This document shows, in pieces, positions 1 to 64,000 of a stretch of DNA of 64,000 nt. The notes beneath the pieces are model-generated. The model was not told the origin of the DNA and did not search any database. It worked only from the letters and a program-made list of their open reading frames with translations. How positions within the stretch are numbered: the first letter of the stretch is position 1; each line of letters begins with the position of its first letter. The position numbers were made by a program, and so were the translations under genes. The DNA is from an uncultured Candidatus Izemoplasmatales bacterium (lineage in GTDB: Bacteria > Bacillota_I > Bacilli_A > Izemoplasmatales > Hujiaoplasmataceae). The DNA lies in assembly GCA_964501315.1 (NCBI GenBank), contig CAZCSO010000004.1:24179-88178 (forward strand), given 5' to 3'.

Positions 1-1
1 C

Positions 2-274
2 CCTTGTAATCAATTCATGAAACAAGCACCCGAATCCATTGATGAATACGTAGGCATTTGTCAAATGAAGTATCGCGTTTCTTTTAAAATTTTTAACAAA
101 ATTAACGTCAACGGCAAAAACGCGGATCCCTTGTACAACTACCTGACTCAAGGAACAAAAATCCGATGGAATTTTACCAAGTTCTTAATCGACCGAGAAG
201 GTAACATCGTTAAACGATACGATTCCAAGGATACGCCATTAAGTTTCGAACAAGATATCGTAGCGTTACTCTAA
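2..274 (+). CDS. glutathione peroxidase, C-terminal part (5' end outside the window)
   Basis: The window opens in frame with PCNQF. INVNGKNADPLYNYL and RWNFTKFLIDREGNIVKRY follow, both conserved GPx blocks. TAA at 272-274 is followed by a hairpin. Confidence 0.85.
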   Translation, partial: PCNQFMKQAPESIDEYVGICQMKYRVSFKIFNKINVNGKNADPLYNYLTQGTKIRWNFTKFLIDREGNIVKRYDSKDTPLSFEQDIVALL

Positions 275-275
275 C

Positions 276-305
276 TAAAAAACCGACGAAATTCGTCGGT
301 TTTAT
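276..305. terminator. bidirectional rho-independent terminator between convergent genes
   Basis: A-run, stem CCGACG/CGTCGG (283-299), then T-run. It lies between the stop codons at 274 and 306. Confidence 0.75.
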
Positions 306-1169
306 TTATCGTATGTCTTCAACAATCGCATCTAAAGGTTTTTCTAATAGATGCGGATTTTCGATAATCCGTTTAAATTCGCGGAGCGAATTGGCGTTGT
401 AGAGTCCGTCGCAAATACGTTCGTCAATGATGGCTCCAACCTTCATTATTTTCGCAACACCAAACGTGTTTGTTTCTGCGTCTAGAACGACTGGTTCATA
501 GGATTCTTTTCCCATGCCTAAGAATAAAGATGTCGTACCAAAGTTGTAGATGTGATGAACAACGTAACTCATTTTGATTGACTTCATATTCGTAATAAAT
601 ACGGATGTATGAAACGGACTTACGTTAAGAATGCTTTTGGGTAATAAACCGTGTTTATCAAGAAACTTAAGAAAGCCCACTGCCATTTTTATTAAGAAAT
701 TAGGTACCATGGTTAATATTTTGGCGGTTTTATCCGTTCCATTCACGACGGCACCTTTGGCGTTTGTCAAGACTTCATTTTCAATCATATCACGAATTTG
801 TGAGACCGTTTCGGTGCCTTTAAAGGTCAATTTAATCGTCGTTTCATCCGCTGCATCGGTCAATGATTTTTTAACGGCTAACGATAGTTGAATTGAATTA
901 CGTTTAAAGATACGTCCATTCATGATGAATCGGTTTAATTTGGGTCTCAAAGCCAACACACGCACGATTGCTGCGATGACTAAATGCATATAACTGTATC
1001 GATCGTTTTCTTTTCGTTTTTCAAAGATGAAACGATCAAGATGTTCGCAGTTGACATCCAAGACAGTCCAGACCTGAGCATCGGATCTTTCTGGCATGAT
1101 ATGTGGTACTAAACGCATTACTGGATCAATGGTTTTAATTCGTTTTCCGTCACTTCTTAGTCCAAACAT
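306..1169 (-). CDS. stand-alone 2-oxoacid dehydrogenase E2-type acyltransferase catalytic-domain protein (CAT-like fold)
   Basis: 287 aa. The C-terminal block AIIDERICDGLYNANSLREF resembles the E2 DHRxxDG active-site block. There is no lipoyl or subunit-binding domain. Confidence 0.55.
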   Translation of the reverse strand: MFGLRSDGKRIKTIDPVMRLVPHIMPERSDAQVWTVLDVNCEHLDRFIFEKRKENDRYSYMHLVIAAIVRVLALRPKLNRFIMNGRIFKRNSIQLSLAVKKSLTDAADETTIKLTFKGTETVSQIRDMIENEVLTNAKGAVVNGTDKTAKILTMVPNFLIKMAVGFLKFLDKHGLLPKSILNVSPFHTSVFITNMKSIKMSYVVHHIYNFGTTSLFLGMGKESYEPVVLDAETNTFGVAKIMKVGAIIDERICDGLYNANSLREFKRIIENPHLLEKPLDAIVEDIR

Positions 1170-1264
1170 ATAGAACCCCCCATGAGTTTGCTGTTAATGA
1201 TTTTACCACAACGTCAAGCATTTATCAAGATTAATGAGACTTTTGTGAGTTCAGCGAAATTTTG

Positions 1265-1293
1265 TTGAGTGAATACTCATTATTTGGTATAAT
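1265..1293 (+). promoter_or_regulatory. sigma-A type promoter for the 1318 gene
   Basis: TTGAGT (1265-1270), 17-nt spacer, TATAAT (1288-1293), followed by RBS AAAGGTG. Confidence 0.5.
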
Positions 1294-1317
1294 GTAACCA
1301 AATCGAAAGGTGCAACT

Positions 1318-2016
1318 ATGACTATGAAAAAACTATCGTATATTGTTATTCCGTTTTTATTTGTGGCGTTCATGCAATCCCTTACGTACTGGGGAAATCA
1401 ATGGTACGCCGAAGCAATGGGAATCGTTGGTGTAGACTACAGTTTTATATTAAAAGGGTTTAATGACAGTGTTCCGTTTCTCGCATGGACTGTATACCCT
1501 TATACTATTGCCTTTCCTTTTTGGGTATTATCGTTCTTTTATATTGGCTATCGGAACAAGCACAACATGTATATTATCTTGTCTAGCATATTTGTGGCGT
1601 TCACGCTATCTGGGCTGTTCTACTTTTTCTTTCAGTCAGATGTTCAGGCTTGGCGAGAAACGTCTGGTTTATTCAACCAAACGGACTTATCGTTTACAGA
1701 GCGTTATGTCATGACCATCTATCAGGCGGCCGGCCCTCGAAATGCCTTACCCTCTTACCATGTGCTGATGAGTTGGTTTTGTATCTTAGGCGCACGTTTA
1801 GATAAATCGATGCCTAAATTGGGGAAAATTGTTATTTGGACATTGGCTATCGCAATTTGTATTTCCACACAGACTCTCAAACAACATTACATTATCGATC
1901 TGATTGCTGCTATCGCATTGGCAGAAGGTTTATTCTGGTTGATAAAGAATACAAAACTTGTGAATTGGTTTGAACGGACCTTCACGAAAATCAATCAAAA
2001 ACTTCATCTTGAATAA
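1318..2016 (+). CDS. PAP2-superfamily integral membrane phosphatase/transferase
   Basis: Multiple hydrophobic helices. PSYHVLMSW (SxH motif) and QHYIIDLIAA (HxxxD motif) occur in PAP2 order. Confidence 0.55.
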   Translation: MTMKKLSYIVIPFLFVAFMQSLTYWGNQWYAEAMGIVGVDYSFILKGFNDSVPFLAWTVYPYTIAFPFWVLSFFYIGYRNKHNMYIILSSIFVAFTLSGLFYFFFQSDVQAWRETSGLFNQTDLSFTERYVMTIYQAAGPRNALPSYHVLMSWFCILGARLDKSMPKLGKIVIWTLAIAICISTQTLKQHYIIDLIAAIALAEGLFWLIKNTKLVNWFERTFTKINQKLHLE

Positions 2017-2041
2017 AAAAAAGAGCTTCGGCTCTTTTTTT
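2015..2041. terminator. bidirectional rho-independent terminator
   Basis: A-run, stem AGAGC / loop TTCG / GCTCT, then T-run. It lies between convergent stop codons. Confidence 0.8.
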
Positions 2042-3464
2042 ATTGCATCGGTATTTGGATGATTCGCATGGTGTTGGTGCTTCCGTGTTTTTGGCCCCAT
2101 CCAGAAGAAATAATGATGGAGTCGCCGGGTTTAAACCCAAAATCCAAAGCGACTTCGATAGCGACATGGTCAGAGATGGTCAAATCGTTGAAATTGGATC
2201 GTAAGGTCGCAAAAACACCACAGTAATAGGATAACTTTCGACACGTTTCAACCGAATCGGTCACGGCAATAATCGGGACGCTTGGTCTAAATTTGCACAT
2301 CCGTTTGGCGGTCCCACCCGTTTCAGTAAAAGCGATAATCACTTTTGCATCAGGAAGGGTGAGTGCTGTTTGCGATACGGCAATACCAATCGCATCGTTA
2401 ATGGTCTTTTGTGACGTTGCAATCGACTTGCGAAGACGATCTTCATATGGGACGATGTCTTCAATAGCCTTAGCGATGGTATCCATCGTCAAGACGGCTT
2501 CTATCGGGTATTCCCCAGCTGCGGTTTCACCGGAAAGCATGATGGCGTCGCTTCCATCTAAAATGGCATTGGCAACATCGTTGGCCTCGGCTCGAGTTGG
2601 ACGCGGATTCACCATCATCGATTCTAACATATGGGTGGCCGTAATAACCGGTTTACCCACTTCATTGGCACGTTGAATAATCTTTTTTTGATAGATCGGG
2701 ACTAATTCCGTTGAAACCTCGACACCTAAATCACCACGGGCAACCATGATGCCATCGGCTACCGCTAAGATTTCATCAAGATTATCGACACCTTCTTGAT
2801 TTTCAATCTTTGCGATTAATTCAATCGATTCTTTTCCAATCGATTTGAGGATATCACGAACATCATTGACATCTTTAGCGCGTCTAACGAATGATAAAGC
2901 AAACATATCAACGTTGTTATTGGCCGCAAAGATGATATCGTTCCGATCTTTTTCAGAAATGAAAGGCATAGAAAGTTTGACATTGGGCACATTGACGCCT
3001 TTTTTACTTTTGATGACACCGTTATTTTGTACGACCGCATCAAACTCGCCGGAGCGAATCGCTTCAACATTAAGTCGCATTTTCCCATCGTCAATCAATA
3101 AATAATCGCCGACAGCGATGTCGTTAAACAACTGCGGACAAGAAATATGAAACCGTTCATGGGTTCCTAAAATAACCTCACGTACAATGGTCACACGGTC
3201 CCCTTTTTTAAAAGCGACTTGGTTATCCACAAACATGCCGGTTCTAATTTCAGGACCTTTGGTGTCGGCTAAAATACCGATATGACGATGTCGATTTTCG
3301 GCCGTCGACCGAATTAATTGAATGCGATTGAAATGCTCCTCTTCGGTCCCATGTGAAAAATTGAGCCGAGCCACATTCATTCCTGCATCAATCAATTTTT
3401 CCATCATCGGAGCTGAATCCGTTGCTGGTCCAATGGTACAAATAATCTTTGTTTTTCGCTTCAT
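2040..3464 (-). CDS. pyk: pyruvate kinase
   Basis: MKRKTKIICTIGPA.., NVARLNFSHG, MVARGDLGVE. I chose the start at ATG 3464 because GGAGGAG lies 5 nt upstream. The ORF-track start at 3482 is an upstream extension. Confidence 0.95.
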   Translation of the reverse strand: MKRKTKIICTIGPATDSAPMMEKLIDAGMNVARLNFSHGTEEEHFNRIQLIRSTAENRHRHIGILADTKGPEIRTGMFVDNQVAFKKGDRVTIVREVILGTHERFHISCPQLFNDIAVGDYLLIDDGKMRLNVEAIRSGEFDAVVQNNGVIKSKKGVNVPNVKLSMPFISEKDRNDIIFAANNNVDMFALSFVRRAKDVNDVRDILKSIGKESIELIAKIENQEGVDNLDEILAVADGIMVARGDLGVEVSTELVPIYQKKIIQRANEVGKPVITATHMLESMMVNPRPTRAEANDVANAILDGSDAIMLSGETAAGEYPIEAVLTMDTIAKAIEDIVPYEDRLRKSIATSQKTINDAIGIAVSQTALTLPDAKVIIAFTETGGTAKRMCKFRPSVPIIAVTDSVETCRKLSYYCGVFATLRSNFNDLTISDHVAIEVALDFGFKPGDSIIISSGWGQKHGSTNTMRIIQIPMQ

Positions 3465-3536
3465 CGTATCTCCTCCAACCATTTCTAGTTTAATTATACT
3501 ATAAAATCGGTAAAAAAAGGGAGTTTAAATCCGTTT

Positions 3537-5357
3537 TTAGGCTTCTTTTGATTTTCGACTGTCGAACTTTTTACGTTGTTCGGTATTTAATATTTGTTTC
3601 CGAATACGAACCGATTTGGGTGTAACTTCGATGAGTTCATCGTCATTGATGTAATCCAAACACATCTCAAGGGACATCTTTCTCGGACGTTTTAATACGA
3701 CCGTCGAATCCTTGGTGGACGAACGCGTATTGGTTTGTTGCTTTTCTCTGACGACATTGACAGCCAAATCGTTGTCGCGATTGCATTCGCCGACAACCAT
3801 TCCTTCATATACCTTCGTTCTTGGGTCGATAAACATGATGCCACGATCTTCCATCGCTCCTAAAGAATACGCGGTTGCGAATCCGTCTTCAACCGCAACC
3901 AAAACGCCTAGAGCGCGTTTTCCAACGTTCATCACTTCCATCGGACGATACTCAGAGAACGTATGATTGATGATTCCATATCCCTTCGTCGATGTTAAAA
4001 AGTCTGTCATAAAACCAATTAATCCTCGAGAAGGCATTTGATAAAGAAGTCGAGATTGATTTTCATGATGACTCATTGATTCCAAAATACCATGTCGATT
4101 CCCGATCAATTCAATAACTGATCCTAAGGTATCTATGGGGCAATCGATTTGCACGGATTCAAACGGTTCGCACAAAACGCCGTCTTTTTCTCGAAGGATA
4201 ACTTTTGCCTGAGAGACTTGAAATTCGTAGCCTTCACGGCGCATATTTTCAATCAATATTCCTAGATGCAATTCGCCTCGACCCGAAACAATCCATTGCT
4301 CTCCTTGAGATGAACGTTCAACTTTAAGAGCTAAATCACGTTGCGTCTCGCGAAATAATCGCTCTTCTATTTTGGACGAGGTAACCCATTTGCCTTCTTG
4401 ACCGGCAAAGGGTGAAGTGTTAGTGCCAAATGTCATTTGAACCGTCGGTTCACCAATATGAATGGTTGGAAGTGGATAGAGTTCATTTTGGTGGCAAATG
4501 GTTTCACCCACATAAATATCTGCTAGACCCGATATGGCAACGATATCGCCTGCAGACGCTGATTCGATTTCAATGCGATCAAGTCCCAAAAAACCGTAAA
4601 GTTTTTGAATTCGGAAATCTTTGACAGAGCCATCGAGACGAATACACGATACCATTTCATTCATCTTTATGGTTCCGGAATGAATGCGTCCAATGCCCAT
4701 TCTTCCCACATAATCATTGTAATCAAGCAACGTAGGTTGAAACTGAAGAGGGCCATCGGGATTCGTTACTGGTTCAGGAATAAACTCAATAATTTTGTCG
4801 AGTAACGGAATCATTGTGTCAGTTGGTTGTAGCGTCGGGTCCAGCGAGGATTGGCCGTTAATTGCGGATGCATAAATAACGGGGAACTCTAATTGATGAT
4901 CGTCCGCTCCAAGTTCAATAAATAACTCCAGAACTTCGTCGACCACTTCAATCGGGCGAGCGGCGAATCGGTCAACTTTATTAATGACGACCAATGGCTT
5001 AACTTTCGCTTCCAACGCTTTCTTCAAAACGAACCGAGTTTGTGGCATGGTGCCTTCAAAGGCGTCAACGACTAAAATAACACCATCAACCATGCTCATG
5101 ATGCGTTCAACTTCGCCACCAAAATCAGCGTGACCGGGTGTATCGAGTATATTTATTTTAATACCCTTATAGAGAATTGCGGTGTTTTTAGCTAAAATCG
5201 TAATTCCCCGCTCGCGCTCGATGGCATTTGAGTCCATCGCTCTTTCCGCGATTTCTTGATGGGTTTTTAAGGTATCGGATTGTTTCAATAACGTATCGAC
5301 TAACGTCGTTTTTCCATGATCGACGTGAGCGATGATTGCAATGTTTCTAATGGACAT
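3537..5357 (-). CDS. typA: translational GTPase TypA/BipA
   Basis: IRNIAIIAHVDHGKTTLVD, DTPGHADFGGEVER, NKVDR. 606 aa with EF-G-like architecture. Confidence 0.95.
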   Translation of the reverse strand: MSIRNIAIIAHVDHGKTTLVDTLLKQSDTLKTHQEIAERAMDSNAIERERGITILAKNTAILYKGIKINILDTPGHADFGGEVERIMSMVDGVILVVDAFEGTMPQTRFVLKKALEAKVKPLVVINKVDRFAARPIEVVDEVLELFIELGADDHQLEFPVIYASAINGQSSLDPTLQPTDTMIPLLDKIIEFIPEPVTNPDGPLQFQPTLLDYNDYVGRMGIGRIHSGTIKMNEMVSCIRLDGSVKDFRIQKLYGFLGLDRIEIESASAGDIVAISGLADIYVGETICHQNELYPLPTIHIGEPTVQMTFGTNTSPFAGQEGKWVTSSKIEERLFRETQRDLALKVERSSQGEQWIVSGRGELHLGILIENMRREGYEFQVSQAKVILREKDGVLCEPFESVQIDCPIDTLGSVIELIGNRHGILESMSHHENQSRLLYQMPSRGLIGFMTDFLTSTKGYGIINHTFSEYRPMEVMNVGKRALGVLVAVEDGFATAYSLGAMEDRGIMFIDPRTKVYEGMVVGECNRDNDLAVNVVREKQQTNTRSSTKDSTVVLKRPRKMSLEMCLDYINDDELIEVTPKSVRIRKQILNTEQRKKFDSRKSKEA

Positions 5358-5370
5358 AAAGAGCCTACTT

Positions 5371-6243
5371 TCAAATGAGTTTTTTCATATCGTCCGGTAT
5401 TGGTACGATGATGGTGTGTTTTTGTTGAGTCAAAGGATTGATCCATTCGATTTGTTCTGAATGGAGGGCAGTACGAGCAATCAAATTCATGGGACCTCCA
5501 TAGGTTTTATCGCCTAATAATGGGTGCCCTGTATGCGAGCAATGAACACGAATTTGGTGCGTTTTACCGGTTTCAAGGGTTAATCTAAGGAGCGCATAAT
5601 CGTCATAATTCTTGATGACCTGATAGTGCGTTATTGCTAGGTCCCCGGATGAATTCACACGGTATTTATTTTGTTCGTGACGATCGCGTCCGATGGGATA
5701 TGACCAGACGCCTGATTCGGTTTTAAACCGGCCGAAAACCAACGCTAGATACGATCGTTTGACATGATCGTGATCCCAATGGTTGGCCATATAGGCATGA
5801 ATAAAATAATGTTTCGCTATCATTAGCGCACCCGTAGTATCGCGATCAAGACGATGGCAATAACGGATTTGGCGGTTAATATTATTATCAAGATAATACC
5901 GACTGATTCGATTAACCAAGGTATTGTTGAGTTGTTTGTCATCGGGATGGATAATCAACCCTGACGGTTTATTTACAATGAGATAATCTCGATCCTCGTA
6001 GACCACATCGATGGATTGATCGTCTGGTAGAAAATCCCGTTCTTCGATGGTAGAAATATTAATGATTAGTTCATCATTTTCCAATAACAGCGTATCAAAT
6101 AATGCTTGATTGCCATTAATCGACACAGCATGTTCCATTCGAAGCATGTGAAGAACCGATTTGGATGTCGAAAAATATTTCAAGAACTCATTAAGCGTTA
6201 GTCCTTGATATTGTTTGTGTATTAAAATGGATAATTCGTCCAC
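5371..6243 (-). CDS. RluA-family 23S rRNA pseudouridine synthase (RluD-like)
   Basis: HRLDRDTTGALMIAK catalytic Asp block and GKTHQIRVH block. Confidence 0.9.
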   Translation of the reverse strand: MDELSILIHKQYQGLTLNEFLKYFSTSKSVLHMLRMEHAVSINGNQALFDTLLLENDELIINISTIEERDFLPDDQSIDVVYEDRDYLIVNKPSGLIIHPDDKQLNNTLVNRISRYYLDNNINRQIRYCHRLDRDTTGALMIAKHYFIHAYMANHWDHDHVKRSYLALVFGRFKTESGVWSYPIGRDRHEQNKYRVNSSGDLAITHYQVIKNYDDYALLRLTLETGKTHQIRVHCSHTGHPLLGDKTYGGPMNLIARTALHSEQIEWINPLTQQKHTIIVPIPDDMKKLI

Positions 6244-6257
6244 GATATCACCGCTTT

Positions 6258-6296
6258 AAAAAATGATGTTTAACGTCCTCGTCAAACATCATTTTG
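6258..6296. terminator. rho-independent terminator after the HIT gene
   Basis: Perfect 12-bp stem AAAATGATGTTT / AAACATCATTTT with a 12-nt loop. T-runs flank it on both strands. Confidence 0.75.
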
Positions 6297-6300
6297 CTTT

Positions 6301-6672
6301 TTAATAGTGTTGTTTGGAAGGTATGACGCCACGAACGCCACCTTTTGGATTCGTTACATCGCCGTTGTAACGAGGAATTAAATGAACATGCAAATGGAAA
6401 ATGGTTTGTCCGCTAGCCTGCCCGTTGTTAATCCCAATATTGTATCCATCGGGATGATACTGCTGATCAATCCGTGATTTCATAACCATTAACGCATCGT
6501 CAATCATCTTTTTTTCTTCAAGCGTTGCATCAAAATACGTGGATATGTGTCGCTTGGGTACAATAAGACAATGACCTTTTGATACCGGAAACCCATCTTC
6601 AAAAACGACGCACAATTCATTTTCATAGACAATCGCATTTTGATCGATAAGGTTCGTACAAAATAAACACAT
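6301..6672 (-). CDS. HIT-family nucleotide hydrolase
   Basis: Histidine triad HLHVHLIP. N-terminal CLFC zinc motif. Confidence 0.9.
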   Translation of the reverse strand: MCLFCTNLIDQNAIVYENELCVVFEDGFPVSKGHCLIVPKRHISTYFDATLEEKKMIDDALMVMKSRIDQQYHPDGYNIGINNGQASGQTIFHLHVHLIPRYNGDVTNPKGGVRGVIPSKQHY

Positions 6673-6673
6673 A

Positions 6674-6973
6674 CTATCGCCGTTTAAACAAAACAGTCAA
6701 ACCAATACCAACCAAGACAATTGGCAACAAATACCCTTTTAAATTAATGCCTTGTTCGTCCAGTAAAAAGAAAGCACCGATGAATAACATTGCTACGTTA
6801 CCCGTCTGAATACCGTTCTTATACATTAAATAAATGGCTGGAATAATTAAGAAAAGCGTCCACCAACCATCAAAAAAGATGTTGATTGTTAGCAGATTTA
6901 AGCGGTCGAGGAGTATCAAAACGCCCAACCCAATTAATATAAATCCAAAAAACCGACCTTGATCATTTTTCAT
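6674..6973 (-). CDS. small polytopic membrane protein (LiaF/LiaI-like N-terminal type)
   Basis: 99 aa with 3-4 hydrophobic helices. It abuts the HIT gene with a 1-nt gap. Confidence 0.5.
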   Translation of the reverse strand: MKNDQGRFFGFILIGLGVLILLDRLNLLTINIFFDGWWTLFLIIPAIYLMYKNGIQTGNVAMLFIGAFFLLDEQGINLKGYLLPIVLVGIGLTVLFKRR

Positions 6974-7085
6974 ATTATCAACTCCATGTCACCATTTTAT
7001 TAAAGTCGAGGGGTTTTGTCAATCAATTATCCTCACCAACAGGGGCTTGAAACCGTTCTGGAAACACTTTCATGAAATATTACCG

Positions 7086-9275
7086 TTACCGTTGTTTTTC
7101 CCAAGTAACTTTGGCACCATTATTTTTGACTATGACGTTAGCAATCTTACCTTGATGGATGCATTTGAATCGAATTTCATTGATGGCTTTAGGCAAGCGT
7201 GATTCCGCTTTGATATAATAACCTTCCCGTTTCAATCCTGCAAAACCATAGATGAGAGCCATATAGGCCCCACCATTTGCACCGGGATGAGTTCCACCGA
7301 CATAAATACTGCCATTATAGTTTTTTTCTTTTCCTGTGATGTCGACGGTTGCACTTCGCATAAAATATTCGTAAGCTTCTTCGATTTTCCCAATCTCACA
7401 ACCGACTATGGCATGAAAGGCATCCGAAAGCGATGAGCCTTTTTCTACTTTGGGTTCATAATAGTTCCAGTTTGCGAACTTAATGAGTTGGCTAAAAGCA
7501 AATGGATGGAGTGCAAACAAGGCAATGACATCGGCTTTTTTTATAATTTTTGTGGGTGTTGCTTTACCAAATTCACCGCCCAAATATTCCGAAGGATTAT
7601 CAATTCTTGCAACCATCATATCCAAGGATACTTCCTCTAATTGATGATAGCCGTCGAACTGTTCGATGATATTTTCCTCATTGGGAATTTGTTGGAATAA
7701 CTCGCGTTCAATCACATGCATTTTTGTAATTTCTTCGGTATATCCTCGAGCTGCGATTAACGAACGTACAAATTCAGAGTTGTAGTCCCGCATCATCTTA
7801 ATAAATTTATACATGATGGAAAATGTATTTTTTGCCATAAAATTGGTAAAGGCATTATTATTGACGCCCTCATGATATTCGTCAGGTCCAATTACATCGT
7901 TCAAATAAAACTTCTTTAAATCTGGACGCCATGTTGCATAGGAATGATAGAAGCGAGCACATTCAATAACCATTTCTAAACCGCCTTTTTCTAAGACGGT
8001 CAAATCGTTGGTGACATCAACGTATTGATTGATGGCATAGACAATATCGGCGCTAATGTGAATCGTTTTTTCGTTGAAATAGGTCCGAATAGGCGCTTTC
8101 GTCAATGCATCGGTAATGTTATAATCGGAGCAAGCTTCATCGCCGCTATCCTGGCTTTCCCATGCGTAGAACGCACCATTATAGCCATATTTTTGGGCTT
8201 TGCGTTTGGCTCCTTCGAGGGTATGCACTCGGTACATGATAATCCGACGAGCCGATTCCAAATCGGTATTCAAGAAGAAAGGAAGCATAAAGATATCGGT
8301 GTCCCAATTGATGGAACCTTTACAAGCTTGACCCGATAATCCACGTGTCGCAATGGAATGATAATCGGAAAAAGGTCGGACGCTGATTAAATGATAAATG
8401 GAATTTCGTATGGCTAATTGAGCTTCTTCATTACCTTTGATTTCGATGTCCGCTAATTTCCATTTCTCTTCCCAAAAAGCGGAGTTTTCTTGGTAGAGCG
8501 TGTCGTACGATTTTTTCATCGCATTTTTCACAGATGCAATCGATACGGCGACGCAATCCGATTTCGTATGTTGGACGGATGCAAATTTATAGAGCGTGTA
8601 TAACTTGCCAGGAATCGTTTGAAAACGAACCCAGTGCATGGGTTGATTGTTATAAAGAAGCGATTTGGTTTCATAACCAATGTCGTGCAAAATTCCTTCA
8701 GACACCGCGACAGAAAGATGTTGTTGGTTGGTCAACGCATCGGCTGTGAATATGCCAGCTGTATCCATGAAATGATAGCGTTCCAAATGAGGTCCATTTA
8801 GATCAAATATCGAGGTATCTATTCCGGTATAAAGTTCGATATCAATTGCTTCTGTGCACATGAATTGATACTTCATGCAGATGATGTCCTTGTCAATTTG
8901 AGAGGTAAAACGTTCGGACTGCATAATGATTTCAGCCCGATTGATTTGATACGTTGTTTTACGGTAATGAAGTCCTTTTGACATATCAAGCATTTGAACA
9001 TGCGAAGAGGGTTGAACGTGCGCCGGATGAAGCATTCGATTGTTAACCACTAAGAATGTATAAAGAGGATTGTACACATTCACACTTTCTCGCCATGGAT
9101 CAAGTTGCCGAGGAGGTTGATTATAAACGCCGGATAAATTTAATCCGACCATTTCATCTTTTGTATATTCTTCTAACGTTCCACGGTAGCCCATGTACCC
9201 GTTGGCGATGATAAACTGATTGCCATTTTTTATCACATCAGCAGGTAAAAAAGAATGCGATTCTATTTTGAACAT
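7086..9275 (-). CDS. glycoside hydrolase family 65 disaccharide phosphorylase (maltose/kojibiose/trehalose phosphorylase type)
   Basis: About 730 aa. VIGPDEYHEGVNNNAFTN is the GH65 catalytic Glu region. The start is placed at ATG 9275, preceded by GGGAGGA. Confidence 0.85.
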   Translation of the reverse strand: MFKIESHSFLPADVIKNGNQFIIANGYMGYRGTLEEYTKDEMVGLNLSGVYNQPPRQLDPWRESVNVYNPLYTFLVVNNRMLHPAHVQPSSHVQMLDMSKGLHYRKTTYQINRAEIIMQSERFTSQIDKDIICMKYQFMCTEAIDIELYTGIDTSIFDLNGPHLERYHFMDTAGIFTADALTNQQHLSVAVSEGILHDIGYETKSLLYNNQPMHWVRFQTIPGKLYTLYKFASVQHTKSDCVAVSIASVKNAMKKSYDTLYQENSAFWEEKWKLADIEIKGNEEAQLAIRNSIYHLISVRPFSDYHSIATRGLSGQACKGSINWDTDIFMLPFFLNTDLESARRIIMYRVHTLEGAKRKAQKYGYNGAFYAWESQDSGDEACSDYNITDALTKAPIRTYFNEKTIHISADIVYAINQYVDVTNDLTVLEKGGLEMVIECARFYHSYATWRPDLKKFYLNDVIGPDEYHEGVNNNAFTNFMAKNTFSIMYKFIKMMRDYNSEFVRSLIAARGYTEEITKMHVIERELFQQIPNEENIIEQFDGYHQLEEVSLDMMVARIDNPSEYLGGEFGKATPTKIIKKADVIALFALHPFAFSQLIKFANWNYYEPKVEKGSSLSDAFHAIVGCEIGKIEEAYEYFMRSATVDITGKEKNYNGSIYVGGTHPGANGGAYMALIYGFAGLKREGYYIKAESRLPKAINEIRFKCIHQGKIANVIVKNNGAKVTWEKQR

Positions 9276-9480
9276 AGTATCCTCCCGAACAGATTGTTTC
9301 AAGATTAATCCAGAAATATTACTGAATAAAGCCGTCCACCTATCCCGAAAATGGATGGTGACATAACTTTCTCTTCTTTTCTATAATACGATATTTTTCA
9401 ATATTTGTCATTCTTTATTCGGACAATAATCATTGCGATTTCACAAAAAAATAAGAATAAATGAATATATCTCAACGAAC

Positions 9481-9508
9481 GAAAGAAAAAACAGCCTATA
9501 TAGGCTGC
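9481..9508 (-). terminator. rho-independent terminator of the GGDEF-EAL gene
   Basis: Palindrome CAGCCTATATAGGCTG (9492-9507) followed on the minus strand by TTTTTTCTTTC. Confidence 0.75.
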
Positions 9509-9544
9509 AAATTCTACGAACGATGGAAAGATTGTGTTACTCTA

Positions 9545-12500
9545 TCATTCACTTTGTGCATTTGAAAACAAGGCTAAAAAATCATCCGCCGTCATTGGTT
9601 TGCCAAATAGATACCCTTGAAGATTGTCGACGCCGATACTCTGAAGGAGAATTTTTTGCGTTGACGTTTCGACGCCTTCGCAACAAACATGCATATCTTT
9701 CATGTGGCAGAATTTAGAGATGGTATCGACGAATGATACGGTATAAGGATCATACTCAATGTTGAAAATAAAACTACGGTCAAATTTCACCAAATTCAAG
9801 GGCAAACGACGCAAATGATTCAATGAAGAATACCCGGTACCAAAATCATCCATCGCGATTTTGACACCAATTTGTTTAATGGATGACAAAATATCGATGA
9901 TTTTATTTATGTCATTGATGGCTAAACTTTCCGTAATTTCAATCATCAATTGTTTGGGGGGGAGTTTGTGTTTTTGTAACGTGGACAGAATGTTCGGTAT
10001 TAGATCAGACTGTAACATCTGAATGACAGAAAAATTCACCGATACATAAATATCAACACCATAATCTAGCCACTTTCTAGCTTCTTTACAAGCCATATCT
10101 AAAAAGTATTTCCCAAGTGGAATAATCAAACCGCTTGATTCGGCAATGGGAATAAACTTCACCGGACTGACTAAACCGAAGCGTGATGAATGCCAACGAG
10201 CCAATGCTTCAACGGAAATAATACGGCCTGTTTTTGCCTCAACAATGGGTTGGTAATTCAGCGTAAATTCTTCACAATCATTGTCGACTGCACGTTTTAA
10301 TTCACTTTCCAACAAGAAGGTATCTTCTTCAAATTTTTTCAAAGCACTGTTATAAAAGACGTATTTGTTCTTGCCTGAAACTTTTGCATCGCTTAAGGAA
10401 ATCATTGCTTTTTTGATAATCGTATCAGAATTGGTTGTTTCTTCGTTGGATGAAGCAACACCGAGACTTACGGTGCAGGTAGTATCTGTTTCTTCGACAT
10501 AGAAGGGTGATTCAAACACCGTCATGATTTTATTGACGATCTCATAAACTTGATCCAGTAAAAGCGAATCAAAATAAAAGGCAAATTCATCGCCACCAAA
10601 ACGGTAAATGCGATTTTTAATTTCAGGAATACGGTTCAAATGCTCGACAATTGTTTTTAACAATTGATCGCCATAATGATAACTAAACGTATTGTTGATC
10701 ATTTTAAAATTATCAATGTTCAAAATACCGACAAACGTTTTAAAATCAGAATGACTCCTGTTATCCATGGAAGCATTAACATCCCGCTCGAATTTCAATC
10801 GGTTGGGTATTCCAGTCAACACATCCGTAAAAGCAATGGTAGACAATACTTCCGTTGCCTTTTTTGTTTGCGTGACATCCGTCAAAGTAAACATATCAGC
10901 GTGCTCTGCCCAAGAATAGGATATGTGAGCGTGATTAATTTGAAGCCATCGGTCGATATCTTTAAAGTAAAGTTCTGAGAGTGCGTTCTCCTTTTCGGAA
11001 GAATAAAGATAGTCAATGAAATGAGTCGTTTTTTTCGGGTCGATTTCATTAACAAACTGATGAAACAAACGTTTGAAAGTCATGTTCGCGAAGATTAAAG
11101 AACGTTGTTTACGATTCACCAAAATAATATTATTGGGAATCGCATCTAACGTTGAAAAAAACTGCTGTTTGCTTTCTAATATCTCTTTTCTTGACGATGA
11201 TCGTTCGATGACAGAACTGAGAATATAGCCGATGTCTTCCATCAAAATGATTTCATCATCCGTCCATTCACGCGTAGTTTGATTATCGACAAAATTAACG
11301 CAACCGTACAAAACACCTTGATAAATCAATCGTACACCGACAACTGCTTTAGAATATTGACGGTATGGATTAGGCGGAATGATTTCATCCATGGTGTTCA
11401 GCACATAGGTTGAATTAACTTCCCAATTCCAATTTTTAAAGAAAGTCTCATTTTTATTGACGCTTGTGTAGATATCCTTACGGGAGGAATCCGTGGGCGT
11501 ATACCATTCAGCGATACAACTGAATGTCACTTGATCATCACTTTTGTTGAACAATGAGGCGCGAGTCAGTTTTAATGCTGATCCTATTTTGGGAAGTATT
11601 TTTTGGAAACAGTCCACAACATCGGTGGAGGTATTCGCAATATTCAAAAGCTCAAGCAAAATTTCATGATTGATTCGTTGTTGATTTATCTCACCTTCAA
11701 ATGACTTCGTCGATTGCATTTGCAAGACAATGATGGCTGCGGTATGAAGTGCGTGAGCGATTTGATCTGCCAACATTTTCGCTTTGATTTTAACCGTCTT
11801 GTATTGATTTAGCGACAAATGATTCAATTGCCCATTTTGATCCGAAATGGGATGAGAATAGGAGCTTTTCAAATCATCAATGATGGCATACCCTAAAAGG
11901 GTACCCATTCGTGATTCATTGTAAACAATGGGAACTGCAAAAATTCCAAAATTGTCGTAGGGCGTTTTGAGTGTATCTGCTAAGGAAAAGACTGAAAAGT
12001 CGATGAGTTGTTTCATGACCCATGTGTGGGTTTCTTCCGAAACCGAGGGGGGTAACATCAAGACATCAGAGTTATTATAAATGGCAACACTGAGTCCCGA
12101 CTTAAGCAGAGGGTTAATGATTTGGTCAATTCGCGCATAACGGATGACCGTGCTATAATTGAGTCGTGGTGTCATTTCATTAAACTTGGTCTTTAAGAAA
12201 TCATCGCTGACATCTTTCAGAGAGTCGTAGGCAATTTTCGTGGAGGTTATGTTAATGATGGCTGATTCGATGTAGAGTTTGTTATTGATGCTGATAACAA
12301 ATATAGATTCTTTAAGCCAATATTTCTGATGATTTTTATTGATTATCGGATACTCGATAATGGCTCGATCAATCAATTTCTTTTGAAGCGAATCCAAAAC
12401 TTCGGTGTATTTTTTTTGATACTTCTTACCGATAAGTGATAAGTAAGGTAAACCATACTCCGTTATTTCTTTCGCTTCATATCCAAACTGATTGAAATTT

Positions 12501-13651
12501 TGAGTCAAAATTTCAAATTCAAGCGGAGTGTAAATCGATCGCACTGAAAATACCATATGATTACGATTAACAATTTGCATCAATTTTAGGTAATCATCTG
12601 TAACGATGCCTTCGGTTCCTAAAAACTCAAAAACAATTGCGACTTTTTTGACCCGATTGGATGAATCAATCATTGGGGTAAAGAATAATTTGCACCAAAA
12701 TGATTCACCGGATGAATCCACTAATTTTTGAATGGTGTTGTAGGCCATTTTTTTTGAAAAAATCTGTTCTTTGAACTCACGTTTGAACGTGCTGCGATTA
12801 GTGAGTTCAACAAAATCGAAAAGCGATACTTGACCGTTCAAAAAAGCATCAATATCGTACGTAAGGGACTTAAAATTATCTGTATAGTATTCGACTTTTT
12901 CCAGTACTTCAAAATTAACGATTGCAAGAAAAACATCTGCATTCATTAACGTATTCATCAAAAATTGATCATCGATTTTATGACTATGATCAGAGGATAC
13001 GACCAAGGAATCACTAACATGATTAATGGGTAAATACGCGATGATTATCCCCGCTACTTCATTCGAAAGTGAATAAAAAGGGAACTTTTCAATTTTGACA
13101 ATGGTTGTGTAAATATCGACTTTAATTTTCCCAATCATACCCCAAAAACAAATGCCGTTTTTTAGAATGGCTTCATCGGTAGTACAATACTCTTGGATAA
13201 AATCATCATGGAAAAGTTGTCGATCATTCTTTCCGACCATAGAATGGCTTAAACTGTTTTCATAGGGAACATAATCGCTGTTCCCGCGATATACTGATTG
13301 AGTGTCCTTCCAAAAGATTCTTGGAAGTTGATTATCTCGGAATGATGATAAACGGTGATCAAAAAAAACAACTACGACATTATCGCCATCGACATCGATT
13401 GTACTCACGGATCCATTGCATAATATGACTTGCTTGTCAATCGTCAAATTAAGCCCATAAAACACCATAGAACGATCTACGCCAAGTGAGTCATAGTTGA
13501 CATTTAGATGGGCATGGACAGGTTGAAAATTATCTTTCCTTAGAAGATAATTAATACCTAATATTTCTCCCGTCGACTGTAAGAAAACAACCGAACTGTA
13601 ATCAATGTTCTTACACATTTCTTTAAAATGGTGCTTGTAGTCGTGCATCAT
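9545..13651 (-). CDS. multi-sensor diguanylate cyclase/phosphodiesterase (PAS/GAF-like repeats + GGDEF + EAL)
   Basis: 1368 aa. RFGGDEFAFYF (GGDEF codons near 10584-10598). VEALARW (near 10199-10210), DDFGTGYSSL and CEGVET are EAL-domain blocks. Confidence 0.9.
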   Translation of the reverse strand: MMHDYKHHFKEMCKNIDYSSVVFLQSTGEILGINYLLRKDNFQPVHAHLNVNYDSLGVDRSMVFYGLNLTIDKQVILCNGSVSTIDVDGDNVVVVFFDHRLSSFRDNQLPRIFWKDTQSVYRGNSDYVPYENSLSHSMVGKNDRQLFHDDFIQEYCTTDEAILKNGICFWGMIGKIKVDIYTTIVKIEKFPFYSLSNEVAGIIIAYLPINHVSDSLVVSSDHSHKIDDQFLMNTLMNADVFLAIVNFEVLEKVEYYTDNFKSLTYDIDAFLNGQVSLFDFVELTNRSTFKREFKEQIFSKKMAYNTIQKLVDSSGESFWCKLFFTPMIDSSNRVKKVAIVFEFLGTEGIVTDDYLKLMQIVNRNHMVFSVRSIYTPLEFEILTQNFNQFGYEAKEITEYGLPYLSLIGKKYQKKYTEVLDSLQKKLIDRAIIEYPIINKNHQKYWLKESIFVISINNKLYIESAIINITSTKIAYDSLKDVSDDFLKTKFNEMTPRLNYSTVIRYARIDQIINPLLKSGLSVAIYNNSDVLMLPPSVSEETHTWVMKQLIDFSVFSLADTLKTPYDNFGIFAVPIVYNESRMGTLLGYAIIDDLKSSYSHPISDQNGQLNHLSLNQYKTVKIKAKMLADQIAHALHTAAIIVLQMQSTKSFEGEINQQRINHEILLELLNIANTSTDVVDCFQKILPKIGSALKLTRASLFNKSDDQVTFSCIAEWYTPTDSSRKDIYTSVNKNETFFKNWNWEVNSTYVLNTMDEIIPPNPYRQYSKAVVGVRLIYQGVLYGCVNFVDNQTTREWTDDEIILMEDIGYILSSVIERSSSRKEILESKQQFFSTLDAIPNNIILVNRKQRSLIFANMTFKRLFHQFVNEIDPKKTTHFIDYLYSSEKENALSELYFKDIDRWLQINHAHISYSWAEHADMFTLTDVTQTKKATEVLSTIAFTDVLTGIPNRLKFERDVNASMDNRSHSDFKTFVGILNIDNFKMINNTFSYHYGDQLLKTIVEHLNRIPEIKNRIYRFGGDEFAFYFDSLLLDQVYEIVNKIMTVFESPFYVEETDTTCTVSLGVASSNEETTNSDTIIKKAMISLSDAKVSGKNKYVFYNSALKKFEEDTFLLESELKRAVDNDCEEFTLNYQPIVEAKTGRIISVEALARWHSSRFGLVSPVKFIPIAESSGLIIPLGKYFLDMACKEARKWLDYGVDIYVSVNFSVIQMLQSDLIPNILSTLQKHKLPPKQLMIEITESLAINDINKIIDILSSIKQIGVKIAMDDFGTGYSSLNHLRRLPLNLVKFDRSFIFNIEYDPYTVSFVDTISKFCHMKDMHVCCEGVETSTQKILLQSIGVDNLQGYLFGKPMTADDFLALFSNAQSE

Positions 13652-13793
13652 GATCCCTCTTTTTTACAAATGAATTCGTTCTACATATAAAACGATTATA
13701 ACACAACAAAATTGTGATAAGCGCATAAAAATAAGATATTTGAATGATTTTCAATTAAAAACAAAAAACCGACAAATAAATGGTTAATGATTC

Positions 13794-13822
13794 TTGCTTT
13801 TCGTACCTAAATTTGGTAAAAT
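13794..13822 (+). promoter_or_regulatory. promoter of rpsT
   Basis: TTGCTT (13794-13799), 17-nt spacer, TAAAAT (13817-13822) with an upstream TGG (extended -10). Confidence 0.5.
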
Positions 13823-13852
13823 ATTACCGCTTATATCATTGGAGGTGACAAA

Positions 13853-14116
13853 ATGGCAAATATTAAGTCGCAAATGAAACGTAACATCACAAACGAGAAG
13901 AGACGTGAAGCGAATGCATCCTTCAAATCATCGTTAAAAACTGCAATTAAAAATGTTGAAGTTGCTGCGTTGGCTAACAATAAAGAACAAGCTGTCGCTG
14001 CATTGAGTATTGCTTTCCAAAAACTTGACAAGTCGATTACCAAAGGGGTTCATCAAAAGAATTACGTCGCCCGTCAGAAATCACGTCTAGCTGGAAAAGT
14101 TAATGCGATTCAATAA
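13853..14116 (+). CDS. rpsT: 30S ribosomal protein S20
   Basis: MANIKSQMKRNITNEKRR... 87 aa, basic, typical S20 N-terminus. RBS GGAGGTG. Confidence 0.95.
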   Translation: MANIKSQMKRNITNEKRREANASFKSSLKTAIKNVEVAALANNKEQAVAALSIAFQKLDKSITKGVHQKNYVARQKSRLAGKVNAIQ

Positions 14117-14140
14117 AAAAAGCCGATTCGGCTTTTTTTA
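14115..14140. terminator. bidirectional rho-independent terminator
   Basis: AAAAAAAGCCGATTCGGCTTTTTTT between the convergent rpsT and holA. Confidence 0.8.
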
Positions 14141-14145
14141 TTTTC

Positions 14146-15117
14146 TTATGAACGTGTGCGATACAAAAACATTTCAATTGCTATACGCTTATCGATTTGA
14201 CCACTCTTGATTTCGTAATCAATGGCGGCCAGTTCTGATAAGTAACTCATGACATCCGCTTCTGATATTTCAGAAGCATTTCTCATTATGTAATAGGCTC
14301 GACCTTTTGTAGCGTTAAAATACTTCATGATGTCTTCTTGTTTTTTGTTCATTCTTAGTAAAGCATGCGTGTACAACATTTCTTGAAATTTATAGGCAAT
14401 CAAGGTTAGTATTGCCGTTGGTTCGGTGTTGATGCGCATCAAGTCCTGATAAATGGATGACACACTCCACTGATCCTTTTGAATAACCGCATTGACGAGC
14501 AAGTAGATTTTGCTTTCAAGCGTTCGAATCGTCACTTCTTTGACTGTTTTAATGTCAATTTTGGTTTGATCTCCGGAATAAAGCAACAATTTATCGAGTT
14601 CGTTTTCTATCATGTAATTATCGTCACCGACCCGATTGATGAACTCTTCCAAAGCATTGGCATCCAGTTGCTTGCCTGCTGCTTCAATACGTGTTTTTAT
14701 ATAGTGATAATGATCTTCTTTTTTAGCTGCTAAACATTGTTCTATTGTACAGGTTGCTTGAATATCTTTATAAATCTGCTTTCTAACATCGAGTTTATCA
14801 TCAAAACACTGAAGAATAAGAACGGTCGTAGGATTGGGGTTGACTAAATACGACGAAAAATAAGCTAAATCTCGCTCATCAATGTCTTGTTTATACCCTA
14901 CCGATAAGAAATGAATGTTTGTTAAGATGACGGCTTTCGCCTCCGATAAAAACGGAATGGTCATTGCGGCGTTGATGGCACTGACCAATGATGATTCATC
15001 AAGATCAAACGTTTCAACATCGGCTGCATCGATGGACTTTGATTCAAGAATTTGGTCTGTTTTCGATTTGATTAAATGCTGATTGTCACCGTAAAAAAAA
15101 TAGAGATTGCCGTTCAT
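14146..15117 (-). CDS. holA: DNA polymerase III delta subunit
   Basis: Begins NLYFFYGDNQHLI... About 320 aa, and sits in the conserved comEC-holA-rpsT position. I prefer ATG 15117 because it avoids overlapping the comEC stop. The ORF track allows a start at 15174. Confidence 0.8.
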   Translation of the reverse strand: MNGNLYFFYGDNQHLIKSKTDQILESKSIDAADVETFDLDESSLVSAINAAMTIPFLSEAKAVILTNIHFLSVGYKQDIDERDLAYFSSYLVNPNPTTVLILQCFDDKLDVRKQIYKDIQATCTIEQCLAAKKEDHYHYIKTRIEAAGKQLDANALEEFINRVGDDNYMIENELDKLLLYSGDQTKIDIKTVKEVTIRTLESKIYLLVNAVIQKDQWSVSSIYQDLMRINTEPTAILTLIAYKFQEMLYTHALLRMNKKQEDIMKYFNATKGRAYYIMRNASEISEADVMSYLSELAAIDYEIKSGQIDKRIAIEMFLYRTRS

Positions 15118-15149
15118 GGTATCACCCATGATTATTATATCACACCTCA

Positions 15150-17345
15150 TCATTTTCCGAACATCCAAACCCAAAAATTGAATCCTTGTTTCAAATAACC
15201 ATAGGGTTTTCTTTTTTGAGCTTCGCTCGTAACGAGTGGTGAAGAAAACGGTCGATAAAAATGAAACGTAAGTGTTCCCACTTCATCAGTACGATACGTG
15301 ATAGTTCCTAATGATTCATAACGCGAAATTACCTCTTCTGAGGGATGATTGTATGAATTATGTTTTCCCACGGAAATAATTGCGATTTTCGGATTTAGCT
15401 TTGAAATAAAACGCATCGTCGAGCTGGTTATTGAACCATGATGAGGTACTTTCAAATACGATATCGATTCGCTTAGTGCTGAAACCAACTGGTGTTCTAC
15501 TTCAGACTCAATATCACCGGTAAACAGCCATTTATGATCGTATATGGTTCCTAACAAAACTAAAGAATTATTGTTTTCATTTTCATTGGTAGTATCAAAA
15601 AATACGACTTGAAATGACATATCCCCACACACAAAAACATCGTTCAATTTTGGAATGATCTGATCAGTGGAGAACGGTATATAATCGTTTGGGTGACCCA
15701 CATAACGAAAAACTGTAAATTCATTAAACAAATCACCTAACTCGCCGACATGGTCATCGTGTCGATGCGTTACAAAAATAGTATCAAGGTAATCTATATT
15801 TCTACGTTTTAAATACGTTATTATCCGGTCCATATCATCATTGCTTCCCGTATCGATGAGGCAATGAGTTTGACCGCTTTGAATATGTATGGAATCACCA
15901 TTTCCGACATCTAAAATTGAAACTGAAGTATAGTGCGTAATTTGAATCCACGAAAGCGAAATAATGAATGCGAATAGGATCACTATTGTACCTGAAATCC
16001 GACTTTTAATTGATTTCTTACGAAAGAAAAAAAAGAAAAGTCCCAACCAATATAGAAATTTTGCTATATCATTAGAAAAATTGAAGGCTATTTGCATTCG
16101 TTCATCTGCTATCATTGATAACAGCCATTCAAACGCATTGATTGCCCAGTGAAATATAGTTTGAAACGATGGAATAATCATCACAATCAAAATTGCGGGC
16201 ATCAAAAAATGCGTTACTAACCAACTGAAAAGAATACCCACTGGAATGGCTAACAAATGAAACCCGCCATTCGTCTCTAGAAAGAAGGGGAACCCAAAGA
16301 CAAACGCTACTATGGTCAATTTTGATAGTGATATCGCTGAAGTATCATCTTGAATAATGGGTTGACCTAAGACAATGACGTACGACATTAGAAACGATAA
16401 CTGAAAACTCAGTAAATGAAATGAATATGGATTGATTAAGAGGAATAAAACCATCACAAACGTCAGTATATCCAATTTCGAAAGCGGTGTCTTGATCTCT
16501 TCGTTGAGAAACCACAATCCAACCATTGAAGCGGCTCGAACAATCGATGGTGTAAATCCGCATAAATAAGCATACCCAAACAAAAAAAAGATTAATACAC
16601 TATTTTGAATCCGTTTTCTCAAGTGAAAAAAGGATAGAAAGCGATTGAATAAAGCACATAAGACGGCAACGTGCATGCCTGAAACAGCAAACAAATGATT
16701 GATATTTAGCGATTGAACGGCGTTTTGAGTTGATTCCGATAAATAACTGTCGTCCCCTAGAAGAATGAGCGCTATATAAGCGGATGTCTTGTCATCAAAC
16801 GAAGCCGCAAGTGTTTTTCGTACCTCGTACTTAAAACGATTGACGTGAAATGATTCGGACAATCGTTCAACATCCGTTGCGTAGACTGAACCTTCAATCC
16901 GATTGGCTTTTAAGTATTGCGAATAATCAAAGACATGATCGATGACATACCCGTCTTGATATAAATGATACCCACTGATTTGAATCGTGTCTCCCGGCTT
17001 CAATGAATCATCATTTTTTGTATAAAGATAGTAACGATCCCCATTCTGCCTGACGGTATAATGATTTTGATGGACATCGATGACATCGGCATCATCATCA
17101 AATGAAAACAAAGTGGGTGTATGGTTGTCGTCAACAAAATAATGCACGGTGATAACGACACTTAACAATAACCCTAAAAAGAAAATAAACCGATAATGTT
17201 TGTATAAAAAGATGGCATCGAGAATTAGAAAAAAAAGGGCGATGGGATGATGATATGAAATCATCACCATCACAACCCATAGCCCAACATGAATGTACCC
17301 TCCAAAATTAGATACAAATAAGTTCCTTAATTTGATCATAAACAC
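15150..17345 (-). CDS. comEC: DNA internalisation competence protein ComEC/Rec2
   Basis: 731 aa. N-terminal OB region, polytopic competence domain, and C-terminal metallo-beta-lactamase block VTHRHDDHVGEL. Confidence 0.9.
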   Translation of the reverse strand: MFMIKLRNLFVSNFGGYIHVGLWVVMVMISYHHPIALFFLILDAIFLYKHYRFIFFLGLLLSVVITVHYFVDDNHTPTLFSFDDDADVIDVHQNHYTVRQNGDRYYLYTKNDDSLKPGDTIQISGYHLYQDGYVIDHVFDYSQYLKANRIEGSVYATDVERLSESFHVNRFKYEVRKTLAASFDDKTSAYIALILLGDDSYLSESTQNAVQSLNINHLFAVSGMHVAVLCALFNRFLSFFHLRKRIQNSVLIFFLFGYAYLCGFTPSIVRAASMVGLWFLNEEIKTPLSKLDILTFVMVLFLLINPYSFHLLSFQLSFLMSYVIVLGQPIIQDDTSAISLSKLTIVAFVFGFPFFLETNGGFHLLAIPVGILFSWLVTHFLMPAILIVMIIPSFQTIFHWAINAFEWLLSMIADERMQIAFNFSNDIAKFLYWLGLFFFFFRKKSIKSRISGTIVILFAFIISLSWIQITHYTSVSILDVGNGDSIHIQSGQTHCLIDTGSNDDMDRIITYLKRRNIDYLDTIFVTHRHDDHVGELGDLFNEFTVFRYVGHPNDYIPFSTDQIIPKLNDVFVCGDMSFQVVFFDTTNENENNNSLVLLGTIYDHKWLFTGDIESEVEHQLVSALSESISYLKVPHHGSITSSTMRFISKLNPKIAIISVGKHNSYNHPSEEVISRYESLGTITYRTDEVGTLTFHFYRPFSSPLVTSEAQKRKPYGYLKQGFNFWVWMFGK

Positions 17346-18324
17346 TTTCTTTAATACCCGACACGTTCATGATATCTTCTATGGATTCAAATGGTCCGTA
17401 TTCCGCACGATAATCAATAATCCGTTGAGCAATAATATAACCAATTCCAGGCAGTGTATCCAGTTCATCCAACATCGCTGTATTGATGTTGACTAACGTA
17501 CGCTCATCATCACTCGTTTCTATCGAATCACCCGTGTCATTGTTGATTACTGAGGAAGTTACTTTTTTTTGTATTACGATACTCATGTTTTTAACAATAT
17601 TTTGACTTAAATTGAGATCTGATAAATCCGCATATTCAGTGACACCACCCGCAAGATTAATGACATCTCGCACCAGTAAAGATGAGTCAACTGAATACAG
17701 GCCAGGATTGACGACTTCACCTTTAATCTCAATCGTTACCACTGATTTTGAAATGGAATCGTTCGTTTCTTCGACTTTTAGATAACTCGGAATCACAATC
17801 ACCATTTGGTCTTCAACCCAGGACGATAGATTAATTAACGATGTATCCGCATAGGGAGTGAGTCCGCCAGCTCTTGATATCAAGTCGAAGATACGATAAG
17901 TGCTGGGTACTGAATAAAGACCCGGATACATCACTTCGCCTTTGATATCGACAAAAACATCCGTCACACTTGTTTTTACAAGATCGGTTTGTTGGCGTGG
18001 AATCAAAAGAATCATTTGATCCTCAAGAATCATTGCCAAATTAATTTCAGTTAAATCGGCATACTCAGTGACTCCACCCGCCGAAGAAATGACATCTCCA
18101 ATTCGATCCGTCGATTTCATTTGATAAACACCGGGATTCAGGACTTCTCCTTTAATATCGACGTAAACACGTCCGTTCGTAACGCGTTCTGCGTCACTTA
18201 ATGTTGTTGTCGCAGACGATGGTGACTCCTCGGCATCTATTGATATTAAGTTAGAAACAAGCAATCCTATTACACCCAAAAGCAATAAAAAAAAGCCTAA
18301 GTACCGTTTCACGAATGCAATCAT
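17308..18324 (-). CDS. comEA: competence protein ComEA with three SLBB domains and a C-terminal helix-hairpin-helix
   Basis: N-terminal TM anchor. Three copies of VDIKGEVxxPGxY...AGG(V/L)T.YAD. C-terminal LDTLPGIGYIIAQRIIDYR HhH. Confidence 0.9.
   Translation of the reverse strand: MIAFVKRYLGFFLLLLGVIGLLVSNLISIDAEESPSSATTTLSDAERVTNGRVYVDIKGEVLNPGVYQMKSTDRIGDVISSAGGVTEYADLTEINLAMILEDQMILLIPRQQTDLVKTSVTDVFVDIKGEVMYPGLYSVPSTYRIFDLISRAGGLTPYADTSLINLSSWVEDQMVIVIPSYLKVEETNDSISKSVVTIEIKGEVVNPGLYSVDSSLLVRDVINLAGGVTEYADLSDLNLSQNIVKNMSIVIQKKVTSSVINNDTGDSIETSDDERTLVNINTAMLDELDTLPGIGYIIAQRIIDYRAEYGPFESIEDIMNVSGIKESVYDQIKELICI
17569..18171 (-). repeat. three tandem in-frame SLBB-domain repeats inside comEA
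   Basis: Residues 52-109, 122-179 and 195-252 align to each other by eye. Confidence 0.8.
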
Positions 18325-18360
18325 TTAAATCACCTCATGAAAATAATACGCTGATAGGCT

Positions 18361-19047
18361 TTATTTCTTTTTTTCCATTTTTTGACAGACTAAAATTGCT
18401 CGTTCCGGCAATATTTTAATCTCGAGTACTGTAAAACCAACCATGGCTACGATTCTCTCATACTCATTTAAATCATGTGTTTCTTCGTAAATATTCACCT
18501 GATGTTGATCTCCATCCAAATGGAGTGTTACGGTATGTACAATACTATGTGGCTTATCACCTTTATGACATTCCCAATCGAAGTGATATTCCGAATCTCG
18601 TTCGGAATACCCATCTAAAGCATCGATGTAATCAGCGCTCAAGATATCGAAGATAAAAATGCCGTTCCAATTCAAGGCTTCGTAGATATTGGTAAGGCCA
18701 AACTGAACGTCTTCCAAATCGGTCAAGTGATTGATAACGTCCATCGAAGCAATAACCGTATCAAATTGAACACCGATGGGATCAAGCATGTCATAAACCA
18801 TGATTTCCAGTTCAACGGCTTCTTTCACTGCCCGATAACGTGCAATCTGAAGCATCTCTTCTGACAAATCGGTCGCTGTCACCGAGTAACCACGTTTTGC
18901 AAATTCAACCGATAACGTTCCCGTTCCACACCCTATATCCAATAAACTACCTACCGATGTGTAACGATCTAATAAATCCAAATACTCGTCGTAGACACCT
19001 TGATCAATAAATGCATCGTAGAAATTAGCTAAAATGTCGTAACTCAT
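18361..19047 (-). CDS. class I SAM-dependent methyltransferase (YqeM-like position)
   Basis: LLDIGCGTGTLSVEF SAM-binding motif I. Syntenic with B. subtilis yqeM. Confidence 0.85.
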   Translation of the reverse strand: MSYDILANFYDAFIDQGVYDEYLDLLDRYTSVGSLLDIGCGTGTLSVEFAKRGYSVTATDLSEEMLQIARYRAVKEAVELEIMVYDMLDPIGVQFDTVIASMDVINHLTDLEDVQFGLTNIYEALNWNGIFIFDILSADYIDALDGYSERDSEYHFDWECHKGDKPHSIVHTVTLHLDGDQHQVNIYEETHDLNEYERIVAMVGFTVLEIKILPERAILVCQKMEKKK

Positions 19048-19382
19048 AATCCTAATTCCTCGATATTGACGGTATCTCGTTGAAAAAAGAGTTTGTCAAG
19101 CTGATAGTAATCGCGTTCATCTTGATGCATGACATTAACGATAATGTCAGATAAATCAAATAGAAGCCATCGTCCTTCCGATGCGCCTTCCACCTTGATA
19201 GGGGTATCCGGTAAGGCATCGGTTAAATGACGAATGGACGCTAACACCTGACGTTCGGAACTTCCTGATGCTATGACCATGTAATCAAATAGCGGAGAAT
19301 ACGTTCTAAAATCATAGACAATGATGTCCTTAAGTTTTAGGTCGTTCAACGCCTTGATTACTTTTTTTAATTGTTCGGTCAT
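19044..19382 (-). CDS. rsfS: ribosome silencing factor RsfS
   Basis: 112 aa. DYMVIASGSSERQV and WLLFDLSDIIVNVMH are typical RsfS/YqeL blocks. Confidence 0.9.
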   Translation of the reverse strand: MTEQLKKVIKALNDLKLKDIIVYDFRTYSPLFDYMVIASGSSERQVLASIRHLTDALPDTPIKVEGASEGRWLLFDLSDIIVNVMHQDERDYYQLDKLFFQRDTVNIEELGL

Positions 19383-19383
19383 G

Positions 19384-19953
19384 CTATTCCTCCCATTTTG
19401 ATTGATAATAAAGATAAGCTTCTTGGGTTAACTTGAAGATGGTTGCGTGCCGTTCTTCAAGATACGTCAAAGTACTTTTCATAATTGAAGCCACCGCTTT
19501 ATCAAGATTGATAAAGGCTAAATCATACACGCTTTTGTTATCAAAGCGACGAGATGGTTCAATGTAATCAGCAACGTATATTATTTTCTCTAGAAGCGAC
19601 ATATTCGGACGTCCCGACGTATGATACTGAATTGCGTTGAGAATATTCGCATCAGTAATACCGAGATCTCGAACCGAATAAGCAACGGCAGATAGAGCGT
19701 GCCATAATGGCTTAGGCCACTCATTTAGTTCGTTGTTAGAAAAATAGGACGCTATGTAGGTTTGATGAAATTCATCGGAATCGTGTTTTGTTATATCATG
19801 CAACAACGCCGCAATCTTAGCATCGTTGATGTTTTCACCGTAGTGATTGGCTAATTGTTCTGCGACGTTTACGACATTAAGAATGTGATCAAAACGGCGT
19901 TCATCACCCAAATGTTTCTTTACAACATCAACTAACTCAAGAAAATTCATCAT
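19384..19953 (-). CDS. yqeK: HD-domain bis(5'-nucleosyl)-tetraphosphatase YqeK
   Basis: RFDHILNV and LLHDITK form the HD motif. Conserved position upstream of rsfS. Confidence 0.85.
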   Translation of the reverse strand: MMNFLELVDVVKKHLGDERRFDHILNVVNVAEQLANHYGENINDAKIAALLHDITKHDSDEFHQTYIASYFSNNELNEWPKPLWHALSAVAYSVRDLGITDANILNAIQYHTSGRPNMSLLEKIIYVADYIEPSRRFDNKSVYDLAFINLDKAVASIMKSTLTYLEERHATIFKLTQEAYLYYQSKWEE

Positions 19954-19955
19954 CG

Positions 19956-21074
19956 TTAGATTATCGCAGTCCGAATATAAACACCTACAACAAACGGTGC
20001 ATACGCTTTAACATTAAAGGGACCTCTTAACGTTACAAATCCCAAACCAGAAAAAACAATGTCGTATTTCATGTTATCGCGGATTTTAAAATCATGAGAA
20101 ATCCATTTCGGTACTTTTTCTTCTTCGCTAAACGGTGGCGTTAACAACGAATAAAGCTTGGTTTCGTACAAGCTATCTGCTCGTTCCGTTTTGGTACGGT
20201 GAACGTTCAAAGTGTTGGCGAAATACGTCACTACGTTGATTCGATCGCCCGTTTCACCGGAAATGATGTCCAACCGAGCCAACCCTCCGAAAAAGAGCGT
20301 TTGGCCTTCGTTTAATTGAAATACCAACGGTTTGATTTCTTTTTTAGGTACCGTCAATTTATACGAAGGACGAGTCAAATAATGGGTATATTGATGCTTA
20401 TTGATAACCCCTGGCGTATCATATATCATTTTACCGTCTTTTAACGGAAAACCGATTAAGCCTATCGTCGTCCCAGGAGCGGACGAAACGGTTACCACGT
20501 CGGCTTCTTTTCCGAAATAACGGCGTAGAATTTGATTGATTATTTTCGATTTTCCAACATTGGTCGATCCAACAATATATACATTGCGATTACCTTTGTG
20601 TTTATAAATCACTTCCATCAGTTCATCAAAATAGTTACCGTATTTTGCCGAAATAAGGATTGAATCCAAGACGGTAAATCCTTCGTTAATTAACATTTGA
20701 CGAACCCAAGCCATGATTTTGTCATACTTCACATTTTTGGGTAACAAATCCATCTTATTACATACTAAAATAACGTCCCGGTTACCAGTTAACCGTTTAA
20801 TCGCCGGAACAAACGAACCCGTGAAATCAAAAATATCAACGATTTTGACAATCAATGCATTCTCTTTGCTAATGCGATTAATGACATTCAGGTAATCGTC
20901 ATTCGAGACACTCACACTGATGACTTCGCTATAATTACGAATCCGAAAACAGCGTTGACATAATAAGTGTTTGGGATCGGCATCCATCAAAACTTTTTCT
21001 TTGAGAAAACCAGGCGCGTGACCATCCAATGTTTGGATTTTTGCACCACATCCTGTACAATACAATTCTTCCAT
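19956..21074 (-). CDS. yqeH: ribosome biogenesis GTPase YqeH
   Basis: N-terminal CxGCGxxxQ...CQRC zinc finger. Circularly permuted GTPase motifs: NKMDLL comes before GSTNVGKS. Confidence 0.9.
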   Translation of the reverse strand: MEELYCTGCGAKIQTLDGHAPGFLKEKVLMDADPKHLLCQRCFRIRNYSEVISVSVSNDDYLNVINRISKENALIVKIVDIFDFTGSFVPAIKRLTGNRDVILVCNKMDLLPKNVKYDKIMAWVRQMLINEGFTVLDSILISAKYGNYFDELMEVIYKHKGNRNVYIVGSTNVGKSKIINQILRRYFGKEADVVTVSSAPGTTIGLIGFPLKDGKMIYDTPGVINKHQYTHYLTRPSYKLTVPKKEIKPLVFQLNEGQTLFFGGLARLDIISGETGDRINVVTYFANTLNVHRTKTERADSLYETKLYSLLTPPFSEEEKVPKWISHDFKIRDNMKYDIVFSGLGFVTLRGPFNVKAYAPFVVGVYIRTAII

Positions 21075-21079
21075 TGTAA

Positions 21080-21640
21080 CTACCTCTTTTCTTTAAGATT
21101 AAGTCGCGTGTAAGCTTCACCATTTTTTTTCTTAATTTGGTTTAGCATCCGATTTTCAAAACGACGATTAAGTCGCGTAAACCATTTTTCATTATTTCGC
21201 TTGATTGCGTCCACCAAATGAACTTTTAAACCCATGCGTTTGGATCCAAGTACATCGGTCATCACTTGGTCACCGATGACCAATACCTTGGATTTATCGG
21301 TAATCGAAAGGATGGATAGTGCTTTCTTAAATCCGATTTTAAGCGGTTTTTTCGCAGAAGCGACATAAGGGCAATCGATCAATTCGGAAAAATGCTTAAT
21401 GCGGGAACGATGATTGTTCGAAATAATAACAATTTTAAATCCACGTGATTGTAGGGAATTAAAAAGGGTAATTAGTTTCTCTGAAGGAAGCGTTTCATCG
21501 TAAGGAATTAACGTGTTGTCTACGTCAATTAATAATGCTTCGATGCCAGAATTGCGAACCGATTCAAAATCCACATCAAAGATGGTTTTACTATATCCAT
21601 CGGGTATGAATAATTGGTAATTAAGAAGATACTCGATCAT
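21080..21640 (-). CDS. yqeG: YqeG-family HAD phosphatase
   Basis: LLIDVDNTL is HAD motif I; VISNN and GDQVMTD are also present. The start at ATG 21640 is preceded by GGAGG. Confidence 0.85.
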   Translation of the reverse strand: MIEYLLNYQLFIPDGYSKTIFDVDFESVRNSGIEALLIDVDNTLIPYDETLPSEKLITLFNSLQSRGFKIVIISNNHRSRIKHFSELIDCPYVASAKKPLKIGFKKALSILSITDKSKVLVIGDQVMTDVLGSKRMGLKVHLVDAIKRNNEKWFTRLNRRFENRMLNQIKKKNGEAYTRLNLKEKR

Positions 21641-21736
21641 TAGAAACCTCCAAATGCTATGATAAATTATACACAATTTAGGACAAAATGTCCAATTTTT
21701 GACTGCATTGCCTAAAAATGTGGATTCGTTAAGCGG

Positions 21737-22480
21737 TTAGTATGAGCTAAAATGCAATATTGCCCGAAAGGCGACTTTTTGAGTTTTATCTAGTACTCCG
21801 TAAACGATTGCTGTCTCTTCATAATCATATAAGGATAATCTGACCATATCTCCTAAGAAAAGCGATTGTGAATAGGTAATTTGATAGTCTTTAATGGGGC
21901 GATTTCGGTTACTAAGTTTTAATAGGGATTCAATGTAATCCAAATAGACAACATTGTTCATATGATGATTAAAATCAATCTCGGAGTCAACAACCGTACG
22001 TAGTAATGACAAAGTTGGCGAATCGGAAACGGAAGGATAATCAAGATACATCGGGTCAATTGCTTTTTGATTTAATGCTTCATGTTGGTTAAGATCCAAA
22101 GAAGATAGGGTCGCCGGTTTTATTAAAACATAGCGTTCATCATCGACAATCACCCATTTGCCTACCGCTCTTGCAACGACTCTATGTTGCTCATCGAGTA
22201 CTTCATAATGACGGTCCATTCCTAAAGAACTCATCGGATTGACCCATGTACGAACTTCATAACGATGATGATTGATAATTGGATAATCAAGTCTGACGTG
22301 CAATCGAGCAACCGCCCAGAATGCATGATGACGTTTTAAATCATCTACGCCTTGTTGGTTTTCCTTACTATGTTCAAGAGAGCGATCTTGAAGCTGTTTT
22401 TGTAACCATTTGAATGCGTCCCATTGCGTCGGTTCGTTAGTCAACGACAAGGAAATGGTTGTTGATTTTACAGCACTCAT
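21737..22480 (-). CDS. acyl-ACP thioesterase family protein
   Basis: Double hot-dog pattern: EVRTWVNP...GKWVIVD and IDFNHHMNNVVYLDYI. Confidence 0.7.
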   Translation of the reverse strand: MSAVKSTTISLSLTNEPTQWDAFKWLQKQLQDRSLEHSKENQQGVDDLKRHHAFWAVARLHVRLDYPIINHHRYEVRTWVNPMSSLGMDRHYEVLDEQHRVVARAVGKWVIVDDERYVLIKPATLSSLDLNQHEALNQKAIDPMYLDYPSVSDSPTLSLLRTVVDSEIDFNHHMNNVVYLDYIESLLKLSNRNRPIKDYQITYSQSLFLGDMVRLSLYDYEETAIVYGVLDKTQKVAFRAILHFSSY

Positions 22481-24288
22481 CGATGTGACGTCTCCGCTCC
22501 ACGTGGCCGTATCAAACAGGAGGGTTGATATCCGATGAGATCCCCTCGATTACTTTTCAGTAATGCTTCTTTTACTAAATCATAGTTCTTTGGATTTCGA
22601 TATTGAATTAACGCTCGTTGCATTGCTTTTTCATGCGGTGTTTTAGGAACATAGACGGGTTCCATTGTTCTTGGATCAAGTTCGGTGTAGTACATGGTTG
22701 TCGATAATGTCAAGGGAGTCGGGTAGAAGTCTTGTACTTGTTCTGGGTTATAACCCATATCGCGAATGTACTCCGCCAAAATGATGGCGTCATTCAGTGT
22801 TGATCCAGGATGGGAACTCATAAGATACGGAACCAAGTATTGTTCTTTATGAATTGCCTTCGTTAATTGGTTGAATTTATGGACAAATCGATCAAACAAC
22901 TGTCTTCTAGGTTTCCCCATTTTATCAAGAACGGCATCGGAAACATGTTCAGGAGCAACCTTGAGTTGTCCGGAAACATGATGTTCAACCAATTCTTTGA
23001 AGAATGCATCATTTTTATCGTACATCAGATAATCATACCGTATTCCACTACGAACAAAGACTTTCTTAATGCCGTCTAGTTCACGAAGTTCACGCAAAAT
23101 ATCGAGGTATTCGGTATGGTCAACCTTGAGATTGGCGCAGGGAGAAGGATGAAGACACTGGCGATTCGTACATACCCCATAATCCTTTTGTTTATCGCAA
23201 GCAGGCTGATAAAAATTGGCAGTTGGTCCGCCAACATCGTGAATATACCCTTTAAAATCAGGATCAGAAATCATTTGTTTGGCTTCTTTGATAATGGAAT
23301 CCTTATTACGATGTGACATAATACGTCCTTGATGCATGGTCAATGCGCAAAAGGAACAACCGCCATAACAGCCACGATTCGCGACTATGGAAAATTTAAC
23401 TTCATCCATAGCTGACACATGACCCAATTGTTCAAGTTTAGGATGGGTTTGACGCATGAACGGCAAATCGTAGAGTTGATCCATGAGTGATGCATCCAAT
23501 GGAAATTGAGGTGCATTTTGAATGACATAGTCGTTTGCATAAATTTCAATCAGCGGTTTCGCTGAAAAGGGATCCGTGTTTTGATACTGAGTCATAAACG
23601 ACCGTGCGTAGGTTTGTTTTGACGATAAAATGGCATCATAACTAGGCAAATTCAAACCATCTGAGGGTAGATAATCAACATTTTTTGTTTTCCATACCGT
23701 CCCACGAATAAAGATAAGATCGCTTATCGGCAATCCGCTTTCCAACGCTTCAGCGATTTCGATGATGGCCTTTTCTCCCATTCCATATACCAATAAATCA
23801 GCTTTTGAATCCAGTAGAATACTTTTTCGTATGGAATCATCCCAATAATCATAATGAGCTAAACGCCGTAACGAAGCTTCGATTCCGCCTAGGATAATAG
23901 CTCCGTTCGGATCCACTTTTCGAATGATATTCGCATATTTGATAACGGCTCGGTCTGGACGTTTACCCATATATCCACCGGGCGTATAAAAATCTTTTTT
24001 TCGACGTTTTTTGGCGACGGTGTAATGATTAACCATTGAATCGATGTTACCACTGTTGACCAGCCAACCTAGTTTTGGTTTACCAAATTCTAAAAAAGCC
24101 GCTTCATCCATCCAGTTCGGTTGGGATAAAATACAGACAGAAAAGTGGTGACGTTCTAACCACCGGGCGATAATGGCCGTACCGAAAGAGGGGTGATCAC
24201 AGTACGCGTCACCCGTTACAAAAACAAAATCTGGTTGAGTAATTCCGGCAGCAATCATCTCTGAATAATCAATGGGTAAAAAATTCAC
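22477..24288 (-). CDS. YgiQ-family (UPF0313) radical SAM protein
   Basis: 603 aa. NRGCYGGCSFCALTMHQGR is the CxxxCxxC cluster. N-terminal DAYCDHPSFG block. Confidence 0.9.
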   Translation of the reverse strand: MNFLPIDYSEMIAAGITQPDFVFVTGDAYCDHPSFGTAIIARWLERHHFSVCILSQPNWMDEAAFLEFGKPKLGWLVNSGNIDSMVNHYTVAKKRRKKDFYTPGGYMGKRPDRAVIKYANIIRKVDPNGAIILGGIEASLRRLAHYDYWDDSIRKSILLDSKADLLVYGMGEKAIIEIAEALESGLPISDLIFIRGTVWKTKNVDYLPSDGLNLPSYDAILSSKQTYARSFMTQYQNTDPFSAKPLIEIYANDYVIQNAPQFPLDASLMDQLYDLPFMRQTHPKLEQLGHVSAMDEVKFSIVANRGCYGGCSFCALTMHQGRIMSHRNKDSIIKEAKQMISDPDFKGYIHDVGGPTANFYQPACDKQKDYGVCTNRQCLHPSPCANLKVDHTEYLDILRELRELDGIKKVFVRSGIRYDYLMYDKNDAFFKELVEHHVSGQLKVAPEHVSDAVLDKMGKPRRQLFDRFVHKFNQLTKAIHKEQYLVPYLMSSHPGSTLNDAIILAEYIRDMGYNPEQVQDFYPTPLTLSTTMYYTELDPRTMEPVYVPKTPHEKAMQRALIQYRNPKNYDLVKEALLKSNRGDLIGYQPSCLIRPRGAETSHR

Positions 24289-24290
24289 GC

Positions 24291-24980
24291 TTAAGACACC
24301 TCAATGCTTTTAAAAAGCAAACTTAATTCTTTTCGTTTTTGACGATAGTCGGGGCAAAAATACAACAATAGTTGATAAAAATTATCGCCATGATTCGGAT
24401 ATTTCAAATGCATTACTTCATGAAGAAAGATGATTTCTAAATACGAAGGATCAAAACATGCCAAGATGCTGTTGAACTTAATTATGCGCTTTTCGGTCTG
24501 ACAACTACCAAATTGGCTTTTCATAAGTTGAGCTTTAAAATTGATTGGATTGAGTGCGACATAGGGTTGTAATCGATCAATCCATCGCTCAGCTAATTGC
24601 TTCACTTCCACCACTGTCATCGTTCGGTAAAAATCTAAAATAGCGGTTCGATGGTCTTCGCGACTTCGGATAATAAGTGTTTTTTCATCCCAATCCCATA
24701 ATGATTTCAATGAAGATTGGTAGGATATCGGATAAAAATGGCCTTGATAAAACAACAAATCCGAGAAAATGGGATGGATTTTTTGTGGCTGTTGTTCGAG
24801 ATATTTCACGATTTTCCGTGAATTCGATTGGATGAAATTATGAATTGATTCCGAATGCGTTCGATGATTGGTATAAACGACCAAGGTATTACGGTCCTTC
24901 ACGCGCAGATACGTATGACGATTGTTCTTATGCTGAACGATTAATCGGAATGAGTATCCGTCTACATTAATGGTTTCCAT
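24291..24980 (-). CDS. YgjP-like (DUF45/M48-type) metal-dependent hydrolase
   Basis: HExxH in FLHEVMHLKYPNH near the C-terminus. About 230 aa. Confidence 0.7.
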   Translation of the reverse strand: METINVDGYSFRLIVQHKNNRHTYLRVKDRNTLVVYTNHRTHSESIHNFIQSNSRKIVKYLEQQPQKIHPIFSDLLFYQGHFYPISYQSSLKSLWDWDEKTLIIRSREDHRTAILDFYRTMTVVEVKQLAERWIDRLQPYVALNPINFKAQLMKSQFGSCQTEKRIIKFNSILACFDPSYLEIIFLHEVMHLKYPNHGDNFYQLLLYFCPDYRQKRKELSLLFKSIEVS

Positions 24981-25672
24981 GGGTAACGCTCTACGTATTG
25001 AATGACAAAGTCAGCTGTCAAATCAGCGATATCTTCAACAGTGTTTTCATACATTTGGACTTGCAACGTATCATCGATAACATCGGATATACCTCGAAAA
25101 ATAACGAAGGGAATATGAAATTTCATAGCCGTCATGGCAATCGCCATGCTTTCCATCTCTACGGCATATAAATCGTTAACAACGGATTGGATGGGTGCTA
25201 ATTTAATGGAATCCGTTATAAATTGATCGCCTGAAGCAATGATGCCACTTCGATAGCAGAGTTTGCGTTCTTTCAACAAATCCTTAGCTTGCGATACCAA
25301 TCGAGCATCTGCGTATACTATGAAGGGGTCACCTGGCATTTGTCCATACGGTAATTCAGGGTCGATTTTTTGTACATCGACATCACTGTAGACGACCCCT
25401 TCAGAAACGATAATATCGCCTGAATTAATAGGAAATAATCCTCCGGCAACACCCGTATTAATCAAATAGTCAATCGGATACGACATCAACAAAATCGTGG
25501 TTGTCATCGCGGCATTGACTTTTCCTATGCCCGATTGCGTTACCACCACTTCTTGTGATCCAAGAAAGCCACGATAAAAAGACTTATTGGCGATGATATC
25601 GGTTTTATCAATTGTCATCGCTTTGAGAAGTGTTTTAATTTCTTTGTCCATCGCGGCAATGATTCCAATCAT
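24962..25672 (-). CDS. mtnN: 5'-methylthioadenosine/S-adenosylhomocysteine nucleosidase
   Basis: MIGIIAAMDKEI, GIGKVNAAM, EMESMAIA, RGISD blocks. Confidence 0.92.
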   Translation of the reverse strand: MIGIIAAMDKEIKTLLKAMTIDKTDIIANKSFYRGFLGSQEVVVTQSGIGKVNAAMTTTILLMSYPIDYLINTGVAGGLFPINSGDIIVSEGVVYSDVDVQKIDPELPYGQMPGDPFIVYADARLVSQAKDLLKERKLCYRSGIIASGDQFITDSIKLAPIQSVVNDLYAVEMESMAIAMTAMKFHIPFVIFRGISDVIDDTLQVQMYENTVEDIADLTADFVIQYVERYPWKPLM

Positions 25673-25711
25673 GATGCATCCTCCTAAGAAAAAAAGCGGA
25701 ATTAATCCGCA

Positions 25712-26179
25712 TTATTTAATTTCAAGCACTTCGATTTTGATTTCAGAACCTGTTTCTGATTTATAAACGATTTTATTTCCTTTTTTAGCGCCAATAATTG
25801 CCTTACCAAGTGGCGATTCATTTGAAATCTTACCTGCAAGCGGATTAGCTTCCAAATGACCAACAATATCGTACGTCCGTTCATAATTTTGATTTATAAA
25901 TCGTAGGGTTACGGTTTTACCAATCGCAACGGAGCGTGACGAGGAGTCTTTAATGATTTCAGCGTGTTTTAAGATGTTGTCGATTTCTTTAATACGAGCT
26001 TCAATTCTCGCTTGTTCGTCTCTCGCGGCATCGTAATCAGCATTTTCAGATAAGTCACCCTGAGCTCTCGCTTCTTTCAAGGCTTCTAAGTTCTTCTTGC
26101 GATCTACTTCCTTTAATTGCTCTAATTCTTGTTTTAATTTTTCAAAACCAGCTTCTGTCAGTTTAAATGTATTTTCCAT
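25712..26179 (-). CDS. greA: transcription elongation factor GreA
   Basis: LKEARAQGDLSENADYDAARDEQ coiled-coil tip. 155-157 aa. ATG 26179 has better RBS spacing than 26185. Confidence 0.95.
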   Translation of the reverse strand: MENTFKLTEAGFEKLKQELEQLKEVDRKKNLEALKEARAQGDLSENADYDAARDEQARIEARIKEIDNILKHAEIIKDSSSRSVAIGKTVTLRFINQNYERTYDIVGHLEANPLAGKISNESPLGKAIIGAKKGNKIVYKSETGSEIKIEVLEIK

Positions 26180-26223
26180 GATCATAGTCTCCTATCTCTA
26201 TTGCTTATAAATTATATCATAAT

Positions 26224-26853
26224 TTAGTGATGAATGATAGACAATATTTTCGCAATTATAATATCGACTGCGACATCATTGGCATAATCATTCGGAATAA
26301 TTATATCAGCGTAGCGTTTCGTCGGTTTTACGAAAGCAAAATGCATGGGCTTAACTGTTTTTATGTATTGATCAATAACCGATTCCATGGTCCGACCACG
26401 CTCCTTGATGTCTCGAGACAATCGACGAATAAATCGCAAATCATCATCACATTCCACAAACAATTTGATATCGGCCATCGAGCGAATGCGTTCATCCTCC
26501 AAAACCAAAATACCTTCCAAAATTATGATTTGAGCCGGGGAAATATGCTCGGTTTTTTCCGCTCTTGTCAAATTAACAAAGTCGTAAGTAGGCTTTTCGA
26601 TTGATTGGCCTTTGACAAGTGCTTTGATGTGTTTGTAGAATAACTCGTTATCAAGCGAAAAAGGATGGTCGTAATTGACGGCCCGTCGTTCTTCCATGCT
26701 CATTTCTGATTGGTCTTTGTAATAATCATCGTGTTTTATTACGACGACCGAATCATCTTTTAGAGCGGCCATGATTTTATCCACAACCGTTGTTTTACCC
26801 GATGAAGATCCTCCTGCTACAGCGATAATTAATGGTTTTTGCATGATTGACAC
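26224..26853 (-). CDS. udk: uridine kinase
   Basis: IIAVAGGSSSGKTTV P-loop, and NYDHPFSLD. Confidence 0.93.
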   Translation of the reverse strand: MSIMQKPLIIAVAGGSSSGKTTVVDKIMAALKDDSVVVIKHDDYYKDQSEMSMEERRAVNYDHPFSLDNELFYKHIKALVKGQSIEKPTYDFVNLTRAEKTEHISPAQIIILEGILVLEDERIRSMADIKLFVECDDDLRFIRRLSRDIKERGRTMESVIDQYIKTVKPMHFAFVKPTKRYADIIIPNDYANDVAVDIIIAKILSIIHH

Positions 26854-28031
26854 ATCCTTATCATATCGTATTTATTGATGGGAATGGAACTTTTAAATCG
26901 TATTATTTGTTTGGGATGCCGTGCGGCATCAAGAACCAATCCGTTTTCGTCATATAGTTCAGAAATCGTGCTGATGATGGGCATTTTGCCTGGCGTAATA
27001 ATTTCGATGTTTGAATAAGGTTTAAAGTGATTTCGTTGTTCAACAGTTGCCATTTGGCTGGTACTGTCATAATCCAATCCTATCGCAATGAATGTCTGAT
27101 CAGGTCGACTCAATTCATCAGCGTAGAGTTGTTGTTGAGTGGTGACCATACCAGCATAAAAACCATGGGACGTTTCACGGTTTTCAGCTTTAGCGATTTC
27201 TTGATAATAATAATCACGGTCTTTTAATTGATTTTGGCAATAATCATCGATGAGCATCCGATAGACGTAGACGACGGTCGCAATGTAGTGTGCTGACTTC
27301 ATACGTCCTTCAATTTTTAATGAATCAATGCCCAAATCAATGAGTGACGGAATGTACTCAATTGCATCCAAATCCTTTGAAGACATTCGAAACGAATCCG
27401 GCGATCCAATCATTTGATTTCGATCGTATAATGTATAATGCCAACGGCAACTATGCGCACAACCACCCCGATTGGCATCACGAGCAGTCATAGCGTTTGA
27501 TAAGGTGCATCGTCCGGAATACGATACGCACATACCACCGTGAATGAATACCTCGAGTTGACCAGTCACTTCCTTCTTGATTTTTTTTAGGTTTTCAAGA
27601 CTAACTTCACGAGCTAACACGACTCGTTCCAGACCATAATCAAACCAGTACTGGGCATGGCAACTATTGGTAACGCTTTGCTGCGTTGATAGGTGAACGG
27701 GAATGGAAGTGGTTTTTAAGCAACGATCAATAATGTAGGGACTAGAAGCGATAATTGCATCAACGCCAATGGTTTCTAACGCTTTGAGATAGTCATCAAG
27801 TCCAGCCATATCTTCATTATGCAAAACCATATTGGTTGTCACATATACTTTTTTTCCTAATGAATGTGCGAATTGAACGGCTTCTCGAATCGAATCTAAA
27901 TCAAATTTAGATGCTCGAGCGCGCAATGAAAAAACGGTTCCGCCAATATAGACAGCGTCGGCACCATAAAGTAAGGCAATCTTCAGTTTTTCTAAATCGC
28001 CAGCGGGTGCCAGCAACTCCGGCGCTTTCAT
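26829..28031 (-). CDS. peptidase U32 family protein (YrrO/TrhP-type, tRNA U34 hydroxylation)
   Basis: ELLAPAGDLEKLK N-terminus, Cys-rich CAHSCRW block. Syntenic with B. subtilis yrrO. Confidence 0.85.
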   Translation of the reverse strand: MKAPELLAPAGDLEKLKIALLYGADAVYIGGTVFSLRARASKFDLDSIREAVQFAHSLGKKVYVTTNMVLHNEDMAGLDDYLKALETIGVDAIIASSPYIIDRCLKTTSIPVHLSTQQSVTNSCHAQYWFDYGLERVVLAREVSLENLKKIKKEVTGQLEVFIHGGMCVSYSGRCTLSNAMTARDANRGGCAHSCRWHYTLYDRNQMIGSPDSFRMSSKDLDAIEYIPSLIDLGIDSLKIEGRMKSAHYIATVVYVYRMLIDDYCQNQLKDRDYYYQEIAKAENRETSHGFYAGMVTTQQQLYADELSRPDQTFIAIGLDYDSTSQMATVEQRNHFKPYSNIEIITPGKMPIISTISELYDENGLVLDAARHPKQIIRFKSSIPINKYDMIRMCQSCKNH

Positions 28032-28906
28032 TCGTCACCTCGTAAACGATTCGTTTTTCGGTAATAAAACCCAGAATCGTATTCATGTCCGTGTTTTTGA
28101 CGGAATAATTCACGTCGTTTTGGATTTTGATAGGCTGCGATGCTATCGGTTAATTCTTCATCACTCAACAAAAAGCGATCAATGAAAAAATCCGACAAAT
28201 AAGGACGAATCAACTGTATTTCATTAAAGGATTCTAATTTTTTTTCTCTAAAAATGTGAGTGCCGAACGCATCTTCGTAGATTGGGTATCGGGTGTCTTC
28301 ACGAGATGATTCTTGAAGTGAAAACAGTTCATGACCTTTGATAGACGGTAAGGACGTTTTATTTTCTTCATCAAAAAGCGTGATGAGCGGTCGATAAGAA
28401 TAGAACATCGGGGCATACCCATGCCCGACGAGCGATAGTTCTAGAGCATGATTATTTTGAACAATCGCACTAATGGAATCCAAGGTAATTTCTCTTGCTA
28501 TCGTCAATCCTTTAATTCCTTGAGATTCATAGAACCAAGGATCATAAAGATTGGTCGTCAAGGTTGATGGTTGATAAATGAGTTTTTGTTCCAATCCAAG
28601 TGATTTGGAAATGGGATATAGTGTCCAATCAAATGCAACAATCGCATCCATGTCCAATGACTTTACAAAAGAAAGATAATTACGCAATTGCGGTAAGTGT
28701 TCTTCATGAATCATCGCATTTAACAAAAGATAACATTTTTTTTGATGGCGATGAATGACGGAAACAACATCCGCCAACTCATCTTGAGGAAAAGAATGGT
28801 TTGTTTTGGTTGAAAATTCTTTCGAACATACCAAAAAAACATCAACACCCAGTGATGATAGCCAATCAATTTCCGATAAGTGATTGAGTTGAGTTCCTAT
28901 TCTCAT
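28028..28906 (-). CDS. peptidase U32 family protein (YrrN-type partner)
   Basis: 292 aa with a U32-like TIM-barrel pattern. 4-nt overlap with the downstream U32 gene. Syntenic with yrrN. Confidence 0.75.
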   Translation of the reverse strand: MRIGTQLNHLSEIDWLSSLGVDVFLVCSKEFSTKTNHSFPQDELADVVSVIHRHQKKCYLLLNAMIHEEHLPQLRNYLSFVKSLDMDAIVAFDWTLYPISKSLGLEQKLIYQPSTLTTNLYDPWFYESQGIKGLTIAREITLDSISAIVQNNHALELSLVGHGYAPMFYSYRPLITLFDEENKTSLPSIKGHELFSLQESSREDTRYPIYEDAFGTHIFREKKLESFNEIQLIRPYLSDFFIDRFLLSDEELTDSIAAYQNPKRRELFRQKHGHEYDSGFYYRKTNRLRGDE

Positions 28907-28916
28907 ATCAATGCCT

Positions 28917-29459
28917 TCACTTTCGTTTTGAGATACTTAACCCGTCTCCGATATCATAGAAATTCGTTTCAAAATCCGAACGGTTCTTAAGCCACTCAAC
29001 ATAGTTTGTAATTTTTCTTGCAATGGCTCGTTGATTTCGTGTCATTGTTTCAGGATCACGATGAACGTAACCGTGGAAATTTAAGTTATCAGTAATAATT
29101 AATCCGTTATTAGTCAGAAGGGGTGATAATTTTTCAAAGAGCCGTTGATACTGTGCTTTTGCACCATCGATAAAGATGATGTCAAAGTGACCGTAGGAAC
29201 TGAAATCCACATCAAAGGCATCACCATGTATGAGTTTTACGGATCTCCTTAGTTTCGCATCAATTAGATTTTCTACGGCAATTTCATAAAGATGTCGCTC
29301 ACGTTCAATGGTTGTGACATGGCCATGGGTCATCAGTGCTAAGGCAATAGCGCTATAACCAATCGCAGTACCGATTTCAAGAATCTTTGGTTTTGAATAG
29401 TGCGTAAGAATCGGTTCAAGAAAATCCAATGATATCGTTTCAATCATTGGAATATTCAT
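28917..29459 (-). CDS. class I O-methyltransferase (YrrM/TrmR-like)
   Basis: ILEIGTAIGYSAIALA and IFIDGAKAQY are O-MTase family 3 blocks. I prefer the start at ATG 29459, which follows AGGGG, over 29534. Confidence 0.8.
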   Translation of the reverse strand: MNIPMIETISLDFLEPILTHYSKPKILEIGTAIGYSAIALALMTHGHVTTIERERHLYEIAVENLIDAKLRRSVKLIHGDAFDVDFSSYGHFDIIFIDGAKAQYQRLFEKLSPLLTNNGLIITDNLNFHGYVHRDPETMTRNQRAIARKITNYVEWLKNRSDFETNFYDIGDGLSISKRK

Positions 29460-29558
29460 TGACACCCCTTGAGCTTTTATATCAAGAAGAACGGGATAGT
29501 CTCGCCATATCCCAGAAGATAATTTAGTGCCCATAACAGATAAAAAGAGTAACGTTAA

Positions 29559-29870
29559 TTACTCTTTATGCTCGTGTTTATGATCATGGTCGTCGTCATC
29601 TTCGCCTTCCATGTCTTCTAAATAACTTTCAATAACTTCTTCGACAAAGTCCCATTCTTCATCCGATTCAATTTGATAAAGTTGTCCTTCGTCACCATCT
29701 TCGGGATTAAAAGAAGCTGCGAAATATTCGCCAGATTCATCACCGACGATTTGATAGACTACGTAGGATTTGTTAAATTCATCGGAGTCAAATGTCATGA
29801 CGATTTGACAGGTGATTTCTTTTCCAAGTTCGTCCGTTACAATAAACGTTGCATCAAGTTCTTTTTCCAT
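29559..29870 (-). CDS. DUF1292 family protein (YrzB-like), acidic
   Basis: 103 aa. FIVTDELGKEI...YVVYQIV pattern, acidic His-rich tail. Syntenic with yrzB. Confidence 0.75.
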   Translation of the reverse strand: MEKELDATFIVTDELGKEITCQIVMTFDSDEFNKSYVVYQIVGDESGEYFAASFNPEDGDEGQLYQIESDEEWDFVEEVIESYLEDMEGEDDDDHDHKHEHKE

Positions 29871-29872
29871 TG

Positions 29873-30292
29873 TTATCTCCTTTTTGAATCAAGATAGCTT
29901 TGCAGTATGACGGTCGCAGCTAATCTATCAACATTTTCTTTTTGTTTTTTTCGGTTTAGATTGCCAGAAATCATGACTTGTGTCACCATTCTTGTGGTGA
30001 GTCGTTCGTCCCAAACGTCAATCGGAACAGTCGTCAGACTTTCTAATTTAGATTTGAAGTCCAATACAAGTTGCCCTTGAAAGCCAACCGATCCGTCCAT
30101 ATTTTTGGGTAGACCAATGACAACTTTCCCTATCTTATTATTATCAATAAAATGTGAGAGATAGTCAAGAGGAACTTCGAAATTGTTGGCTTCAAAACGA
30201 ACCGTTTCTACGCCTGTGGCCAAGAGTTCTGAAGGATCCGATACTGCAACCCCACAAGTCGTCGTACCCAAATCCAATCCCATTATCTTCAT
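29873..30292 (-). CDS. ruvX: Holliday junction resolvase-like nuclease RuvX (YqgF/YrrK)
   Basis: MGLDLGTTTCGVAVSD N-terminus, WDERLTT block. Confidence 0.92.
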   Translation of the reverse strand: MKIMGLDLGTTTCGVAVSDPSELLATGVETVRFEANNFEVPLDYLSHFIDNNKIGKVVIGLPKNMDGSVGFQGQLVLDFKSKLESLTTVPIDVWDERLTTRMVTQVMISGNLNRKKQKENVDRLAATVILQSYLDSKRR

Positions 30293-32925
30293 TTAATTTT
30301 TCCTCGAATCATTTGAATCGCTTCATCCACGTTTTCAATCGATTTTCCACCTGCTTGAGCATAATCGGGACGTCCGCCTCCGTTACCGCCGCACAGAATA
30401 GCCGCTGCTTTAACCAACTCGCCACAATGAAAAGATTTAGATAGTGACTTCGCTAAAAACATGACTTTATCATCCGTTACTGATGCGACAAAGACCAATC
30501 CATTGGGAACTCGAACAGCAATATTGTCAACCAATTGCTTGAGTTGAGCCATAGTGAGACCAGAAACCTTTTGGATGAAATGCCCTTCTTCAATTTGATC
30601 ATAAAACTGATCCATGGATGACTGAATTTGAAGTTCCTTGAGTTTGGATATTTCTTTTTCCAAGTCCTTAACCGATTTTTGCATATCGGTAAACAATTGA
30701 CGACGATTAATAACGTCCTGATAGGAACCGATGACACTCGGTAAGTCAGGATAACGATACGACACTTGAATGGCTTCATTCTCTGCTTGTTCAATCATGG
30801 ATTGAGCTTTATGGATTAAATTATCGATTTCTTGATTAATCCCGACAAGTCCATCTGCAATTGAATCAACCGACACATTGGTCAATCCTTCTATACGATA
30901 GATTCCAGAGCCAATCGAATAAAGGTTTTTAATGGCGAATCGTTGGATGTCTTTTAAGTCTTTGACATGCGTTCCACCACATAAATCTAACGTATACTTC
31001 AAATCCACAACACGGACGGAATCTCCGTATTTTTCGCCAAATTCAGCAATCGCGCCGTGTTTAACGGCTTCATCGACCGTCATAATCAGCGTTTTTGTTG
31101 GATAAGATTCGCTTATCATCTCATTGACGCGACGTTCCAACTCCAATATTTGTTCATCGGTAATCGATTCATAATGATTAAAATCAAAACGAAGCATATC
31201 CGACGATACTTGAGAACCCTGTTGAGAGACATGATTTCCTAATAAATCACGGAGAGCTTTAAATAACAAATGCGTAGCTGAATGATTGTAAGCAGTCAAA
31301 TTACGTCGTTGTTCGTCGACTTTCGCATTGACCCGCATGCCTTCTAATGGCATTCCATCCAACAATTCATAAACGTGTAAGAATTGACCGTTCGGTAATT
31401 TGTAGACATCCGTAACATGCGCAGAGAAACGATCGTTGTAGATAACGCCCGTATCGGCGAGTTGTCCTCCCGACGTAGCATAGAACGGCGTGTCTTCTAA
31501 AACCATGCCTTCGTCGAAAAGTTTGATAATTTTGGTTTCTGATAATAAGGATTGGTAACCGACAAAATGACTTTCTTCTTCAAAATTCAAGAAAGCTTCA
31601 TTTTGTGATTTCATGGATTGGATATCTTTGCGCGCTGACCGTGCCCGTTCTTTTTGTTTGGTCATTTCTTCATGGAATCCATCCAAGTCAACCTTCAAAT
31701 TACGTTCTTCTGCGTACTCTTGAGTTAATTCAATTGGAAAACCATAGGTATCGTAAAGAATAAAAGCATCCAAACCCGATAAGGTATTTGACGTAGTGTT
31801 TTGAGCAATGGTTTCAAATCGTTTTTCCCCGGAAGCCAACGTTTCCAAAAACTTAGTTTCTTCGGTAACGACGATTTTTTTAACGATGGCCTTTTGATCT
31901 TCTAAATAAGGATAAAAATCCTTCATATTATCGACGACAATGTCTACCAATTCATCCATAAACGGACGTTCAATTCCCAATTTACGGCCATATTTTACAG
32001 CGCGTCTCAACAATCTCCGAAGCACATATCCACGGCCTTCGTTAGCGAGGACAGCCCCGTCGGCAATGGCGAACGTCACGGTTCTAATGTGATCCGCAAT
32101 GACTTTAAATGCCATTTGTCCTTGGTATTCAACACCCGAGATCGATGAGATTCGTTGAATTATAGGCATGAATAAATCGGTCTCAAAATTAGTTTTGACA
32201 CCTTGAATAATGGAAGTTAAGCGTTCTAAACCGCAACCGGTATCGATGTTTTTATTGGGTAATTCCGGGTATTCAGATCGTGACAATCCTGGTTTTGCAT
32301 TGTATTGTGAGAACACGATATTCCAAAATTCGACATAACGATCGTTTTCAATGTCATCGCGAATCGCATCCGGTGTGAAATCACCGTATGCTTCGCCGCG
32401 GTCATAAAAGATTTCGGTACAAGGACCGCAGGGACCTTCTCCAATTTCCCAGAAATTGTTCTCTTCCGTTGGGATAATGTGTGAAGGATCTATACCCAGT
32501 TCAATCCACAAGTTTTTCGTTTCGATATCATCGGGATAGACGGTAATGTATAACCGATTCTTATCGAATCCAAGCCATTTCGGTGAGGTAATCAGTTCGT
32601 ATCCCCATGTAACGGCTTCTTTTCGGAAATAATCACCAATCGAAAAATTCCCCAACATCTCAAAGAACGTATGATGACGAGCTGTTTTTCCAACATTTTC
32701 AATGTCATTTGTACGAATGCATTTTTGAGCATTCACGATTCTTGGGTTTTTCGGAATCATTGAACCGTCAAAGTATTTTTTGAGTGCTGCAACACCGGCA
32801 TTCATCCACAATAACGTTGGATCATCATTGGGAATCAATGAAGCGCCTTTTTCAACACTGTGACCCTTCTCTTTGAAGAAATCCAGCCACATTTGACGAA
32901 TTTCGGTTCCTTTAAGATATTTCAT
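30289..32925 (-). CDS. alaS: alanine--tRNA ligase
   Basis: IRQMWLDFFKEKGH, FTNAGM-like WMNAGV, HHTFFEMLGNFS, HSATHLL editing block, C-terminal GGGRPDYAQAGG. The start at ATG 32925 follows GGAGGA. Confidence 0.97.
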   Translation of the reverse strand: MKYLKGTEIRQMWLDFFKEKGHSVEKGASLIPNDDPTLLWMNAGVAALKKYFDGSMIPKNPRIVNAQKCIRTNDIENVGKTARHHTFFEMLGNFSIGDYFRKEAVTWGYELITSPKWLGFDKNRLYITVYPDDIETKNLWIELGIDPSHIIPTEENNFWEIGEGPCGPCTEIFYDRGEAYGDFTPDAIRDDIENDRYVEFWNIVFSQYNAKPGLSRSEYPELPNKNIDTGCGLERLTSIIQGVKTNFETDLFMPIIQRISSISGVEYQGQMAFKVIADHIRTVTFAIADGAVLANEGRGYVLRRLLRRAVKYGRKLGIERPFMDELVDIVVDNMKDFYPYLEDQKAIVKKIVVTEETKFLETLASGEKRFETIAQNTTSNTLSGLDAFILYDTYGFPIELTQEYAEERNLKVDLDGFHEEMTKQKERARSARKDIQSMKSQNEAFLNFEEESHFVGYQSLLSETKIIKLFDEGMVLEDTPFYATSGGQLADTGVIYNDRFSAHVTDVYKLPNGQFLHVYELLDGMPLEGMRVNAKVDEQRRNLTAYNHSATHLLFKALRDLLGNHVSQQGSQVSSDMLRFDFNHYESITDEQILELERRVNEMISESYPTKTLIMTVDEAVKHGAIAEFGEKYGDSVRVVDLKYTLDLCGGTHVKDLKDIQRFAIKNLYSIGSGIYRIEGLTNVSVDSIADGLVGINQEIDNLIHKAQSMIEQAENEAIQVSYRYPDLPSVIGSYQDVINRRQLFTDMQKSVKDLEKEISKLKELQIQSSMDQFYDQIEEGHFIQKVSGLTMAQLKQLVDNIAVRVPNGLVFVASVTDDKVMFLAKSLSKSFHCGELVKAAAILCGGNGGGRPDYAQAGGKSIENVDEAIQMIRGKIK

Positions 32926-32940
32926 AGTAACATCCTCCAT

Positions 32941-33148
32941 AAAAATAAAAAATCATCCTCTGTTAAAGGACGATTGTATCGCGGTACCACCTTTGTTCTA
33001 GTTTCCTAGCACTTAAATTCCTTAACGCGGAACAACGGATGGGATTAGCATCTCTTGAAAGGAGCTTCAATTCCTGATCTGTTTAGTTACACCAACCCTA
33101 AACTCTCTATGAAGATCAAATGAATCTACTTATCTTTCGCATCGATTT
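32941..33148 (-). promoter_or_regulatory. T-box riboswitch leader of alaS (specifier GCU)
   Basis: On the minus strand: AGAGA box, specifier context GAA-GCU-C (GCU is the complement of 33063-33065), and T-box AACAAAGGTGGTACCGCG (32980-32997). The terminator stem AATCGTCCT/AGGATGATT is followed by a T-run at 32941-32975. Confidence 0.85.
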
Positions 33149-33154
33149 GACAAA

Positions 33155-33183
33155 ATTATACTCTATTTTAATCAAAAAAGCAA
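33155..33183 (-). promoter_or_regulatory. promoter of the alaS T-box leader
   Basis: On the minus strand: TTGCTT (33178-33183), 17-nt spacer, TATAAT (33155-33160). Confidence 0.55.
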
Positions 33184-33208
33184 TGATTTTGGACAAGAAC
33201 CGTTGATT

Positions 33209-35455
33209 TTATAAAAAATCTTCTATTGTTAACGAATCATTTGTTTTCGATGAAACCGACTCGTCAAAAAAAAGCGACAAAAACGTTTTTCTTGGGGATT
33301 CAATTCCTAATATTCCTCGTTTTAAAGCGGAGAATTCTCCCACTATAATTAGTTTATCTTTTGCTCTCGTCACGCCCGTATAGAGCAACTTTCGTTTTAA
33401 CATGATGGAATAGCTTCGAACCATGGGCAAAATGACCAACTTGAATTCACTTCCTTGTGACTTGTGAACACTGATGGCATACGCCAATGTTAAATTATCG
33501 AAATCTTTTACATTGTACTTAACAATGTTTCCAGAAAAATCCACCAACATTTCACGTTCATCGAGAATACCACTGACAATACCCAAATCGCCGTTCATGA
33601 TACCATCTTCCGGTTGATTTGCGAGTTGCATGACTTTATCATGATAATAAAAAGTCTTGCCTCCACCTTGTATCGACTGGTCTTGATGATCATGATTAAA
33701 CGTTGATTGAAGCAATGAATTGATGTGATCAATTCCCGCGACGCCCCGATACATCGGGATTAAAATTTCAATGTCTTCCCATAAATCGTATCCCGCATTG
33801 ATCGCTTCTTGAACAATGTGAACAACACGATCGGGAATATCCGCTTCATTGGACCGAATATACGATAAATCATCATGATAATCCAATACGGAGTCGGTGA
33901 TTTGTTGATTCAAAATATCATAAGCTAATTTAATGATGGTAGAGTCAGAAGCTTGACGATGAATTTTTGATAGTCGAACTACTGGAAATATAGTGGCATT
34001 CATCAAATCTGACAAAACCTGACCAGGTCCGACGGAGGGTAATTGGTTCTCATCACCCACGATAACGACTTTCGTATTCGGATTAAGCGAAGTAAACAAT
34101 TGTTTCGCCAAGGAAACATCGAGCATCGAAGCCTCATCAATAATCACCAATTTGGCATCTAGCGGATTCATTTCATCGTATGCAAAATGACCTAGATAAT
34201 CATATCCCAAAAGTCGGTGAATCGTAACGGCAGGCATCTCCGTGGCCTCCGATAAACGTTTGGATGCTTTACCGGTTGGAGCCGCTAATTTTATGAGTTC
34301 TTTGATTGATTTTTTCCCTTGATGTAATGACAGATATATTTGGACTATTCCCTTAACAATTGTTGTTTTACCTGTTCCGGGTCCCCCTGTAATAATCGAA
34401 AACGGATTCACTAAAGCACATAAAATCGCTTCTTTTTGATTGGTTGTGTACGTAATTCCTTGGCTCTCTTCAAATGCCTTTATCGCCTGATTAAGGACGT
34501 CTAAAGGAACATCGCTCTTTGCTATTTCAAGAAATTTTTTCGTGCGTTTGGCAATGGTTTCCTCGGCACGATAAAACAACCGTAGTCCAATACGATTTTC
34601 AATTTCGACAATCTTGCCTTCTTGTATCAAATTTTGGATTTCATGGTCAATGGATTCTGCTTCGACAAACGTTTCATCATTGACTTTGAGATAGGATACT
34701 GTATAGTCCATTAACTTTGATTTATCCAAATACGTATCACCATATTTATTCGCATACTCTTGTAATAAATACAAGATTACTGCGTGGATTCTAAGCGGAC
34801 TGTCGTAAGAAAAGCCAACCTTTAAGCCAATTTCATCGGCTCTCTTAAATCCAATTCCTTCGACTTCATCAATGAGTACATAGGGATTTTCACGGATTAC
34901 ATCAATGGTTTTCACTCCGTAAGTTTGATAGATTTTCATCGCCATTCTTGGTGATATTTGGAAACCGTAAAGCCACACGAGCGTCGATTCCATTTGCCGA
35001 TTGTCGATGATAACTTGATGCAATGATTTTATCAGTTTCTTACTAAATTTCGGTACGGATAGAAGTATTTCTGGATTATTTGCGATCTTTTCAAGGGCAT
35101 CGAGTCCTAACGTATCAATAATTCGTTTCGCTGTTTTCGGACCGATTCCTTTCATCAAACCACTTGATAAGTAATCAATGAGACCTTCATAGCTTGAATC
35201 GATAATTCGTTCGTATCGTTCTGCGTCAAATTGTATTCCGTATTTTGGATGATGCTTAATGGATCCATAAAATCGATACAAACATCCCGTCTCTAACTTA
35301 GGAAAAAACCCACAGATTATCATTGTGGGTTCGTAAAATACGAGTTGAGATTCATTGGTATCGGTTATTTCAAGTTTCAACACCGAATACAGATTCGTTT
35401 CGTTGAAAAAGAGATAGGATTTTAAGATACCTTCAACGTAATTCAATACCATCAT
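33209..35455 (-). CDS. recD2: ATP-dependent RecD-like DNA helicase (RecD2/YrrC)
   Basis: 748 aa. ITGGPGTGKTT Walker A, VIIDEASM Walker B, HhH region, C-terminal AISVHKSQGSE. Confidence 0.92.
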   Translation of the reverse strand: MMVLNYVEGILKSYLFFNETNLYSVLKLEITDTNESQLVFYEPTMIICGFFPKLETGCLYRFYGSIKHHPKYGIQFDAERYERIIDSSYEGLIDYLSSGLMKGIGPKTAKRIIDTLGLDALEKIANNPEILLSVPKFSKKLIKSLHQVIIDNRQMESTLVWLYGFQISPRMAMKIYQTYGVKTIDVIRENPYVLIDEVEGIGFKRADEIGLKVGFSYDSPLRIHAVILYLLQEYANKYGDTYLDKSKLMDYTVSYLKVNDETFVEAESIDHEIQNLIQEGKIVEIENRIGLRLFYRAEETIAKRTKKFLEIAKSDVPLDVLNQAIKAFEESQGITYTTNQKEAILCALVNPFSIITGGPGTGKTTIVKGIVQIYLSLHQGKKSIKELIKLAAPTGKASKRLSEATEMPAVTIHRLLGYDYLGHFAYDEMNPLDAKLVIIDEASMLDVSLAKQLFTSLNPNTKVVIVGDENQLPSVGPGQVLSDLMNATIFPVVRLSKIHRQASDSTIIKLAYDILNQQITDSVLDYHDDLSYIRSNEADIPDRVVHIVQEAINAGYDLWEDIEILIPMYRGVAGIDHINSLLQSTFNHDHQDQSIQGGGKTFYYHDKVMQLANQPEDGIMNGDLGIVSGILDEREMLVDFSGNIVKYNVKDFDNLTLAYAISVHKSQGSEFKLVILPMVRSYSIMLKRKLLYTGVTRAKDKLIIVGEFSALKRGILGIESPRKTFLSLFFDESVSSKTNDSLTIEDFL

Positions 35456-35460
35456 CCTCT

Positions 35461-36744
35461 CTAGATGGCTTGTTTGGCCATAAAAGCCTCAATGTCCTCG
35501 ATTTCTTTAATGATAGAACTGGACAAATTAATGGATCCATTTTCGGTAACTAAAACATTATCCTCAATGCGGATCCCTATTTTTTCTTCTTCCACATAAA
35601 TACCTGGTTCAATAGTCAAGACAATGCCCGGTTTTAAAGGAGTCAAATAATTACCAACATCATGAACATCCAGTCCTAGATAATGACTGACATTGTGATA
35701 GTAATAACGTCCGATTTCTTCTGGAGATTTAATAAGTCCGAGCGCTACGGCTTTTTCAGTCAGCAAATTGCGAGCATACGCATTCAGTTCACTCATAAGA
35801 ATGCCTGGTTTAACAAATTCGATGCACGCTTTATTAACGCTCAATACACAGTCGTACAATTGACGCTGACGATCTGAAAATTTGCCGTTGACTGGAAATG
35901 TCCGTGATATATCGGAAGCATAAGGACCTGATAAAGCGCCCATATCAATGAGTACCAAATCTCCGTCTTCTGCGACTTGGTCGTTATCTTCGTAGTGTAA
36001 GGTCGTGGCACGAGCACCCGCAGCACAAATAGGATTGAAGGAATTCCCTTCCGATCCATGGCTTTTTAATGCGTACTCATAAATCGCTACTAGCGCACGT
36101 TCGTTGATACCCGGCGTGGCAGTTGACATGATCGCTTCTATCGCTACTTTTGAATAAGCGATCGCGTTTTTAATTTCTTCAATTTCATCTTCGTCTTTAA
36201 TCATTCTCATTGAATCAATGAGTTCGTTAATATTTTTTATGGCAAGTTCTGGATAGGATTCACGGATTTTTGTAATTTTTTGTAAAGCAGCTGGAATATC
36301 AAAAGGACGAGGACGAAGCAAATCGATAAAGAGCGTTTTGGGAGCCTTCACGAGGGCTTTCCGTTGACCAGAAAGGATTTGCTGATGCATTAATGATTCA
36401 AACTGTTCAAGGTAATAAATACTTTGAATGGCAATCCCTGATATGTCGGAGGCTTCTTCTTTGGTCATCCGTCTTCCCAACCATTTGGTCGCATAGTCGC
36501 TCGGTTCTTCAATGAACAGATACTCTAAAAAACGCGTTCCATCTTTTTGTAAAACGAGTGTAAAATTGGATCGTTTCAAGCCTGTTAAATAGTAGAAATT
36601 TCGATTGATTTCGTACGGATAAAATTGATCTGCCGTCTTATGTGGTGCCTCCAGCGAAAATAAGACAACCAACGAAACATCTTCTATTTGTTTCATAAGT
36701 TTTAAACGACGATTGATGAATAGATTTTGATTCATATGATTCAC
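35461..36744 (-). CDS. Xaa-Pro aminopeptidase (M24B family)
   Basis: DMGALSGPYASDISRT, HNVSHYLGLDVHD, TIEPGIY and IRIEDNVLVT are pita-bread metal ligand blocks. Confidence 0.88.
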   Translation of the reverse strand: MNHMNQNLFINRRLKLMKQIEDVSLVVLFSLEAPHKTADQFYPYEINRNFYYLTGLKRSNFTLVLQKDGTRFLEYLFIEEPSDYATKWLGRRMTKEEASDISGIAIQSIYYLEQFESLMHQQILSGQRKALVKAPKTLFIDLLRPRPFDIPAALQKITKIRESYPELAIKNINELIDSMRMIKDEDEIEEIKNAIAYSKVAIEAIMSTATPGINERALVAIYEYALKSHGSEGNSFNPICAAGARATTLHYEDNDQVAEDGDLVLIDMGALSGPYASDISRTFPVNGKFSDRQRQLYDCVLSVNKACIEFVKPGILMSELNAYARNLLTEKAVALGLIKSPEEIGRYYYHNVSHYLGLDVHDVGNYLTPLKPGIVLTIEPGIYVEEEKIGIRIEDNVLVTENGSINLSSSIIKEIEDIEAFMAKQAI

Positions 36745-36811
36745 CCCACTATTGCATGAACTTATTATATCATATTTTTTGTATTCATCTACGCAAACTG
36801 CAATAAATTAG

Positions 36812-37654
36812 TTAACCGATGAAATCAATTTCGATATCACCATTGGAAGTCGATAAGCGTAGTAATTTGTTGGCATTAGGGTTGTATAAAGAATCATTTT
36901 TTTCGATATTGTCGACGTGACAATCACCATTGGATGTATCCATTTCAATACGATAATCGTCATAATCACCCAATACTGATAATTCAATATCGCCATTGGA
37001 GGTATCAAAGATAAGTCTTGAAGCATCGATGTTTGTAGCAATTATCTTGCCATTAGATGTATCTAGAGTGATGTCACAATCCGCTTTGACATTAGATACA
37101 GTTATTCGCCCATTTGACGTGTACAGATCAAATTCATCGGTAACATAAAGATCACCTTCTACTTTAATTTCGCCATTCGATGAAGAGGCGTTCAGTCTAG
37201 AAAGCTGATCGATTCCCGTGACTGTAATTTTGCCATTTGATGTACTGACATCGATATCATAGGTCAATACATCGGTGGGCAGGTATATTTCGACAATCCA
37301 AATATCATTCGATTGAAATCCCCAAAGTCCGAAATTTAATCCGGCATACCAGTGCGATTTCTGAATTAACTCCAGTTGTTGATTGGATAAATCAACTTCA
37401 ACCCAATCGTGTTCTGATTCATAATACTTAATGGTTACTTTATCATTTTCGGAAGCATAAAATTTGACAGTACGATTAGAAAAAATTAACGAAAAATCGT
37501 CTATTTCATTGGCTTCATATTCTAATTGAGTCTCGGAATACTGCGATTCCTCAAAAAATGAAATGTCGTTGGATATGCCCGAAACATAACCAATCCCGAC
37601 AAAAACAATTCCTACTAGTAAAACAAATAAGGTGACACCTACAAAACGTTTCAT
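36812..37654 (-). CDS. DUF4097-type beta-strand repeat protein (putative adhesin-like), membrane anchored
   Basis: N-terminal TM segment. Repeated TSNG(K/D/R)I(T/E)V motifs at least six times. Confidence 0.75.
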   Translation of the reverse strand: MKRFVGVTLFVLLVGIVFVGIGYVSGISNDISFFEESQYSETQLEYEANEIDDFSLIFSNRTVKFYASENDKVTIKYYESEHDWVEVDLSNQQLELIQKSHWYAGLNFGLWGFQSNDIWIVEIYLPTDVLTYDIDVSTSNGKITVTGIDQLSRLNASSSNGEIKVEGDLYVTDEFDLYTSNGRITVSNVKADCDITLDTSNGKIIATNIDASRLIFDTSNGDIELSVLGDYDDYRIEMDTSNGDCHVDNIEKNDSLYNPNANKLLRLSTSNGDIEIDFIG

Positions 37655-38214
37655 TCTTTCTCACCTGATCTTTCTGTGGTTTTTTGAACCAATTCGATTA
37701 ATTTTTCTAATTTGTTTTTCGATTTTTTAATTAACCACCAAAATAGTGATCCGCTGAGCATGACAAGCCCAATTCCGACCAATGTCTGTCCAGCCAAATA
37801 TAGTAATTGGGTATCCGATACGGCATTTTTTAGACCGATAACAAATTGACTTACTCCTAAAAACGATACCGATAAGCCAGCAGTTCCCAAAGAAAATGCA
37901 ACCGTTCCAATTACAAATACGATTAAACCATAGATTGCGTACCCGATAATTTTGGAGGTAATGTTAAACACTTTTTTGAGTTCAAAATTTTGTTTTTCTT
38001 TAACATTATTCACAAAATTCGTATCTTTTTGCATGGTTCTAACAATGGTCTCAATACTTCCCAATCGATCAATGAAATCGGATTCGTTTTCCCCATTGTC
38101 AATCGCATCTTGAATTAATTCATCATAGTAACGTGTAATATCTTTCTTTTCAGAAACGGGTAGAATCACCAATGCTTTATTTAGTTTGTATAGAAATTCA
38201 TATTTATTCATCAT
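37651..38214 (-). CDS. DUF1700-type membrane protein
   Basis: N-terminal YEFLYKLNKAL...YYDELIQDAIDNGE pattern followed by TM helices. 4-nt overlap with the downstream gene. Confidence 0.7.
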   Translation of the reverse strand: MMNKYEFLYKLNKALVILPVSEKKDITRYYDELIQDAIDNGENESDFIDRLGSIETIVRTMQKDTNFVNNVKEKQNFELKKVFNITSKIIGYAIYGLIVFVIGTVAFSLGTAGLSVSFLGVSQFVIGLKNAVSDTQLLYLAGQTLVGIGLVMLSGSLFWWLIKKSKNKLEKLIELVQKTTERSGEKE

Positions 38215-38220
38215 AGCCTC

Positions 38221-38526
38221 CTATTGGACAATGTAATCGTAAATCTGTTTGATTTCAAAAAAGTCTTGTTCGGATTCCCTTAATTTCATTCGACCCAATT
38301 CGGTAATTTTATAATATCTTCTTAACCGTGATTGATATTCGGCTGAATAGGTTGTCACAAACTTTTGTGATTCTAAACGTTTCAAAATGGGATACAACGT
38401 CGATTCTGATAGTTCCATTATTTCGGAAACATCTTGGATGATGCGATAACCGTAAGAATCCTGATGTTTCAAAGAAGCCAAAACCACTAATTCTAAAAAT
38501 CCTTTTTTTAATTGCGCATCCATCAT
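38221..38526 (-). CDS. PadR-family transcriptional regulator
   Basis: LKKGFLELVVLASL....SYGYRIIQDV......STLYPILKRLE is the canonical PadR winged helix. Confidence 0.9.
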   Translation of the reverse strand: MMDAQLKKGFLELVVLASLKHQDSYGYRIIQDVSEIMELSESTLYPILKRLESQKFVTTYSAEYQSRLRRYYKITELGRMKLRESEQDFFEIKQIYDYIVQ

Positions 38527-38543
38527 ATACCCCCTTACACATA

Positions 38544-38574
38544 ATACTATACATTACATAGTATCAATTGTCAA
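38544..38574 (-). promoter_or_regulatory. padR operon promoter with an overlapping palindromic operator
   Basis: On the minus strand: TTGACA (38569-38574), 17-nt spacer, TATAGT (38546-38551). The inverted repeat ATACTAT-N7-ATAGTAT (38544-38564) covers the -10. Confidence 0.6.
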
Positions 38575-38688
38575 CAAAAAAAACGCTCGATTTAGAGCAG
38601 GCAAGATATCAACGATTTTAATTTCGTAGGTGTCCTGCCTCTCTTTTTTTATGATTTTAGTGTATAATTGATTAAAAAGGTGAACATT

Positions 38689-39213
38689 ATGAAAAAATTA
38701 TTAACTTTTGTATTAAGTCTGCTTTTAATATGCAGTTTATCAGGATGTGGTAAAAATGATGCCAATTCAATTGAGTCTAATAATCCTACTACTGAAGAAC
38801 CATCAATAACTACACCAATTGAAGATACTACACAAGAAACAAGTGAGAGTGATGAAATTATGAATAAAACATTAGTCCTTAAAATAGACAATACCGAAGT
38901 AGATGTATTTTGGGCTGATAACGCGTCAGTAACAGCTTTAAAGGAACTTGCTAAAGGTGGATTAACCATTAATATGAGTAAGTATGGTGGTTTCGAGCAA
39001 GTGGGTTCTTTAGGTACTTCAATTACATCAGCTGATACTAGAATTACAACAACTGCTGGTGACATTGTTTTATATTCATCAAATCAAATTGTTATATTTT
39101 ATGATTCAAATACATGGGCTTATACTAAACTTGGTCATATAAACTTATCTAAGAGTGAGCTAGTAGATCTACTTGCTGATGAAGATGTAACTATCACCTT
39201 ATCTTTAAAATAA
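38689..39213 (+). CDS. lipoprotein with a cyclophilin-like fold domain
   Basis: Signal peptide with lipobox LSGC. The C-terminal domain pattern (DNASVTALKEL...GDIVLYSSNQIVIFYDS...YTKLGHI) is typical of cyclophilin-like-2 proteins. The start at ATG 38689 follows AAAGGTGA. Confidence 0.7.
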   Translation: MKKLLTFVLSLLLICSLSGCGKNDANSIESNNPTTEEPSITTPIEDTTQETSESDEIMNKTLVLKIDNTEVDVFWADNASVTALKELAKGGLTINMSKYGGFEQVGSLGTSITSADTRITTTAGDIVLYSSNQIVIFYDSNTWAYTKLGHINLSKSELVDLLADEDVTITLSLK

Positions 39214-39240
39214 AAACACCACCAGATTACTCTAGTAGTG
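39205..39240 (-). terminator. rho-independent terminator of the recombinase operon
   Basis: On the minus strand, a 10-bp stem (39217-39226 / 39231-39240, two G-U pairs) is followed by TGTTTTTATTTT. Confidence 0.65.
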
Positions 39241-39274
39241 TTAGGAGGAAGTTCTGACTAAAAACAGAACTAAT

Positions 39275-41088
<1,814 letters not shown>

Positions 41089-41156
41089 ATAAATAACCTC
41101 CTTTGGTGTGTATATACATCACTCTAAAAGGGATTATTATCAAGTAATACGAGCAC

Positions 41157-41324
41157 TTATTTTTTATTCTTTAAAGGCATTTGAATGATTGGTATTTCAA
41201 TAGATCTACGAATCATCTTTTCAACCTTTTTCTTTATGTAATCTTCATCTTTTTTATCGGCGACTTGAGTATTTATAACATAGACAGTGTCACCGATTTT
41301 AGTATTATAATTTAATCTATCCAT
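41157..41324 (-). CDS. possible small ORF (55 aa), hypothetical
   Basis: Below the ORF-track cutoff. ATG 41324 is preceded by GGTGA. Translates MDRLNYNTKIGDTVYVINTQVADKKDEDYIKKKVEKMIRRSIEIPIIQMPLKNKK. It fills an otherwise empty 295-nt gap in a tightly packed operon. Confidence 0.35.
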   Translation of the reverse strand: MDRLNYNTKIGDTVYVINTQVADKKDEDYIKKKVEKMIRRSIEIPIIQMPLKNKK

Positions 41325-41383
41325 GCTATTCACCAAAAGGATAGGAGCTAACCTAGAAGCCCTAAATTAGCCCCTAAATCGCC

Positions 41384-42280
41384 TTAATTTTGATTGTTTT
41401 CTAGAGATTCAAGAATTAATACCTTACAAGCCTGTGCTTCGGTTAATTTGAAATCTAAGCGTTCTTTGGATGCATAACCTATATCGCCATTTTCTAGATA
41501 TAATTCCTTCAATACTTTAACTGCGATTCTTTCTCTTAAAAGGAAAGTAAGATAAGTGAAATTACCAAATAGAAGTGGCTTACTTGGATTTGTCATGTAA
41601 TTGGAAATAACGACCTTTTTGCCTAAGATGGTAGAATCAGCATTATTCCATAAATAATTACCTGAATCATCTTTTAACTTTCTTAATTTAAGTGCTGTTT
41701 CATCATTGGTAATAAAAATAGCTTCATCCCTATATTCCTTATCTAAAGAAAAGAATAAATCGATTACCGAATCATATGTGATTTCAGGAACTGATACACA
41801 GCCCAGATCATAATTTAACAAACCAAGTGGCTCTTTAACGCCTGTTCCATTAAGAATTAGCTTTTCTTCAGCTTTACCATATCTTTTAGATAAAGTCTTT
41901 CTTAAATAATCGGTCATATTGATTTTTAAATCATTGACAGTAGAACCTTTGACTTTAACGATTAAACCTAATTTATAAGATTTATATCTAAGTTCAGCCG
42001 TTGATTCATCTTCAACAAAGGCTTTATTATCTTCATCAACTACAACAGGTAAAGATGCAGAAGTGTTAATTGTTAATACGCCATCAGCTGTATCAGTTTC
42101 AACAAGATTCATGTATTTTCTAAATAAGTTATGTTTATCTAGAATCGATGCATCAATTGGAAGTTCAATATAGCCATCTGGTCTTAATTTCTCGATGTCG
42201 CCATAAACATCATCAGTAGGTTTTAATTTAAGTGCATTTTCTACGGCACTTGCGTATTTTGATAAGTAAATGTTATTCAT
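41384..42280 (-). CDS. HK97-fold phage major capsid protein family (short form, no delta/scaffold domain)
   Basis: AEEKLILNGTGVKEPLGLLN (capsid G.G..EP.G block), ILGKKVVISNYM, LLFGNFTYL, ERLDFKL. These match the Phage_capsid family pattern. Confidence 0.85.
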   Translation of the reverse strand: MNNIYLSKYASAVENALKLKPTDDVYGDIEKLRPDGYIELPIDASILDKHNLFRKYMNLVETDTADGVLTINTSASLPVVVDEDNKAFVEDESTAELRYKSYKLGLIVKVKGSTVNDLKINMTDYLRKTLSKRYGKAEEKLILNGTGVKEPLGLLNYDLGCVSVPEITYDSVIDLFFSLDKEYRDEAIFITNDETALKLRKLKDDSGNYLWNNADSTILGKKVVISNYMTNPSKPLLFGNFTYLTFLLRERIAVKVLKELYLENGDIGYASKERLDFKLTEAQACKVLILESLENNQN

Positions 42281-42300
42281 TTTTTTTAATCCTCCGTTTT

Positions 42301-42540
42301 TTAATATTTACCATTCTCAAATTTTTTTCTTACGTACTCTCTCGCTTCTTCATAAGTCTTAAAGAAGATAGTTGAACGGTTATAGCCAACCATAAAAGGC
42401 ATAGGTGTTATACGCTTGCTTTTAAATATGGTGATTTGGCCATAAATTCTATTAGGAAGTACAAATACACTTTTGTATTTTGAGTTTTCCAAATCGACTT
42501 TTTCAGGTAGGTCTAAACCTAAATAAACTTGATTAATCAT
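42301..42540 (-). CDS. hypothetical 79-aa protein
   Basis: ATG 42540 follows GGAGGA and overlaps the upstream stop by 8 nt (ATGATTAA). No recognisable motif. Confidence 0.55.
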   Translation of the reverse strand: MINQVYLGLDLPEKVDLENSKYKSVFVLPNRIYGQITIFKSKRITPMPFMVGYNRSTIFFKTYEEAREYVRKKFENGKY

Positions 42541-42805
42541 TTTTAATTCCTCCATTTTTGCATTGTTTATTCCAGTAGCTAATTCGGCAGCGGTCGCTAC
42601 AATATCTCTTGATTTTATGTCCCTTAATAACTTTTATCTCCATTCCACAATTAAGGCATTTGGTATATTTAGGAAGAGCTTCTTTATGTCTTCTAAAATA
42701 GGATTTAATTGTGTTATATGGAACTGAAGTTAAAAGAGAAATATCCATCATAGAATATCCATCAGCTCTTAAATTTTTAATTATTCTTTGTTCTTTATCA
42801 GTCAT
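42533..42805 (-). CDS. HTH (sigma-70 region 4 / LuxR-like) protein with a C-terminal Cys4 zinc ribbon
   Basis: The start at ATG 42805 follows GGAGGA. GYSMMDISLLTSVPYNTIKSYFRR is the HTH. Zinc ribbon: CLNC-x15-YCSDRC. Confidence 0.7.
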   Translation of the reverse strand: MTDKEQRIIKNLRADGYSMMDISLLTSVPYNTIKSYFRRHKEALPKYTKCLNCGMEIKVIKGHKIKRYCSDRCRISYWNKQCKNGGIKND

Positions 42806-42943
42806 ATAAATTTCCTCCTTTTTATCTTTAAACGAATTGGGTAATATACCCCCTTTGAAAACGCGAATATGCACACGAGACCCCTGGCCGGTGTCTAGAT
42901 TAATAGCACCAGAGATTTGATGGGGCCCAGGTCATATTAATTT

Positions 42944-43058
42944 TGTCCTTTATGTCCTTTTGTCCTTATATAGAAAGAAATCTTCAATAAAAACATCTAT
43001 AAAATAAATAAATTAATTAATATTTTGTATATATAGGGACAATGTGACAAAAGGGACA
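42944..43058. repeat. iteron cluster flanking an AT-rich spacer: putative replication origin of the island
   Basis: TGTCCTT occurs three times (42944, 42953, 42961). An AT-rich stretch of about 67 bp follows. Then AGGGACA occurs twice in inverted orientation (43035, 43052). The cluster lies immediately 3' of the replicase gene stop at 43065. Confidence 0.55.
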
Positions 43059-43064
43059 ATATTC

Positions 43065-45341
43065 TTAACTTGAATCAATGGTGTAAATGCTAGGATTAAT
43101 AAGGTAGCTTTGACCTTTTGGTCTACCAATATTAGTTTGATTAGATTCGCATTCTTTTAAATAACCATAATCACATAATAGATTTAATGCAGGTATTACT
43201 TCATCTTTAGTCTTAAATGACCTAACAAGCCTCATAACATCACGAGCTGTAATATTATCTTTATGTGGCGTTTGTTTAATTAAAGAATCAATAATCTTTT
43301 TGGCATTTTTCTTAGTGGTATCAAGGCCTAACATATCAAAGGCATATAAAGCATGATCTAAAAAATAATCTCCTACCTTAATGGCATCCAACATTGTTTT
43401 CTTTTGGACTATGTAATTACCATCAACAAGCGGTGTTCCATCATTTAAAAACGGGTCATACTTAATTCCAAAGGCTCTAGTTAATAGTCCTGATATTCTT
43501 AAGATATTACCAACTAGTTTGCCTGCCCAAGCACCAATATCCTTAAGGTCGTTTTTAAGCCTAAATTCAAAATTATCATGATATCTTTCAAGTTCTTTAT
43601 AGGCATCATCAGTAAGTGAGATTGTATCCATAAAGGTTGTATCTTCATTTAATATTAAATTAATAAGAGAATAGAAAGCTTGTTTAGTATCTTCGCTTAT
43701 TACATCTGTAGTAAGTTTTCTAGAACCTACCATTGATTTAGGAATCGAATAAAGAAATCTTGCATTAAGTCCTCTACCACTAAATATTGGATTATTAAGT
43801 ATCGTTTCAAGTACTCTTGGTTGAACCATTAGTAGGATTGTGAGTTTTGGCTTTTTAAGTGAAATTGACTCACGACCGATTCTATCAACCCTTACATAAT
43901 CTCCTGAATAGCCTTTAAGCAGAATATCGATATTAACTACCTTAGAATAAGCACCAGATAGAACATCAAATATACCACCCTCACTAGATATAATGGATAG
44001 TGATTCATCTTGTTCCTTTAACTTATTAGCTAGAACTTCAGGTGTTACATCATCAGCTGTTAAAACTAATTTATGTAGCCTTTTAAAACCATTTATTTTA
44101 GTTATCACTTCATCGAGTTCTGATGTAGTTGCTTTACCTTTTTCAACATCTTTAACTAGTTTATTTCGCTTTGTAATAAGTGCTTGATATTCTAGTTCGG
44201 ACTTTTCTCGTTCTAGTGAATGAGCTTCGTTATAATTAATTTCAAATGTATGTATTACTTTTATCATTTGGTTAATTACAGCTGATTTTCTTTCACTAGG
44301 TTCTGCAACTACCATCGCATATAAGTTAAGTGGTTCATCCCAGTCGGATTTACCTTGAATTTGATACTTTCTTTGCATTGATAAAGCTAAAACTGATAAT
44401 GCGATTACACCTGCCATATCTATTGGTGTTTGTGTAGCTTCACTAACTGCTAAACAATAATTTTTAATAGCATCAGGAAAAACATCAATTGGAAATGGTA
44501 AGAGTGGTCTTTCATTAAGTGGAATAAGCGAATCCCATTTAATATCTTCCTTTTGGTTATATTCATCTGGTTTAATGTAATTAGGACTATTTACAATCTT
44601 TGTTTTATAGAATTTAGTAGCACTAGACCATATGAGTTTAAGTTCTGCATTATCTAGGGGTGGCATGCACCTTTCACTTACCTTTAAAAATTCATTATAA
44701 GCATCAGCTGTATCGCCATATCTTTTAATAATTTTTGAAGCTTCTTTAGATAATGTAGAATTGCGACTGCCCTCAAGTATTGGAGCATCTTGCATTAGGA
44801 AATTTTCAGATTCTTTGTTCCATATAAATTCAGACAATGTTTTATCTCCTTCAACTAGTTCAACTTGTGGGTTAGATGTTCCAAAGAAGAATCTAGCTGA
44901 ATCAAGTGCATTATTATCTATAAAAGGAAAATAGTTATAGACCTTTTGTTTTAAAGATGAATATTTAGCTTCATCCGTTATTTCATCTATTGGAAACAAA
45001 ACATGGAACTTAGGCCTAGCCTTTTTACCATTTTTAGATATTAGATGATGTCTTGAATATTGAACATAAAATCCAACTTCAGGAAATGCCTTTTTTACAT
45101 CTTCAACATAAATCCAATTAGATGAATCTTCAGCATGGTCATTATCAATATCAACAGGTAAGCAATCCGCCTTAATAAAGTTTTTAATGCTTCTAATATT
45201 ATCCTTATAGGTAGCACATACATAATCTAGTGTTATTGCCTTACTAAATGATTCAATATTATTAACTATAACTTTATTGTCATATCTGATATTTTGTGGT
45301 AATCCTCTAACATTTGATTTATAGATTGTTATTGATTTCAT
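43065..45341 (-). CDS. replication protein: N-terminal primase-polymerase (prim-pol) domain fused to a DUF3987-type helicase-like domain
   Basis: CLPVDIDND is the DxD motif and RPKFHVLFP the His motif of prim-pol. NLYAMVVAEPSERKSAVINQM resembles the DUF3987 P-loop region. The start at ATG 45341 follows GGAGGT. Confidence 0.7.
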   Translation of the reverse strand: MKSITIYKSNVRGLPQNIRYDNKVIVNNIESFSKAITLDYVCATYKDNIRSIKNFIKADCLPVDIDNDHAEDSSNWIYVEDVKKAFPEVGFYVQYSRHHLISKNGKKARPKFHVLFPIDEITDEAKYSSLKQKVYNYFPFIDNNALDSARFFFGTSNPQVELVEGDKTLSEFIWNKESENFLMQDAPILEGSRNSTLSKEASKIIKRYGDTADAYNEFLKVSERCMPPLDNAELKLIWSSATKFYKTKIVNSPNYIKPDEYNQKEDIKWDSLIPLNERPLLPFPIDVFPDAIKNYCLAVSEATQTPIDMAGVIALSVLALSMQRKYQIQGKSDWDEPLNLYAMVVAEPSERKSAVINQMIKVIHTFEINYNEAHSLEREKSELEYQALITKRNKLVKDVEKGKATTSELDEVITKINGFKRLHKLVLTADDVTPEVLANKLKEQDESLSIISSEGGIFDVLSGAYSKVVNIDILLKGYSGDYVRVDRIGRESISLKKPKLTILLMVQPRVLETILNNPIFSGRGLNARFLYSIPKSMVGSRKLTTDVISEDTKQAFYSLINLILNEDTTFMDTISLTDDAYKELERYHDNFEFRLKNDLKDIGAWAGKLVGNILRISGLLTRAFGIKYDPFLNDGTPLVDGNYIVQKKTMLDAIKVGDYFLDHALYAFDMLGLDTTKKNAKKIIDSLIKQTPHKDNITARDVMRLVRSFKTKDEVIPALNLLCDYGYLKECESNQTNIGRPKGQSYLINPSIYTIDSS

Positions 45342-45519
45342 CAGCCTTACCTCCACTAGACTCCTTTAGCCATTTCTTATATTCATCAATAGGAATAATG
45401 ATTCTTGAACCAATTCTTATAGATGGAAAATTTGGACTTTTAATTAACTCATAAGCCTTAGGAATCGAAATGCCTAATTGGATAGCAAGTTCGTGTACTG
45501 TCATTGTAGTTTTTTCCAT
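45319..45519 (-). CDS. excisionase/MerR-type helix-turn-helix DNA-binding protein
   Basis: MTVHELAIQLGISIPKAYELIKSPNFPSIRIGSRIIIPIDEYKKWL is the classic excisionase-family HTH. The start at ATG 45519 follows GGAGGT. Confidence 0.8.
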   Translation of the reverse strand: MEKTTMTVHELAIQLGISIPKAYELIKSPNFPSIRIGSRIIIPIDEYKKWLKESSGGKADEINNNL

Positions 45520-45657
45520 TTCAGTTACCTCCATATTTGTTGATACACAACAGGCAGATGATCTACTCAATTTATTTGAACCATCCTTATCAAGTAATTG
45601 AGTTAAACCTGATAGCGAATTTATTTAATCTAATTCAAATAAAATCAATCCAATCTC

Positions 45658-45727
45658 TTGTGTTCGATGTCATTTTACTATATAATGTAATCGAAAACTA
45701 ACTTCGGTTGATTACAAGTCGATTACA
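45658..45727 (+). promoter_or_regulatory. promoter of the 375-aa gene with three GATTACA-type operator boxes
   Basis: TTGTGT (45658-45663), 17-nt spacer, TATAAT (45681-45686). Boxes are TGTAATCG (45686-45693, inverted), TGATTACA (45709-45716) and CGATTACA (45720-45727). Confidence 0.5.
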
Positions 45728-45750
45728 TCAAAAAGGATGGTTTTTAGTAT

Positions 45751-46878
45751 ATGAGAAATCACTACAAAAAAGAAAAATCCTTCGCTCAAGTGTTTAAGGA
45801 AGGATTCGGATTTACCGAGATAGGTGGTATAGCAGATACTGCTTATAGACTCGTTAGATATGATGATTATATGTTTGAAGATGGTGTAACTATTGAAAAA
45901 TATAATCTAATAAATGAAGACATGATTGTGAATAAGAATCCACTTTCTATGCCTACTTTAGATGATGATAATACAATTACAGGAAAGAAATTACTTATAT
46001 CATTATTAAAGCTTGCGGATGACATAGATAAGAATTGTAAAACTAAATATGAAACAGTTGATAAGATTATTGAATGGTGTAAAAAAGTAGCTCATCCATA
46101 TGACATAAACAAGCTTTATGAAAAATATGAAGCAGACCTTTTAGGTATAGAGCCTGATATTCCAATCGATTTAGTATATGATGGTTCTTTTAAATATTAT
46201 GATTTTATGCAAGATCTATGTGACTTATATGATGTAGTTATCAACTGGCATGCGTTTTCTGAATTAATTAGAGGTAATGTTGATTATGCTTACAATTTAA
46301 ATGATAGTGGCCCATCTTTTATAAATGGTTCTATATATGAAAAATATAAGAGAGTAAAAAACGATAGGGGGATTAACCTTACACGTGAAGATAGGCAAAA
46401 TTGGATAAAGGATAATTATACGGGTGACTTCATTGAAACTCTCATAAAGGAAAGAGAAGCTCATAACATTTATGGAGATTTATTATCTAAAGAAACTTTT
46501 AGAAAGAACGTATTAAAAGATAAAAAGAAAATATATTCAAGAATCATTTCATATATACCACCTGTAAGAATGAAACTTAAATATATTGATAATGAAGGTA
46601 ATGCTGAATTTAGAGCTGAGATTAATTCGGTGTTCGATATTTGTTGGTATACCTTAGCAAGAATGATAGCTTCTAATGCTCCACAACAAGATGAAGATTT
46701 AGATTATGGTGGAGATAGATGGAATGAAGGAACATTAGGTGTATGTGCTAATTGTGGTACATTCTTCCTTAAGAATAATAGTGTTCAAAAGTATTGTGAT
46801 AATGCATCATGCAAGGCAGCTAGAATCAGAAATAATGTAAGGTCACTTAGAGAACGTAGAAAGAATAATCAAGAATAA
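45751..46878 (+). CDS. hypothetical 375-aa protein with a C-terminal Cys4 zinc ribbon and basic tail
   Basis: Divergent from the xis/replicase operon. CANC-x13-YCDNASC followed by ARIRNNVRSLRERRKN (from nt 46744). The rest has no recognisable motif. Confidence 0.6.
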   Translation: MRNHYKKEKSFAQVFKEGFGFTEIGGIADTAYRLVRYDDYMFEDGVTIEKYNLINEDMIVNKNPLSMPTLDDDNTITGKKLLISLLKLADDIDKNCKTKYETVDKIIEWCKKVAHPYDINKLYEKYEADLLGIEPDIPIDLVYDGSFKYYDFMQDLCDLYDVVINWHAFSELIRGNVDYAYNLNDSGPSFINGSIYEKYKRVKNDRGINLTREDRQNWIKDNYTGDFIETLIKEREAHNIYGDLLSKETFRKNVLKDKKKIYSRIISYIPPVRMKLKYIDNEGNAEFRAEINSVFDICWYTLARMIASNAPQQDEDLDYGGDRWNEGTLGVCANCGTFFLKNNSVQKYCDNASCKAARIRNNVRSLRERRKNNQE

Positions 46879-46997
46879 CTATAATTCGATTCAATATAAA
46901 ATAAAAATTACAATATATTAATCTAATGAGTAAAAATGATATATTTATACAAACTTTGAGAAATAACAAAAAAACTATGCGAAATCGTAGTAAACCC

Positions 46998-47026
46998 TTG
47001 AGTTCTAAAAGTAAAAATGGTATAAT
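46998..47026 (+). promoter_or_regulatory. promoter of the HTH-methyltransferase operon
   Basis: TTGAGT (46998-47003), 17-nt spacer, TATAAT (47021-47026) with TGG (extended -10). The imperfect palindrome ACTATGCGAAATCGTAGT lies just upstream. Confidence 0.55.
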
Positions 47027-47047
47027 TATGATATCTAGGAGGACATT

Positions 47048-47257
47048 ATGGCACTATCATATAATAAACTATGGAAACTTCTTATTGATAAGGGGTTAAA
47101 GAAAACTGATTTGAATAAATTAACTGGAATTAGCGATTCAACTATGGCTAAATTAACGAAAGGCGAAAACATTAATACAGAAATTTTAGAAAGAATATGC
47201 AAAGCATTAAATTGTCAAATTTCTGATATAGTTGAATATGTTTCGGAGGACAAATAA
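47048..47257 (+). CDS. small Cro/C1 (XRE)-type HTH transcriptional regulator
   Basis: 69 aa. KKTDLNKLTGISDSTMAKLTKGENINTEILERICKALNCQISDIVEY. RBS AGGAGG. Confidence 0.85.
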   Translation: MALSYNKLWKLLIDKGLKKTDLNKLTGISDSTMAKLTKGENINTEILERICKALNCQISDIVEYVSEDK

Positions 47258-47259
47258 AT

Positions 47260-48480
47260 ATGATTAAACAATCAATGAATACTCATCTAACTCGTGAAGA
47301 AATAATTAAAAGTGGAAGTGTGTATACTGGTCCTGAGTTAGTTAATTTGGTTTATAGTCAAGTGAATTCGTTTATTGATAAAAACACAGTTATTGGTGAT
47401 TTTGGCTCAGGATATGGAGCCTTTATAGAAAGATTTAAAAACGAAGGAAAAAGATGCTTTGGAACAGAACACGATGATTTATCATTCGAATTACTTAAAT
47501 CCGAATATCCTGATATAGATGTATATCATGAAAACTCATTATTAAATGTTAATAGAGAAAAATACAATTTATTAGAAAATGATAAGTTAATTATTGTGGG
47601 AAATCCACCTTATAATGATACAACTAGTATTTTTAAAAAAGGTGAAAAAGGTGAATTGGTTTGTGATTCTGATATTATTTCAAGAGACTTTGGTATATCT
47701 TTTTTGAAGGCATATAACAAGCTAAATGCAGAATATGTATGTATACTACATCCCTTAGCCTATTTAATAAAAAAACAGAACTTTAATTCTCTAGGGGATT
47801 TTAAAAACAATTATAAATTAATTTCAGCAACAGTTTTTTCAAGTAAAGAATTTGAAAGCATTAAGAAGTCTAATTCAGATTTCCCAGTCGTTTCTGCATT
47901 ATATAAAAGAGATAAAACAGGTATGAATTATGAATATGTTCAAAATTTTAAATTTAGAATTTTTAAAGGTTCTGGCTTATTTGTCTTAAGTAATATCATA
48001 ACTATTGATGGATATATCGGAAAATATCCAACGAGTCATAAAACTAAGGCAACAAAATATGAGTATAATCTTTTTGGTGAAAAGCAAAAGAGCGATGACT
48101 TAAGTTCTCGTCTTCAATTCTATACCTTAAGAGATATGAATGCTTTATTAAGAAATGCTGGGTTCGTAGAAGGTATAATTCCTAATGGGATTGATGTTTC
48201 GCTTGAAAACCTTTATCAATATTCCTGGTTATATTTTCTTAAGAGCAATTTTAATCCAAAAGATTACAAGTTTTTATATGGTAATCTATCTCCATTATAT
48301 ACTAACAAAATTGAAGATGACTCATTTAAAGCTTGTGTTGTTTGGTACGCATATAACAATTCAGAATTAGTTCAAAAATATATGGACGAAGAAAAAATAA
48401 AAGCATTATACGGACCTAAAACAGATCAATATAATGCATTATTTGAAGAATTAAACAATTTGTACAATATATTTAAATAG
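47260..48480 (+). CDS. gamma-class N6-adenine DNA methyltransferase (TaqI/Eco57I-like)
   Basis: Motif X SVYTGPELVNLV, motif I VIGDFGSGYGAF, motif IV IIVGNPPYN, in that order. The C-terminal half has no motifs and is presumably the target-recognition domain. The ATG lies 2 nt after the HTH stop. Confidence 0.85.
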   Translation: MIKQSMNTHLTREEIIKSGSVYTGPELVNLVYSQVNSFIDKNTVIGDFGSGYGAFIERFKNEGKRCFGTEHDDLSFELLKSEYPDIDVYHENSLLNVNREKYNLLENDKLIIVGNPPYNDTTSIFKKGEKGELVCDSDIISRDFGISFLKAYNKLNAEYVCILHPLAYLIKKQNFNSLGDFKNNYKLISATVFSSKEFESIKKSNSDFPVVSALYKRDKTGMNYEYVQNFKFRIFKGSGLFVLSNIITIDGYIGKYPTSHKTKATKYEYNLFGEKQKSDDLSSRLQFYTLRDMNALLRNAGFVEGIIPNGIDVSLENLYQYSWLYFLKSNFNPKDYKFLYGNLSPLYTNKIEDDSFKACVVWYAYNNSELVQKYMDEEKIKALYGPKTDQYNALFEELNNLYNIFK

Positions 48481-48506
48481 TATGAATATAATAATTATTA
48501 AAATGA

Positions 48507-49271
48507 TTAAAATGCATTTTTAACAATTACATTTAAAATTTCTAAAACATCATGATTATGTGCTGTCGAGCACATGCCAAAGCAAATTAATAAATCAAAA
48601 ACAACAGATTTCATATTTTCATCGAATGTAATGATTCCGTTAGGAGTTTCTGCAGATGTGTGATTGATAATTTTATTTGCATTATCAAAAGCATTGACTG
48701 GGATTATTAAGTATAGCATAGGTTGAACACCAGTTGCATATTGTTGCTTTTGAATCATAATTTCAATTAAAAGTTTAGAATCTCTTGGTTGAGTAATGAA
48801 AGTGGGAAGTTTGGTTGAAGAAGATAAAAACTTAATATTATTTAATGTGACAGAATCTTCTTTTTTTACTTCTATTGAATACTTATCTTGTAAAAAAGTT
48901 TTAATAGAAGCAATTTTGTTACAAACATCAAGTATTTCTTTTTTAGAAATAATATTATTTTTGCACATAAAGTAAGTAATCTCTGATAATTCATATGGAT
49001 GCTTACTTTTTTTATTTGCTCCAATAAAAACAAACTCGTCAGAATTCAATCTTGTTTCTTTTTCGTCTTTTCCAATTATCGTATCATATCCAATTTGCCA
49101 TTCAAGATAAGAATTGTTAGTTATAATTGTTGATTTTGGTGCAAATCCATTTCCAAATTCTTGAATATCATTTCTTGTTTTACATCTAAATTTACCTTGA
49201 CTAGTTAAAGGTAAGTTAACAACAACATTATTATTTTTTATTTCATAATTCATCTCTGGTGTTTTTGCCAT
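48507..49271 (-). CDS. hypothetical 254-aa protein (second gene of the ORFan pair; candidate nuclease/effector by context only)
   Basis: The ATG lies 1 nt after the upstream stop, with GGGAGGA inside the upstream gene. The only motif hint is a weak D115-x18-E134-V-K136. Confidence 0.6.
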   Translation of the reverse strand: MAKTPEMNYEIKNNNVVVNLPLTSQGKFRCKTRNDIQEFGNGFAPKSTIITNNSYLEWQIGYDTIIGKDEKETRLNSDEFVFIGANKKSKHPYELSEITYFMCKNNIISKKEILDVCNKIASIKTFLQDKYSIEVKKEDSVTLNNIKFLSSSTKLPTFITQPRDSKLLIEIMIQKQQYATGVQPMLYLIIPVNAFDNANKIINHTSAETPNGIITFDENMKSVVFDLLICFGMCSTAHNHDVLEILNVIVKNAF

Positions 49272-49272
49272 T

Positions 49273-49875
49273 TTATAATTCCTCCCATTTTAAAGTGTTA
49301 ATTAAAAAATCTTTTGTTCGTTCGTAATCATAGCTTTCCATTTTAGAAACTATTTCAATCATGCAATTATGCATTGGCATAAGGTCGAAATATCTTCCAC
49401 TATTTATAAAATAAGGACTATTTCGATATGCTTTTAGCTTATCTTCCGTTCCATAAATAATGCCAGTTTGTGCATTAATCATCATTGTGATTTTTAGCTT
49501 TTTAGTGTCTAAGTAAATGTTTTTATCATCATTTCTATTTGAAATACCATAATCTAATGGTGTTCCTCCGTGTGTTCCAAGAGTCATTTGTCCCTGAACT
49601 AATCCTTCAACAAATCTTCTTTGTTCATATGAACTAGAAGCTTTATAACCAAGCTTATTAACTTGTTCTTGAAATGGTTGTTTTTCTAGCCCAGAAGAAA
49701 AATTACTTATTCCGTTTAAAGTTTCAACATCGTGAATTAAAATCATTATGTCTTGACATTCCTCAAAAGAAAGACTTAATAATCCATTTGAAATTCTTGA
49801 GTCATGTAAATCAATTATTAATGAAATATATCTTGAAGAAAACTTTCCGCTCCTAGTAAATTTCCAAAAAAACAT
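49273..49875 (-). CDS. hypothetical 200-aa protein (first gene of the ORFan pair)
   Basis: ATG 49875 is preceded by AAAGGA. The ORF-track start at 49905 is a TTG extension. No recognisable motif. An extended -10 promoter TGATATAAT lies upstream on the minus strand, near 49939-49947. Confidence 0.6.
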   Translation of the reverse strand: MFFWKFTRSGKFSSRYISLIIDLHDSRISNGLLSLSFEECQDIMILIHDVETLNGISNFSSGLEKQPFQEQVNKLGYKASSSYEQRRFVEGLVQGQMTLGTHGGTPLDYGISNRNDDKNIYLDTKKLKITMMINAQTGIIYGTEDKLKAYRNSPYFINSGRYFDLMPMHNCMIEIVSKMESYDYERTKDFLINTLKWEEL

Positions 49876-49945
49876 ACATGTTATCCTTTCTATAAATTTT
49901 ATCAAAATGCTAAGTATGTATTGATATGACTCTATAATTATATCA

Positions 49946-50028
49946 TTTTTTTCTCAAAATTACTATTTTACGACTCTTTATTTAAGCTAAAAAAACATTT
50001 TTTCTCAAATTATTGAGGAAGTGACTCT
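49946..50028. repeat. two degenerate direct repeats of about 50 bp at the right edge of the island
   Basis: TTTTTTCTCAAAATTACT...GACTCT (49946-49977) and TTTTTTCTCAAATTATT...GACTCT (49998-50028). A third GACTCT is at 49928-49933. Confidence 0.6.
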
Positions 50029-50059
50029 AAAGAATCAATGAAAATAATCATATGGAGAC

Positions 50060-50091
50060 ATAAAAAACTGCCTAGATTTTACTCTAGACAG
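50060..50091 (-). terminator. rho-independent terminator of the TVP38-family gene
   Basis: On the minus strand, a 9-bp stem (50068-50076 / 50083-50091, one G-U pair) is followed by TTTTTTATGT. Confidence 0.7.
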
Positions 50092-50145
50092 TTATCGTTC
50101 ATATGTTGTGTGCTCATTTGAGCGTAATTTTTTTATTACTGTTTT

Positions 50146-50742
50146 TTAATGATGATTTCTCTTTACTAAGAGGAGAATAAAAAACAAAATCACATAAAAT
50201 AACGACAACCAAAGCACATTCAATGGATGTGATTGGACATCAAACAAACTCCCTAAAAAGACAAAAAACAAGATGATGACAAATCGAGAGGCAATCGTTA
50301 AACCCATATAATTCTTTAACTTAATGGATGTGAACGAAAGCGCATAATTCAAGATTGAGCTTGGTAAAAAGGGATTCGCCAAAAATACAAACATTAAACC
50401 TAAATTTGATTCGTTCGCAATGTTCAGGAACTTTCTTCCTACCTCATGATCTTCAATTTTGTCTCTAAATTTATTGGACAACGTTTTTCGGATAATCAAG
50501 AAAACTAATAACATACCTAAAAATGACCCTAAAACCGACAATAAGATGGTCAATAGGGTCCCGATGGTACCTCCAAAAGCCTGAGATAGTGCACTCAGAT
50601 TGATGCCAATCATCGCACCTAAAGGAAGCGTAGGAATGATGGCTTCTATGAAGGGGAGCAACATCGTCATCAACAATGCCAACCAATAGTATTCTGTTAT
50701 AAATTCCTGGTATTGATCAAAATAGGTTGTCAGTATTTCCAT
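50146..50742 (-). CDS. TVP38/TMEM64 (DedA-related) family membrane protein
   Basis: 198 aa, polytopic. LLPFIEAIIPTLPLGAMIGINL re-entrant loop pattern. Confidence 0.6.
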   Translation of the reverse strand: MEILTTYFDQYQEFITEYYWLALLMTMLLPFIEAIIPTLPLGAMIGINLSALSQAFGGTIGTLLTILLSVLGSFLGMLLVFLIIRKTLSNKFRDKIEDHEVGRKFLNIANESNLGLMFVFLANPFLPSSILNYALSFTSIKLKNYMGLTIASRFVIILFFVFLGSLFDVQSHPLNVLWLSLFYVILFFILLLVKRNHH

Positions 50743-50790
50743 AGCACACTCGATTCAAAAAAAGAGCATCACTCGGATGCTCTTAAATCA

Positions 50791-51801
50791 TTAAATAAGT
50801 TCTGAAAAATGTTTTAAGGTCCGAACCATTTGCGAGGTAAATGACATTTCATTGTCATACCACGTAATGACTTTAACCAATTGTTTGCCATCTACTTCCA
50901 TGACTTTTGTACTTAATGAATCAAATAAAGTTCCGTAAGTAATTCCGATAACGTCAGAGGATACAATGGGATCTTCGGTGTAGCCAACGGTTGGTGATTG
51001 AGCGGCTTTGACAGCAGCATTGACTTCTTCTTCGGTAACATTTCTCTTGAGTTCAACTACTAAGTCAACAACTGAACCCGTTACAACCGGAACACGCAAG
51101 GCGATTCCATCCATTTTACCTTTTAATTGTGGTAAAACAAGTCCAATGGCTTTGGCAGCGCCCGTTGATGCTGGAACAACGTTAGCGGCGGCAGCACGAC
51201 CACGACGTGAATAGATACCTGCTTTATGAGGTCCGTCAAGCGTTGCTTGGTCATTCGTGTAAGCATGAACAGTCGTCATGAATCCTTTTACAATTCCAAA
51301 ATTGTCATCTAAAATTTTTGCGATGGGTGCTAAGCAGTTTGTGGTGCAAGATGCAGCCGATAAAATCGTTTCAGTACCTGTTAATGTATCTTCATTAACA
51401 CCAAAAACAATGGTCGGAACGTCTTTTTCTTTAGCAGGAGCACTAATAACTACTTTACGTGCACCAGCCGTAATATGAGCAGCAGCTTTTTCTCTTGAAG
51501 TAAAGAAACCGGTGCATTCTAATACGACATCGACATTGTGTTTCTTCCAGGGTAATTCAACAGGGTCTTTCATGGCATAAACCGGAACTTTGACGCCTTC
51601 GACAACCAAATCGGTTCCTTCAAAACTAACTTGTTTGTTATAACGTCCTTGGCTCGTATCGTATTTTAATAAATACGCGAGTGATTCCGCATCCGTTAAG
51701 TCGTTTATGGCTACAATTTCAAACTCAGGGTTGCCAAACATCAAACGAAATGCTAGCCGTCCAATGCGGCCAAATCCATTAATTGCTACTTTGACAGACA
51801 T
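50791..51801 (-). CDS. gap: type I glyceraldehyde-3-phosphate dehydrogenase
   Basis: [25 protein letters not shown] (active-site Cys), WYDNEMSF. Confidence 0.97.
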
Positions 51802-51921
51802 AATCTATCCTCCTATTTATTAGTGAAACTATCTACACTACTATATTACGATATTTTTCCTCTTTTTACAAGAATTCATCTCATTAAAACGTTTTCAAAA
51901 GCAAAACGAATCAATATCTTA

Positions 51922-51967
51922 TTAAAAAATAAAAACAACCCTCAGTTTCATTGACTCAAGGGTTGTT
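51922..51967 (-). terminator. rho-independent terminator of the spx-like gene
   Basis: Stem AACAACCC/GGGTTGTT (51934-51941 / 51960-51967), followed by a T-run on the minus strand. Confidence 0.6.
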
Positions 51968-51973
51968 AATCAT

Positions 51974-52417
51974 TTAAAGTGTCCGTGCTTTTTTTATAGC
52001 TGCTTTAACACACATTTTGTATTCGCAGTTTTCGGTGCATTCATCACAACGAACTGCTTCTCTGAATTTACGAGGAATGAAGGCTCGAATTTCATCTTCG
52101 TTGTACCCCGTTTGCATGATTTTATCATTGATGATAATTGGACGTTTGAGAATCGTAGGATTGTCGATAATAAAATCGGCTAATTCACCAAAACGCATTT
52201 CATCGGTCTCTAATTGATTGTCTTTAAATATCTTGGAACGAGTTGAAATAATATCTTCAAATCCGTTTTCGGAAAATTTAAGCATATTGATGATGTCATC
52301 GCGCGTTAATCGAATCCCAACAATATTTTTTTCTTTGTAAGGAATGCGATTTTCTTCAAGCCATTTCTTTGCTTTCCGACACGATGAGCAACTTGAACTC
52401 GTATATAGTGTGATCAT
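51974..52417 (-). CDS. spx: Spx/ArsC-family redox-sensing regulator with a Cys-rich C-terminal extension
   Basis: MITLYTSSSCSSCRKAKKWL (CxxC), IISTRSKIF, LKRPIIIN, GYNEDEIRAFIPRK. The start at ATG 52417 follows GAGGGA. The tail is RCDECTENCEYKMC. Confidence 0.85.
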   Translation of the reverse strand: MITLYTSSSCSSCRKAKKWLEENRIPYKEKNIVGIRLTRDDIINMLKFSENGFEDIISTRSKIFKDNQLETDEMRFGELADFIIDNPTILKRPIIINDKIMQTGYNEDEIRAFIPRKFREAVRCDECTENCEYKMCVKAAIKKARTL

Positions 52418-52527
52418 TGGCTTATCCCTCACTTTCAGTATCACTATTATATCATATTCATTGAATATGTAAAAACATTTTCGTATAAATATGTTATAAT
52501 GAAACTAATAAAAATTGGAGGTTCATC

Positions 52528-54291
52528 ATGAAATGGGATTTATCGTATCTATTTAACACTCAACAAGATTTCGATAATGCTTTGAATCAAACCATGAGTA
52601 TTATCGAACAATTAGCTACCTATAAAGGAAAACTTAACCAAGAAGACCAATTTGTAGCGTATTACTTACTTCAAAAAGAACTTACGAAAATTGGATTACG
52701 GGCCTATCAATACGCCTCTCTCAAAAGCGATTTAAACAAAAAGGATTCTGAAAGCAGTAAGCAACTTCAAAAGGTTCAAATCGGATTCGCTAAATTATCC
52801 GAAGCCTGTGCCTTTGAAGAACCCGAACTGATTCAAATCGGTAAAGAGACGGTTATGAAATTTGCGCATAATCATCCAGAACTAAAAGAATTTATCTTTG
52901 GTTTTGAAAAGTTGTTCCGTCGCCAAGACCACATTTTAGACGATCAATCAGGAGCTTTGCTGGCAAACTTCAATCGTTTAGGTAATTCTGGAAGAGAACT
53001 CTATAGCTCTTTATCTGTCGCTGATATCGAAAATCAAGATGTCATGCTTGATAATGGAGAAATCGTCGCTATATCGAATTCGAACTATCGTGCGTACATT
53101 GCCAAAAGCAATAGCCCAAAAGAACGAGAAGACATTTTTAAATCCGTATTTTCTTACTACGACGTTCATAAGCATACTTATGCATCCATTTACCAAACCG
53201 TTCTTGAAAGCGATTATGCGTGGATGAGGGCAAAAAAATACAACACTTGTTTAGAGAGTTATTTGTATAACAACGCTATTCCTGTTGAAGTATATCATTC
53301 CTTAACGCAAGTTGCTCGTGAATCAACTTCTGCTGTAAAAAAATACATTCAACTTCGGAAAAAGGCATTAGGTCTTGACACGTATCATACTTACGATCGG
53401 TTCATCGACTTAGTCAAATCCGATAAAGAATACGAATTTGATGAAGCGAAAAGTTTATTCTTTCAATCCATTTCTCATTTTCCTGAAGATTTCCAAGCCA
53501 AAGCCCGTGAGGTTTTAAAAGAAGGATTCGTAGACGTATACGAACAAGAAGGAAAACGAACTGGTGCTTATTCTTCTTCAATGCCCGATCTTCATCCCTA
53601 CATTCTCCTGAATTATTCGAAAACGTTAGGCGATGTCTTTACGGTTGCTCACGAAGCTGGACATTCAATGCATTCGATGTATGCTGCCGAAGGTCAACCC
53701 GCCGCATTACAAGATTATACCATCTTTGTCGCCGAAGTGGCTTCTACGTTTAATGAACATAACCTATTGGATCACATTATCAAAAATAGCGATGCTTCTA
53801 AAAACGACAAGATTGCGTTATTACAACGGGCGATTGACGACATCATGGCTACGTTCTATCGTCAAACGTTATTCGCAATTTACGAATTAGAAACGCATAA
53901 GTTGATTGAAACTAATCAACCCATCACTGCTGATGTGTTAAGCGGAATCATGATTTCGCTCTATAAAGAGTTTTATGACCTCGACATCACTCAAGAAGAA
54001 GTTAAGCAGTATGTATGGGCGTATATTCCACATCTATTCTATACTCCGTTTTACGTATATCAGTACGCAACGAGTTTTGCGGCTTCCTTAAAAATCTACG
54101 AAGATGTCAAACATCAAATACCGGGTGCATTTGATCGTTATATCGGTCTACTGAAATCCGGTGGAAGCAAGTTCCCAGTGGATCAATTAAAAGAAGCTGG
54201 CGTCGATTTGACGAAAAAAGATGCCTTTATTGCCGTTTCAAATCGTTTATCAGAACTTGTTGATCAATTAGCACTTGAACTAGAAAACTAA
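52528..54291 (+). CDS. pepF: oligoendopeptidase F (M3B family)
   Basis: 587 aa. TVAHEAGHSMH is the HExxH motif, followed by a downstream E ligand region. Confidence 0.9.
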   Translation: MKWDLSYLFNTQQDFDNALNQTMSIIEQLATYKGKLNQEDQFVAYYLLQKELTKIGLRAYQYASLKSDLNKKDSESSKQLQKVQIGFAKLSEACAFEEPELIQIGKETVMKFAHNHPELKEFIFGFEKLFRRQDHILDDQSGALLANFNRLGNSGRELYSSLSVADIENQDVMLDNGEIVAISNSNYRAYIAKSNSPKEREDIFKSVFSYYDVHKHTYASIYQTVLESDYAWMRAKKYNTCLESYLYNNAIPVEVYHSLTQVARESTSAVKKYIQLRKKALGLDTYHTYDRFIDLVKSDKEYEFDEAKSLFFQSISHFPEDFQAKAREVLKEGFVDVYEQEGKRTGAYSSSMPDLHPYILLNYSKTLGDVFTVAHEAGHSMHSMYAAEGQPAALQDYTIFVAEVASTFNEHNLLDHIIKNSDASKNDKIALLQRAIDDIMATFYRQTLFAIYELETHKLIETNQPITADVLSGIMISLYKEFYDLDITQEEVKQYVWAYIPHLFYTPFYVYQYATSFAASLKIYEDVKHQIPGAFDRYIGLLKSGGSKFPVDQLKEAGVDLTKKDAFIAVSNRLSELVDQLALELEN

Positions 54292-54303
54292 GCGTGATAT
54301 AAT
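54275..54303 (+). promoter_or_regulatory. promoter of the trpS T-box leader (overlaps the pepF 3' end)
   Basis: TTGAAC (54275-54280), 17-nt spacer, TATAAT (54298-54303) preceded by TGA (extended -10). Confidence 0.55.
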
Positions 54304-54309
54304 ACAACC

Positions 54310-54522
54310 AATCAGAAAACAATGATCCGGAATAGTAGTGAGGACACTTCTTCCATAGTGAGTCAGGGTGAGTGGAAACCTGATGATGAAGACTGACGAA
54401 TGGGCCGGTAAGTGATGCTAATCCCATCCGCTAACCGCGTTAAAAGTATTAAGCGCTAGGAAACTAGAACAAAGGTGGCACCGCGATAAAATCGTCCTTT
54501 TTAAGGGCGATTTTTTATTTTT
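54310..54522 (+). promoter_or_regulatory. T-box riboswitch leader of trpS (specifier UGG)
   Basis: Specifier context GAA-UGG-G (TGG at 54401-54403). T-box AACAAAGGTGGCACCGCG (54468-54485). Terminator stem ATCGTCC/GGGCGAT followed by TTTTTTATTTTT. Confidence 0.85.
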
Positions 54523-54535
54523 AGGAGGAACAATC

Positions 54536-55537
54536 ATGAAACGAATTTTATCAGGAATTAAACCGACTGGAGAACTGACTCTCGGCAATTACATCGGCGC
54601 TATAAAACGCTTTGTCGAGTTGCAACAATCCATGCCTAACGATGAATTCTATCTTTTCATCGCGGATTTGCATGCGATTACAACACCCCAAGATCCATCT
54701 GAACTGCGTCGGCGAACCAAAGATATCGCTGCGATGTATTTGGCAGCTGGACTCGATCCGGAGCGTACGGTTTTATTCATTCAATCAGAAATCAAAGAAC
54801 ACGTTGAATTGGGGTATTTACTTCAATGTTACACGTATATGGGCGAACTCGAACGCATGACCCAATACAAAGACAAACAAAAAAAAGGTGAAACCAATTT
54901 GACCTCATCCTTGTTTACCTATCCCGCATTAATGGCAGCGGACATTATTTTATACGATGCCGATTATGTTCCCGTTGGCGATGATCAAAAACAACACGTT
55001 GAATTAACCCGTGATATCGCCCAACGATTTAATAATCGTTATCGCCCGTTTTTCAATGTTCCCGAACCCATCATTCCTAAGGTTGGAGCGAGAATCATGG
55101 ATCTTCAGGATCCAACTAAGAAAATGAGTAAGTCCGATTCATCCGATAAAGGGTATATTTCTCTGTTTGATTCTCCGGATATTATCAAGAAAAAAATAAA
55201 ATCGGCGGTCACGGATTCAGTCGGTATCATACAATATGATCCCGAAGGTCAGCCGGGGCTTGCAAATTTGCTATCAATCCATTCGGTATTATCACATCAA
55301 TCCATTGATTCGATTGTTGATACGTATAAGGATCAAGGCTACGGTGCGTTTAAAAACGCAGTGGCTGAACGAGTTGCTTCTGAACTGAAAGAACTTCAAG
55401 ACCGATATCAAAACGTCATTCAATCAGGACAATTGGATGCCATACTAGATAGAGGAAAATTGATTGCGGGTCAAGTAGCTTATAAGAAACTAGAGAAGTG
55501 CAAACAAATTATCGGATTAGGCCGTAAAAGATCATAA
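54536..55537 (+). CDS. trpS: tryptophan--tRNA ligase
   Basis: SGIKPTGELTLGNYIG (HIGH-type region), KMSKS at KKMSKSD. 333 aa. Confidence 0.96.
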   Translation: MKRILSGIKPTGELTLGNYIGAIKRFVELQQSMPNDEFYLFIADLHAITTPQDPSELRRRTKDIAAMYLAAGLDPERTVLFIQSEIKEHVELGYLLQCYTYMGELERMTQYKDKQKKGETNLTSSLFTYPALMAADIILYDADYVPVGDDQKQHVELTRDIAQRFNNRYRPFFNVPEPIIPKVGARIMDLQDPTKKMSKSDSSDKGYISLFDSPDIIKKKIKSAVTDSVGIIQYDPEGQPGLANLLSIHSVLSHQSIDSIVDTYKDQGYGAFKNAVAERVASELKELQDRYQNVIQSGQLDAILDRGKLIAGQVAYKKLEKCKQIIGLGRKRS

Positions 55538-55566
55538 AAAAATGCAGCGATAAGCTGCATTATTTC
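55536..55566. terminator. bidirectional rho-independent terminator between trpS and ptsH
   Basis: A-run, stem ATGCAGC/GCTGCAT (55542-55560), then T-rich tail. It overlaps the ptsH stop. Confidence 0.75.
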
Positions 55567-55826
55567 ATTTGATTGATATCATTTATGGTTCGTTGAATTG
55601 CTTCAAATGCTTCGTTCTCATCGTCACCGTCAAAGGTGATTTTAAACAAAACATTTTGGGGGATGGCTAGCGACATGACACCCATTATGGATTTAAGTGG
55701 GACACGGATATCGTTGTATTCCAAGATCATTTTTGATGCATAATTGGTCGCTTTGCTGACCAGCATGGTTGCTGGACGTGCATGCATACCAAAAGCATAC
55801 GTAATTTTAAATTTGGCTTCAATCAT
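55560..55826 (-). CDS. ptsH: phosphocarrier protein HPr
   Basis: 88 aa. GMHARPAT contains His15 and KSIMGVMSL contains Ser46. Confidence 0.9.
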   Translation of the reverse strand: MIEAKFKITYAFGMHARPATMLVSKATNYASKMILEYNDIRVPLKSIMGVMSLAIPQNVLFKITFDGDDENEAFEAIQRTINDINQMK

Positions 55827-55828
55827 GA

Positions 55829-56239
55829 TTATCGCTCCTCTATGTTCTTTGTGATATAGTCGACAAGCGGTTGGGTATTGGTTGGTAGAATAAATTTGAT
55901 TGCTTTTCCACTTACAAAGATACCCAAAGCACCTAATTTTTTAATGGACTCCAAGTCGCATCGTTTAACATCGTTAACCTTGATGTTCAATCGTGCTCCT
56001 TCTTGTGAGGCGTCGCTGATGTTGTCAAGTCCGCCTAAATGATCAATAATCGTTACGATCATCGAAGCATCAATCGGAACTTCAGCTTTTTGATTTGGTT
56101 TTTTCTTGATGCCAATCAAAATTGCAATCAAAACCGATGCGAAGATGACAACTCCCATCAACAAATACACCCAAATGGTGTTCGCAACGGCAAAAAATGA
56201 AGTTATAGAAATAAGTAACGGTGATGAAATAATCATCAA
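55829..56239 (-). CDS. membrane-anchored PTS EIIB(Glc)-like domain protein lacking the phospho-cysteine
   Basis: Two N-terminal TM helices. LGGLDNISDASQEGARLNIKVND aligns with the EIIB block GGxxNIxxxxxCxTRLRxxVxD, with Glu in place of Cys. Confidence 0.6.
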   Translation of the reverse strand: MMIISSPLLISITSFFAVANTIWVYLLMGVVIFASVLIAILIGIKKKPNQKAEVPIDASMIVTIIDHLGGLDNISDASQEGARLNIKVNDVKRCDLESIKKLGALGIFVSGKAIKFILPTNTQPLVDYITKNIEER

Positions 56240-56367
56240 ATCACCTCTGTATATAATATTTTATCATAATTTATGAAAATGCAACGATAGTTTATTAAAA
56301 ATCGTCAGTGACTTGTATTCGATTGAAAATTGGGCTATAATTGTCAAGAGACGAAGGAGTGTATAAA

Positions 56368-56862
56368 ATGACAAAAGTATGTGAAGCGATTATCGAAATT
56401 CCAATGGGAACACAGAACAAATACGAAGTTGATAAAAAACGCAATCGCATTAAACTAAATCGAGTCTTGTATTCAAAGATGACATATCCTGCAGAATATG
56501 GGTTTATTGAAGAGACACTCGCCGAAGACGGAGATCCCTTAGATATTCTCGTATTGGCAACCACTCAGACATTCCCTGGATGCATCGTCGATGCGAGAAT
56601 TGTTGGTTATCTCGATATGTACGATTCTGGAGAGCACGATGAAAAAATCATCGCTGTAGTCGATGCGGATCCTCGATTCAATCACATCAACGACATTACC
56701 GATATTCAAGAATTGCAGCTTAGAGAGATAAAGTTATTCTTCCGTACTTACAAGGAACTTCAACCAGGGCATGATGTCGTTGTATTGGACTATTATTCTC
56801 GTGAAGAAGCCATCAATTTGCTGACGAAATATCAAAATGCATATAAAAAACAAGGAAAATAA
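56368..56862 (+). CDS. ppa: family I inorganic pyrophosphatase
   Basis: IEIPMGTQNKYEVDK, DGDPLDILVL, KIIAV..DP. The start at ATG 56368 follows AGGAG. Confidence 0.93.
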   Translation: MTKVCEAIIEIPMGTQNKYEVDKKRNRIKLNRVLYSKMTYPAEYGFIEETLAEDGDPLDILVLATTQTFPGCIVDARIVGYLDMYDSGEHDEKIIAVVDADPRFNHINDITDIQELQLREIKLFFRTYKELQPGHDVVVLDYYSREEAINLLTKYQNAYKKQGK

Positions 56863-56887
56863 AAAAGGACAGTTGTCCTTTTTTTTA
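56861..56887. terminator. bidirectional rho-independent terminator
   Basis: AAAAAAGGACAGTTGTCCTTTTTTTT between convergent genes. Confidence 0.8.
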
Positions 56888-58054
56888 TGAAACGACGACT
56901 TGACCATTGACCAAAACATAATTTGGTTTTGCCATATAGTACAACGGATGATGACTCCATATGACGATGTCCGCATCTTTTCCTGGCTCAATCGAACCGA
57001 CACGGTGATCAATGTTATTGATTTTCGCTGCATGAATGGTAACTGCTTTTAGCGCTTCCAGTTCGGGAAGTCCTTCTTTGACAAAAAGCCCAACTTGCGT
57101 TAACGCGTTCGCAAGGTGAATCACTGGATGATCGGTCATGATTGCAAATTCGATGCCAGCATCATGTAGGATTTTACCAGCCTTAAATGTTTTATTTCTT
57201 AATTCGTATTTGGATTTAGAACCTAAGGTAGGGCCAATAATGACACGTTGATGGTATTTGGTTAAATAATCGGTAATCAAATAACCTTCGGTCGCGTGTT
57301 CGATGGTCGCATTGAGGTTAAATTCTTGAATAATGCGGATGGCAGTGACGATATCATCTTGTTGATGTGCATGAATTTTTACTGGAAAGCCATCAAAGAC
57401 GCGAGCGAGTGAATGCCACTTAAGACTAAACTCAGGTTTAGCTACTTCTTTTCCTTCTTTTATATCTGATTCATACTTGTCCATCTTTGCCTTATATTCT
57501 TTGGCTTTAATCAATGCATCGCGAATAAGGGCCGCACTGGCCATTCGTGTTTGAGGCGATTGAGCTTTACCATTGTATACTCGTTTAGGATTTTCACCCA
57601 AGGCCATTTTCATCGATGATTCAAAAACAACCATCATATCGTCTATCGTTTTACCGTATGTCTTTAGGACGCAGAACGTCCCCCCGATAACATTTGCGCT
57701 TCCAGGGCCAGTCACGACGGTTGTGACGCCTGCTTGTAACGCTTCTTCAAAAGCAACGTCTTGTGGCTTAATGGCGTCAATAGAACGTAATTCAGGAAGA
57801 ACCGGATTGGTCATTTCATTGCCATCTGCACCTTCAAATCCAATTGCTTCTTCAAAAATCCCTATGTGACAGTGTGGGTCAACAATTCCAGGCGTCACAA
57901 ATCGTTTTTCAGCGTCAATCACGGTGGCACTTGGGTAATCTTTTTCAGAAAAATGACCGACGGCCTTGATTACATTTCCTTCGACAAGAATATCGCTCAG
58001 TTCATAATTGATTTCTGCCATTGAAATTAGTTGAGCATTTTTAATGAGTATCAT
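56885..58054 (-). CDS. amidohydrolase-superfamily metal-dependent hydrolase
   Basis: TPGIVDPHCHIG contains the HxH metal motif. 389 aa. C-terminal GSIEPGKDADIVIW. Confidence 0.8.
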   Translation of the reverse strand: MILIKNAQLISMAEINYELSDILVEGNVIKAVGHFSEKDYPSATVIDAEKRFVTPGIVDPHCHIGIFEEAIGFEGADGNEMTNPVLPELRSIDAIKPQDVAFEEALQAGVTTVVTGPGSANVIGGTFCVLKTYGKTIDDMMVVFESSMKMALGENPKRVYNGKAQSPQTRMASAALIRDALIKAKEYKAKMDKYESDIKEGKEVAKPEFSLKWHSLARVFDGFPVKIHAHQQDDIVTAIRIIQEFNLNATIEHATEGYLITDYLTKYHQRVIIGPTLGSKSKYELRNKTFKAGKILHDAGIEFAIMTDHPVIHLANALTQVGLFVKEGLPELEALKAVTIHAAKINNIDHRVGSIEPGKDADIVIWSHHPLYYMAKPNYVLVNGQVVVS

Positions 58055-58069
58055 TATTTCCTCCTATTG

Positions 58070-59230
58070 TTATGGACACACGATATTGATCATGAGCCCG
58101 ATTCCATAAAGTAAGGCTTCTTCATCAATCGCAAATAACGGATGATGAAGACCATACGATGTCTCCGAACCTCCATAGGTTCCGAGCCAAACGAAGGCAC
58201 CGGTTTTGTAATTAATGTATTTTGAAAAATCTTCTGCACCCATACTGGGTTTTTCAAGGATCTTACAATGGTCAACTCCCAACATACGATGGATGGTATC
58301 AATGATATGCTGAGTGGGCTTGGGCTGATTGATAAGTGCGTCGTACCCCCACTGATACGTTAATTCGTAAGTTGCTTGATACTGTTTAGTAATGCGTTCG
58401 ATAACCGAGACGATTTCATCGTGTAATTGTTTGCGAATCCGTGGATTAAACGACCGAATCGTTCCTTGCATGTATGCCGTTTGAGGTATAACATTATGAG
58501 TTGTTCCAGAATGAACTTGTGAGATGGTGATAACACTTAGTTCGTTTTTATCAATTTTAGTCGGAATTATCTGATTGATTTGGGTAATAATGTCTGCTTG
58601 GATGGAGACAGGGTTGATTCCTAGATGTGGATACGCTGCGTGAGCACCCTTTCCGTTAATGGTTAACGATAACGTATCGGCAGATGCCAACATTGGACCT
58701 TCTTTGATTCCATAAATACCAACGGGTAATTCAGGAGAACAATGCAAACCATAAAAAACTTCGACATCATCGATGTGGCCGCTAGCGACCACATAATGGG
58801 CTCCACCAGGATCTGGGCCTTCTTCTGCTTCTTGAAAAATCAGTTTTACGGTACCTTTCCATAATTCTTTGTGCGTTTGTAAGTACTCTGCCACCGTCAA
58901 CACTATGGCTGTATGAGCATCATGTCCACATGCATGCATTTTCCCTTTGTTCTTTGAGCAAAAAGGAATCGATGGATTGTTTTCCTCTATGGGTAAGGCG
59001 TCCATATCGGCACGAAGTCCCATAACGGGACCATTCCCATTTTCAATAACTCCAATCAATGAATAATGACCGATGGGACCGATAACAGGAATCGAAAGAG
59101 CTGATAATTGGGATGAAACATAATCATAGGTCCCAGGTAAATCGAAGCCAATTTCAGGATGTTCATGAAGATAGCGGCGGTGTTGAATGGCTTTCTCTAG
59201 AAGATATCGTAATGAATCAATAGTCATCAT
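58070..59230 (-). CDS. M20D-family amidohydrolase (N-acyl-amino acid/hippurate hydrolase type)
   Basis: RRYLHEHPEIGF, RADMDALP, MHACGHDAHT. Confidence 0.85.
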   Translation of the reverse strand: MMTIDSLRYLLEKAIQHRRYLHEHPEIGFDLPGTYDYVSSQLSALSIPVIGPIGHYSLIGVIENGNGPVMGLRADMDALPIEENNPSIPFCSKNKGKMHACGHDAHTAIVLTVAEYLQTHKELWKGTVKLIFQEAEEGPDPGGAHYVVASGHIDDVEVFYGLHCSPELPVGIYGIKEGPMLASADTLSLTINGKGAHAAYPHLGINPVSIQADIITQINQIIPTKIDKNELSVITISQVHSGTTHNVIPQTAYMQGTIRSFNPRIRKQLHDEIVSVIERITKQYQATYELTYQWGYDALINQPKPTQHIIDTIHRMLGVDHCKILEKPSMGAEDFSKYINYKTGAFVWLGTYGGSETSYGLHHPLFAIDEEALLYGIGLMINIVCP

Positions 59231-60183
59231 GATGAACGATCCTCCTCAGTCGATTTGCCTTGCTTTTTTGTAAGCCACTGATCAAGTTTTCCTAACTTTG
59301 TGGAAGCGTAAAAACCCGATGCGATACTAACAAATCCGATCAAAATAGAAAGGATATTTGATTTGAAGAACTGTGAGGTTGCTCGGTAAAGTGGAATTTG
59401 ATCGGTGAAACTCGCTGCCGAAGTAAAATCTCGCATTTCAAAAACAATGACAATCGCCGAAGCTACGATAAATCCGAGAATAGCCATGTATGTTTTGATT
59501 GGCGCATGCTTGAAGGCTTTTTCGATTAAAAGGCTGACGATTAAAATACCGGCGACAGCGCCGAGTCCAAAGGGAATAATCACGTTCAAATGATAACTGA
59601 GTTGTGACAAATCCAAGATATTTCCAACCACATTGGTTACGATAGCCGTATAGACACCCAGTGTTATCAGTAATGCAGAACCAGATACACCTGGAATAAT
59701 CATGGTCGCCGCTGAAAGAAAACCCAATACAAACAACAATAAATAAGTTGAGATGTTAATATCAAAATAGTCAATAGTAGGGGCTAAGTTGGTGAGTTTT
59801 CCAATCAACAGTAACATAACCACTAAAAAGGCAACGATAAAACTCATGTAATCGCCTATACCGAATGTTTTCCCTTTGATGTTTTGGTATAAAGACGGAA
59901 TCCCTCCCAGCAATAAACCGATGAAAAAGGCTAGCGTGATAACGGAATTGAGATCCATCAACCATCCAAGCAATTTCGCAAGCGAAACAATCGATAAAAT
60001 AAGGCCAATCCCAATCGGTAAAAGAAACAAAACACTTTTTTTGAACTCGCTGAAAAGATGATTAATGGCATAAATAAGCGATTGATAAACACCAAGGTAG
60101 ATGGCAAGCGTTCCGCCACTTACTCCGGGGATGATAAAAGCTATCCCGATAATAAAGCCTTTTAAAATTAAAATTAAAAACAC
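59227..60183 (-). CDS. DUF368-family polytopic membrane protein
   Basis: The duplicated PGVSGGTLAI / PGVSGSALLI motifs are characteristic of DUF368. About 10 TM helices. Confidence 0.8.
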   Translation of the reverse strand: MFLILILKGFIIGIAFIIPGVSGGTLAIYLGVYQSLIYAINHLFSEFKKSVLFLLPIGIGLILSIVSLAKLLGWLMDLNSVITLAFFIGLLLGGIPSLYQNIKGKTFGIGDYMSFIVAFLVVMLLLIGKLTNLAPTIDYFDINISTYLLLFVLGFLSAATMIIPGVSGSALLITLGVYTAIVTNVVGNILDLSQLSYHLNVIIPFGLGAVAGILIVSLLIEKAFKHAPIKTYMAILGFIVASAIVIVFEMRDFTSAASFTDQIPLYRATSQFFKSNILSILIGFVSIASGFYASTKLGKLDQWLTKKQGKSTEEDRSS

Positions 60184-61499
60184 CGTTCATCACCTGATTC
60201 TTCTACAGCATCTCCAATGAGGTCGAGTCCATGTGCCGCTTTAATTTCCACGGTAACAATATCCCCGACCATCAAGGTTTTTGTTGATTGAAAAACAATG
60301 TACCCGTCGATATCATCGGGTGCGAATGCATAACTTCTTCCGTAATAGAATAACGATTGCGGATCATAATCTTCAATAATTGTTCGATGTCGTGTATGAA
60401 TCTGTTTTTTGTTTTTACGATAAGCGATTTTTTGTTGAAGATTCATAAGTTGATCCAGTCGCTCGAGTTTGATTGATTCTTCGATTTGATCTGGCATATC
60501 AAAAGCAGGCGTATCCTCTTCCTTTGAATATGCGAATGCACCTAACCGATCAAATTCCATTTCCTTCACAAATTCAATCAGTTCCTGAAAATCCTCTTCG
60601 GTCTCACCAGGGAACCCAACAATCATTGTGGTTCTTAAAATCGCTTGTGGAATATGCTCTCTAATCTTCGTAAGCAAGGATTGATAGTCTTGTTTGCTTC
60701 CACGCCGATTCATTCGCTTCAATACAGCGTTGGAGACGTGTTGCAATGGAATGTCAAAATAGGGACAAATCTTCGGATTTTGTTTTATCTCGAAAATCAA
60801 TTCATCCGTGATTTCATCGGGGTAAAGATACAAAATACGAACCATTTCCAACCCATTTAGTTGACTGATGTCGCGAAGTAATTGTGGCAACATTGATTCA
60901 TGATTAACGGTAACGTCATAACCAAATCGGGTCGTGTCTTGACTGATTAAGTTGATTTCTTTCGCACCATTTTGAACAAGAAGTGAAGCTTCATCCAAAA
61001 CCTCTTGGTAATCTCGACTGCGAAAACGTCCCCGAATCAGAGGAATTGCACAGTAAGTACACCGATTATCACAGCCATCAGAAAGTTTTAAATAGGGAGT
61101 TCGATGAGATGTAGCCAATAACCGATGGTGATAATTGATGGGACCAAACGTCAATGAGTCATCCTTCATCACACTTTGAACGATATTACCAAATAACGGA
61201 TAATCTTTTAACGTTACCACTTTATCGACAAACGGCATTTCTTGTTCTAATTTTTTTTGATATCGTTGAGCATAACATCCTGTTACAATCAACTTTTTAT
61301 GATAGCCAGCCATTTCTTTAATGGTAGCGATGGTTTCTTTCTTAGCTTCTTCAATGAACCCACATGTATTGATAATGATTAGATCGGCTTCTTCAGGATT
61401 GGGTACGATTTCAGCCCCACCATTTTCAAGCATCCCTAATATCATTTCAGAATCGATTAGATTTTTAGAACATCCCAGTGATACTAATCCAATTTTCAT
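60174..61499 (-). CDS. rimO: ribosomal protein S12 methylthiotransferase RimO (radical SAM MTTase)
   Basis: MKIGLVSLGCSKNLIDSE, radical SAM cluster CDNRCTYC, C-terminal TRAM. The start at ATG 61499 follows AGAGG. The ORF-track start at 61577 is an extension. Confidence 0.88.
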   Translation of the reverse strand: MKIGLVSLGCSKNLIDSEMILGMLENGGAEIVPNPEEADLIIINTCGFIEEAKKETIATIKEMAGYHKKLIVTGCYAQRYQKKLEQEMPFVDKVVTLKDYPLFGNIVQSVMKDDSLTFGPINYHHRLLATSHRTPYLKLSDGCDNRCTYCAIPLIRGRFRSRDYQEVLDEASLLVQNGAKEINLISQDTTRFGYDVTVNHESMLPQLLRDISQLNGLEMVRILYLYPDEITDELIFEIKQNPKICPYFDIPLQHVSNAVLKRMNRRGSKQDYQSLLTKIREHIPQAILRTTMIVGFPGETEEDFQELIEFVKEMEFDRLGAFAYSKEEDTPAFDMPDQIEESIKLERLDQLMNLQQKIAYRKNKKQIHTRHRTIIEDYDPQSLFYYGRSYAFAPDDIDGYIVFQSTKTLMVGDIVTVEIKAAHGLDLIGDAVEESGDERCF

Positions 61500-61580
61500 G
61501 CAATACCTCTTCATAATACGACTATCTCTATTATACGATGAAATGACCAAAAGACAAAAAGAAAAGAGGATTTTCATCCT

Positions 61581-63449
61581 CTAAATCATGGGATTAACGA
61601 ACTGACTGTGATAAAGTTCGTAGTAGTGCCCTTTCTTTTCAAGTAATTCATGATGATTTCCTTGTTCAACGATGGAACCATCTTTCATGACTAGGATCAA
61701 ATTGGCATTTTTGATGGTTGAGAGTCGATGTGCGATGACGAATGAGGTTCGATCTTCCATCATAAATTTCATTGCATTTTGAATGTAGGCTTCTGTACGC
61801 GTATCTACCGAAGAGGTCGCTTCGTCCAAAATCAGTATTTTCGGATTAAATAAAATGGCACGTGCAATCGTCAGAAGTTGCTTTTGTCCTTGACTTAAAT
61901 TACCGGCATCTTCAGATAATACCGTATTATACCCTTCTGGTAATGTTTCTATGAAGTGATCAACATGCGCCTGTCTTGCCGCCTCTTTGATTTCCTCAAA
62001 TGTCGCATCATCTTTTCCGTATGCAATGTTATCTTTAATACTTCCAGAGAATAACCAGGTATCTTGTAATACCATTCCAAACAAGCTTCTTAACCGTTTT
62101 CTCGGGATATCAGTATAATTGACATCATCGATGGTGATGGTACCTTTTTGAATTTCATAGAATCGCATCAACAAGTTGACCAACGTTGTTTTGCCAGCTC
62201 CCGTTGGTCCTACAATGGCGATTTGACGTCCGGAATACACATGTAAATTGAGATTTTCGATAAGATGCTGATCTTCTGTGTAAGAAAAGTCAACGTTATT
62301 AAAAATGACTTCGCCTTTATAGTCCTCGACGGATTTATCATTCACATCGAGTTCTTTTATCTCTTCGGGCTGATCAAGGACTTCAAATATCCGCTCTGCT
62401 CCTGCTATGGTTGACTGTAATGTGTTGATAAGGGATGCAATGTTTAAAATGGGATTAACAAAGTTTTTTTGATACCCAACAAAGACGGTTAAATCACCAA
62501 TCAGCAATGGGGTTGTTGCGCCTGTTAAAATGCCGCCGACAATAACGACTAAAACATAAGCTATATTCGATATAAACTCCATTATCGGACGAATAAGACC
62601 GGAAATGAATTGAGCTTTACGCGCTTCGGTGGCTAATGAGGTGTTAATGGATTGAAATTCATTGAATGTCTCGGTCTCTTTGCCAAACAACTGAACAACT
62701 TTTTGAGCGGAATAAATTTCTTCAATATATCCGTTCAGATTACCCAGTTCTTTTTGCTGCATGATGAATTTCTTTTGAGAACGTTTGGCAATTGTCGCTG
62801 TAGAAAAAATATAAAGCGGTAACGCAATCAAAGCAATAATGGTTAATTGCCATGAAATTCGGAACATCATAAACAAAACGCCAACGATGGTCAAGAAGCT
62901 GGTGATCAAGAATATTAAACTTTGCTGAAGCGATTGAGCGACGATGTCGACATCGTTTGAAAAGACGCTTAAAATATTCCCTGTCTTATTTTCATCGTAA
63001 TATTTGATGGGCATACGCTCTAATTTTAATCGTAAATCGTTTCTTAGATTGCGTCCAACAACATTGGATACATAGTTTCCTAATAACGATGAAACCAACT
63101 CAAACACAAATCGAACAAGATAAAATCCAATAAGAATGAAGAAGATTCTTACGGAATCATCCAAACTGTCAGGCGATGCTTCTCCCTTAATGACGAGTTG
63201 GAGTGCGTTGATAATCCGACGTAGATAATCCGGTGCAATGACGCCAATGACGGTCACAGTAACGGAAAAGATAATCATGATAACAATAATCCAAAGGTAA
63301 GGTCGTAGGTAATGGATTAATCGTCTCGTTGTTTTCTTTACGTCTTTTGCTTTTTCTCCAGGCATTCCGATAGGACCATGAAAGCCACCGCGGGCTCCTT
63401 GTCCTTTACGTTGTTGAGAAGACCGTGAGTATTTTTTTTCTTCACTCAT
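61581..63449 (-). CDS. ABC exporter, fused permease/ATPase (heterodimer subunit)
   Basis: Six-TM exporter domain, GPTGAGKTT Walker A, LSQGQKQLL signature, ILILDEATS Walker B. Confidence 0.9.
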   Translation of the reverse strand: MSEEKKYSRSSQQRKGQGARGGFHGPIGMPGEKAKDVKKTTRRLIHYLRPYLWIIVIMIIFSVTVTVIGVIAPDYLRRIINALQLVIKGEASPDSLDDSVRIFFILIGFYLVRFVFELVSSLLGNYVSNVVGRNLRNDLRLKLERMPIKYYDENKTGNILSVFSNDVDIVAQSLQQSLIFLITSFLTIVGVLFMMFRISWQLTIIALIALPLYIFSTATIAKRSQKKFIMQQKELGNLNGYIEEIYSAQKVVQLFGKETETFNEFQSINTSLATEARKAQFISGLIRPIMEFISNIAYVLVVIVGGILTGATTPLLIGDLTVFVGYQKNFVNPILNIASLINTLQSTIAGAERIFEVLDQPEEIKELDVNDKSVEDYKGEVIFNNVDFSYTEDQHLIENLNLHVYSGRQIAIVGPTGAGKTTLVNLLMRFYEIQKGTITIDDVNYTDIPRKRLRSLFGMVLQDTWLFSGSIKDNIAYGKDDATFEEIKEAARQAHVDHFIETLPEGYNTVLSEDAGNLSQGQKQLLTIARAILFNPKILILDEATSSVDTRTEAYIQNAMKFMMEDRTSFVIAHRLSTIKNANLILVMKDGSIVEQGNHHELLEKKGHYYELYHSQFVNPMI

Positions 63450-64000
63450 GCGAGTTCCTCCTCCGAAAGTTGCGATAATGCAATCTCTCGATAGACGTCA
63501 CAATGTGACATCAAGTCAGCGTGTTTCCCAAGACCAACAATACGGCCTTCTTGTAAAACCATGATTTTATCGGCATCTTTGATGGTCCCGATGCGTTGAG
63601 CCACAATAATAACCGAAGCTTGCTTGGTTATCGACCGAAGTTTCTTACGTAATAAGGCATCAGTTTTAAAATCCAATGCAGAGAAACTATCGTCAAAAAT
63701 ATATATTAGGGGTTTTCGAACAATGGCACGTGCAATCGACAAACGTTGTTTCTGACCACCCGAAAAATTAACACCGCCCTGGTCGACCAAGGTATCATAA
63801 CGTTCGGGGAGAGAATCAATGAATTCTCTTGCTTGAGCGATGGCTGCCGCTTCTTCGATGTCGCCTTGCGATGCAAGTTCGTTACCATACAGAATATTAT
63901 CTTTGATTGATCCGGTAAATAAAGTTGCTGATTGTGGAACAAAACCCATTAAAGAACGAAGTTTAGAAAGGTGAATATCACGAACATCAACACCATCAAT
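63446..64000 (-). CDS. ABC exporter, fused permease/ATPase, C-terminal part (5' end outside the window)
   Basis: The frame is open to the window edge. FSGGQKQRLSIARA signature, IYIFDDSFSALD Walker B. 4-nt overlap with the downstream partner. Confidence 0.88.
   Translation of the reverse strand: MDGVDVRDIHLSKLRSLMGFVPQSATLFTGSIKDNILYGNELASQGDIEEAAAIAQAREFIDSLPERYDTLVDQGGVNFSGGQKQRLSIARAIVRKPLIYIFDDSFSALDFKTDALLRKKLRSITKQASVIIVAQRIGTIKDADKIMVLQEGRIVGLGKHADLMSHCDVYREIALSQLSEEELA

Follow-up and report, generated by a model that had tools for sequence, protein, structure and literature searches.

The window analysed here, a stretch of 64,000 nucleotides, contains at positions 41384..42280 of the minus strand a gene for an HK97-fold major capsid protein (MCP) of 298 aa in which the delta domain is absent. 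The open reading frame begins at an ATG, 9 nt upstream of which lies a GGAGG Shine-Dalgarno sequence. Phage_capsid is its sole Pfam match (PF05065, E=3.9e-42, profile positions 21-278 of 280, 145 bits vs a cut-off of 24.2), and the product is also matched by the PHROG_10 major head protein (E=9e-38) and by TIGR01554 major_cap_HK97 of NCBIfam (E=7.6e-46, 157 bits vs a cut-off of 27.5), the latter alignment being confined to profile positions 135-383 of 385, with positions 1-134 unmatched. The AlphaFold2 model (pLDDT 83.8, pTM 0.81) folds as an HK97 capsid, and Foldseek returned full-length HK97-fold matches to the RcGTA capsid (E=1e-17), phage Mycofy1, the cf-PICI EcCI2, HK97 and the SaPIbov5/Ccm procapsid, the values for the RcGTA, HK97, cf-PICI and SaPI capsids ranging from E=1e-17 to 1e-11 over 245-290 aligned columns. 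An earlier note on this DNA had assigned the product to the HK97 capsid family from four motifs and had proposed a structure prediction as a check; the motifs are all present in the translation, and both the profiles and the model confirm the assignment. The delta domain, an N-terminal coiled-coil of ~90-130 aa in the ~400-aa phage relatives, is missing, as the note had stated, but the protein does not start directly at the P-domain/A-domain core, since the model retains an N-arm helix (residues 2-17), the E-loop region and the spine helix (residues 122-144) along with the P and A domains. Because these elements are all kept, the predicted structure looks like that of a mature, already-cleaved MCP, starting approximately where a protease-matured phage MCP would start.

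The HK97 fold without a delta domain, the encapsulin-like size and the N-terminal helix of the model could also bring to mind an encapsulin-like nanocompartment shell enclosing a cargo enzyme, which was one of the readings offered in the note, and Family 3 encapsulins do belong to PF05065. However, the top 50 Foldseek matches in the PDB are all phage, GTA or satellite capsids, with no encapsulin among them, and the closest relatives outside the family of the protein are bona fide phage MCPs encoded beside portal and protease genes. The genomic setting is no more favourable, as there is no conserved cargo candidate, the neighbours being a primase, small DNA-binding proteins and integrases, and the gene is always part of a mobile element, placed between a primase and an integrase, in which the R-M cargo varies. 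We therefore rejected the encapsulin reading on gene context and structural neighbours, and consider it very improbable.

The mobile element in question is an island of 11,513 bp (38599..50111, minus strand), the ends of which were set by the empty site in the near-identical genome L097; this empty site is 99.3-99.7% identical to the two island flanks and places the serine-recombinase island assumed in the earlier note on firm ground. The GC content of the island is 29.6% vs 38.7% in the remainder of the window. The insertion point is a terminator hairpin, and the alignment with the empty site overlaps by 14 bp at either junction, which gives an attL core at 38585..38598 (host CGCTCGATTT / island AGAGC..., with the crossover at a TT dinucleotide) and an attR core at 50112..50125 (island ...GTGCTCATTT / host GAGCGTAATTTTTTT). 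At least eight other flanks are attached to this same island end, each time after TT (at least nine distinct flanks in all), the TT target sites being palindromic and terminator-like, and two islands with differing cargo were found on a single contig. As documented by the empty site, the att sites and the at least eight further insertion sites, the element is recently mobile.

At one end of the island, within its limits, lies an accessory gene for a cyclophilin-like (Cyclophil_like2) lipoprotein (38668..39213, plus strand; Pfam PF18050, E=2.7e-20), which adjoins the serine recombinase in L001-L004 and L182-L186 and travels with the recombinase end. The recombinase itself (39275..40885, minus strand) is a large TnpX/TndX-like serine integrase/transposase with the Pfam domains Resolvase, Recombinase, Zn_ribbon_recom and, C-terminally, DUF4368, and has a dN/dS of 0.05-0.16. 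It is followed on the same strand by p67 (40885..41088), a small protein shared with Heliusvirales-type phages that is 59% identical to PV036447.1 32354-32542 and 55-64% identical to the phage loci L188-L190, its phage homologue being located between ParB-like nuclease and terminase genes, and by a TnpW-like protein of 59 aa (41157..41336; Pfam TnpW E=0.0012, which does not reach the curated cut-off), whose counterpart in a Bacillus badius island is annotated as TnpW family. Directly 3' of the MCP stop codon stands a 16-bp stem-loop (41342..41376, minus strand; dG -22.6 kcal/mol, z -3.0), the sequence of which is kept in islands with MCPs just 46-75% identical. Its use as a common packaging site was ruled out, and as it is missing from the phage and from Clostridia-type islands, a terminator or attenuator is the more likely role.

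Upstream of the MCP gene, p84 ('small3'; 42301..42555, minus strand) is a conserved small ORF that BLAST clustering places in 13/21 island loci and that has homologues in 129 database clusters. Its model, with four strands and one helix, suggests a small beta-sheet protein and not a coiled-coil scaffold; no match was found in Pfam, PHROGs, PDB sequences or a PDB fold search, and the closest viral fold is that of an 80-aa protein which is itself uncharacterised. The adjoining p113 (42533..42874, minus strand) combines an HTH with a C-terminal zinc ribbon (phrog_2308, E=7e-15) and is 37% identical to PV036447.1 59595-59837, which there lies beside phage recombinases; it is possibly a regulator or directionality factor. 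Between p113 and the primase gene, 3' of the latter, there is an AT-rich intergenic region with palindromes (42875..43064; inverted repeats I2 and I6), a candidate replication origin whose position is analogous to that of PICI origins (PMC6092414). A search of the island for replication iterons found none, and a search of Rfam gave no match. The primase-helicase (43065..45356, minus strand) consists of an N-terminal primase and a DUF3987 helicase (Pfam DUF3987 E=2.4e-84; PHROG helicase and primase families), and its residues 9-273 are 51% identical to the primase of phage PV036447.1.

The primase-MCP-recombinase operon is headed by a small DNA-binding protein of the HTH_17 (AlpA/excisionase/MerR) type (45319..45570, minus strand), for which the HTH_17 match (E=7.5e-5, 23.3 bits) is below the cut-off of 27 and the phrog_66 excisionase/regulator match has E=1.9e-8. 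Divergently transcribed from it is p375 (45751..46878, plus strand), a conserved core gene product with a C-terminal zinc ribbon whose cluster (cluster 25) recurs at the same position in many islands; it had no informative match in Pfam, PHROG, NCBIfam or PDB and is a candidate regulator. The remaining part of the island is a variable cargo slot (47048..49905) with a C-protein (HTH_26), a type II methyltransferase, an R.Pab1-like restriction endonuclease and a 210-aa ORF, identified by PADLOC (MTase_II E=5.5e-44, REase_II E=3e-9) and further on the basis of Pfam. In other islands this slot is occupied by different R-M or defence genes, mostly R-M systems.

Neither the 14 island ORFs nor the rest of the window yielded a match to a portal, protease, scaffold or terminase, in agreement with the earlier note; terS, tail and lysis genes are likewise absent among the island ORFs, none of which matches Relaxase/Mob families. 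Judged by its gene content, the element displays what would be expected of a satellite, namely a small size (within ~7-20 kb), att sites, an integrase, its own primase and an MCP homologue without other structural or lysis genes. As the island is without a relaxase or other visible transfer function, a role in transfer for its sole structural gene is the economical reading. Its integration module is akin to that of mobilisable transposons (Tn4451/Tn5397), so that the island could conceivably also move by a route that does not involve capsids.

The arrangement is not peculiar to this genome. A module composed of the divergent ~375-aa gene, the primase-helicase, small ORFs, a short MCP and then an integrase, of the serine or the tyrosine type, recurs in ~55/62 species-level genome loci, and the same core module is present in cultured Bacillus badius (strain NBPM-293, pPM400 island), other cultured carriers being Anaerobium acetethylicum GluBS11, Blautia sp. 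Marseille-P3201T, Lachnospira intestinalis CLA-AA-H89B and Anaeromassilibacillus senegalensis An867; in L013 the genes run int - cI-like repressor - primase - small ORFs - MCP, which is the classical PICI order. When the neighbourhoods of 21 short-MCP loci were compared with those of 13 long-MCP loci, a serine recombinase was found in 17/21 vs 0/13 and a primase-helicase in 16/21 vs 0/13, whereas TerL (0/21 vs 13/13), the portal (0/21 vs 12/13) and the ClpP protease (0/21 vs 10/13) were confined to the long-MCP loci. All island MCPs are delta-less and form a clade of the tree apart from the ~400-aa phage MCPs. 'Long' ORFs (~360-430 aa) in the island clade, which could be taken for delta-bearing MCPs, were dismissed as artefacts of permissive upstream start codons, each having an internal Met just ahead of the conserved Y..(F)WNA(M)R motif. 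The length of the short MCPs hardly varies: 39/39 members of the 90% cluster have 298 aa, and in dozens of clusters at 50% identity the range is 295-317 aa. At least 74 short clusters at 50% identity occur among the top 150 matches, and the island family is found in Lachnospiraceae, Oscillospiraceae, Christensenellales, Acholeplasmatales and Bacillus. The MCP module has been swapped between islands independently of the other modules.

A delta-less MCP is thus a core gene of a widespread family of small islands in gut Bacillota, and the remark in the note that an island with a serine recombinase would not usually have such a gene is wrong, as it is a defining core gene of a large family of just such islands. 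No description of the family was found in the literature searched, which consisted mostly of open papers, so an earlier description is possible; Tn6215, followed as a lead, gave nothing relevant in that literature, and the family apparently has no published name. In databases the island MCPs are annotated merely as 'phage major capsid protein', and some islands have been deposited in viral databases as phage contigs; labels of this kind inflate prophage and virus counts.

The MCP gene is real, intact and under purifying selection. The primase, MCP, recombinase and small genes are common to island and phages, and their relative order is the same, which suggests descent from a phage by reduction and might be taken to mean that the MCP merely survives from a Heliusvirales-like prophage that has decayed, and has no current function. 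This explanation is contradicted by the dN/dS of the MCP (0.12-0.25), by its uniform length and by the compact architecture kept in ~55 species, while the empty site and the several insertion sites speak for current mobility. Decay across homologues, which the note had named as a sign of a pseudogene, is not apparent, in that frameshifts or stop codons do not prevail among the family members. Many independent decays are moreover argued against by the clean split of island and phage MCPs in the tree. The remnant reading was rejected on selection, length and conserved architecture, and we give it hardly any credence.

Six protein-coding genes of the island are shared with PV036447.1, a Ca. Heliusvirales phage of Anaeroplasmataceae, at 24-67% identity: HTH_26 is the most similar (67%), followed by p67, the primase domain and p113 with the values given above, the MCP (35%) and the recombinases (~25%). 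The closest non-island MCPs are likewise the delta-bearing MCPs of Heliusvirales-type phages, at ~35% identity. The host of PV036447.1 is a prediction by the depositor, the predicted order being the same as that of the island host. Ca. Heliusvirales phages, for instance the Anaeroplasmataceae phage NatCom_34063 (accession PV036447.1), have homologues of the island's p67, p113, HTH_26, primase domain and large serine recombinases, with primase, MCP and recombinase in the same relative order, but they are complete phages of 50-65 kb that encode TerL, a portal, a ClpP protease, tail and lysis proteins and a delta-bearing MCP of ~400 aa. The paper in which Ca. Heliusvirales were defined mentions no satellites (PMC11283538).

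The note had asked whether phages with the closest capsids infect this host or reside in its genome, and for the candidate phage the same host order is predicted. Proteins of the related complete phage matched the 64-kb window solely inside the island, and a helper prophage was found neither in the window nor in the fetched flanks nor beside the paired islands; L123 adjoins an unrelated phage. Apart from the coding homologies, the island and PV036447.1, the one phage compared, have no cos- or pac-like or other non-coding DNA in common. Among 51 full-length small contigs none was circular or terminally redundant, and the predicted attP junction (...GTGTGCTCATTT/AGAGCAGGCAAG...) was absent from assembled metagenome and viral contigs in a k-mer search, an attP-like junction in L199 having 1.2 kb upstream without similarity to the island.

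Several known systems offer points of comparison. SaPIbov5 is, like the island, a small integrative element with a single HK97-fold MCP homologue and no terS, portal or protease, and the SaPIbov5 procapsid (7rwz) is among the structural matches of the island MCP model. In SaPIbov5 this homologue, Ccm, is the one protein that the satellite contributes to the small capsids, and it blocks the helper phi12 as well; it has 355 aa, of which residues 1-87 form a delta domain that is cleaved during assembly, and is 24% identical to the phi12 CP (PMC8569155), as against ~35% between the island MCP and that of the candidate phage. Unlike Ccm with its 87-residue delta, all MCPs of the island family are delta-less; SaPIs use tyrosine integrases and fixed att sites, whereas the island uses a TnpX/TndX-like serine recombinase and many TT targets, and its host, a gut Acholeplasmatales bacterium, differs from that of SaPIbov5. 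MCP homologues are also carried by the PICIs PmCI172 and EcCICFT073 (PMC6092414), and there are PICI-like tycheposons with an MCP gene only (10.1101/2020.12.28.424599); along with Ccm they are precedents for a satellite MCP homologue that redirects capsid assembly. They have in common with the island an integrase, a regulator, a primase and an MCP homologue that is their only or principal morphogenesis gene, but they occur in Proteobacteria and Cyanobacteria, use other integrases, and no delta-less feature is mentioned in the passages on them.

The cf-PICIs (EcCI2/EcCIEDL933) encode a capsid protein, portal, protease, head-tail adaptor and connector, terS and terL (PMC10085698). A satellite HK97 capsid protein is thus common to them and the island, and the EcCI2 capsid (9gyi) is a top match of the island MCP in both structure and sequence; unlike the full head module of the cf-PICIs, however, the island carries the MCP alone. 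Its integration module resembles that of Tn4451/Tn5397, with a DUF4368 large serine recombinase, a TnpW-like small ORF and multi-site insertion across a fixed dinucleotide, and its targets resemble the element ends. TnpX and TndX insert at many sites with a fixed crossover dinucleotide, at targets that resemble the ends of the element. In contrast to these transposons, the island has no Mob/relaxase (TnpZ) match, carries a primase-helicase and a capsid gene instead, and crosses over at TT.

In our judgement it is somewhat more probable than not that the MCP gene serves capsid piracy in an 11.5-kb element which integrates, replicates itself and resembles a phage satellite, and that its product co-assembles with the capsid proteins of a helper in the manner of Ccm. 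A satellite capsid subunit that uses the portal, protease and tails of a helper was the first reading given in the note, and by genomic inference it is the best supported. The element would excise, replicate and express its MCP when a Heliusvirales-type helper replicates in the cell, the MCP being expressed from a tight p113-p84-MCP unit that ends in the strong hairpin. Alone, the delta-less protein would assemble inefficiently, and it may instead join the delta-bearing MCP of the helper on the helper's portal, itself requiring no processing by a protease. Like SaPIbov5 Ccm, it would then steer assembly toward capsids that fit the small element, so that the island would be mobilised and the helper yield reduced, with packaging, tails and lysis supplied by the helper. 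HK97 gp5 is not known to assemble once its delta domain is missing, which makes the co-assembly of a delta-less subunit an assumption of this scheme, and the analogy with Ccm is mechanistically incomplete because Ccm has a cleavable delta domain. The identity of no more than ~35% to the MCP of the candidate helper also speaks against the scheme, as do the absence of terS and the negative results for circular contigs, attP junctions, helper prophages and common cos- or pac-like DNA.

The same lack of a scaffolding delta domain would make the MCP a plausible assembly poison, and it could act in interference only, as a dominant-negative subunit that, when related phages come in, is built into their procapsid lattice or caps it, blocks productive assembly and so protects the host population and the island, with no part in island transfer. 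The note had raised such a decoy capsid as a defence function. Consistent with this are the defence genes that make up the rest of the island cargo, the lack of a packaging signal or terS in the island and of an encapsidated form in the contig searches, and the fact that Ccm itself blocks helper reproduction (PMC8569155). In Ccm, the one precedent that has been studied, piracy and the blocking of the helper are combined in a single protein. A purely defensive role is argued against by the position of the MCP, which lies outside the variable cargo slot with its recognisable defence genes and in every family member is embedded in the conserved primase-to-integrase operon, whatever the type of integrase or primase. 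No PADLOC model matches the MCP, and with no relaxase in the island a transfer role for its sole structural gene is more economical. The independent exchange of the MCP module would be expected if the MCP must suit particular helpers, and is compatible with piracy as well as interference. We consider interference alone unlikely.

We also consider doubtful a minimal version of the cf-PICIs, in which the island MCP, by itself or possibly together with p84, would build whole small shells of island protein only and would take just the portal, terminase and tails from the helper. The modelled fold appears complete (N-arm, E-loop, P and A domains), p84 accompanies the MCP as a conserved small partner ORF, and the strong Shine-Dalgarno sequence and terminal hairpin suggest high expression. 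Encapsulins, moreover, are HK97-fold proteins without delta or scaffold domains, and some of them self-assemble. On the other hand, p84 is predicted to be a small beta-sheet protein and not a coiled-coil scaffold; cf-PICIs depend on a portal, a protease, head-tail connectors and terminase subunits of their own (PMC10085698), of which the island has none, and Ccm alone makes no capsids (PMC8569155).

The capsid-piracy reading can be extended, more tentatively, to the family as a whole. It is possible that the islands belong together as a large, so far undescribed family of satellites whose helpers are phages of the Ca. Heliusvirales type. A 'pre-matured' MCP, their sole structural gene product, with p84 as its dedicated partner, would enter the helper lattice without the helper protease, a new mode of capsid piracy joined to the targeting of terminator hairpins by a transposon-like serine recombinase and to a swappable defence slot.

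If the inference holds, Bacillota of the gut and elsewhere harbour an entire family of phage satellites. Satellite finders rely on terS, full head modules or P4/PLE markers, and being built around these they probably would not classify the island family. Heliusvirales, a major and widespread phage order of the human gut, would be tied to dedicated parasites that carry R-M and other defence cargo, which would bear on gut phage-host dynamics and on horizontal transfer. A capsid subunit that is born 'mature' would, if this is true, represent a natural experiment on foreign subunits in HK97-type lattices and on the setting of capsid size.

The capsid gene occupies 41384-42280 of the window on the minus strand, within a low-GC stretch, and encodes a 298-aa major capsid protein (MCP) whose ATG start lies 9 nt 3' of a GGAGG; all four capsid motifs quoted in the earlier note are found in its translation. 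The protein matches Pfam Phage_capsid (PF05065; E=3.9e-42, profile positions 21-278 of 280), PHROG_10 'major head protein' (E=9e-38) and NCBIfam TIGR01554 'major_cap_HK97' (E=7.6e-46, profile positions 135-383 of 385 only), and a sequence-only search of the PDB returned the RcGTA capsid and the head protein of the cf-PICI EcCI2. An AlphaFold2 model built from 28 homologues (confident, with pLDDT 83.8 and pTM 0.81) has the HK97 fold and aligns nearly end to end with solved capsids, including RcGTA (E=1e-17), phage Mycofy1, EcCI2, HK97, SaPI1 and the SaPIbov5 procapsid with Ccm. The best 50 structural matches are all capsids of phages, GTAs or satellites and include no encapsulin, which disfavors the encapsulin-like shell that the earlier note had considered on the grounds of size and the missing delta domain. 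The absence of that domain was borne out, but the protein does not start at the P/A core, as had been proposed, because the model places an N-terminal helix at residues 2-17 and a long spine helix at residues 122-144, and includes an E-loop region. What the MCP specifically lacks is the delta domain: the ~90-aa N-terminal coiled-coil of its ~400-aa relatives P0048 and P0053 is missing from it, the Pfam capsid domain of the phage locus L032 begins at residue 130 of 405, and the MCP starts a few residues ahead of a conserved Y..(F)WNA(M)R motif, which the phage protein carries after its delta domain.

The limits of the element are set by L097, a contig of a different sample that matches both flanks at 99.3-99.7% identity and in which GAPDH-VTT is directly followed by PadR-HAAS-DUF4097; since VTT adjoins PadR there, this contig represents the empty site. 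The island thus spans 38599-50111 (11,513 bp; 29.6% GC versus 38.7% in the rest of the window) and interrupts, in its loop, the intrinsic-terminator hairpin that separates VTT from PadR (attB ...AACGCTCGATTT/TGAGCGTAATTTTTTT), with att junction cores at 38585-38598 and 50112-50125; the reconstructed attP (TGCTCATTT/AGAGCA) is an imperfect palindrome. In element orientation, the cargo (47048-49905) comes first, with a 210-aa uncharacterised ORF (49273-49905), an R.Pab1-like restriction enzyme, a type II methyltransferase and a C-protein. It is followed by a divergent gene for a 375-aa protein of no known family (45751-46878, plus strand), genes for an HTH_17 protein, a DUF3987 primase-helicase and p113 (HTH and zinc ribbon), the p84 gene (42301-42555, minus strand), the MCP gene, a TnpW-like 59-aa ORF, the p67 gene (40885-41088, minus strand), a large serine recombinase gene with a DUF4368 domain and a cyclophilin-like (PF18050) lipoprotein gene (38668-39213, plus strand). 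From p113 through the recombinase, genes overlap or are tightly spaced. As the earlier note had stated, no island ORF matches a portal, protease, scaffold or terminase, and proteins of a complete related phage match the window inside the island only.

The left end of the island was recovered in 13 metagenome contigs (L192-L204), joined to at least eight other flanks and always after TT, which marks the recombinase as a multi-site, transposon-like enzyme. These flanks mostly look like an A-tract with a GC-stem terminator half and resemble the attP half-site; terminator palindromes seem to serve the enzyme as its multiple target sites. TnpX and TndX behave as multi-site, transposon-like recombinases, and the DUF4368 architecture of this type suggests the same. 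The predicted attP junction was not found in assembled metagenome and viral contigs. Two tandem large serine recombinases (~430-490 aa and ~530 aa) are present in L006-L012, L028, L029, L135 and L154, and also at 60216-63081 of PV036447.1, a 'Ca. Heliusvirales' phage; such pairs recall the ccrA/ccrB pairs of SCC elements.

Considered an orphan at first, the MCP gene turned out to be a core gene of an island family with the same module. Among 62 loci of species-representative genomes, the island core was present in ~55 and phages accounted for only 2; its carriers include Lachnospiraceae, Oscillospiraceae, Christensenellales, Anaerovibrio, Pyramidobacter and several cultured isolates. In cultured Bacillus badius the module lies on a megaplasmid, with type III R-M, HTH, 'P4-family primase', a 299-aa 'phage major capsid protein', 'TnpW' and 'recombinase'. 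Six diverse homologue loci share the module with differing cargo (GmrSD-like nuclease, HNH_2 nuclease with D12 methylase, PvuII R-M, type III R-M, Eco57I-like enzyme); the primase-helicase of family members is of the DUF3987 or D5/DUF5906 type, and integrases are serine recombinases, singly or in twos, while L013 has a tyrosine integrase accompanied by a cI-like repressor in classical PICI order. In a viral-contig collection, MCP lengths are bimodal (~300-317 aa on small contigs, ~397-405 aa on phage-sized ones). When all neighbouring proteins of 21 short-MCP and 13 long-MCP loci were clustered and their identities confirmed with Pfam, serine recombinases (17/21 versus 0/13) and primase-helicases (16/21 versus 0/13) proved to accompany the short form, whereas TerL (0/21 versus 13/13), portal (0/21 versus 12/13) and ClpP-type protease (0/21 versus 10/13) accompany the long one. 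An exhaustive HMMER search yielded 57 cluster representatives at E<=1e-30; among the 53 counted, 44 measure 280-345 aa and 4 at least 370 aa, and the short class makes up 74 of the best 150 matches. Several islands or fragments have been deposited as phage (L017-L057 in IMG/VR, MT838964.1, BFVD A0A8S5QZ78) under labels such as 'Bacteriophage sp.' or 'Siphoviridae sp.', probably on account of their capsid and primase genes.

A lone capsid gene could also be the remnant of a degraded prophage, for which the earlier note had named decay across homologues as the sign. Database homologues are uniformly 295-310 aa at identities from 93% down to ~33% (298 aa in 39/39 members of the 90% cluster), and pairwise dN/dS of the MCP at unsaturated distances is 0.12-0.25, similar to the recombinase (0.05-0.16), primase-helicase (0.06-0.24) and p84 (0.15-0.32). 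In a neighbour-joining tree of 107 MCP cores, 49 of the 54 long MCPs make up a single clade with no other members, and every island MCP lies on the opposite side. Length, selection and this clean split all disfavor a remnant, and the split suggests that the delta-less lineage arose once, long ago, and not by repeated decay, although a simple distance tree is indicative only. Four apparent exceptions in the tree are start-codon artefacts. Primase, MCP and recombinase modules are shuffled between islands: compared with the window, L001 has a 98% identical primase and a 75% identical MCP, L185 a 98% identical MCP and a 70% identical primase, and L004 a 95% identical recombinase and a 47% identical MCP. 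Two islands (L182/L185) lie ~40 kb apart on one 414-kb contig (ERZ28018865 k141_751236), with MCP alleles 85% identical and different cargo (DpnII R-M, AbiU2-like gene and DUF2971 in one, type III R-M in the other).

Directly 3' of the MCP stop codon, a 16-bp stem-loop (41342-41376, minus strand) is almost identical in L001, L004, L098, L182 and L185, where MCPs are only 46-75% identical, and was found neither in the related phage nor in Clostridia-type islands; it probably acts as a terminator or attenuator that uncouples expression of the MCP from that of the recombinase genes. The ~85-aa p84 (129 database clusters), whose gene in most islands lies between those for primase and MCP, has no relatives found in Pfam, PHROG or PDB and is predicted to fold into four beta-strands with a helix at the C-terminus; p84 may serve the delta-less MCP as a dedicated partner. 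The 375-aa protein, without a match in family searches, carries a C-terminal CxxC...C..C zinc ribbon, and its gene reads away from the primase operon, a position kept in many islands whichever the integrase type and, by analogy with Stl, that of a putative master regulator. The type II R-M cargo with its C-protein is preceded by two 20-nt direct repeats (46929-47029), likely C-boxes. The cyclophilin-like lipoprotein has a signal peptide and lipobox, and in all Acholeplasmatales/Bacilli-type islands observed its gene accompanies the recombinase end; surface exclusion is one possible role.

The MCP is identical to a protein of an Acholeplasmatales MAG, and, of the phages on deposit, 'Ca. Heliusvirales' gut phages of 50-65 kb come closest, among them PV036447.1, assigned by its depositors to an Anaeroplasmataceae host. 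This phage encodes, in order, a ParB-like nuclease, a p67 homologue, amidoligase, TerL, portal, ClpP and a ~400-aa MCP, as well as a 753-aa primase and, at its end, the tandem recombinases. The island shares with it p67 (59% identity), HTH_26 (67%), the primase domain (residues 9-273; 51%), p113 (37%), MCP (35%) and recombinase (24-26% to both phage enzymes). At PV036447.1 32351-32551, at L188 5550-5834 and in further Heliusvirales-type phages, homologues of the 67-aa p67 (55-64% identity) always lie between ParB-like nuclease and terminase genes, and p67 may act in late-gene control or packaging. From these shared proteins and the position of p67, the island looks like a reduced, specialised relative of Heliusvirales-type phages that shares their gene pool. 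The HTH_26 match is the island's C-protein, whose counterpart in PV036447.1 (67% identity) is the first gene there and adjoins a methyltransferase. No cos/pac-like DNA common to the island and PV036447.1 was found, and the paper defining Heliusvirales does not mention satellites (PMC11283538).

That satellites encode MCP homologues is well established. SaPIbov5 Ccm, the sole satellite protein in small T=4 capsids, sits in pentamers, forms no capsids alone and blocks phi12 (PMC8569155); MCP homologues are also encoded by PmCI172 and EcCICFT073 (PMC6092414), and PICI-like tycheposons have either terS or an MCP gene (10.1101/2020.12.28.424599). A satellite with an MCP homologue is thus already known as a kind of element; a literature search of partial coverage found no description of such islands with a universally delta-less MCP and conserved small partner, with a TnpX-like, terminator-targeting recombinase or alternative integrases, with a Bacillota-wide spread or with a tie to Heliusvirales-type phages. 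Circular or terminally redundant forms were absent among 51 full-length small contigs. It is possible that the MCP serves pure interference, as a decoy, or that it self-assembles into a minimal capsid. Because family members encode an integrase and a replicase of their own, with a slot for defence cargo and a single capsid gene but no further virion, lysis or conjugation genes, the most economical reading is that of a phage satellite whose MCP would co-assemble with helper capsid proteins. Lacking the delta domain, such a protein would need no proteolytic maturation and would probably rely on helper subunits for scaffolding.

Follow-up and report, generated by a model that had tools for sequence, protein, structure and literature searches.

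Positions 47048-49875 of the window (the whole 64,000-nucleotide stretch analysed, from an uncultured Candidatus Izemoplasmatales bacterium) hold a methyltransferase gene that faces a tightly coupled pair of genes, and the question thus raised is whether the whole is an atypical restriction-modification (R-M) system or an uncatalogued defence system, and what the two members of the pair might be. On the plus strand, a 69-residue helix-turn-helix (HTH) protein (47048-47257, stop codon included) is followed, 2 nt beyond its stop codon, by the ATG at 47260 of a 406-residue methyltransferase, M (47260-48480). Converging on these from the minus strand are the genes for protein A (200 residues), running from 49875 to 49273, and protein B (254 residues), running from 49271 to 48507; the stop codon of A and the ATG of B are 1 nt apart, with GGGAGGA lying 5' of the latter. 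The ATG at 49875 is the true start of A, as all 40 aligned homologues open with M-F-F-W-K-F or a close variant of it. When re-read from the sequence, the four open reading frames, their spacings and their motifs were exactly as the earlier note had given them, and so too was the 26-nt A/T-rich spacer (48481-48506) which separates the convergent stop codons of M and B, where a search for a terminator-like hairpin again found none.

Protein B had been described as an ORFan, unlike any recognisable nuclease, a description overturned by its matches to PF09522, to 7cfa and to the HALFPIPE fold, which identify it as belonging to the PabI family. B matches Pfam PF09522 (RE_R_Pab1) with an E-value of 1.4e-19 and a score of 70.8 bits, above the gathering threshold of 25, and the domain is present in all full-length close homologues of B among the matches listed. 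The PADLOC REase_II model also matches B, and sequence searches return 7cfa (R.CcoLI) at 1.5e-31 and R.PabI at 2e-6. In keeping with this, the AF2 model of B (pLDDT 94.8) finds 7cfa_A in Foldseek at E 4.6e-21 (TM 0.77/0.83) and 3waz_B with TM 0.73/0.84, the TM values to 7cfa, 3waz and 5iff spanning ca 0.73-0.85; indeed, all 16 of the 16 significant matches in the PDB are PabI-family entries.

The likeness extends to the individual residues on which the chemistry of the family depends. Y62, H238 and D241 of B align with the catalytic triads of R.CcoLI (Y52/H222/D225) and R.PabI (Y68/H211/D214), which have equivalent roles in the two enzymes (PMC10273834, PMC7806768), and these three residues are invariant in alignments of 9, 7 and 51 sequences. 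K90 aligns with the AP-lyase lysine (K71 in R.CcoLI, K73 in R.PabI), and is invariant in the main paralogues, being missing only from the second paralogues, B', of related loci. Moreover, using the functional residues listed for R.CcoLI (PMC7806768), the base contacts K17, R19, E47, Q49 and I50 correspond to K27, R29, E57, Q59 and I60 of B, and Q158, Q164, M166, Y168 and F215 to Q177, Q183, M185, Y187 and F231, such that all 10 of the residues which contact the bases of GTAC are conserved in B. The counterparts of the R.CcoLI functional residues are invariant in the 7-sequence alignment and invariant or nearly so in the 51-sequence one. B is therefore, as judged from its sequence and predicted structure, a restriction DNA glycosylase/AP lyase of the R.PabI/HALFPIPE family and, given the conserved contacts, its recognition sequence is very probably GTAC. 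A D115...E134-V-K136 arrangement, previously offered as the one hint of function in B, falls away, as none of its three residues comes close to invariance in the alignments of 7 and of 51 sequences; a PD-(D/E)XK reading of it was rejected because these positions are not conserved and the PabI family uses other chemistry.

The methyltransferase is the partner that would be expected of such an enzyme. Its motifs follow the order X-I-IV (SVYTGPELVNLV at residues 21-32, VIGDFGSGYGAF at 44-55 and GNPPYN at 114-119), and the ca 290 residues after GNPPYN make up the C-terminal half, where a target recognition domain (TRD) would lie; the published motif and TRD arrangement of M.PabI homologues is matched by this order (PMC4615327). 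The assignment to the gamma-class N6-adenine methyltransferases made at the outset is upheld in that the motifs and the PADLOC MTase_II model (5.5e-44) agree. M is 40% identical (3e-62) to a Campylobacter jejuni plasmid methyltransferase encoded upstream of an annotated R.Pab1 gene, and most of 80 metagenome loci have a homologue of M next to the PabI gene. In other words, M belongs to the M.PabI family and, on its sequence, is the cognate bacterial gamma-class N6-adenine methyltransferase, with GTm6AC as its predicted product.

Since B and M are a member of the PabI family and its usual partner, the locus is to be viewed as an atypical variant of R-M rather than as an uncatalogued defence system, and it is the first of the two options originally proposed that survives. 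Positions 47048-49875 almost certainly constitute an R-M system of PabI type. Within it, M would methylate the adenine of GTAC to give GTm6AC, and B would flip out and excise the adenine of unmethylated GTAC, after which it would break the strand by means of its own lysine-dependent AP-lyase activity.

What, then, of protein A? The coupling of the two genes, which lie 1 nt apart with a Shine-Dalgarno sequence embedded before the second, and the frequent adjacency of A and B elsewhere, might suggest that the two are obligate subunits of a novel heteromeric restriction enzyme, as the earlier note had considered. PabI enzymes, however, are described as dimers that work alone, with no partner protein (PMC7806768, PMC10273834), B by itself bears every catalytic and DNA-reading residue, and aligning the profiles of A and B shows no similarity. 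The distribution of the genes also counts against it, in that B is widespread without A, most PabI systems lacking it, and A occurs with M but without B in two loci. The M family is paired with B in the absence of A in about 60 or more loci, one whole environmental clade has B then M only, and in loci L100-L103 a B protein 75% identical to the present one retains the A-type promoter, the A gene itself having gone. An obligate heteromer is thereby largely refuted and must be thought highly improbable.

Searches for remote homologues and structural neighbours of the pair had divided outcomes: B matched PabI and A matched nothing catalogued, in agreement with the first impression of A. There is no match to A in Pfam, PADLOC, NCBIfam or PHROGs, nor among PDB sequences when searched with either the single protein or a profile. 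In Foldseek, its model (pLDDT 92, pTM 0.91) reaches no better than E 2.3 against the PDB and E 0.7 against BFVD, the TM values not exceeding 0.21. Profile and structural comparisons gave no similarity to PD-(D/E)XK, HNH, GIY-YIG, PLD or HALFPIPE proteins, and no fold or family match to the AP endonucleases and lyases Xth, Nfo, HhH-GPD and Fpg/Nei, to which A may still be analogous in function. The notion that A is a diverged PabI paralogue was discarded, as the hhalign probability is 0.1 and no PabI entry appears in Foldseek. Across 40 aligned homologues there are some 35 invariant positions, many of them polar, including K5, T7, S13, Y16, D22, E51, N54, K65, Y83, R87, H102, D145, K146, R151, Y162, D164 and H169. 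The pI of A is ca 6.1, such that it is not obviously a basic DNA-binding protein, and its dN/dS lies between 0.12 and 0.33. Relative to locus L001, A is 55% identical, B 36% and M 37%, and across the same loci A is usually more conserved than either B or M. On the evidence of its sequence and model, A is a strongly constrained, enzyme-like protein with no recognisable fold.

Homologues of A number 45, and the family forms 31 clusters among 1.84 billion representative proteins, a library in which a search for domain fusions and remote relatives returned only single-domain proteins of ca 200 residues and fragments; the only extra domain in the family is a DpnD/PcfM tail in one member. The 18 distinct A loci come from Clostridia and Verrucomicrobia MAGs and from gut and other metagenome and sequencing-run assemblies, with different flanking genes. 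An M homologue is adjacent to A or within its module in 18/18 of these, and an intact PabI gene is present in 15; in L003 and L007 the unit consists of M then A, the genes overlapping or 2 nt apart, without B. At least six gene orders are found: HTH-M-A-B; M-A-B; (HTH-)M-B-A; M-B-B'-A; A-B(-B') or A-B'-B convergent on HTH-M; M divergent from B-A; and A convergent on B. Start and stop codons within the modules often overlap or are 1-13 nt apart. The module of L013 is 85-91% identical to the present one, and in it a second PabI paralogue, B', sits at the position of the 26-nt spacer. A and B thus do not always accompany this methyltransferase as a pair: A is always beside M, B is often found without A, and A is twice found without B. 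In other words, A is tied to the M family, and is neither needed by B nor strictly in need of it; it is an optional fourth component in a subset of PabI systems.

This linkage bears directly on two alternatives. That A merely travels with mobile elements and is functionally unconnected to R-M might be supposed of a rare family with no detectable function, but A is never found away from the M family in any of the 18 loci, for all their varied hosts and flanking genes, its linkage to M outlasts repeated rearrangement of gene order, and searches of phage, plasmid and IMG/VR collections gave no match to it, so that such a history is very hard to credit. The same invariable neighbour, together with the M then A units of L003 and L007, could instead point to A being an accessory of the methyltransferase, contributing specificity, stability or targeting outside the restriction arm. 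Yet the M family works with B in the many A-less loci already mentioned, the M of L100, 73% identical to that described here, does without A, the characterised Campylobacter and Helicobacter systems have two genes (PMC4615327), and M is of similar length with or without A, no missing domain being apparent. A role confined to methylation accordingly seems improbable.

A third alternative is that A is a regulator or inhibitor, immunity- or antitoxin-like, which binds B (or M) and dampens or delays a toxic glycosylase as the island reaches a new, unmethylated host. PabI enzymes are indeed described as toxic and their genes as often inactivated (PMC10273834); whichever of the two comes first, A and B lie close together, their genes often overlapping or 1-13 nt apart; P0085, encoded on one contig, is an in-frame A(1-179)::B fusion; and many A loci have no HTH gene, such that A could supply the control there. 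Against this, A usually evolves more slowly than B (as in the L001 comparison), unlike a partner co-evolving with its target, its many invariant polar residues are typical of an active site, its pI is not that of a DNA mimic, and A and B are convergently transcribed in L019 and L020. A also persists undamaged, with purifying selection acting on it, in the loci that lack B (L003, L007), the dN/dS of 0.12-0.14 in L003 being equal to that of B-containing pairs, although this is only weak evidence as dS exceeds 1 and the age of the loss of B is not fixed. A regulatory role is, on these grounds, unlikely, if less so than a purely methyltransferase-associated one.

The reading which we prefer is that A would be an auxiliary DNA-directed effector of restriction, which may run a second, methylation-checked activity in parallel with B or process the abasic-site products of B. 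A role for A as an effector of restriction or an accessory enzyme is put forward tentatively, at somewhat less than even confidence, and the more specific proposal, that it represents a new enzyme family of unseen fold acting beside B as a second effector, checked by methylation, which damages DNA or processes abasic sites, is possible rather than probable. The effector reading is weakened by the absence from A of any motif or fold typical of nucleases, glycosylases or AP endonucleases, and by the fact that B thrives without A, both in L100-L103 and in the B-then-M clade; B keeps its own AP-lyase lysine, so there is no evident need for A as a helper. In addition, the two loci that have A without B may have lost B only recently, which would be enough to account for them. 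For the locus as a whole, a four-gene PabI cassette with an HTH controller and A as auxiliary effector is nevertheless the best explanation, and one that is on balance favoured. Were A such an effector, the cassette would be a restriction system with two effectors served by a single methyltransferase, and the M-A units of L003 and L007 would be complete R-M systems of a new kind.

Compared with PabI of Pyrococcus abyssi, HpyAXII of Helicobacter pylori and CcoLI of Campylobacter coli, the cassette has a restriction enzyme of the same Pfam family and fold, with the catalytic Tyr/His/Asp, the AP-lyase Lys and the ten GTAC contacts, and a gamma-class N6-adenine methyltransferase homologous to that of Campylobacter; like PabI-family systems as described, it is borne on a mobile element. 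Published PabI systems, with two genes (R and M), are reported from Campylobacterales and a few thermophiles only (PMC4615327, PMC10273834). The present cassette differs from these in a host GC of 37%, in having relatives in Clostridia, Verrucomicrobia and gut and other metagenome assemblies, in its convergent R and M genes, in the HTH gene before M and in its conserved fourth gene. The family, counted at no fewer than 387 metagenome loci from bacteria of the gut and the environment, is widespread, well beyond the two-gene picture drawn from Campylobacterales and a few hyperthermophiles, and one broad branch of it carries a conserved extra protein, of a fold without known match, which is inseparable from M.

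Vsr, which accompanies Dcm-type m5C methyltransferases, is an extra enzyme tied to a methyltransferase, and BbvCI and Bpu10I are two-subunit nucleases; as in systems of this type, A is a third gene tightly linked to an R-M pair which may stay with M after R is lost. Sequence-profile searches and Foldseek gave no similarity of A to Vsr or to PD-(D/E)XK subunits, and A and B are not related to one another in the way that the homologous subunits of BbvCI-type enzymes are. How abasic sites become lethal breaks in mesophiles is debated, the candidates being intrinsic AP-lyase activity and host AP endonucleases. As a dedicated partner, A would provide a testable handle on this matter, and could reveal a new family of DNA-acting enzymes; should A prove to be a regulator and no more, what is left is one further system from a familiar R-M family, carried by a satellite-like island.

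The island itself contains genes for a serine recombinase, a capsid protein, a DUF3987 protein and an HTH_17 protein, and has a GC content of 0.27-0.31 against 0.35-0.40 in its flanks. Gene content and GC thus agree with the original placing of a methylation-linked defence module at one end of a satellite-like island of low GC, and the cassette is cargo at the right end of that phage-satellite-like element. In L010, too, this module is found next to genes of the DUF3987 and Terminase_4 families. GTAC occurs at 112 sites in the window against 127 expected, a ratio of 0.88 which is uninformative as an in-silico test of specificity; the site is not depleted, and the window therefore bears no footprint of long-term restriction. 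Helicobacter genomes, by contrast, strongly avoid PabI sites (PMC10273834), an avoidance not seen in the genome surrounding the present cassette, for which recent arrival on a mobile island would be an explanation.

With regard to control of the cassette, the HTH protein matches Pfam HTH_26 at 1.9e-21, with a weaker match to HTH_3, and M begins right after an orthologous gene for a 69-residue HTH protein in L001, L010, L013-15 and L096. This small gene lies inside the cassette and is coupled to M rather than to R, which had been flagged as atypical. Unusual it is, since the classical controller (C) gene lies upstream of R and here the HTH gene is 2 nt 5' of M, but there is precedent in Kpn2I, where C.Kpn2I acts as a repressor of the M promoter, R being transcribed from a C-independent one (PMC6237814). 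Both systems encode a small Cro/Xre-type HTH protein; the controller gene of Kpn2I is divergent from M, whereas the HTH gene here is co-transcribed with it, and the present case differs from other C-protein systems in having HTH_26 as its best Pfam match and operators that are candidates only. From its position and these candidate operators, the HTH protein is most likely a controller-like regulator which, co-transcribed with M, would set the M:R balance through two extended -10 promoters.

The first of these, predicted for the HTH-M operon at 46998-47026 (plus strand), consists of TTGAGT, 17 nt and TATAAT preceded by TG, and agrees with the consensus at 10/12 positions in addition to its extended -10, as a consensus match only. 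For the A-B operon, the extended -10 promoter first reported was seen again as TGATATAAT, read from 49945 to 49937 on the minus strand; it is kept 5' of A in L010, L013 and L014, and in L100, where A is gone, a near-identical copy persists 5' of B. A motif, TTTGAGAAA, is present in four copies in the 64 kb, three of which fall in the two promoter regions of the module, namely one in that of HTH/M (46955-46963, plus strand) and two direct copies on the minus strand (49950-49958 and 50001-50009) which adjoin the A-B promoter on its upstream side. Both of the latter are kept in L013 and L014, where the intervening DNA has diverged, and together they are a candidate operator for the HTH protein. 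A further candidate operator is an imperfect palindrome, CTATGCGAAATCGTAG, at 46975-46990, directly upstream of the -35 element of the HTH/M promoter; at the same position in L013 stands CTTCGAGATATCGAAG, the 6-nt arms of which are perfect.

The module at 47048–49875 opens with the ORF of a 69-aa helix-turn-helix (HTH) protein (47048–47257, forward strand), the stop codon of which lies 2 nt before the ATG of the 406-aa methyltransferase, M (47260–48480, forward strand), where the motifs SVYTGPELVNLV, VIGDFGSGYGAF and GNPPYN occur in gamma-class order. Between M and a convergent operon on the reverse strand lie 26 A/T-rich nucleotides (48481–48506), in which a hairpin was sought and not found. 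The first gene of this operon encodes the 200-aa protein A (49875→49273), and that of the 254-aa protein B (49271→48507) follows after one nucleotide, with an embedded GGGAGGA. The ATG at 49875 is the true start of A, since every aligned homologue opens with MFFWKF or a close variant of it, and a consensus reading of the sequence places an extended -10 element, TGATATAAT, at 49945→49937. This arrangement of ORFs, spacings, motifs, spacer and promoter had been described in the earlier note, with which ORF map and sequence agree throughout. The cassette is a variant of the known PabI kind of restriction–modification (R-M) system, composed of a C-like regulator, M, R and A.

The earlier description of B as an ORFan does not hold. 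B scores 70.8 bits with Pfam PF09522 (R.Pab1 restriction endonuclease), for which the cut-off is 25, fits a PADLOC type II restriction endonuclease model, and is related in sequence to proteins of known crystal structure, namely R.CcoLI (7cfa, E = 1.5e-31) and R.PabI (2dvy, E = 2e-6). Modelled by AlphaFold from 51 homologues (pLDDT 94.8), B superposes on R.CcoLI with TM scores of 0.77/0.83 and on the R.PabI–DNA complex with 0.73/0.84, and all 16 significant PDB matches of the model are PabI-family entries. Studies of PabI enzymes have defined a catalytic triad, a lysine for AP-lyase activity and ten residues that contact the GTAC bases (PMC10273834; PMC7806768), and alignment to the crystal-structure relatives places these in B at Y62, H238 and D241 (triad), K90 (lysine), and K27, R29, E57, Q59, I60, Q177, Q183, M185, Y187 and F231 (base contacts). 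All are invariant among B-type sequences in a 7-sequence alignment; with 51 sequences aligned, the same holds for all but K27 and I60, which come close to invariance. B is therefore assigned as a restriction DNA glycosylase/AP lyase for which GTAC is the very probable target. The weak D…E-V-K pattern that the earlier note offered as its only hint lies at positions that are not conserved, and has no bearing on PabI chemistry.

On a Campylobacter jejuni plasmid an annotated R.Pab1 gene is immediately preceded by a methyltransferase gene whose product shares 40% identity with M (3e-62), and PabI genes have M homologues at their side in most of the 80 metagenome loci that a B profile recovered, in agreement with the published co-occurrence of gamma-class M.PabI homologues with R.PabI homologues (PMC4615327). 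The HTH protein is of the Cro/C1 type (HTH_26, 1.9e-21). An orthologous 69-aa gene abuts the start of M in the related loci L001, L010, L013–15 and L096, and a different gene, of the HTH_3 type, takes its place in L098. On C. jejuni plasmid NZ_CP092023 (L093, 1671–1916) the place of the window's HTH gene is taken by an 81-aa hypothetical gene, which overlaps the beginning of the PabI-type methyltransferase gene and has no Pfam match. Control via M rather than R, as is proposed here for the HTH protein, is unusual; Kpn2I offers one precedent (PMC6237814). Three of the four copies of TTTGAGAAA in the 64-kb window fall within the two promoter regions of the module (46955–46963, 49950–49958 and 50001–50009), and a palindrome (46975–46990) immediately precedes the -35 element of the HTH promoter; repeats and palindrome alike are candidate operators for the HTH protein. 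L013 and L014 keep both of the copies that lie upstream of A, with diverged DNA between them, and L010 has three copies of TTCTCAAA before its HTH gene.

Protein A, by contrast with B, is novel, and its earlier characterisation as resembling nothing catalogued is borne out by null profile and structure searches. Neither the single sequence nor all 40 family members gave any match in Pfam, PADLOC, NCBIfam or PHROGs, and no relative was found among PDB sequences with sequence or profile. The AlphaFold model is confident (pLDDT 92, pTM 0.91), and Foldseek found nothing for it (best E 2.3 in the PDB and 0.7 in BFVD, TM 0.21 or lower), a null result made more credible by the fact that the same pipeline found the correct fold of B at once. 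Profile comparison also rules out A as a relative of the PabI fold. The family is small: 45 proteins in a 5.8-billion-cluster collection, 31 clusters (all about 200 aa or fragments) in a 1.84-billion-protein representative library, and 3 of 185,579 species genomes (two Clostridia and one Verrucomicrobia metagenome-assembled genomes), with none in the phage, plasmid and IMG/VR collections searched. A is strongly constrained: about 35 positions, polar in many cases, never vary, dN/dS is 0.12–0.33, and over the loci compared A is usually better conserved than B and M.

Linkage was counted over 18 distinct A-bearing loci with usable flanks. An M homologue is present in 18/18, A never being seen without M, and an intact PabI gene in 15/18; the PabI gene is fragmented in L005 and absent from L003 and L007, in which A comes straight after M. 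The order of the genes has been reshuffled repeatedly, as HTH-M-A-B (L001, L096), M-A-B (L095), (HTH-)M-B-A (L008, L009, L094, L098), M-B-B′-A (L012), A-B, A-B′-B or A-B-B′ convergent on HTH-M (the window, L010, L013), M divergent from B-A (L011, L026) and A convergent on B (L019, L020). That the linkage of A survives so much rearrangement indicates that A is functionally tied to the PabI module, and contradicts the alternative that it is a hitch-hiker.

Several cassettes carry B′, a second, divergent PabI paralogue (L010 5832–6491; L012 2413–3207; L013 3278–4012, exactly where the window has its 26-nt M–B spacer; L014 5753–6487; L019 4481–5251). In two aligned loci, L010 and L012, B′ keeps the Tyr/His/Asp triad and lacks the AP-lyase lysine, a combination that hints at B/B′ heterodimers. 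A single 1661-nt ENA contig (P0085), a relative of window 48507–49875, encodes a 432-aa in-frame A–B fusion, in which A residues 1–179 are joined to B residue 2 via a 67-nt deletion between the two ATGs; this one observation could be either natural, as a fusion or deletion, or an artefact of assembly.

PabI systems without A are also found. A large environmental clade has B then M only, as do L017 and L018 (B 45–49% identical), and human-gut contigs of up to 272 kb (L100–L103), with B 75% and M 73% identical to those of the window, lack both A and the HTH gene. In L100 (4332–5001) an A-type promoter, TAGTATTTTTGATAAAAAAATGTTATAAT, survives about 430 nt upstream of B and is followed by AT-rich non-coding DNA, from which a secondary loss of A is indicated. 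Loci with A are spread over several deep clades of a neighbour-joining tree built from B sequences. From the A-less systems and this scatter, A is ancient and optional and B does not need it; nor is A strictly dependent on B. Such a distribution largely refutes an obligate A–B heteromer, and with it the earlier suggestion of a heteromeric restriction enzyme. A metagenome scan (L013–L092) gave PabI-family relatives in at least 387 stretches, most of them two-gene B-then-M, a spread far broader than the Campylobacterales and few hyperthermophiles of a 2023 review.

What is established is a PabI-type base-excision R-M system. M is predicted to write GTm6AC; B would excise unmethylated adenine and then nick through K90, with the HTH protein probably tuning expression. 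A may be an auxiliary, DNA-directed restriction effector, its harm checked by the same methylation, which could act in parallel with B or on the abasic products of B. This role for A, the favoured reading, is put forward tentatively, as somewhat short of probable; it fits the invariable link of A with M, the fact that A and B can each do without the other, and a conservation like that of an enzyme, and it echoes the enhancement of R.PabI restriction by AP endonucleases (PMC10273834, section 3.3). The rivals are that A inhibits or regulates B, or that it serves as a cofactor of the methyltransferase. Of the notion of an uncatalogued defence system, the defence module and the novelty of A stand, but B and M are members of a family already well characterised. 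The R-M core is itself ordinary; a tightly linked fourth component of base-excision restriction systems, without recognised fold, is absent from the accounts of PabI systems in PMC4615327, PMC10273834 and PMC7806768, and lends itself to direct test.

The module forms the right-hand cargo of a ~10.7-kb island (about 39.2–49.9 kb; 39275–49905) with a GC content of 0.27–0.31 against 0.35–0.40 in the flanks; on the right it ends at the terminator of a chromosomal VTT-domain gene. The island also encodes a large serine recombinase (39275–40885), a phage capsid protein (41384–42280), a DUF3987 primase-like protein (43065–45356) and an HTH_17 protein (45319–45570), and in L010 the same module stands beside DUF3987 and Terminase_4 genes. 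The island resembles an element of the phage-satellite type that carries the R-M cassette as cargo. Between its replication genes and the cassette lies a 375-aa ORF (45751–46878), with no Pfam or PHROG match and a Cys-rich C-terminus (CANCGTFF…CDNASC), possibly a zinc ribbon. The window shows no depletion of GTAC (0.88 of expectation), as would fit a recent acquisition. GATC, with 194 sites observed against 395 expected over 1–64000 (ratio 0.49), is the lowest of all 4-bp palindromes, and this strong under-representation suggests a long-standing GATC-targeting restriction pressure in the lineage, unrelated to the GTAC module.
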